Assembly (NCBI GenBank): GCA_039208735.1
Contig: JBCCQY010000126.1
Coordinates: forward strand, 1 to 26,851
Source of the DNA: Myxococcota bacterium
GTDB taxonomy: Bacteria; Myxococcota_A; UBA796; GCA-2862545
Direction of reading: 5' to 3'
Length of the DNA: 26,851 bases
Shown here: positions 1 to 26,851 of the stretch, piece after piece
Layout: each line of letters opens with the position of its first letter
Position numbering within the stretch: position 1 is the first letter of the stretch
Program-made: the position numbers and the translations under genes
Notes under the pieces: generated by a model
Database searches by the model: none
The model's input: the letters and a program-made list of their open reading frames with translations, nothing else
What the model was told of the DNA's origin: nothing

Positions 1-1
1 G

Positions 2-187
2 CGGGCGCCGGGCTACACGGTGTACGGATGGTTCGAAAAGGCGCTCGAACTCTATGACCGAGCCAATGAGCTAGCTTCGCCCGGCAACGACGACGCGATC
101 TTGCGCTACAACACCTGTGCGCGAATCCTAAATCGCAACCCGTCCATTCGGCCCACGCACCACGGCGATTTGCACATGACTGAATGA
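2..187 (+). CDS. 3' end of conserved hypothetical (TPR-like helical) protein, 5'-partial
   Basis: Frame 2 is open from the window edge: RAPGYTVYGWFEKALELYDRANELASPGNDDAILRYNTCARILNRNP...MTE, stop TGA at 185-187. The 'PGNDDAILR(W/Y)NTCAR' motif resembles a conserved hypothetical family (from memory). Not in the ORF track because it has no start codon here. Confidence 0.65.
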   Translation, partial: RAPGYTVYGWFEKALELYDRANELASPGNDDAILRYNTCARILNRNPSIRPTHHGDLHMTE

Positions 188-200
188 ACGGATCGAGCGT

Positions 201-947
201 TTACTTGCCCGTCCCGAAGACGGCGCGCATCACCATGGCAACTGGATCGTAGTACCGATCCACCACGCGTTCCTTGAGGGGAATGATGCCATTGTCGGTG
301 ATACCGATGTGTTCGGGGCACACCTCTGTACAGCATCGAGTGATGTTGCACATCCCACTTCCGAATTCGGAGCGGGTAGCCGGGATGCGGTCCTCCGTAT
401 CGAGGGGATGCATCTCGAGCTGCGCCACCCGAATCATGAACCGCGGACCCACAAACTGGTCGCGTTTGCCATGGTCACGCAGCACGTGGCAGGTGTCCTG
501 GCACAAGAAGCACTCGATGCACTTGCGGAACTCCTGCACCCGATCGACGTCGACCTGCTGCATGCGATAGTCCCCATCCGCGGGCCGTTCCGGTGGCTTA
601 AAAGGGGGAATTCGCTCGTTTTGCTTGTAGTTCCACGAGACGTCGGTCACCAAATCCTTGATGATGGGAAACGCCTTCATAGGCTGCACGGTAAGCGGCT
701 CGTCGACGGGATAGTCGGACAGGCGGGTCATGCAGGCGAGCTTGGGCTTGCCGTTGACCTCCATCGAACACGACCCGCACTTGCCCGCTTTGCAGTTCCA
801 CCGCACGGCCAGGTCCGGCGCATGTTCGGCCTGAACCCGATGCACGAGGTCGAGCACGACCATGCCCTCGTCCACCTCTGACGTGTACTCCTTGAAGGAG
901 CCCCCGTCTTTGTCGCCACGCCACACACGAAGAGTGCGATCAGCCAT
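201..947 (-). CDS. sdhB: Succinate dehydrogenase/fumarate reductase iron-sulfur subunit
   Basis: Fe-S motifs CKAGKCGSC...C, CIECFLCQDTC and CNITRCCTEVCP. ATG at 947 (MADRTLRVWRG) overlaps the sdhA stop. Confidence 0.95.
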   Translation of the reverse strand: MADRTLRVWRGDKDGGSFKEYTSEVDEGMVVLDLVHRVQAEHAPDLAVRWNCKAGKCGSCSMEVNGKPKLACMTRLSDYPVDEPLTVQPMKAFPIIKDLVTDVSWNYKQNERIPPFKPPERPADGDYRMQQVDVDRVQEFRKCIECFLCQDTCHVLRDHGKRDQFVGPRFMIRVAQLEMHPLDTEDRIPATRSEFGSGMCNITRCCTEVCPEHIGITDNGIIPLKERVVDRYYDPVAMVMRAVFGTGK

Positions 948-2781
948 TGGTGGGTCCCTCCATTTTCTCGAGTTCTTCGACGGTTGAATGCCCAATCTCG
1001 GCGAGTTCCGCGGGTGGGTCGGACCGCTCTAGTTTCGAGATGGCCATGCTGCCATCGTCCGCCTTCTGGATCACGAGGTTCACCTTGCCCCAATCCTCGC
1101 GCTCCCCTTCGTAATCGACGCGAGAGTGGGCGCCGCGGCTCTCTTGACGCATATGGGCGGCCCGAGCGACGGCTTCGGCGCACACGAGCAACGACGACAA
1201 GTCGAGCGCCTCGTGCCAGCCAGGATTGTATTGCGAAGAGCCGTGCGCCTTGACCTTCGCCACGCGCTCCTTCAGCTTCGCCAGTCCCGCGATGCCGTTC
1301 GACAATCGTTCGTCATCGCGCCAGATCCCCACGTCGTTCTGCATGAGGTCCTTGATTTCGTCGTGAAGGACATAGGGGTTCAGCCCGTCCTCACGGTTCA
1401 GCACGTCCCGCGCAGCCCCAAAGGACGCCTCAATGGCCTCGCCATCCATCTCGTTGGCGGCGCTCGACTCGAGGAACTCCTTGGCCCCGATGCCTGCGAG
1501 CCGGCCGAACACAATGAGATCGGACAACGAGTTGCCCCCAAGTCGGTTCGCGCCGTGCAGCCCCGCCGCGCACTCGCCACAGGCAAACAATCCTGGAACC
1601 CGCGTCATTTGCGTATCAGAATCGACCCGAATGCCGCCCATCATGTAGTGGCACGTCGGTCCGACCTCCATCGAATCCCGGGTGATGTCGAGCTCCGCCA
1701 GTTCTTTGAACTGGTGGTACATCGAGGGGAGCTTCCGCTTGATGTGCTCCGCATCCCGTCGGCTGGCGATGTCGAGGAAGGCTCCTCCGTGGGGCGAACC
1801 CCGGCCCGCCGCCACCTCGCTCATGATGGCGCGAGCCACGACGTCACGGGTGAGCAGTTCAGGAGGCCGTCGTGCCGTCATGTCGCCCGAGGCCCACCGA
1901 TCTGCCTCTTTGATGGTGTCGGCGGTCTCGTCCTTAAAGCGGGGCGGGATGTAATCGAACATGAAGCGGCGGCCCTCCGAGTTGAGGAGAATGCCGCCCT
2001 CTCCGCGCACCCCTTCCGTCACCAGCGTTCCCCGCACCGACGGTGGCCACACCATGCCCGTGGGGTGGAACTGGGTGAACTCCATGTCCATCAACTCGGC
2101 GCCCGCGTGGTAGGCCATGGCCTGCCCATCGCCCGTGTACTCCCAAGAGTTCTACGTGACGCGCCAGGCCTTTCCGGCCCCCCCGGTCGCCAGGATGATG
2201 GCTTTGGTGCGGAAGATGACGAACCGCCCCGACTCTCGCCAAATCCCCGTCATGCCCGCAATGCGGCCTTCCGAATCTTGAATGAGATCGAGGGCCCGGC
2301 ATTCCATGTGAACCTGAATGCCGCTGTGCACACCCTTGTCTTGGAGCGTCCGAATCAGCTCGAGCCCCGTTCGGTCGCCCACGTGGGCCAGGCGCCCGTA
2401 CCGGTGGCCCCCGAAGTTGCGTTGGTTGATCTTCCCGTCTTTCGTTCGATCAAAGACCGCGCCCCAGGCTTCGAGTTCGCGGATGCGGTCCGGGGCCTGT
2501 TGCGCGTGCAATTCGGCCATGCGCCATTGGTTAAGGAACTTGCCCCCCCGCATCGTGTCGCGAAAGTGCACCTTCCAATTGTCGCGTGGATCGGTATTCC
2601 CCAACGCCGCTGCGGCTCCGCCCTCGGCCATGACGGTGTGCGCTTTGCCCAGCAGCGACTTGCATACAATCCCGGTGTCGAGGCCTTGACGCGAACACTC
2701 GATCGCCGCGCGAAGGCCCGCTCCACCAGCCCCCACCACGATCACATCGTGCTCGATGGTCTGAATCTCAGATAGGTCCAT
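940..2781 (-). pseudogene. sdhA: Succinate dehydrogenase/fumarate reductase flavoprotein subunit interrupted by one in-frame TAG at 2152-2154 (nonsense mutation or base-call error)
   Basis: Track ORFs 2152..2877 and 940..2118 share one frame and read ...GKAWRVT*NSWEYTGDGQAMAY... Motifs GAGGAG, KAHTVMAEGG (covalent-FAD His), QFHPTG, TEGVRGEGG, RDVVAR, HYMMGG and HGANRLGGNSL are all intact. ATG at 2781 overlaps the upstream TGA. Confidence 0.9.
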
Positions 2782-3611
2782 CAGAACGCTCCCCAGGTAT
2801 TGAGGTCCGTGATCACACCCATCGAAACAAGGCGAACGTAGAGATCCGCAAAGAGGATCCAGTACAGACTCAACCACGCGAACTGCATGTGCCGCGCATT
2901 AAGCCAGGATGAAGGACGCCAAAGGTTAAATCGAGCACGCTCGATGCCGCCACACGAAAAGCAGTTCAGCTGGCCGCCGACCAGGTGCCGCCACGCGTGA
3001 CAACCCAGAGTGTAGCCCGTCAACAAGATCGCGTTGACCAAGATGATGACGCTGCCCACTCCCACACCGAACTGACCGTTGTAGAAGAAGCCCTGCGCCG
3101 CCTCGTAGAAGAGAATCGGCAGGAGAAGGAGGGCGAAATAAAGGGTGTAGCGGTGAAGATTCTGAAAGATCAGAATCGTGGTTTCACCAGTATAGTTGTT
3201 TAGTGGAACTCCTTGCACCGCGCAGGCGGGAGGGGTTCCGAAGAACGACCGGTAGTAGGCCTTGCGGTAGTAGTAGCACGTGGCCCTAAAGGTAGCGGGA
3301 AACAGGAAGATGAGCAGAGCCGGTGAGGCGGGAATCCACTCGGGCCACCAAGAAGGCCAGACACCAAACCAGGCGTGTTCGACCGGGGCCGACCCTACGG
3401 CGGTGATGTCGGTGAACAGCAGAGGCGCGTAGAATGGCGATAGGTAGGGACCCACGTAATAGTGCTGGGCCTGCAGGGCCGCCCAGGTGTAGTAAATGCC
3501 CCAAGCGACCAGGCCCGCAAGGGTTAACGTTGGTCCGACCCACCATTGGTCCGTCCGGGTGGTGGCCCCGAACCCCCGGGTGTGGCCACCGACGTCAGCA
3601 ACGTTGCTCAT
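2781..3611 (-). CDS. Succinate dehydrogenase membrane anchor, mycobacterial Sdh1 (Rv0249c-like) type
   Basis: About five hydrophobic segments. Motifs FRATCYYYRKAYYRSF, PPACAV, FQNLHRY, GCHAWRHLVGG and NARHMQFAW. SD GAGGAG upstream; first gene of the operon with sdhA and sdhB. Confidence 0.85.
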   Translation of the reverse strand: MSNVADVGGHTRGFGATTRTDQWWVGPTLTLAGLVAWGIYYTWAALQAQHYYVGPYLSPFYAPLLFTDITAVGSAPVEHAWFGVWPSWWPEWIPASPALLIFLFPATFRATCYYYRKAYYRSFFGTPPACAVQGVPLNNYTGETTILIFQNLHRYTLYFALLLLPILFYEAAQGFFYNGQFGVGVGSVIILVNAILLTGYTLGCHAWRHLVGGQLNCFSCGGIERARFNLWRPSSWLNARHMQFAWLSLYWILFADLYVRLVSMGVITDLNTWGAF

Positions 3612-3745
3612 GTGGTGCTCTCCTCAGCTTGTAACCCCGGATACTACTGGCCAAACCAAAGGACGTTGTTGAACTCCCTCACGGTCGGGATCATCGCTCC
3701 GCGAATGACGTTACGCAGGGCGCGCTTCGAGGCCCGAGGCACGCC

Positions 3746-4792
3746 TCAACCGTGCAGGACGAGGTCAGGCCGGGCATTCTGAATCTGGCGCCTGGAAAGC
3801 TCTGGAATGACGTCGCGAGTCCCGTAGACGTGGCGCAGGGTGGGTCGCCAGCCGGTGCACAGTGCCTCCTCGATTTCGGGGCCCCACTCGGTCGTCGGAG
3901 AGAGCCAGAGTTCCGTCAAGCGAGGAAGACCCGCCAGTACCGCGACGAGCTGTCCGTCCGTGACGGAAATGGGGGGCAGATCGAATCGGGTGACGTCGCG
4001 GAACCATGCAAGCTCATCAAGCCAATCCGGCGGAACATCGTAGCCAGGCGGTGGCTCCGATCGATCGACCGCATCGACGCGATCGTCCTGCCACACCACG
4101 CGAGCGCCAAGCTGCTGGGCAAGGTCTTGGACGCCCGTGCGGTCGGGGAAGGGCCAGCGCACCCGGGTGAATTGGAACGTCCGTTCGATGAGGCGGTTGT
4201 GGAACCACAAATCACAGGAGCCATGCCTCCCTTCGTGGACAAGCTCAAACCCTCGCTCGGTCCAACGCCCACGCAGGCACCGACTCCCATCCTCGACCAA
4301 CGGCAGCCGCATCGCATTCGCCCGCCGCCATCCCACTACGCGCTGCAGGGCGTCTTCGAGGTCGCCGGCCAAGCGCCCCAGCGGCGGGAGCCTCCAATCT
4401 CGGTCCCCAGTCACGTCCTGGTGCTCCCAGAAGTTCGCGACCCAGCAACACGGCAACCCTTGCAGCGCTCCGGTGAGACGCGCCGCCTGGTCATCCGCGA
4501 TGTTGGCAAACTTCCGAACATCAAGCACCGAAACCTCGGCGACCTCTCCATGGCTCGTGCCACAGTCATCGATGGCCTCAATGACGCGCCAGAGTTCCTC
4601 CGCCGTGGTGACGCCACCCTTGAGTCTGACCACGAGCACACCGATCGCATCGACCTCGCGAAGGGTGGCGCGAATCCGCACATTCGTTTCTGGAACCCGA
4701 AACTTCTTGGCCAGCGCGACCTCCGCGGACAAGCTCGCCTGACGTAACTCCTGGCTGGTCGCGGCCGCGATGTCGGAGTACGGGGGAACCAT
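3746..4792 (-). CDS. Hypothetical protein with a short LRR-like C-terminal segment
   Basis: Long ORF filling the gap between the sdh operon and tuf. ATG at 4792 chosen (track start 4903 runs into the tuf leader). Tail [15 protein letters not shown] is LRR-like. Confidence 0.55.
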
Positions 4793-4914
4793 GCGGACCC
4801 ACCGCCCCGTCTCGAACTCCGTTGCCGCAACGACGGCTGCCTCTTTGGCCGCCTCATTGTTGGAATCGGATTCGTGCGCTCGGAGGCACGGGGGCTGAAG
4901 CAAACGCGACGTCC

Positions 4915-4979
4915 CCCCCTCCGAGCGAAGCTCGAGGGGGCAGGGAGGTCTCCTCGGGCACCACCACCCAAAGGAGACC
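4915..4979 (+). promoter_or_regulatory. Structured 5' leader of the EF-Tu paralogue: two tandem hairpins, the second sequestering the SD
   Basis: Hairpin A 4915-4940: CCCCCTCCGAGC-GAA-GCTCGAGGGGG with one bulge. Hairpin B: GGTCTCCT (4947-4954) pairs perfectly with AGGAGACC (4972-4979), covering SD AAGGAG (4971-4976) 7 nt before ATG 4984. Confidence 0.6.
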
Positions 4980-4983
4980 CGTC

Positions 4984-6153
<1,170 letters not shown>

Positions 6154-6180
6154 GGACGACGGCCCTTCATCCTTGACGCT

Positions 6181-6221
6181 GCGCCGTCGACCTCCCTGGA
6201 GGTCGGCGGCGCTTTGCGTTT
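6181..6221 (+). terminator. Rho-independent terminator after tuf, possibly also serving the convergent gene
   Basis: 14-bp stem GCGCCGTCGACCTC / GAGGTCGGCGGCGC (one G-U), 4-nt loop CCTG, then TTTGCGTTT. Lies between convergent stops at 6153 and 6221. Confidence 0.8.
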
Positions 6222-7342
6222 CAGGGCAAATGCGGCCGCACGGCCCGCACGAGCCGAAAGCCAATGTTCGGGGACCCTGCCGCCGACCAGTGCGAGCCAC
6301 CCCATCTCGCAACCACATGACGTCCCATGCGAAAGCTCACTCGAACCGCGTACGCCGAATCGGACCATGATCCCCCCCGCAACACGTACTGCTCGGGCTC
6401 TTCGGGAGGCTCTAGCGTCTCGTCGGTGACCGCTCGGTACGCCAACGCCCAATACGGGTCGCTCGTCCACTCCCAAACCCCACCCGCCATGCCGTAAAGA
6501 CCGTAGTCGTTCGGCGGAAGCGTCCGGGGGTCGCGAATCGCGAACTGGCCCATGTGGTTTGCATCGCACCGTTCTCGGGTGGGAGGCGCATGGCCCCAGG
6601 GGTAGGGCGCATCGATTCGACCGCCGCGTGCGGCCTTTTCCCATTCGGCCTCGGTAGGCAGCCGATACACGGAATTCGGCGTGGACAGCTTGGCTGCGAG
6701 CGCCATCGCCGCCTGCCGACTGACCGCCACCATGGGCTTTCGATCGTAGGCCCAAGGCCGTTCGGGATGCGCGCGTTGCGGCGTACCAAATGCCTCCGAG
6801 GCCGCCACGAGTTCTCCGTTTCGTCGCCAGGTCAAATGCGCCGCATGCGCATGCCAGTCCCGGGCCGCCTCCGTCTCGGTTTCGCAGTACTGAAAGCGGA
6901 TCTTGTTGGAATTGGAGATCGCGAATCCCTCATTGTCCTCCACATCCGAGGGCATCGCTCCGTCGGGCGGGGCAGACCAGCCGTTGAGGTGGCAGAACGC
7001 AGCCCACGTCATGGGCACCTCCGCGACGTGATAGGCCGCCGTGCGTACGCGGTGGACCGGCCGTTCATCAGGGTCTCCGTCCTCGGACCCCATCCGGAAG
7101 CTGCCCGCCGGAACGTAGCGAAACAAAAGGCCATGCTCCTCGACCGCCAGCGAGTCGAGCAGCGACGTCCGCCGCAGGGCGATGGATGCATCGTCGGGAG
7201 CAAGCCCAAACGCCCTGTCCAAGGCCGAAGCGGCGAGGTGAAGGTCACCCTGTTCGAAAAACCAATCCGCCGCGACGAGTGCCTCACCTGGGTCGCCGTC
7301 CGGTCCGCACGCCTCGAGCACCCGTTCTGGATCGAACCTCAT
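6221..7342 (-). CDS. FGE-sulfatase (SUMF1/EgtB/PvdO-fold) domain protein with N-terminal TPR-like helices
   Basis: FRMGS..DPDERPVH, YRLPTEAEWEKAARGG, PNDYGLYGMAGGVWEW, VLRGGSW, NIGFRLVR. ATG at 7342 overlaps the rSAM stop (ATGA). Confidence 0.9.
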   Translation of the reverse strand: MRFDPERVLEACGPDGDPGEALVAADWFFEQGDLHLAASALDRAFGLAPDDASIALRRTSLLDSLAVEEHGLLFRYVPAGSFRMGSEDGDPDERPVHRVRTAAYHVAEVPMTWAAFCHLNGWSAPPDGAMPSDVEDNEGFAISNSNKIRFQYCETETEAARDWHAHAAHLTWRRNGELVAASEAFGTPQRAHPERPWAYDRKPMVAVSRQAAMALAAKLSTPNSVYRLPTEAEWEKAARGGRIDAPYPWGHAPPTRERCDANHMGQFAIRDPRTLPPNDYGLYGMAGGVWEWTSDPYWALAYRAVTDETLEPPEEPEQYVLRGGSWSDSAYAVRVSFRMGRHVVARWGGSHWSAAGSPNIGFRLVRAVRPHLP

Positions 7343-8595
7343 CGGTCGACCACCACGTTGGTGGAAGGATGGCGGTCTTGGCGAGCCCTCCACTCCTCGT
7401 ACCAGGGGTCGGGCGCATCGAGGTGACCGTTAAACGTCTGGGCCCGGGCCCGGCAGCCCCCCTCAAACCCACCGCAGCCGTCGCAGCCCAACTGGCGCAA
7501 CGCGGTGAATCCCTCACTTTCATTCCAGATCTGCGTGAAGGAGGCGGCATCGAGTCGACCCGCCACCGCGCCCGGACCGAGGAAGCTACAGGGGCTCACC
7601 TCACCGGAAGACGACACCGACGCGATGAGGGTTCCTGCCCCACAGCCCTTTCCTACGAATGTCCGGGCCTGCAGCGTCTCCCGGATCTGCGGCGAAAAGG
7701 GATCGATGGCATGCAGATCGCTCGACTCGGGATGCCACATGGCCAGGCGGTCCAGCGCATCGGCGTAGGCATCGTAAGACGGCATGAGGTCGAGGTGCGC
7801 CATCGCCGTGCCCACTGGGTAGAGCGGGCGAAACACGGCCGTATGGGCGCCCAATGCCTTGGCAAGCTTCGCGCAGGCCTCGACCTCCGAGGCCAAGGGA
7901 GTGGTGATGGTGAAGGCCAAGGTAAACCGAGCGTGGCGAGAGAGAAGGCGAATCTTCTCGATCGCACGATCGAAGGTTCCGGGACCTCGAATGCGGTCGT
8001 GGGTGGCCGCAGACGCCCCATCGAGGCTCACATTGAGCCACATGAGGTCGCGCCGGCCCAACTCCTTCGCCCAGTGCTCATCGAGGTGAAGCCCGTGCGT
8101 GGTGAGGCACGGGTGCAGCCCTTGGGCCGTCGCCGCATCCACGATCTCGAGCAGATCGCGACGCAACAGCGGTTCGCCCCCGGTCAAGCCAAGCCGGAAG
8201 CTCCCCATCGCGGCCAACTCCACAAACAACGCCTCCATGGCGTCCAAGGAAAGGGCGCCCTTGCGGGGTAGTTCACCCGCAAAACAATGGGCACAGGCCA
8301 AATCACAGGCAGCGATGACCTCGAGATGCACCGCGAGCGGCCCCAGCAAGTGAGCGGCCGGCGGATGGGCCTCGACGACTTCGGCGTCGAAGCGACCATT
8401 GAGATCGAAGAAGCCGCTTGGCTCGAGAGCCTCGAATAGGGCCGGTCCATCGGGCAGGGAAAACAGAGGAAGGTCAATGGCTTCGCGCAACCGTACTGTC
8501 ACCGCATGGTCAAACGGAAGGTAGCGCGAACGACGCCGGTCGAAGACCAGACTGCCAAAGTGTTGGGGCACGAGTACCAAGGGTCGCCGGCTCAT
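7339..8595 (-). CDS. Radical SAM/SPASM enzyme (MftC/PqqE-like) with N-terminal RRE/MftB-like extension
   Basis: CDLACAHC (CX3CX2C), LTGGEPLLR, VSLDG, HDRIRGPGTF; C-terminal CGAG...GEVSPC...IWN...CDGC...GGCRARA...DP. ATGA overlaps at both ends. Confidence 0.9.
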   Translation of the reverse strand: MSRRPLVLVPQHFGSLVFDRRRSRYLPFDHAVTVRLREAIDLPLFSLPDGPALFEALEPSGFFDLNGRFDAEVVEAHPPAAHLLGPLAVHLEVIAACDLACAHCFAGELPRKGALSLDAMEALFVELAAMGSFRLGLTGGEPLLRRDLLEIVDAATAQGLHPCLTTHGLHLDEHWAKELGRRDLMWLNVSLDGASAATHDRIRGPGTFDRAIEKIRLLSRHARFTLAFTITTPLASEVEACAKLAKALGAHTAVFRPLYPVGTAMAHLDLMPSYDAYADALDRLAMWHPESSDLHAIDPFSPQIRETLQARTFVGKGCGAGTLIASVSSSGEVSPCSFLGPGAVAGRLDAASFTQIWNESEGFTALRQLGCDGCGGFEGGCRARAQTFNGHLDAPDPWYEEWRARQDRHPSTNVVVDR

Positions 8596-9170
8596 ACGGG
8601 CTCCACGTCCAAGACGCCACGCAGGACGACGCGAGGCCCCATGACGCGCAACGGCGGGATGCCGGATTCAACGATGCGCCGAAACCGCCAGCCCACATTG
8701 GTTTCGAGTGCATCGTAGAGGGTCGTGCCGTCTTTGCACGCCGCCCATGCGGCTACCTCCGTCTCCGGGGCCGCCCAGCCCTCAGGAGGGCTGCCATGCC
8801 AGCGCCAATCGCGACCCGGCCGTATCTCAGGACGGGGTTGTTCGGTCGTTTGGGGAGCAAAGGCGAACGCGAAAGGACTGGGCTCTTCAGGCAAGGCGAC
8901 AAGCTCAACCGCGATGACGTGAGCCCCGGGTGAAAGCTGTACCCACAGGTTGGTCACGGGCGCCCCGTCGATCCAAACCGCGACCTGGCCCAAGGTGGCG
9001 ACGCGGAGGTACCCGTCCACGCCCAGGGTGGGATCCAGCCACCGCAGCACCACGCCTCCGCAGCCGGCGGGGACTTCGCAGTGGCTGTGTTCTTCAAGTA
9101 CCACCCGAGGGGATCGCTTGGTCAACGCATACAACGTGTTGATGCGCAGGTCTTCGTCGTCTCGACTCAT
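8592..9170 (-). CDS. Hypothetical protein with N-terminal LEEHSHCEVPAGCGGVVLRW motif and a beta-sandwich-like domain (192 aa)
   Basis: ATG at 9170 with GGAGG upstream; stop overlaps the rSAM start. C-terminal part (VAVWIDG, LSPGAHVIAVEL, WRW...PPEGW...W) resembles carbohydrate-binding beta-sandwich modules. Confidence 0.75.
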   Translation of the reverse strand: MSRDDEDLRINTLYALTKRSPRVVLEEHSHCEVPAGCGGVVLRWLDPTLGVDGYLRVATLGQVAVWIDGAPVTNLWVQLSPGAHVIAVELVALPEEPSPFAFAFAPQTTEQPRPEIRPGRDWRWHGSPPEGWAAPETEVAAWAACKDGTTLYDALETNVGWRFRRIVESGIPPLRVMGPRVVLRGVLDVEPV

Positions 9171-9184
9171 CGCGCCTCCCGCCG

Positions 9185-10006
9185 TCAGCTCACCGCCCGG
9201 GCCACCACGATGAGCAGCGCCACGAAGAGGGCAAGCCCCGCGACGAGCCACGCCACCCGCCATGGACTGATCGGCGCTTCACCATACGATCGTCCCGTCT
9301 GCCCATTCACGACGAACCGGTACGGCATGTCGCGATAGCGATACACGCCGACAAACACGGGAATCAGGACCGGTTCACCCTTCAGATCGTGCACCGAAGC
9401 ACTGGGGCGAATCTCGATCAACGCCCGCTGTCGCGCAATCGCGTTGGCGTGCCGTTCAGCGATTTCCGATCGGGCGTGGTCTCGGGCCGCTTCGCGAGTG
9501 ACCGTCGAGACTTCGAAGTCGATGTCGGTGGCATCAGGGTCGAAGGGCTCGAGCGTGGTGAGGAAGGAGCCCAACGCACGGAGTTCGGCCTGGGTCAACG
9601 CCGCCGATCCCGGAATCAGGACATGGGTGAACCGATCCGTCACCTTGCCCGACACCGGCTCCTTTCCCGATGCCGTCCTCGCCGAGACCAAACCGGTGAA
9701 GTGGGTTTCCACCGTCGCCGAAAACGCCCAAGCGGGAACAAAGATCCGCCGCAACTCGAGCTTCGCCTCCCGCAAGTCGGACGGATAGAAAAGAGAGGAA
9801 CCAGAGAATCGACGAAACTCATCACGGGTTTCGTCCTCGGAACGTACGAACGGCCCCACCCCCATGGGACGTTCGATGTCGGCGTCGACCGCAACCAGAT
9901 CCCTGGCATCCGCCCCACAAAACAAACAGGTGGGAAACGACCGTCCGGGTGCAGCAGACACCGCACCACCGCATTGCGTGCAGGACACCGCCGAAATCGT
10001 GTTCAA
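9185..10006 (-). CDS. Zinc-ribbon membrane-anchored protein (YdjG-like), paralogue 2
   Basis: TTG at 10006 overlaps the upstream TGA, SD GGAGGGAG. CTQC...CLFC; C-terminal LIPVF...YRFVVNGQTG...GEAPIS followed by a TM helix. Confidence 0.75.
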   Translation of the reverse strand: MNTISAVSCTQCGGAVSAAPGRSFPTCLFCGADARDLVAVDADIERPMGVGPFVRSEDETRDEFRRFSGSSLFYPSDLREAKLELRRIFVPAWAFSATVETHFTGLVSARTASGKEPVSGKVTDRFTHVLIPGSAALTQAELRALGSFLTTLEPFDPDATDIDFEVSTVTREAARDHARSEIAERHANAIARQRALIEIRPSASVHDLKGEPVLIPVFVGVYRYRDMPYRFVVNGQTGRSYGEAPISPWRVAWLVAGLALFVALLIVVARAVS

Positions 10007-10899
10007 CCGCTCCCTCCCAATCCCACCAGCACTGCCATCAAGACGAGCCCCAACACCATGAGCAGCCCCACCTTGCGCCAGCTGGTAGGCACCTCTCCTG
10101 TGGTCTGGCCGGTCTGGCCATTCACCAACAGCCGCAGCTCTCCGTGGGGCGAGGGCACAACGGCGATCCAAACCGGCAAAAGAACGAGTCGAAAGCCGCT
10201 CAACTCCAGCTTGGTCCGGCACCGCACATCGCCCGTGACATCACCGGGAAGATGGCGTTCTCGAACCTGGGTTTCGGCACGATCTCGCACGCTTTGACGG
10301 GCGGAGGCTTCGGCCGTCGCATGGTCGATCATGGGCCGTTCGGCTTCCAGACCCGCCACCCGCGCCGCCGACCACGGCACGCTACGGCCCAGATCGTACG
10401 GGGCAAGCCCTCGCATCTCGGTGTCCGAAAGGCCTCGGCTTGCGCTTACCAGGTGGTCAAACCACTGTCCCTTGTGGCTCCCCGAAAGGTCATGCCAGTC
10501 CGTTTCCTGCACCCGCCGCGTCTTTTGGACCGACTTACCGCCCTCCATCGCGGTGTAATGTTCGGTTCGCCACCAGTGAATGCCCACCGTGGCACTGAAG
10601 CGGGTCTCCGTCTCAGCATCAAAGGCGTAGAACGGCACAAGCACGGAACGCAACGAAGAGGGGGACGTGGCCTTGCGCACCGACTCGGGGGCAAACCAAC
10701 GTCCGGCTAGGTAGCGCCTCAGCGCTCGCGCCGCCCGTTCACGCTCGACGGTGAATGAAACCACCCGCTCGACCGGTTCCTCATCGCCATTTACATCGAC
10801 CAGAGGACTGTCGCAGAAGGCGCAGCGCAGCGAGAGCGTTTCGTCGGGCAACCGGACCGTAGCCCCACAGTTCTCGCACCGCCGAACGTTCGCGGCCAT
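10003..10899 (-). CDS. Zinc-ribbon membrane-anchored protein (YdjG-like), paralogue 1
   Basis: CENC...CAFC, WFAP, VPFYAFD, LLPVWI...VNGQTG...GEVPTSWRK followed by a TM helix. SD GGAGGGG. Confidence 0.8.
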   Translation of the reverse strand: MAANVRRCENCGATVRLPDETLSLRCAFCDSPLVDVNGDEEPVERVVSFTVERERAARALRRYLAGRWFAPESVRKATSPSSLRSVLVPFYAFDAETETRFSATVGIHWWRTEHYTAMEGGKSVQKTRRVQETDWHDLSGSHKGQWFDHLVSASRGLSDTEMRGLAPYDLGRSVPWSAARVAGLEAERPMIDHATAEASARQSVRDRAETQVRERHLPGDVTGDVRCRTKLELSGFRLVLLPVWIAVVPSPHGELRLLVNGQTGQTTGEVPTSWRKVGLLMVLGLVLMAVLVGLGGSG

Positions 10900-10944
10900 T
10901 GGCCCCTCCGGACGGACGGTAAGCCGACCGGTAGGGATGCACCA

Positions 10945-11358
10945 CTATCTTCGGCGTTTCGCCTTCACGGGGGGTGACGGGGTCGCAAATCGCATCGCGC
11001 TATGGATCGCCGTGGCCATGGCGATCCCAACGACCACCGGCAACATGTCCCGCAGACGACAGGCCCCCGCGTTGAGAATGGCTTCGAGGACCTCGACCCC
11101 AAAGCCCACCGCAAAGCTCACCGCGGCGGACTGAAGCATCTTGGGACGGAGGAACATCCCGGCCCCTACGGTGGCCAGCAACCCGTACACGGCAATGGAC
11201 GGGGACACCGCAGCCTCGAGCCACATCATGGCCGGCGAACCAAGCTCACACGTCGCGAACACGCGCGGCATCCCCGACGACAGGTACACCGGGTAGAGCA
11301 ACAGCGCGCCGGCGAAGGCGAGGAACAGGCCCCGAGTGATACGGCGCGCGGGAGACAT
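10945..11358 (-). CDS. Small membrane protein, VanZ-like
   Basis: About four hydrophobic helices; GFGVEVLEA...RLRDML resembles the VanZ E...D pattern. Start uncertain (11358 or 11430). Confidence 0.5.
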   Translation of the reverse strand: MSPARRITRGLFLAFAGALLLYPVYLSSGMPRVFATCELGSPAMMWLEAAVSPSIAVYGLLATVGAGMFLRPKMLQSAAVSFAVGFGVEVLEAILNAGACRLRDMLPVVVGIAMATAIHSAMRFATPSPPVKAKRRR

Positions 11359-11460
11359 CTTGCGACGCCGCAGCCGCCGCCCTCGGGGCAGGGTACGGGA
11401 GCGGCGTGAACGAGCGGAACGGGTAGCCATACCCGTTCTTCGGTCGACCGAGCGAGCCGT

Positions 11461-13485
11461 TCAACCCCCGCAACCGTCGCAAGCATCGCCTTCGAGGTAG
11501 CCGAGCCTGCACAGGGCGCACTGTTCTTCTTGGGACTGCCCTTCACGGGCCACCTGCGGCACCTCCGCCCCAAGCGACGGCAGCTGAAGCTGGACAATCC
11601 AGTCCATCAGCTTGGATTCGACGTCCAGGCGGGCATCCGGCTGCACATTGGCGAGGTTCCGCTGCTCTCCGACCTCGAGGTGGAACAAGAAGGTTCCGTC
11701 CTGGTCGTGTTGAACGAGCTTGAAAGGGCCATCGCGGAACGTACGGTATCGCCCGCGCGGGTTGACGAGCGCACCCTTGCCGTTGGCCGTTCCCTCTGCG
11801 AAGCGTGCGGACAGCAAGTGCTCTTCGAACCGCTCGGCAATGACAGGCTGCCCCACGCGTTCGGCCTTGGCACGCGCGTCTTCCTCACACGGGAGCTTGG
11901 CCTCTACTTTGAGCGCCTCACAGGCTGAAAAATCGGGAATCGCACGTAGCAGATTCTGCACGAGTACGGTTCGAGGCGTATCCAACCCGGCCAACGCCGT
12001 AAGCGTGGCGAAGGTGCCGACCGTCGAGACCGGCTGTTCGATGACCACTCCGGCCGGAACGTGGCCCGGGTAGCGGAACACCAGGGGCACACGAAGGTCC
12101 TCTTCGACCACGGCCGAAAGATGCCCGAACGCACCATGCTCTCCGACAACCTCGCCGTGGTCGCCCAACACGACGACGACCGTGTCATCCAGGGTGCCGG
12201 CGTCGCGCCAGATCTGCATCACATCGCCCACAAGCGCGTCGGTGTAGCGAACCCCCCCGTCGTACATGTCGATCATGGGTTCACGAATTTCTGCGATTTC
12301 CGCATCGCTTAGCAGACGCCCCATCTGGGCCCCGAACGCGAGCTGATCGGCATGCTGGAGCGTCGAGGAGCGACGGTTCTGAAAGGCGGTGAGGTACTCC
12401 TCGGGCAGCTGGTGGAATGGGAAGTGGGCCTCGAGGAAATTGACGAACACGAACGCAGGCCGGTCCGTGCGCTCGGCCATCCACTCTTGAATGTTGCCGA
12501 CGACCTTGCGACCGCCCTTGTCGTCGACCCCACCAAGGCCCAGATGATCGAGGAGCCGGAACACGAAAGTGAACTGGCGCGCTCCTTCGCCTGACGCCCA
12601 CGCCTTGTCGCAAGCGTCGAATCCACGGGTCAATCCAAACGATGCGCTGATGTGGGGGTTGGCCGAAAAGCAGCGTGTTTCGTAGCCGGCCTGGGCAAAG
12701 ACCTCCATGATCGTGGGCAGTCGCTCATCGAGGTAGCGGGTCTCGCCATGGGCCTGGTGCACGGAAGGAAACGTGCCCGTGAACAAGGATGCATGGGCCG
12801 GCAGGGACCAGGTCGCGGGAGCCGTTGCCTGGTCAAACCGAATGCCTTCGGAGGCCAGCTCGGTCAACACCGGAGTGGTGGGGCGACCGTAGCCGTAGGT
12901 CGAGGTGCTCTGGGCGCGGACGGTATCCATGACCACGAACAGCACGTCGGGCGCGCCTTCTCGGGCCGCTGGGCGGTCGATCACGACGGCGGGCTCGGAT
13001 TCACCTGAGGGCTGACCCAACGCGATGAGTTCGGGCACGGCGAGGAATACGACGTGGACGATGGCTGTGACACCCGCAATCGCGAGCGGCGCCCGCTTTG
13101 GGGCGATGCTCACGAGCCAAGCGCCTCCCGCGTAGAAGATCGCCCCCAAGACCGGACCCGCCAGCCACATGAGCGGCTTGGCCGGATCGACGGCCACCCA
13201 CCGTTCCATGACGAGCCACAGCACGATCAGGAGGCCCGCTGCGAGCCAGGGGCCCCGTCGACGGTCTGCCATCACCACTGGCGTCAACGCAGCACCGACG
13301 GCGATCGCCATCATGAGTTCGAGCACCACCGCCTGGACCGCAAACCAGGTGTGCGGAGGCTGGCCCAGAGCCACGATGAGCCCAATCCCGTTGCCCAAGT
13401 GCACGGTTGCGATGGCTGCGCCGACCCCCAGCCCCACAAGAAGTGCGGTGACAAAGGGATTTGTTGATTGGTCTTCGCTTGTCAA
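11461..13485 (-). CDS. Membrane-anchored sulfatase/alkaline-phosphatase superfamily hydrolase or transferase
   Basis: N-terminal TM bundle, then VVMDTVRA, WSLPAHASLFTG, NFLEAHFPF, YDGGVRYTD, GDHGE, GH, VPLVFRYPG and C-terminal LGY. Probable TTG start at 13485 (GGGGA upstream); the longer track start overlaps the divergent LRR gene. Confidence 0.85.
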   Translation of the reverse strand: MTSEDQSTNPFVTALLVGLGVGAAIATVHLGNGIGLIVALGQPPHTWFAVQAVVLELMMAIAVGAALTPVVMADRRRGPWLAAGLLIVLWLVMERWVAVDPAKPLMWLAGPVLGAIFYAGGAWLVSIAPKRAPLAIAGVTAIVHVVFLAVPELIALGQPSGESEPAVVIDRPAAREGAPDVLFVVMDTVRAQSTSTYGYGRPTTPVLTELASEGIRFDQATAPATWSLPAHASLFTGTFPSVHQAHGETRYLDERLPTIMEVFAQAGYETRCFSANPHISASFGLTRGFDACDKAWASGEGARQFTFVFRLLDHLGLGGVDDKGGRKVVGNIQEWMAERTDRPAFVFVNFLEAHFPFHQLPEEYLTAFQNRRSSTLQHADQLAFGAQMGRLLSDAEIAEIREPMIDMYDGGVRYTDALVGDVMQIWRDAGTLDDTVVVVLGDHGEVVGEHGAFGHLSAVVEEDLRVPLVFRYPGHVPAGVVIEQPVSTVGTFATLTALAGLDTPRTVLVQNLLRAIPDFSACEALKVEAKLPCEEDARAKAERVGQPVIAERFEEHLLSARFAEGTANGKGALVNPRGRYRTFRDGPFKLVQHDQDGTFLFHLEVGEQRNLANVQPDARLDVESKLMDWIVQLQLPSLGAEVPQVAREGQSQEEQCALCRLGYLEGDACDGCGG

Positions 13486-13579
13486 GTCAGATTCCCCGTC
13501 TACTCGTCCAGCATAGCGTTCCCCTCCGTTGACTTGCAGACTCGAGCGAACGCGTGTTGAAGTTCCATATGAGCACTGC

Positions 13580-15232
13580 GTGAAGACGCTGCACGACGAA
13601 CTGCGCGCTTCCCCCGATGACGAGTCCATGTGGCTGGTCTTCGCGGATGCGTTGCTGGAGAAAGGTGACGTCCGAGGCGAGATCATTACGCTTCGGCATC
13701 GCCTCGACACCGCCGTGCTGCCACCCGAGCAGCTCGACGCCATCACCTGGCGAATCCACGAGATTGAAGCCACTTCTCATTGGCAGTGGCACCATGAGGT
13801 GCGCCACCTGCCGGCCGAAGAGCTGCACTGGCAGGCAGGGTTCGTGCGCGGGGTTCGCCTTTCCTACGGACCGGCAACCGAAGAAACGTTGGCCACGTGG
13901 CTCGACCACCCTGCAGGTGCCTTGCTGACGACCCTGGAGTTCCTCGAAGACCGCTCGCTTGGCAATGAACAAGCCAGCGCGCTTGCAGGCTGGCCCGTAC
14001 TCCAACGCCTCACCGAGCTTCGACTCCGCCGGACCGCGATTGGGGGTCCCGGAGCCCGCGCGTTGGCGAGTTCGCCCTTCGTGTCGCGACTGCGCCGCCT
14101 CGACCTCCACAGCAATCACATCCACGCCGAGGGACTGCGCGCCCTCGTTCAATCCGAGTCGTTGCGGGGACTCGTCCACCTGGATGTGGGCAACAATCTG
14201 CTGGATGAGACCGCCACCGTGGCGCTGGCTCGCGGTGGCATGGCGGACCTCGAGTCCCTGGACCTCTCGAGCAACCACATCGGTACCGAGGGCGTCCGCA
14301 CCCTTTCGCGCTCCGAAGCCCTTCCACGACTCACCTCTCTCGAACTCGGCCGGAACCACCTCGACGACGAAGCGGCGAGAGCGCTGTCCCACGCACCGTT
14401 CTGGCCCCAGCTTCATTCGCTGAACCTGTCGAACAACCGGCTGGGCGACAAAGGAGCCAACGCACTGGCCACGGTCGAGGCCCCCGCCCTTCGCCTGCTC
14501 CGCCTCCAAAACAACGTGCTCGGTCCCCAAGGGGCGCAGGCGTTGGTGGGCGCGGGCCTGGTCTCACAGCTCCGCCACCTCGATTTGCGTGGCAATCGGC
14601 TGGGTCCGGCCGGGGCCACCGCGTTGTCGCAAGCGACAAACCAGAACCTTTCGGTGCTCGTTCTCAACGCCAACGAAATCGGCGACACCGGACTGCGGAT
14701 GCTCGCCACCTCATCGTTGATGGGCGGCCTTATTGAGCTGTCGCTCGGCCGAAATCACATCGGCGATCGGGGCATTCAGGCCCTCGCTCGGGCACCTGGG
14801 CTCGCCTTACGCTCGCTGCACCTGTGGCACAACGATCTCGGTCCACTCGGGGCCAGCGTCCTCGCCAAATGCCCGTCGCTCCTGTACCTAGGCCACCTCG
14901 ATCTCGGGGGAAATCGGATCGGCAGCGAGGGCGTGACGGCCATTGCGCGGTCCGAACACCTCAGTCGGCTTATGAGCCTGGAGCTGTGGCACGCCAATGT
15001 GGGAGATGCGGGCGCGGAGGCCCTGGCGACCGCCGACCACCTCAAGCGGCTGCGCCACCTCGACCTAAGCTACAACTTCATCTCGGATTGCGGCGCGGTG
15101 GCGTTGTCGAAGGCTTCGTGGCTTGGCCACGTGAAGACTTTGGTCCTGCGTCGCAACGACATTGGCCAAGATGGTCGAGATGCCTTGCGCCGGGCCGCCC
15201 AAGACCATCCCGGCCTGCGCATCGAGCTGTAG
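13580..15232 (+). CDS. Leucine-rich repeat protein with N-terminal TIGR02996-like repeat-companion domain
   Basis: N-terminus ASPDDESMWLVFADALLEKGDVRGEII and a GFVRGV motif, then about 16 repeats of 26-27 aa (LxxLxLxxNxIGxxGAxALA). Probable GTG start at 13580. Confidence 0.88.
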   Translation: MKTLHDELRASPDDESMWLVFADALLEKGDVRGEIITLRHRLDTAVLPPEQLDAITWRIHEIEATSHWQWHHEVRHLPAEELHWQAGFVRGVRLSYGPATEETLATWLDHPAGALLTTLEFLEDRSLGNEQASALAGWPVLQRLTELRLRRTAIGGPGARALASSPFVSRLRRLDLHSNHIHAEGLRALVQSESLRGLVHLDVGNNLLDETATVALARGGMADLESLDLSSNHIGTEGVRTLSRSEALPRLTSLELGRNHLDDEAARALSHAPFWPQLHSLNLSNNRLGDKGANALATVEAPALRLLRLQNNVLGPQGAQALVGAGLVSQLRHLDLRGNRLGPAGATALSQATNQNLSVLVLNANEIGDTGLRMLATSSLMGGLIELSLGRNHIGDRGIQALARAPGLALRSLHLWHNDLGPLGASVLAKCPSLLYLGHLDLGGNRIGSEGVTAIARSEHLSRLMSLELWHANVGDAGAEALATADHLKRLRHLDLSYNFISDCGAVALSKASWLGHVKTLVLRRNDIGQDGRDALRRAAQDHPGLRIEL

Positions 15233-15233
15233 A

Positions 15234-15986
15234 TCAGCCCGGAGCGTGAGCCTCGCGCAACTGCGATGCAGGAGCCCAGAGCCACGCTTGCTTGAGGCCC
15301 CACCCCACACCGGCGGGGAACGCCTCGGTCGGAAGCGCCGCACACAGCGCCTCTGCGGGCTCGCCATCGACATGGCAGTGGCGCTCCTGGCGACCGTTCT
15401 GGGGCTGGATGCGCAGGTCCACCATGTGTACGCCATCGGACGGCACATGGGACGCCATGACTTTGACGAGGGCTTCGTGGTTGGGCGACTCCTGCACCCC
15501 TTCACGGTACGTCCACCCGGGAAGCACCACCGCGTTGCCCTGGCGAAGGACACTCGCGGGTGGCGTCTCCTGCTTGTAGAGCCCGTGCAACGCCGGTCGT
15601 GCGGTGTCGCTTAGGATCCAGTCCACGATGGACGCTGCGTCGACCACCGCCCACATGTGGACGCCCTTGCCCATCGCTTCGTCGTGGCTCATTCCGTAGT
15701 GGCGGAAGTGGGTGGTCACGGTCGGACGGTCGGCCGGCGTAATCGCAATCCGACCCTCGAACGTGGTGAGGCCAAACTTCTCTTCTACGAGATCGAGGTA
15801 GGTCCTGACCCTCACTCGAATCGTGCCGTCGATGACCGGTTCCGCCCCTTCGAGCTTGCACTGGTGCTTGGCGGTCTGGGCGACCTTGCACAGCGCCTCG
15901 GCCACCGCCAGTGTGGCCTTGGGGTCCGGGGCCTCAGCCCGTTTGGGAGCGGAGGATCCACAAGCGATCAACGTCCAGAGGATCAT
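15234..15986 (-). CDS. Putative lipoprotein of unknown function
   Basis: Very short signal peptide with lipobox MILWTLIA-C; SD GAGGGAG; ATGA overlap with the dipeptidase stop. Confidence 0.7.
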   Translation of the reverse strand: MILWTLIACGSSAPKRAEAPDPKATLAVAEALCKVAQTAKHQCKLEGAEPVIDGTIRVRVRTYLDLVEEKFGLTTFEGRIAITPADRPTVTTHFRHYGMSHDEAMGKGVHMWAVVDAASIVDWILSDTARPALHGLYKQETPPASVLRQGNAVVLPGWTYREGVQESPNHEALVKVMASHVPSDGVHMVDLRIQPQNGRQERHCHVDGEPAEALCAALPTEAFPAGVGWGLKQAWLWAPASQLREAHAPG

Positions 15987-17233
15987 CGTGTTTCTCCCTC
16001 GTCGAACTCTCGACGCGTTCCAATCGGATCGACCCGCTTCATTCGGGCTCGCTGCCGTTCGACCTGCTTCATCACGCGAAGCAAGTTCCCGCCGGCGATC
16101 GCCGCAACGTCCGCATCCGAGTACCCACGGCGGAGCAGCTCCACGAACAGATTTGGCACCTGACTGACATCGTCGAGCCCGTCGGGTTGGTCCCGCATGC
16201 CGTCGAAGTCGGTGCCAATGCCGATGTGATCCACCCCGATGCGGTCCTTCAGGTAGTCGATGTGATCCGCGACCTGCGCCAGCGTCGACCGCGGCGTCGG
16301 GTTGGCCGCTTCCCAGGCCGCAAGGGCGGCCGTGTAGCCCTCCGGATCGCCCAGATAAAGCACCTCAAGTCGCGCCATCTCGCCCTTGTGCGCGGCCCGG
16401 TGTTCCCAAACCTCGGTCGACACATATGACGGTAGGAAGTCGACCATGACGATGCCCCCGTTCTTGGGGAGCCGGTCGAGGATGGCGTCGGGCACGTTGC
16501 GCGGGTGCGGGTTGATGCCACGCGCCCCCGAGTGACTGAAGATCACCGGGGCCTTGCTGACATCGAGAGCATCGGCCATCGTGGCTTCAGAGACGTGAGC
16601 AAGGTCGACCATCAAGCCCAAGCGGTTGCACTCTCGGACGACGTCCTCTCCAAAGGCGGTCAGGCCATCGTGCACCGGCGCATCCGTCGCCGCATCCGCC
16701 CACGCGGTGTTCCGCCAATGGGTCAGTGTCATGTAGCGCGCACCTGCGTCGTAGAGCATGCGGAGCGCCGACAGGCTGTCACCCATCGAATGCCCTCCTT
16801 CAATGCCAACAAGCGATGCGACACGCCCCCGTCGATGCGCACGGCGGATCTCGTCCGCCGTGGTCGCAAGCTGCAGCGTTTTGGGCCACTTCGCGACCAT
16901 GCGATGCACCACGTCGATCTGCTCGAGCGTGGTTTGCACCGCTTCGGGACCGGACAGATCCGTAGGCACCCAAACCGACCAGAACACCCCGCCCCACTGG
17001 CCCTCGCGGAGGCGAGGCCAGTCGGTGTGCATCGGTGGTTCGAGTTGCGACGTGTCGGCGTCGAGGGGCAGCGCATCGAGCGACAAGTCGGCACGCGACC
17101 GAACCTGCCACGGCACATCGTTGTGCCCATCGATGAGCGGCGTCTTCTTCAACACCCGCTCAACGCGTCGTTCGAGGTCTGCATCCGCCGCAGTGGCCGA
17201 CCCCGTCAGGAGCCATCCGATCAACCCAATCAC
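15983..17233 (-). CDS. Membrane dipeptidase (peptidase M19, renal dipeptidase family), secreted
   Basis: Signal peptide ending ATA-A; IDGHND, GIEGGH, YMTLTH, DLAHVS, FSHS, HPRNVPD, DHIGIGTDFDG. Confidence 0.93.
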   Translation of the reverse strand: MIGLIGWLLTGSATAADADLERRVERVLKKTPLIDGHNDVPWQVRSRADLSLDALPLDADTSQLEPPMHTDWPRLREGQWGGVFWSVWVPTDLSGPEAVQTTLEQIDVVHRMVAKWPKTLQLATTADEIRRAHRRGRVASLVGIEGGHSMGDSLSALRMLYDAGARYMTLTHWRNTAWADAATDAPVHDGLTAFGEDVVRECNRLGLMVDLAHVSEATMADALDVSKAPVIFSHSGARGINPHPRNVPDAILDRLPKNGGIVMVDFLPSYVSTEVWEHRAAHKGEMARLEVLYLGDPEGYTAALAAWEAANPTPRSTLAQVADHIDYLKDRIGVDHIGIGTDFDGMRDQPDGLDDVSQVPNLFVELLRRGYSDADVAAIAGGNLLRVMKQVERQRARMKRVDPIGTRREFDEGETR

Positions 17234-17240
17234 GATTCAA

Positions 17241-18641
17241 TCACCGGTTCACGATGTGGATGGCCTCACCGATCGCGGCCTTGGCCGCTTCCATGACCGA
17301 TTCGCCGAGCGTGGGGTGGGGGTGAATGGTGAGTCCGATGTCCAATGCTTCCGCCTGCATCTCAATCGCGAGTCCCGCCTCGCTGATGATGTCAGAGGCG
17401 TGGTGACCCACGATGGTGACACCCAAAATCAGGTGCGGTTCCGCTTCGGTCACCAACACCTTCACAAAGCCCTCGGTGTGGTGGTTCGCAATCGCCTTCC
17501 CGATCGCCGCAAACGGCACCTTGCCTGACCGATACGCGATGCCCTTCTCCTTGAGTTCGGGCTCGGTCATGCCGGCGGTCGCCACCTCGGGTTCGGTGAA
17601 CACGACGGCCGGCACGGTCCGGGCATCGTACTGCACGTTCTTGCCGGCGATAACCTCGGCCACAACCTCACCTTCATGGGTGGCTTTGTGCGCAAGCATC
17701 GGATTGCCGACCAGGTCGCCAATCGCGTAGATGCCCGGCACGCTGGTCCGCATTTTGGCGTCCACCTTGACGAAGGGACCGTCCATCTCGATGCCGAGAT
17801 CTTCGAGGCCAATGCCTTTGGTGTTGGGCCGCCGTCCTACGGTGACGAGCACGTAGTCGGCGGGCAGCGCCTGGGCACCGTCCGGGCCCTCCACGTTGAC
17901 CACAATGCCATCGTCGGCCTGCTCCCATCCGAGCGCCTTCGTCTTGAGCAGGGTGGTCACGCCGTCCTTCTTGAGGCGTCGGGTAAGCACCCGCACCACA
18001 TCGGGATCGAAGCCAGGCAACACCTGGTCCATCATCTCGACGACGGTAACTTCGGTGCCCATGCGCGAGAACACGCCGCCGAGTTCGAGGCCGATGTAGC
18101 CGCCCCCGATGACCACGAGACGCTTGGGGATTTCCGGAAGCGCAAGCGCCTGGGTACTGTCGAGGACCGGCGGATCGGCAAAGGCGAAACCCGGAATCTC
18201 GATGGGGGAGGATCCGGTGGCGAGCACGATGTGATCCGCGGTCATGCGGGTCGTGCCATCGGCGTTCTCGATCTCGACTTCATTGCGACCGACGAGCTTC
18301 GCGGTGCCGAAGACCATGTTGGCCTTGTTCGCCTTGAGCAGCGTTTCAACACCGCCCGTGAGCTTCTTGACCACGCTCTGCTTCCAGGCCTGGAGCTTGT
18401 CCATGTTGACCTGGGCGCCGCCAGGTACCTCGAGACCGAGTTCCTCGAGGTGCGAGAGGTTTTGGAAGGTGGTGGAAGCATGGATCAGCGCCTTGCTCGG
18501 GATGCACCCGACATTGAGGCAGACGCCGCCCCAGTACTCCTTTTCGACAATGGTGGTCTGAATGCCGAGCTGCGCAAGTCGGATGGCCGCAGGGTAGCCG
18601 CCAGGCCCAGCACCGATGACCAGAGCTTGGGTGTCGCTCAA
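17241..18641 (-). CDS. lpdA: Dihydrolipoyl dehydrogenase (E3)
   Basis: GAGPGGY, GGVCLNVGCIPSK, GGGYIGLE, IHPHPTLGE. TTG start at 18641 with SD AAAGGAG, overlapping the upstream TGA. Confidence 0.95.
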   Translation of the reverse strand: MSDTQALVIGAGPGGYPAAIRLAQLGIQTTIVEKEYWGGVCLNVGCIPSKALIHASTTFQNLSHLEELGLEVPGGAQVNMDKLQAWKQSVVKKLTGGVETLLKANKANMVFGTAKLVGRNEVEIENADGTTRMTADHIVLATGSSPIEIPGFAFADPPVLDSTQALALPEIPKRLVVIGGGYIGLELGGVFSRMGTEVTVVEMMDQVLPGFDPDVVRVLTRRLKKDGVTTLLKTKALGWEQADDGIVVNVEGPDGAQALPADYVLVTVGRRPNTKGIGLEDLGIEMDGPFVKVDAKMRTSVPGIYAIGDLVGNPMLAHKATHEGEVVAEVIAGKNVQYDARTVPAVVFTEPEVATAGMTEPELKEKGIAYRSGKVPFAAIGKAIANHHTEGFVKVLVTEAEPHLILGVTIVGHHASDIISEAGLAIEMQAEALDIGLTIHPHPTLGESVMEAAKAAIGEAIHIVNR

Positions 18642-19273
18642 GGGGACTCCTTTGTGGCAGGCAGGTGCGCCTGCACCAAACACAGTTGTTCCGTACCCCG
18701 AGCGGCCCGTACTGCCTCGTGCACCGCGCCCGCGTCGCTGCCATCGACTTCGGTGGTGTGAAGGCCGTAGCTCGCGGCCCAAGCGGTGGGTTGGACCGCC
18801 AGCTGGGTCGCAAACGGCACGGCGTCATCGGCCGCAGGCACCGCCACCACAAAGATCATGGCCAACTCGTGCAACGTCGCAAGATTCAGGGCTTCGTGCG
18901 CTGCACCATCAGAGAGGCTCCCGATCCCCAGCGAGACCACGACCCGTCCTCCGTCTTCGGCACCCTTACGCGCCAATGCGAGCCCAGTACCGTACAACGC
19001 ACGCAACGCCGCGGAGGCGCCAGGGGGGGCGATCCGATAGGGCTTAGCTCCGGCAAATCCATCGACCAGCCGCCCGACGGGCACCTCGCGCAAAACGGCA
19101 CCGACCCGTTCCCGAAGCCCCGGCACCCACCAATCGCTGCGCTCGAGTGCCGTCACCGTACCGGCCACGACCGGCGCCAGGCGGCCCAACGGCAACGGAA
19201 AGGGGGTGGGTCCGAGTTCGGCGAGTTTGGCTTCCGCATCGGCCAGCGCGGACAGGGCGTCCGCGGGGGTCAT
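18638..19273 (-). CDS. Shortened, degenerate 2-oxoacid dehydrogenase E1 alpha-like protein (211 aa)
   Basis: E1alpha landmarks are recognisable (DWWVPGLRE, HEALNLA, IFVV, VDGSDAGAV), but GDG reads GIG, the NN is absent and the chain ends before the TYRxxxH loop. Confidence 0.8.
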   Translation of the reverse strand: MTPADALSALADAEAKLAELGPTPFPLPLGRLAPVVAGTVTALERSDWWVPGLRERVGAVLREVPVGRLVDGFAGAKPYRIAPPGASAALRALYGTGLALARKGAEDGGRVVVSLGIGSLSDGAAHEALNLATLHELAMIFVVAVPAADDAVPFATQLAVQPTAWAASYGLHTTEVDGSDAGAVHEAVRAARGTEQLCLVQAHLPATKESP

Positions 19274-20526
19274 CGGAGCTCCATGAGCAACTTATGAGGA
19301 TTCTCAAGGACATCTTTGAGAGCCGCGACAAAGCGTGCTCCCACCGCACCATCGATCACCCGATGGTCGAAGCTCGGCGACAGGTACATCATGGGCCGCA
19401 CCACGATCTCACCGTCCCGCACCACCGCCTGATCGCGGATCGCGTTGACGCCCAAAATGGCCACCTGCGGCACGTTGAGAATCGGAGTGGCCAGCACGCC
19501 GCCAATCGAGCCCACGCTGGTCATCGTGAAGGTGCCGCCACGGAGTTCGTCCAGACGGGCCTTGCCTTCTCGGGTGCGGCTCGTGACCTCGGTGATCTCG
19601 GCTGCAAGCTGCAGAATCGACTTCTGCTCCACGTTTCGGATCACGGGCACGTACAACCCATTCGGCGTGTCGGTAGACAAGCCGATGTCGTGGTCTCCCT
19701 TGACCACCAGCTCGAACCGCTCCTCGTCCATCACCGCGTTGACGTTCGGAAACTCGCGGAGCACGAGGCTGACGGCCTTCATAATGATCGGAATGTAGGT
19801 CACCTTCACGCCGTACTCGGCCGCCGCGACCTTGATGCGCTGGCGCAGCTCGACCAGCTCTCCACAATCCACTTCTTCGACGTAGGTGAAGTGGGCGGCC
19901 GTGTGCTTCGATTTCGCCATCTGCTCGGCGATGGCTCGCCGCACACCACGAATCGCCACCCGTTCTTCGGCTCCGCTCGGCAACACCTTGGCTTGCGGTA
20001 GCGCAGGTGCACGCTGCGGAAGCGGCGCCCCACCCGGTTGGTGCCGCGCCAGATCGTCGCGCGTCACTCGACCACCGGGGCCGGTGCCCGTGACGGACCG
20101 TAGATCGACGCCCTGCTCCCGTGCTTCGCGACGAACGGCGGGGGTCGCCTTGGCGGGTGCGCCAGACGCCGGGACAAGGGCCGGGGGCGGAGGAGCCGCA
20201 ACAGGCGCCGGAGCGTGCCCCGCGCCATTGGTCGAAGCTTCGTGGGACGGCGCGGCGGCCGGCGCTGGCGTGGGGGCTTCGCCCGCTGCATCGGTGTCGA
20301 TCTCCACCAACGGTGAATGCACCTTGATGATGTCGCCCGGCTCGCCGTGGAGCTTGAGGATCCGGCCCGCCTTGGGGCTCGAGATCTCGAGCTGTGCCTT
20401 GTCGGTGGTGATTTCGCACAACGGCTGATCAACGGCCACGACATCGCCGACGGCCACGTTCCAACTCACCACTTCGGCTTCGACGACGCCTTCCCCGACT
20501 TCGGGCAGCTCGAAGACAAAAGCCAT
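19270..20526 (-). CDS. Dihydrolipoamide acyltransferase (E2) with one lipoyl domain
   Basis: Lipoyl motif EITTDKAQLEI, Ala/Pro linker, subunit-binding domain ATPAVRREARE...GTGPGGRVT, catalytic GGTFTMTS and SFDHRVIDG. Confidence 0.95.
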   Translation of the reverse strand: MAFVFELPEVGEGVVEAEVVSWNVAVGDVVAVDQPLCEITTDKAQLEISSPKAGRILKLHGEPGDIIKVHSPLVEIDTDAAGEAPTPAPAAAPSHEASTNGAGHAPAPVAAPPPPALVPASGAPAKATPAVRREAREQGVDLRSVTGTGPGGRVTRDDLARHQPGGAPLPQRAPALPQAKVLPSGAEERVAIRGVRRAIAEQMAKSKHTAAHFTYVEEVDCGELVELRQRIKVAAAEYGVKVTYIPIIMKAVSLVLREFPNVNAVMDEERFELVVKGDHDIGLSTDTPNGLYVPVIRNVEQKSILQLAAEITEVTSRTREGKARLDELRGGTFTMTSVGSIGGVLATPILNVPQVAILGVNAIRDQAVVRDGEIVVRPMMYLSPSFDHRVIDGAVGARFVAALKDVLENPHKLLMELR

Positions 20527-20560
20527 GGATTCCTACTCCTGCGAGCCGCGGAGGCCCACG

Positions 20561-21457
20561 TCAATAGTGAACCGCGGCCCGAGCTGCCTCGACGACCGCA
20601 TCGGGGTGCGCTGGCGCCTCCCCGAGTGGGGCTTCGAGGTACAAAAAGGCCGCGTCGAGGCCCGCGTGCCGGACATGCCGGGCGAGCCCTGGATCGCCGG
20701 GGTGGACCACCACCAACCGGCCGGTTTGCTGGACCTGCGCCCCCAGCCAGGCGTGATCGATGGGGGCGAGCGAGACCAGGTCGACCACCTGGCACGACAC
20801 CCCTTCCGCTTCGAGCGCGTCCGCGGCCCGAAGCGCCGAGGACACCGCAGGACCCCAGCTCGCCAGCGTGACATGGTGACCGGCCCGCACTTCGCGCGGA
20901 CTCGCCGCCACCGCGTCGGTGGTCACCCGACCCCGATGGCCCGAAAGCACGCGAGGCTGCAGCACCACCGTGGGTGTGCGCTGCGTCAGCGCCGTGGCGA
21001 GCAGGCCCGTGGCCTGCGCAGGCTCGCTGGCGCACCACACCGCCACCCCGCCGAGATCGGCGACCACGGGCCCCACGGGCTGATCGAGACCGGGCGCCTC
21101 TTGACCGTAGGGAACCCGCACGACCAAGGGAACGTCAAAATCCGAATGGCGGGCGAGCCGACCGGCCTCGGCCAGCGGCTCGAGCACCCCGTAGAGCCGC
21201 GCGGTGTCGGCAAGATGGACCACGGGCCGCTTCCCCCCCAGCGCCAGCCCGACTGCGATCCCCACCATCGCGCGATCCGCGATGGGGACGTCCCGAACCT
21301 GATCGGGAAACTCGCTCGCGAGACCCACCGTGCTCCCGTCAAAGCCCCCCAACTCGGCCACGTTCTCACCGAGCAAGACACAGCGATCCCCTTCGTTCAA
21401 CGCGTTGCGAAGGACCTCGCGAAGGGCAGCTTCAATACCAAGGGACGAGCTAGACAA
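20561..21457 (-). CDS. Degenerate 2-oxoacid dehydrogenase E1 beta-like protein
   Basis: LLGENV..GG...GL, GIAVGLALGGKRPVV, VTLASWG, VVDLVSLAPID, TGRLVVVH, LEAP. The canonical TPISE, EiQFxDF and HSQ motifs are altered or lost. Start (TTG) uncertain. Confidence 0.8.
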   Translation of the reverse strand: MSSSSLGIEAALREVLRNALNEGDRCVLLGENVAELGGFDGSTVGLASEFPDQVRDVPIADRAMVGIAVGLALGGKRPVVHLADTARLYGVLEPLAEAGRLARHSDFDVPLVVRVPYGQEAPGLDQPVGPVVADLGGVAVWCASEPAQATGLLATALTQRTPTVVLQPRVLSGHRGRVTTDAVAASPREVRAGHHVTLASWGPAVSSALRAADALEAEGVSCQVVDLVSLAPIDHAWLGAQVQQTGRLVVVHPGDPGLARHVRHAGLDAAFLYLEAPLGEAPAHPDAVVEAARAAVHY

Positions 21458-21556
21458 TGGGGACTCACAGGAACCGGTCTTTCGCCGGGGGCAGGAGAAT
21501 ACCCCGGGCCTTAACGCCCGATCGTCCGCGGGTCAGAAAGCGTTACGGCTGTAAGT

Positions 21557-22831
21557 ATGCCGAGGACCTTCGACTGGCCGAAGCTCGAAGATGAGCTTGT
21601 CCGGATCCTCGAGAATGGACCGGACGCGGGCCCGGAACTCGCCGAAGCCCTCGCCATAAGCCAGCCGTCATTCTCCCGGCTCATTCGACGCGTCGACGAG
21701 CGCGTTGTGGCCTTTGGACGAGCCCGTCACCGACGCTACGGCCTGCGTCGTCCGGCGGCCTTCGGCAACCCCGTTCCCGTCTACGACATCGATGCCCATG
21801 GCCAGGTGCGCCAGCGCTTTACGATCGATGCCATCGTGCCGTCGGGTCTCACGGTGGATGGAAACCGCGTGAAACCGGATGTTTTCGATGATTTACCGTG
21901 GTTCTTCTGGGCCCTACGGCCTGCGGGACGACTGGGTCGGCGCGTGCCCCGCCAACTGCAAGGATGGCCGGCCGTCCCGGCGTGGTCCGCCGAACAGACC
22001 GTGACCTATGCCCGGCAATTTGGGTGGGATCTCCCTGGGGGCTTCGTGGTGGGCGACGCAGCATTGGAGCAGGCCCAAGCCCGGACCCTTGAACCGGTGG
22101 ACTACGCGGCTCGTGCTCACGACACCGACGTCCATGACCCCGGCAGCTGGGTAGGGGGCATGCATCCCAAGTTTCTGGCGCCCGCGAAGATCGTCAAGTT
22201 CTCCCCTCCCCGATCCGACGCCGCTGGACGACGCACCGCCGACTTGCTGGTCGCGGAACATCTCGCGCTTACGATTCTGCAAGAAGCAGGACACGACGCA
22301 GCGCCGACATCCATCATCGAGGACGACGACCGGACGTTCCTCGAAGTGGAACGGTTCGACCGAACCCCGAAGGGTCGACGGTCCTGGGTCCCATTGGACG
22401 CACTCACGCCCACGTTGGGGGAAGGGTCGAACACGACGAGCGGGTTAGCGACGCGCCTCCTCGTACGACAGCACATCGACGAAACGACGCTGCGCGCCAT
22501 CCGGTTTCGTGCGCAGTTTGCCGAGTGGATCGCATGCGCGGACGAAGGGCGGTCCACCCTTGGCTTCTTCCTAAAGGGACCCACGCTCGTCGGCTTGGCC
22601 CCCGCGTTTGGGCTTGGGCCGTCGGCTTATGCCGAACCGCACCGCGACCCCGAGCTTCCCGTGCGCGTAGCGCTCCCGTCAAATGCCGACGTCGCACCCG
22701 CCGCGCATGCTGCGGCCGTTCGCTTCTGGCAGACCGTGGATGCCGACGGCCGAATGTCTTCGGAGTTCCGAGCCATCGCGGACCGGCGCATCGCACGCCT
22801 TGCCCGCGTCCGGCTGGCGACGCCCGATTAG
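21557..22831 (+). CDS. YjjJ/HipA-family kinase-like protein with N-terminal HTH and degenerate catalytic motifs
   Basis: ELAEALAISQPSFSRL (HTH), GRARHRRY, LPWF...RPAGRLGR, GSWVGGMHPKF, VKFSPP, DLLVAEHLAL, FLEVERFDR, LAPAF. Confidence 0.82.
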   Translation: MPRTFDWPKLEDELVRILENGPDAGPELAEALAISQPSFSRLIRRVDERVVAFGRARHRRYGLRRPAAFGNPVPVYDIDAHGQVRQRFTIDAIVPSGLTVDGNRVKPDVFDDLPWFFWALRPAGRLGRRVPRQLQGWPAVPAWSAEQTVTYARQFGWDLPGGFVVGDAALEQAQARTLEPVDYAARAHDTDVHDPGSWVGGMHPKFLAPAKIVKFSPPRSDAAGRRTADLLVAEHLALTILQEAGHDAAPTSIIEDDDRTFLEVERFDRTPKGRRSWVPLDALTPTLGEGSNTTSGLATRLLVRQHIDETTLRAIRFRAQFAEWIACADEGRSTLGFFLKGPTLVGLAPAFGLGPSAYAEPHRDPELPVRVALPSNADVAPAAHAAAVRFWQTVDADGRMSSEFRAIADRRIARLARVRLATPD

Positions 22832-23718
22832 GCCTCTTCGCGGTCCTGCGCTTCGAGGACCCGCGTGATGAAGAACTCGCCGGCCTTGTAGGACGAGCGC
22901 ACCAACGGCCCGCTCGCGACGTAGCGGAAGCCCATCTCAAGCCCGAGCTGCTCGTAGCGAGCGAACTGGTCGGGATGGACGAACTCCTCAACCGCGAGGT
23001 GCTTTTTGGTCGGCTGAAGGTACTGCCCGATCGTGAGAAAGTCGCAGCCCACCTCGCGCAGGTCCTGCATGGCTTCGATCATTTCGTCCTCGGTCTCGCC
23101 GAGGCCCACCATGAGCGAACTCTTGGTGAAGCCCTTTGGGGCCATGGACTTCGCGTTGCGCAGCACCTCGAGGGTCGTCTCGTAGCTCGCCTTCCGGTCT
23201 CGCACAGGATGGGTGAGCCGCTTGACGGTCTCCTGGTTGTGCGCGAGCACGTCGGGCTCGGCCATCATGAGGGTGAGCAAGCTGCCGATGTTGCCCCCAA
23301 AGTCGGGGATCAACACTTCGATCCGGGTCTTGGGCGACTCCCGGCGGGTGTGTTCAATGACCGCCGCAAAGTGACTCGCCCCACCGTCAGGCAGGTCGTC
23401 GCGGTCCACACTGGTGATCACGACATAGTTGAGCTGCAGCTCCGCGATGGCTTGGGCCACATTGAGCGGCTCGTCCGGATCGAGACCATCGGGGAATTTG
23501 GCGGTCTTGACGGCGCAGAACCGACACCCACGGGTGCAGGTATCGCCCATCACCATGAAGGTGGCCGTACCACCGCCCCAACACTCACCGATGTTGGGGC
23601 AACGCGCCTCTTCGCAGACCGTCGCGAGCTTTAGCTGTCGCGCGCGCTTGCGAATGGCATGGTAGGGCTCGGAGCCCGGCATCCGGACTTTGAGCCAGGG
23701 GGGCTTGGCGCGGGTCAC
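22828..23718 (-). CDS. lipA: Lipoyl synthase
   Basis: KPPWLK, CEEARCPNIGEC (CX4CX5C), CTRGCRFC, GQYLQP, SGPLVRSSY. GTG start with SD AGGAGG. Confidence 0.97.
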   Translation of the reverse strand: MTRAKPPWLKVRMPGSEPYHAIRKRARQLKLATVCEEARCPNIGECWGGGTATFMVMGDTCTRGCRFCAVKTAKFPDGLDPDEPLNVAQAIAELQLNYVVITSVDRDDLPDGGASHFAAVIEHTRRESPKTRIEVLIPDFGGNIGSLLTLMMAEPDVLAHNQETVKRLTHPVRDRKASYETTLEVLRNAKSMAPKGFTKSSLMVGLGETEDEMIEAMQDLREVGCDFLTIGQYLQPTKKHLAVEEFVHPDQFARYEQLGLEMGFRYVASGPLVRSSYKAGEFFITRVLEAQDREEA

Positions 23719-23816
23719 TTAGGACCTCCTTTCAAGGCCCGTCCGTAACCTGAGTACCGGCCATGCCCCGACTCGCATGCCCGGATACCTCGACCACCCC
23801 GGAGGCGAGCCCGCGA

Positions 23817-24551
23817 ATGGCGCGACATGTGAGACTTTACAGCCCTGAACTTGGCCGACACGTACATGTTTGGACCTACGGGCACTTTGGCAAACCTGTC
23901 ATCGTCTTTCCGACCGCAGCGGGCATGGCGCATGAGTGGGATCATCACGGCATGATTCACACCCTCGGCCCACTGCTCGCGGCAGGCAAGATCAAACTGT
24001 ACTGCACGGAATCCAACGTGGCCGAAACCTGGACGAACCGCCACGCCGATGCGGGTTGGCGCGTGTGGCGCCATCAGGCCTTCGAAGCCTACGTCCACAA
24101 GCAACTGGTGCCGTTCATCCATCATGATTGCAACGGCATCATGCGCGTGGTGGCCACCGGCGCGAGCCTGGGAGCCTTCTACGCCGCCAACCTTGCCCTC
24201 AAGTCCCCGCGGCTCGTCGAATGGGCCCTGTGCCTGTCTGGGCGCTACGAAGCGCGGACCTTTACCAGTGGCTACGACAGCCCCGACCTCTACTTCAGCA
24301 ATCCGCTAGCCTACGTGCCCGGGTTGCACGACCAGGACCTCTTCGAGGTCCGCCGCACGGCGCTGACCTTGGTATGTGGTCAAGGCGCGTTCGAAGGCTC
24401 GTGCATCGACGAGACCCAGGCGTTGGCGGGATGGCTAGCTGACAAGAGCATCCCCCATGAACTCGACCTGTGGGGCCAGGACGTCTCCCACGAATGGCCC
24501 TGGTGGCAACGGCAGGTCGCCCACCACTTTGGCCGCCGGTTCGCCGAATGA
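23817..24551 (+). CDS. Putative esterase (alpha/beta hydrolase)
   Basis: YGHFGKPVIVFPT, nucleophile elbow GASLG, LSGRY, WGQDVSHEWPWW. ATG at 23817 with GGAGG upstream. Confidence 0.85.
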   Translation: MARHVRLYSPELGRHVHVWTYGHFGKPVIVFPTAAGMAHEWDHHGMIHTLGPLLAAGKIKLYCTESNVAETWTNRHADAGWRVWRHQAFEAYVHKQLVPFIHHDCNGIMRVVATGASLGAFYAANLALKSPRLVEWALCLSGRYEARTFTSGYDSPDLYFSNPLAYVPGLHDQDLFEVRRTALTLVCGQGAFEGSCIDETQALAGWLADKSIPHELDLWGQDVSHEWPWWQRQVAHHFGRRFAE

Positions 24552-25201
24552 CGTTCAAAGACCACCTTCGCGGCGCCCTCATCGCGCTGGCGCTTATCGC
24601 GCACGGCATCTATGCCCTGCCCTTGCCCTACAAGGTGACCGAGGTGTCGCTGAAGGAGGACTGGCGTCAGCGCGACATCCGGCTGTGGCGAGGGTGGTTG
24701 AAGAACGCAGGCATCGACGTCACCCACGAACAGATCGAAGCCAACCTGATGTGGGCGACCAACCTCACCGGCTCGCTCCACAAGACGCTTAAAGCCCCAT
24801 TTGCGCCTCTGTTTCGCATCACGCAGAGCAACCAGGCATGGGCCTTGTTCGCGGCCGCATCGACCAAGCCCGAACGCCTCGTGATCGAGGTTCGGGAGCA
24901 CGGGCAGCGCGAGTGGCGGCCCATCCTCCGGCGGCTCGACCCCTGCTGCACGTGGAAAGAACCCATCATCCGATACCGTCGCATCCGCGGCATCTGGGAT
25001 GGCCAGAAGCGAAGGGCCCGACGTCCCTATTTGAATCTCACGCAGTGGCTGGCGGATCAGGTGCTCGTCGAGATGCCCGAGGTCGACGAAGTGCGCATCT
25101 ACCTCGAGCAGGGTCGCACGGTGTATCCCTGGGAGCCCCCCGATGAGACGCGCATCGAGCGGCATGTGCGCAAGCACCGACGTCCGCGGAAAGCGAAGTG
25201 A
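24548..25201 (+). CDS. Membrane-anchored hypothetical protein, HTTM partner (QxWxLFA motif)
   Basis: ATGA overlap with the esterase stop; N-terminal TM helix; QAWALFA motif typical of HTTM-associated partners. Confidence 0.65.
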   Translation: MTFKDHLRGALIALALIAHGIYALPLPYKVTEVSLKEDWRQRDIRLWRGWLKNAGIDVTHEQIEANLMWATNLTGSLHKTLKAPFAPLFRITQSNQAWALFAAASTKPERLVIEVREHGQREWRPILRRLDPCCTWKEPIIRYRRIRGIWDGQKRRARRPYLNLTQWLADQVLVEMPEVDEVRIYLEQGRTVYPWEPPDETRIERHVRKHRRPRKAK

Positions 25202-26196
25202 ACGCCCTGAAGCGCGCATGGACCGCATGGGTCACCTTCTGGGCGACCCAGGAGCACCCTCGCTCCCTGGCGCTTGTCCGCATCCTTCTCGGGCTGGTGA
25301 TCCTCTACGACTTCGTCCAGATCTGGCAGCTCGACCTCGTGACGCCCTTGTTCGCCCCCGCGGAGGTAGGCGGGCTTTCGGGTGCGGCCAATCGGGCGAA
25401 TCCTCCGCTCTGGTACACGGTCTTCCCCCCGTCCGTGGCCTCGGCCAAGCTGCTGCACGTGGTCATCACGGTCAGCGCGGTCGCCTTCACGTTCGGTGCC
25501 TTTACCCGCACGGCCGCAGTGGTCCTGCTCTTCTCTTGGGCCCAGCACGCCATGATCATGCCGGCCGCCGACCGGGGCATTGACACGTTGTGCAGGGATG
25601 TCCTCTGGATCTTTGTGTTTGCCGACGCGGGCGCCACCTGGTCCGTCGATGCCCTACGACGCACGGGCTCCTGGTTCGGCGACGGCGCTCCCGTCGGCGC
25701 ATGGGCCCGCCGACTGGTCATCCTTCAGCTCGTCGCGATGTATTTTCTCGCGGGAGTGCAAAAAGGCGGCATCCACTGGTATCCGATGGGCCATTTTGCA
25801 GCGCTCTACTTCATTCTCCAAGATCCTGCGATCGCCCAGTACGACTTCACCTTCCTGGGGCGGCAGCCGTTCTTCTTCTCCACCCAGCTCGGCACGGCGG
25901 TCACCATCGTCTTCCAGGATTCCTATCCGCTGGTCCTGCTGTGGGCGCATTACCGGAATACTCCCGATCGGCCCGGAAAATTACGGGCATTCGCAAACCG
26001 CTGGGGCCTCGAATGGTGGTGGATTGCGACGGGCGCGTTGTTTCACGTCCTGCTTGCGGCCACGACCGAACTGGGCATCTTTCCTTGGGCAATGCTGGCG
26101 TTGTACCCCGCGTGGCTTCGCCCGGTGGACCTCGCAAACCTCCAACAATGGGTGGCGGACCGCACCGGATGGCCCGTTGCTCCCACGGGAGCCTAG
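25198..26196 (+). CDS. HTTM-domain polytopic membrane protein (vitamin K-dependent carboxylase-like/SdpB-like)
   Basis: LALVRILLG, LQLVAMYFLAGVQK, GALFH...LGIFPWAM; many TM helices; GTGA overlap with the upstream gene. Confidence 0.8.
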   Translation: MNALKRAWTAWVTFWATQEHPRSLALVRILLGLVILYDFVQIWQLDLVTPLFAPAEVGGLSGAANRANPPLWYTVFPPSVASAKLLHVVITVSAVAFTFGAFTRTAAVVLLFSWAQHAMIMPAADRGIDTLCRDVLWIFVFADAGATWSVDALRRTGSWFGDGAPVGAWARRLVILQLVAMYFLAGVQKGGIHWYPMGHFAALYFILQDPAIAQYDFTFLGRQPFFFSTQLGTAVTIVFQDSYPLVLLWAHYRNTPDRPGKLRAFANRWGLEWWWIATGALFHVLLAATTELGIFPWAMLALYPAWLRPVDLANLQQWVADRTGWPVAPTGA

Positions 26197-26784
26197 ATGG
26201 GCGGCCACCTCTTCGTCGTGCATGGCGATCTGCGCACGTTGCGATGCGACCATTGGCTTTTGCCGGTCGATACTGGATTTTCGACCTCCCGTTCGTGGAA
26301 CCAGAGTTCCGCGTGGCGCCGGATCATGGGGTTCCTTCCCTCCCTGATGCCGCCCGGCCAACGGGTCTTCGAGGTCCCGTGGAGTGGCCCGGCTCGTCCC
26401 TGGCCGACCAATGTGGCGTCGGGCCGGCGGACGCCCCCCACGTGGCTCGCCGAAAGCGTACGGCAGTTCTTGCATCAAGCAAGCACCGCCCCTTCGACCT
26501 TGAACCGGGACCGTCCCTTGCTCGCCCTGCCGATCGTGGGGACCGGCTACGGTGGCAAACGCCGATTCGCCGGTGACGTGCTCAACAGCGTGTTTCCTGC
26601 GCTCGATGGATTCGTGGAGGACCACGACGTCGACGTTGCACTGGTGACCTGGACGGAAGAGGACTTTGCGGCCGCCCAAGCGGCCCGACGGCAGCATGGT
26701 CGAACGCGCTGGGAGGAGGAACTTTCCCCCCTCCTGTTACGTTTTCCCATATCGCACAGGGCGTACCCTTTTTGTAACTTTTGA
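26197..26784 (+). CDS. Macro-domain-like protein, probably the truncated N-terminus of a longer (macro+SIR2-like) protein
   Basis: HLFVVHGDL...CDHWLLPVD and LALPIVGTGYGG match the macro-domain GDIT...D and PAIGTG.GG loops. Protein-like character and GC content drop after about 26730. Confidence 0.6.
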   Translation: MGGHLFVVHGDLRTLRCDHWLLPVDTGFSTSRSWNQSSAWRRIMGFLPSLMPPGQRVFEVPWSGPARPWPTNVASGRRTPPTWLAESVRQFLHQASTAPSTLNRDRPLLALPIVGTGYGGKRRFAGDVLNSVFPALDGFVEDHDVDVALVTWTEEDFAAAQAARRQHGRTRWEEELSPLLLRFPISHRAYPFCNF

Positions 26785-26851
26785 GGTTCCAGTCTGGACC
26801 TCACCGTCTCAGTGCGAAAATCCTCCGCTGCGGAACCCTTGTGCGCGTTCC

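Follow-up and report, generated by a model that had tools for sequence, protein, structure and literature searches.

The three-gene locus and its distribution

The window analysed here, a 26,851-nucleotide stretch of a Myxococcota bacterium contig (JBCCQY010000126.1), contains three genes on the minus strand, on which all of the protein features described below also lie. The genes are joined by ATGA overlaps at 8592-8595 and 7339-7342, and both the reading frames and the overlaps are confirmed on the sequence at the places assigned to them in a first-pass annotation. The first gene (8592..9170), whose ATG at 9170 has a GGAGG 5 nt ahead of it, encodes a 192-residue protein carrying the sequence CEVPAGCGG (the motif protein); the second (7339..8595) encodes a 418-residue radical SAM enzyme that is fused to an RRE and whose reduced SPASM domain retains a single auxiliary cluster; and the third (6221..7342) encodes a 373-residue protein with a TPR-like hairpin and an FGE/SUMF1 fold. 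A 14 bp hairpin (6181..6212, plus strand, z -5.2) had been thought to close this operon. The hairpin is real but, because its U-tail is on the plus strand, it is by consensus likely to be the terminator of the convergent tuf-like gene, and could possibly mark the end of the three-gene operon only if it were bidirectional. The zinc-ribbon genes upstream in the window were rejected as parts of the system, being present in 0 of 80 related loci, as was a nearby sulfatase, which is not among the conserved neighbours.

The association of the three genes, proposed at first pass as a check, is strict in both directions. The radical SAM gene adjoins 76 of 80 motif-gene homologues and the FGE-fold gene 72 of the 80, with the genes almost always overlapping or lying no more than 75 nt apart. 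Conversely, the motif gene is found in 57 of the 59 loci centred on the radical SAM gene with at least 750 nt of upstream sequence, the two exceptions (L119 and L128) having no motif gene nearby, and a scan of 401 genomes from the phylum, which demanded the exact motif, found both genes in the same four. In one genome all three genes are kept, on separate contigs. The three genes are thus a conserved, self-contained and co-inherited cassette. Its carriers include myxobacteria, actinomycetes, planctomycetes and other bacteria, among them Myxococcus xanthus DK1622, in which the motif protein homologue is MXAN_3457 and the radical SAM enzyme, 433 residues long in full, is annotated as a 360-residue version. 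The motif family (240 homologues; 342 clusters at 50% identity) spans at least seven phyla, as judged from record titles, and no relative was found in viral contigs. The tree of the radical SAM enzymes used here was a quick tree.

The motif protein

Within the motif stretch of the first gene product (residues 25-44, 9039-9098), residues 31-39 (9054..9080) form the CEVPAGCGG loop, which lies between two predicted strands and is the likely modification site. The loop is exact in 229 of 242 homologues, with Cys37 present in 242, Glu32 in 241 and Cys31 in 240, and with C31, E32, P34, G36, C37 and G39 all nearly or fully invariant, although this apparent invariance is inflated because the homologue sets were collected by similarity dominated by the motif. 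In a set of 77 sequences, residues 31-39 are 100% identical, as against 22% identity for the body of the protein. The histidines vary (of 239 sequences, 149 have H28 and 212 have H30), so that of the HSHC...GCGG core originally proposed, the loop from Cys31 onward is conserved and the histidines are not part of the invariant core. A DNA or RNA element as the cause of this conservation is ruled out, since synonymous sites vary freely, giving 112 different nucleotide spellings of CEVPAGCGG in 141 loci. Preceding the loop is a leader-like segment (residues 9-16, 9123..9146), in which Asn11 is invariant in the alignments; following it is a conserved VVLRW strand that is predicted to be structural. 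Across the family the protein mostly carries two to four cysteines.

The remainder of the protein (residues 47-192, 8595..9032) supports the suggestion of a beta-sandwich-like domain after the motif. Its fold resembles, with modest scores, the non-catalytic domain of alpha-L-rhamnosidase and the Pleurotus lectin, as illustrated by structural alignments with 3w5n (Z 8.2, rmsd 3.2, 113 residues aligned) and 6kbj (Z 8.1) and by a profile match to 3w5m (E 8e-7); the beta-sandwich is common to this body and to CBM67-like or rhamnose-binding lectin domains. NF041573 matches 26 of 55 family members. The motif protein is left unnamed by the Pfam and NCBIfam models, a Foldseek search with it returned nothing at E <= 0.001, and a single-sequence search of the PDB gave nothing useful. 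Longer family forms include one 339-residue fusion and one 371-residue form with tandem bodies; a dedicated search for longer fused forms, itself weak evidence, scored none.

In line with the first-pass annotation, no conserved free small precursor ORF was found: around 81 cassettes, the 809 small ORFs lying no more than 700 nt away form clusters only between closely related loci. Nor is there a peptidase, transporter or sulfatase as a conserved neighbour, no fourth gene occurring in more than 12 of the 81 loci, and the 75 flanking proteins scanned are heterogeneous. The two hallmarks of a classical RiPP cluster, a short free precursor and a linked protease or transporter, are accordingly both absent. 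These observations bear on the possibility that the loop is a RiPP core on a carrier domain, from which unlinked proteases would release it after modification as a small molecule or cofactor in the manner of PQQ or mycofactocin. Such a product would be in keeping with the MftC- and PqqE-like core of the enzyme, with a weakly conserved body that other long proteins lacking the motif also contain, and with the caspase or trypsin genes that flank 8 of 80 loci. It is nevertheless highly improbable, given that no peptidase or transporter is conserved nearby, that no short form of the motif exists as a family (each of the six short matches is an N-terminal fragment of the ordinary protein) and that the VVLRW strand is conserved as a predicted structural element.

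The radical SAM enzyme and its predicted complex

The second gene product contains the CxxxCxxC cluster motif (C97, C101 and C104; 8284..8307), 99% conserved in 74 enzymes, and matches Pfam Radical_SAM (PF04055, E 5e-20) from residue 92; together with fold matches for a partial TIM barrel these features place it in the SPASM/Twitch group of the radical SAM superfamily. About 85 residues precede this core, and the first 75 (8371..8595) are predicted by AF2 to form strands 6-11, 14-19 and 24-28 followed by helices 30-38 and 50-60 (block pLDDT 89-97), with the middle RRE helix shortened in the window's copy. The modelled domain aligns structurally with SkfB from residue 4 and with SuiB from residue 3, and profiles for the daptide RRE, lasso PqqD, PqqD_rel_X and MftB give weak matches (E 0.017-0.11; 2-3 of 40 members each), while no Pfam RRE family matches it and the RRE profile alone retrieved only chance matches among PDB sequences. 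The winged domain in the model is RRE-like, as had been suggested for this extension.

The description of the enzyme as radical SAM/SPASM holds for the core and only in part for the SPASM region (7402..7644). Here C318, C336 and C381, which align with the AuxI ligands of CteB, are kept in 74 of 74 enzymes, but the AuxII ligands are largely lost: 87 of 127 enzymes have no cysteine in the AuxII stretch, eight keep a CxxC, and C371/C374 are a remnant in the window's copy. Among the residues listed, every one that follows the final DP is Trp. The canonical seven-cysteine SPASM motif with its two auxiliary clusters is absent, although one enzyme (L027) retains a full AuxII set. Position 325, a possible fourth AuxI ligand, is Cys in 76 of the 127, so an open AuxI site is not general; 51 enzymes and the window's copy have three AuxI cysteines.

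The proposed MftC/PqqE-like core is also supported, as the core resembles MftC, AhbD and PqqE, and the top NCBIfam matches are AhbD (TIGR04545, E 3e-39, 135 of 500 bits) and MftC (TIGR03962, E 2e-37, 129 of 265 bits), both far below cut-off. Family copies in five actinomycete genomes score 148-175 bits against the MftC model, and some database copies are automatically named MftC. Membership of MftC was rejected on the basis of scores under the curated cut-off and the absence of an MftA-type peptide or other mycofactocin genes among the conserved neighbours. A prokaryotic viperin (PADLOC pVip), a stand-alone nucleotide dehydratase that has no RRE, was likewise rejected, in that the matches are generic and confined to the common core (residues 89-219) and the enzyme has an RRE and an auxiliary domain.

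A model of the enzyme with the motif protein scored 0.71, compared with 0.01 for the best of three controls. The scoring mark was attained by 116 of the 157 solved pairs and by 2 of the 215 mismatched ones, counts that are only rough here, with our own alignments and with ligands included; the score may partly reflect likeness to solved RRE-leader complexes (CteB-CteA and SuiB-SuiA). At least 49% of contacts are common to the runs, and the pLDDT of the partner is at least 77. In the model, residues 9-16 of the leader and strands 54-76 of the body sit on the RRE-like domain (partner residues 9-14 and 16 and RRE residues 21-32 appear in the interface list), and loop residues 36-44 enter the barrel opening beside the AuxI cysteines. 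Cys37 and Glu32 are in the confident interface, from which Cys31 is absent, and the interface also includes H90 and R134 of the barrel, both invariant; the model gives interface residues rather than Cys-Fe distances. This modelling, a check of the kind proposed at first pass, places the leader on the RRE-like domain and the cysteine loop at the predicted active-site opening. The claim that the substrate is the N-terminus of the neighbouring protein, as leader plus core, is supported in part, by gene linkage and by this predicted docking; the histidines assigned to the core are not among its invariant residues.

With 233-254 contacts, the modelled interface is extensive, and the pairs predicted with least error belong to the folded body and strand 41-42 rather than to the leader. 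This would suit a motif protein that is a permanent subunit, capping the open side of the barrel and either supplying the auxiliary cluster with a cysteine or replacing the lost AuxII ligands, in a complex whose substrate would be a small molecule or the FGE-fold protein. The genes are in 1:1 translational coupling, and the AuxII cysteines are lost while the partner offers Cys-x5-Cys, a spacing of the SPASM motif as given in the accessible portion of one source (PMC6231123). Against such a role, which we consider unlikely, Cys37 does not vary even in loci whose enzyme carries a fourth AuxI cysteine or, as in L027, a full AuxII set, and an N-terminal leader engaged by an RRE is the usual sign of a peptide substrate. 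Furthermore, leader and domain contacts are also mixed in the CrpA-CrpC pair, in which CrpA is the substrate, and the low confidence of residues 1-40 of the motif protein modelled alone (block pLDDT 61-77) is as expected if they become ordered on binding.

The FGE-fold protein and the proposed modification

In the third gene product, described at first as a TPR-FGE-fold protein, the FGE assignment is sound (residues 77-366, E 4e-39; E 8e-41 against 6muj), whereas TPR_14 matches 20 of 55 family members and not the window's copy. A family-specific insert carries Cys153 and often WHAH. Although the protein is like SUMF1/FGE in fold, both catalytic cysteines are replaced, Asp (also found in PorK) and Val aligning there in comparisons with 6muj, 2q17 and 5nxl; a single Cys lies one place after the catalytic position in 76% of the family and is Ser in the window's copy. 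The two copper-binding cysteines that follow the RGGS motif in a formylglycine-generating enzyme are therefore missing, and for this reason the suggested FGE-type tailoring role is unsupported; the protein is plausibly a putative non-catalytic binding partner.

Several characterised systems resemble parts of the cassette. QhpD, as described in the accessible portions of PMC13692751 and PMC11951088, is an RRE-bearing radical SAM/SPASM enzyme that makes Cys-Asp/Glu thioethers in QhpC, the protein of an adjacent gene with an N-terminal leader; here, in contrast, the candidate substrate is a 190-residue lectin-like sandwich with one two-cysteine loop, the enzyme has lost AuxII, the cassette includes an FGE-fold partner, and dehydrogenase subunits, the QhpE protease and QhpG are not among the conserved neighbours. 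CrpC of Methanococcus voltae (TIGR04463) shares an RRE, a protein substrate (CrpA), recognition of leader and domain, and three AuxI cysteines, but it binds three clusters where the present enzyme lacks AuxII ligands, and CrpA is Cys-rich with ten CxxQ/D repeats, which the motif protein lacks. In StsB/StsA and BlaB/BlaA (NF045574), an MftC-like enzyme has three AuxI cysteines in the same spacing (the first two 18 residues apart in StsB, as here), and the inner Cys-x4-Gly ring corresponds to Cys31-Gly36. StsA is, however, a short free peptide, and StsB keeps AuxII, has a separate RRE, differs at active-site residues 3, 5 and 6, and is 26% identical over 268 residues; the present enzyme matches the family model at E 2e-23, the cut-off being 625 bits. 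The best structural match is SkfB (Z 30.3, rmsd 3.4, 348 residues aligned including the RRE), followed by SuiB (Z 28.3, rmsd 3.4, 363 aligned including the RRE); these and CteB are 14-21% identical to the enzyme and act on short peptides whose genes are accompanied by those for a protease and a transporter. A single auxiliary cluster is likewise found in SkfB, but here it derives from decay of a full SPASM domain (the GGC cysteine is kept) and not from the CxC of SkfB. The structurally related anSME (Z 24.7) has no RRE.

We give an even chance to the reading in which the radical SAM enzyme binds its folded neighbour through the RRE-like domain and installs an intramolecular thioether in CEVPAGCGG, with the FGE-fold protein as a non-catalytic binder. 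The RRE-like domain would grip the leader and the body strands that dock on it in the model; SAM cleavage would yield a 5'-deoxyadenosyl radical, which would abstract hydrogen from a loop residue; and a loop cysteine would be joined to the resulting carbon while AuxI takes up the electron, with a loss of 2 Da per link. One candidate link is Cys37 to Glu32, both in the confident interface of the model, and another, by analogy with the inner ring between Cys and Gly in StsA and BlaA, is Cys31 to the alpha-carbon of Gly36 (i to i+5). The end product would likely stay a protein, which, together with the FGE-fold protein, might at a guess act as a binding or signalling module. Precedents, in the portions of the sources available, are RRE-guided thioether formation on proteins by QhpD and CrpC (PMC13692751), Cys-x4-Gly sactionines made by MftC-like enzymes (PMC10288494) and binding of a substrate cysteine at the open AuxI site of CteB (PMC6231123).

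We infer the chemistry that falls on the loop, if any, and a thioether is its likely form. The motif protein could instead be a substrate for other chemistry, for example conversion of Cys37 to an aldehyde, as by anSME, which the groove of the FGE-fold protein could then bind, or oxidative decarboxylation of the Glu32 side chain, as by MftC and AhbD on their own substrates. The modification signature of sulfatases is CxPxR, from which CEVPAGCGG differs, and no sulfatase is a conserved neighbour. The top matches to AhbD and MftC, the near invariance of Glu32, the modelled position of H90 and R134, and an active-site proximity profile (F,T,T,S,S,F) that fits neither CteB (3 of 6 positions exact) nor StsB (2 of 6) all speak for this alternative, as does the Cys at position 325, which, going by the accessible part of PMC6231123, would fully ligate AuxI as in anSME. 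It is nonetheless rather unlikely: two conserved cysteines and the Cys-x4-Gly spacing fit the thioether precedent, and full-length likeness to MftC mispredicted StsB, a sactisynthase, according to the available text of PMC10288494.

A bolder reading, which we regard as distinctly unlikely, is that the enzyme, whose active-site profile differs from the two compared, makes a new protein-derived cofactor or crosslink, such as a decarboxylated Glu or interlocked rings joining Cys31 to Gly36 and Glu32 to Cys37. Its substrate would be a lectin-fold protein of the cytoplasm that serves with the FGE-fold protein as a sensor or effector in EAD-coupled immunity systems of bacteria with a multicellular habit. 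Eight of the 80 genome loci, belonging to two distinct clades of actinomycetes, have the cassette inside protease-EAD7 or EAD7-STAND-TPR operons.

The layout appears to be new, as first supposed, no described pathway with it having been found in the literature, of which few subscription papers were covered, or in an RRE-radical SAM compendium. Within the same coverage, no paper was found on the CEVPAGCGG motif, MXAN_3455-3457 or a radical SAM-SUMF1 triad. Ten family accessions, of which some may postdate the compendium and one (Q1D6S0) is without the N-terminal domain, are absent from its 14,550 rows. The available part of Kaur et al., 2020 (PMC7159879) describes other radical SAM and FGS associations and not this triad, and a 2026 paper (PMC13692751), in its accessible portion, calls the validation of RRE-guided radical SAM modification of whole proteins limited, naming QhpC and CrpA.

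The family is large and has a clean target in its nine-residue invariant loop, and it would be overlooked by precursor-mining tools made for short peptides, while the enzyme constitutes a natural experiment on the need for AuxII. Because M. xanthus DK1622 carries the cassette and three genes suffice in Escherichia coli, both chemistry and phenotype are directly testable. If the motif protein is indeed the substrate, the cassette would represent a new protein-modification system.

Cassette layout and genomic neighbourhood

The cassette consists of three minus-strand genes, which code for the motif protein (9170-8592; 192 residues, with GGAGG ahead of the start codon and no match in Pfam or NCBIfam), the radical SAM enzyme (8595-7339; 418 residues, with a radical SAM match and a weak SPASM match) and the FGE-fold protein (7342-6221; 373 residues, with an FGE-sulfatase domain match). 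The coupling of these consecutive genes by ATGA overlaps, as proposed in the first-pass annotation, is confirmed on the minus strand (8592-8595 and 7339-7342). The hairpin said to close the cassette (6181-6212) does exist (z -5.2), but its U-run lies on the plus strand, facing a convergent tuf-like gene (4822-6153, +) that is lone, short and EF-Tu-like but divergent. Upstream of the cassette, at a distance of 14 nt, are genes for two paralogous zinc-ribbon proteins (9185-10899, minus strand; 26% identical, with C-terminal hydrophobic segments), which have no Pfam match and were not found in 80 related loci. The window also contains a succinate dehydrogenase-like operon (201-3611, minus strand), whose flavoprotein gene is split over two frames (2152-2877 and 940-2118) by a frameshift or an assembly error, as well as genes for a membrane-anchored sulfatase-family protein (11461-13773, minus strand), a leucine-rich-repeat protein (13529-15232, plus strand) and a HipA-like kinase (21557-22831, plus strand), the last inserted between genes for 2-oxoacid dehydrogenase and lipoyl synthase.

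In a raw RNA run from one close relative, first mates are opposite-strand in 12 of 13 cassette bins and reversed over the convergent neighbour, a signal that exceeds the background of about 20-30 reads seen on both strands, and three RNA contigs start no more than 75 nt from the cassette's first start codon. This suggests that the cassette is transcribed at a low level in this relative; a single transcript is not established by the run.

Co-occurrence and spread of the three genes

One search gave 240 homologues of the motif protein, and an index-free search gave 342 clusters at 50% identity. When 185,579 species genomes were scanned for CEVPAGCG as an exact pattern, 100 relatives were confirmed; among the best 80 of these, which were retrieved, the radical SAM clade adjoins the motif gene in 76 and the FGE clade in 72. 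In the four loci with no adjacent radical SAM gene, two stop at a contig edge, one belongs to a genome (G407; contigs C873, C802 and C538, loci L071 and L175) that keeps all three genes, each on its own contig with other neighbours, and one is a truncated motif copy surrounded by mobile-element genes, its genome having no detected radical SAM or FGE gene of these clades. The reverse relation was found in metagenomes (80 loci centred on the radical SAM gene, retrieved from 467), with a motif gene at 57 of the 59 loci that have at least 750 nt upstream. Two family radical SAM genes, L119:4899-6326 and L128:4980-6296, lack a motif gene in the 5 kb upstream, with the FGE gene retained at L128. The motif gene is first in every locus, the other two being exchanged in five.

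Across 401 genomes from the phylum to which the window belongs, a full-length motif gene and the enzyme occur in the same four, and the cassette is therefore rare and patchy. The record titles of relatives name Myxococcota, Actinomycetota, Planctomycetota, Acidobacteriota, Armatimonadota, Eisenbacteria and Vulcanimicrobiota; the enzyme has its closest relatives in Myxococcales MAGs (74% identity), and Myxococcus xanthus DK1622 carries the cassette as MXAN_3457 and the following two genes. Pairwise distances among the three genes correlate (Spearman 0.42-0.61), values that shared ancestry alone could yield. No fourth conserved gene was found around the cassette loci, nor any conserved small ORF near them, which bears out the earlier impression that a free small precursor is lacking.

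The motif protein and its modelled complex with the radical SAM enzyme

Of 242 homologues, 229 have exactly the sequence CEVPAGCGG (Cys37 in 242, Glu32 in 241, Cys31 in 240), an invariance that is somewhat overstated because the homologue sets were gathered by similarity dominated by the motif. The histidines ahead of it, originally counted as part of the core, vary among homologues. Identity is 100% over residues 31-39, 40% in the leader and 22% in the body, and the motif has 112 distinct nucleotide spellings at 141 loci; constraint thus acts on the protein. Among variants (P0124, P0130, P0143, L156, L157), two lack Cys31 and keep Cys37, and three carry Gly38 to Ala. In the AlphaFold2 model, strands 24-28 and 41-45 flank a loop that contains the motif; confidence is low over residues 1-40 (blocks 61-77) and mostly high over the body. 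The body resembles the non-catalytic sandwich of a rhamnosidase from Streptomyces (Z 8.2 over 113 aligned residues, rmsd 3.2) and a Pleurotus lectin (Z 8.1), an assignment also backed by a profile match and ESM Atlas, and the same body occurs in long proteins that have no motif. No family of free short forms of the motif protein was found, and excision of the loop as a small product is highly improbable.

The RRE-like extension of the enzyme, first proposed from sequence, has the RRE topology and superposes on the N-domains of SkfB (Z 30.3) and SuiB (Z 28.3) when whole chains are aligned; sequence matches are weak but consistent, the most frequent being to four different RRE models. Three invariant cysteines of the C-terminal domain (C318, C336 and C381) align with cysteines of CteB, in which AuxI has an open site occupied by a substrate cysteine (PMC6231123). 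Of 127 parsed enzymes, 76 have Cys and 51 have Ala at the position of a possible fourth AuxI ligand; the AuxII ligands are lost, with no cysteine in the AuxII stretch in 87, and the window copy has a remnant CxxC only. A divergent member (L027:4252-6176), possibly an ancestral form, has the full AuxII cysteine set, and no FGE partner was found in its 3.7 Mb genome. H90, E92, R134, N188 and R256 are also invariant. At L149:659-3268 (also L147 and L148) an insertion with a transposase-like ORF breaks the gene near residue 328, and actinomycete enzymes (e.g. L061, L048, L037) end in short Cys/His/Gly-rich tails, with repeated HGSCG-like units in L061, that possibly bind metal.

Modelled with the motif protein, two clusters and SAM, the enzyme gives a complex score of 0.71 versus 0.01 for the best control. 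Among solved pairs 116 of 157 attained the mark, and among mismatched pairs 2 of 215; these numbers are only rough for the present case, and part of the score perhaps reflects likeness, because solved leader-RRE complexes exist. Contact agreement between runs is at least 49%, with partner pLDDT of at least 77. In the confidently predicted interface, partner residues 9-14 and 16 go with RRE 21-32, 54-76 with RRE 55-70 and 41-42 with barrel 252-255, and the interface lists include residues 32 and 36-44 of the partner together with residues 90, 134, 318, 336 and 381 of the enzyme; from the presence of both, we infer that Cys37 may pair with AuxI. The model supports binding of the motif protein rather than catalysis, and the reading of the motif protein as a subunit, not a substrate, is considered unlikely. 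The most likely reading, at about even chances, is that the enzyme would dock its folded neighbour through leader and body and oxidise the loop, giving a thioether, in the way that QhpD and CrpC act on proteins (PMC13692751; PMC11951088). Candidate links are Cys37-Glu32, consistent with the complex model, and Cys31-Gly36, which would correspond to the Cys-x4-Gly ring found in StsA and BlaA. A different chemistry on the same loop is rather unlikely. The six active-site-proximal residues (F,T,T,S,S,F), at positions defined in PMC10288494, agree with neither CteB nor StsB. Summed over the readings, the loop is quite probably the substrate.

The FGE-fold partner, conflict context and novelty

An FGE domain is present in 55 of 55 aligned members of the third family and a TPR match in 20 of 55, with the two catalytic cysteines of FGE substituted. 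A family insert contains Cys153 in 94% and WHAH in 79%; a metal site is therefore possible but not constant. FGE-fold domains also serve as ligand-binding modules in conflict systems (PMC7159879), and the protein is a putative binding partner. At 8 of 80 genome loci (L022, L046, L037, L044, L047, L050, L060, L061; also at L121) a co-directional cassette lies between upstream protease-EAD genes (caspase-EAD7, or trypsin-EAD1 and EAD1-EAD7) and a downstream EAD7-STAND ATPase gene. These loci fall in two separate actinomycete clades in a quick tree, and EAD7 occurs at 1 of 80 metagenome loci. Because close Streptomyces kin account for six of the eight, and EAD7 context is missing from most loci, a role in biological conflict is no more than a lead.

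By way of working, the nearest systems are QhpD/QhpC and CrpC/CrpA; on the features tested, the cassette belongs neither with these nor with MftC, StsB, FGE or a classical RiPP cluster. Ten family accessions are absent from the RRE-rSAM compendium of PMC10288494, where the CteB control is present, and no description of the triad was found in the openly accessible papers and supplements searched. The cassette represents an undescribed family that has an architecture of its own and a putative thioether chemistry.
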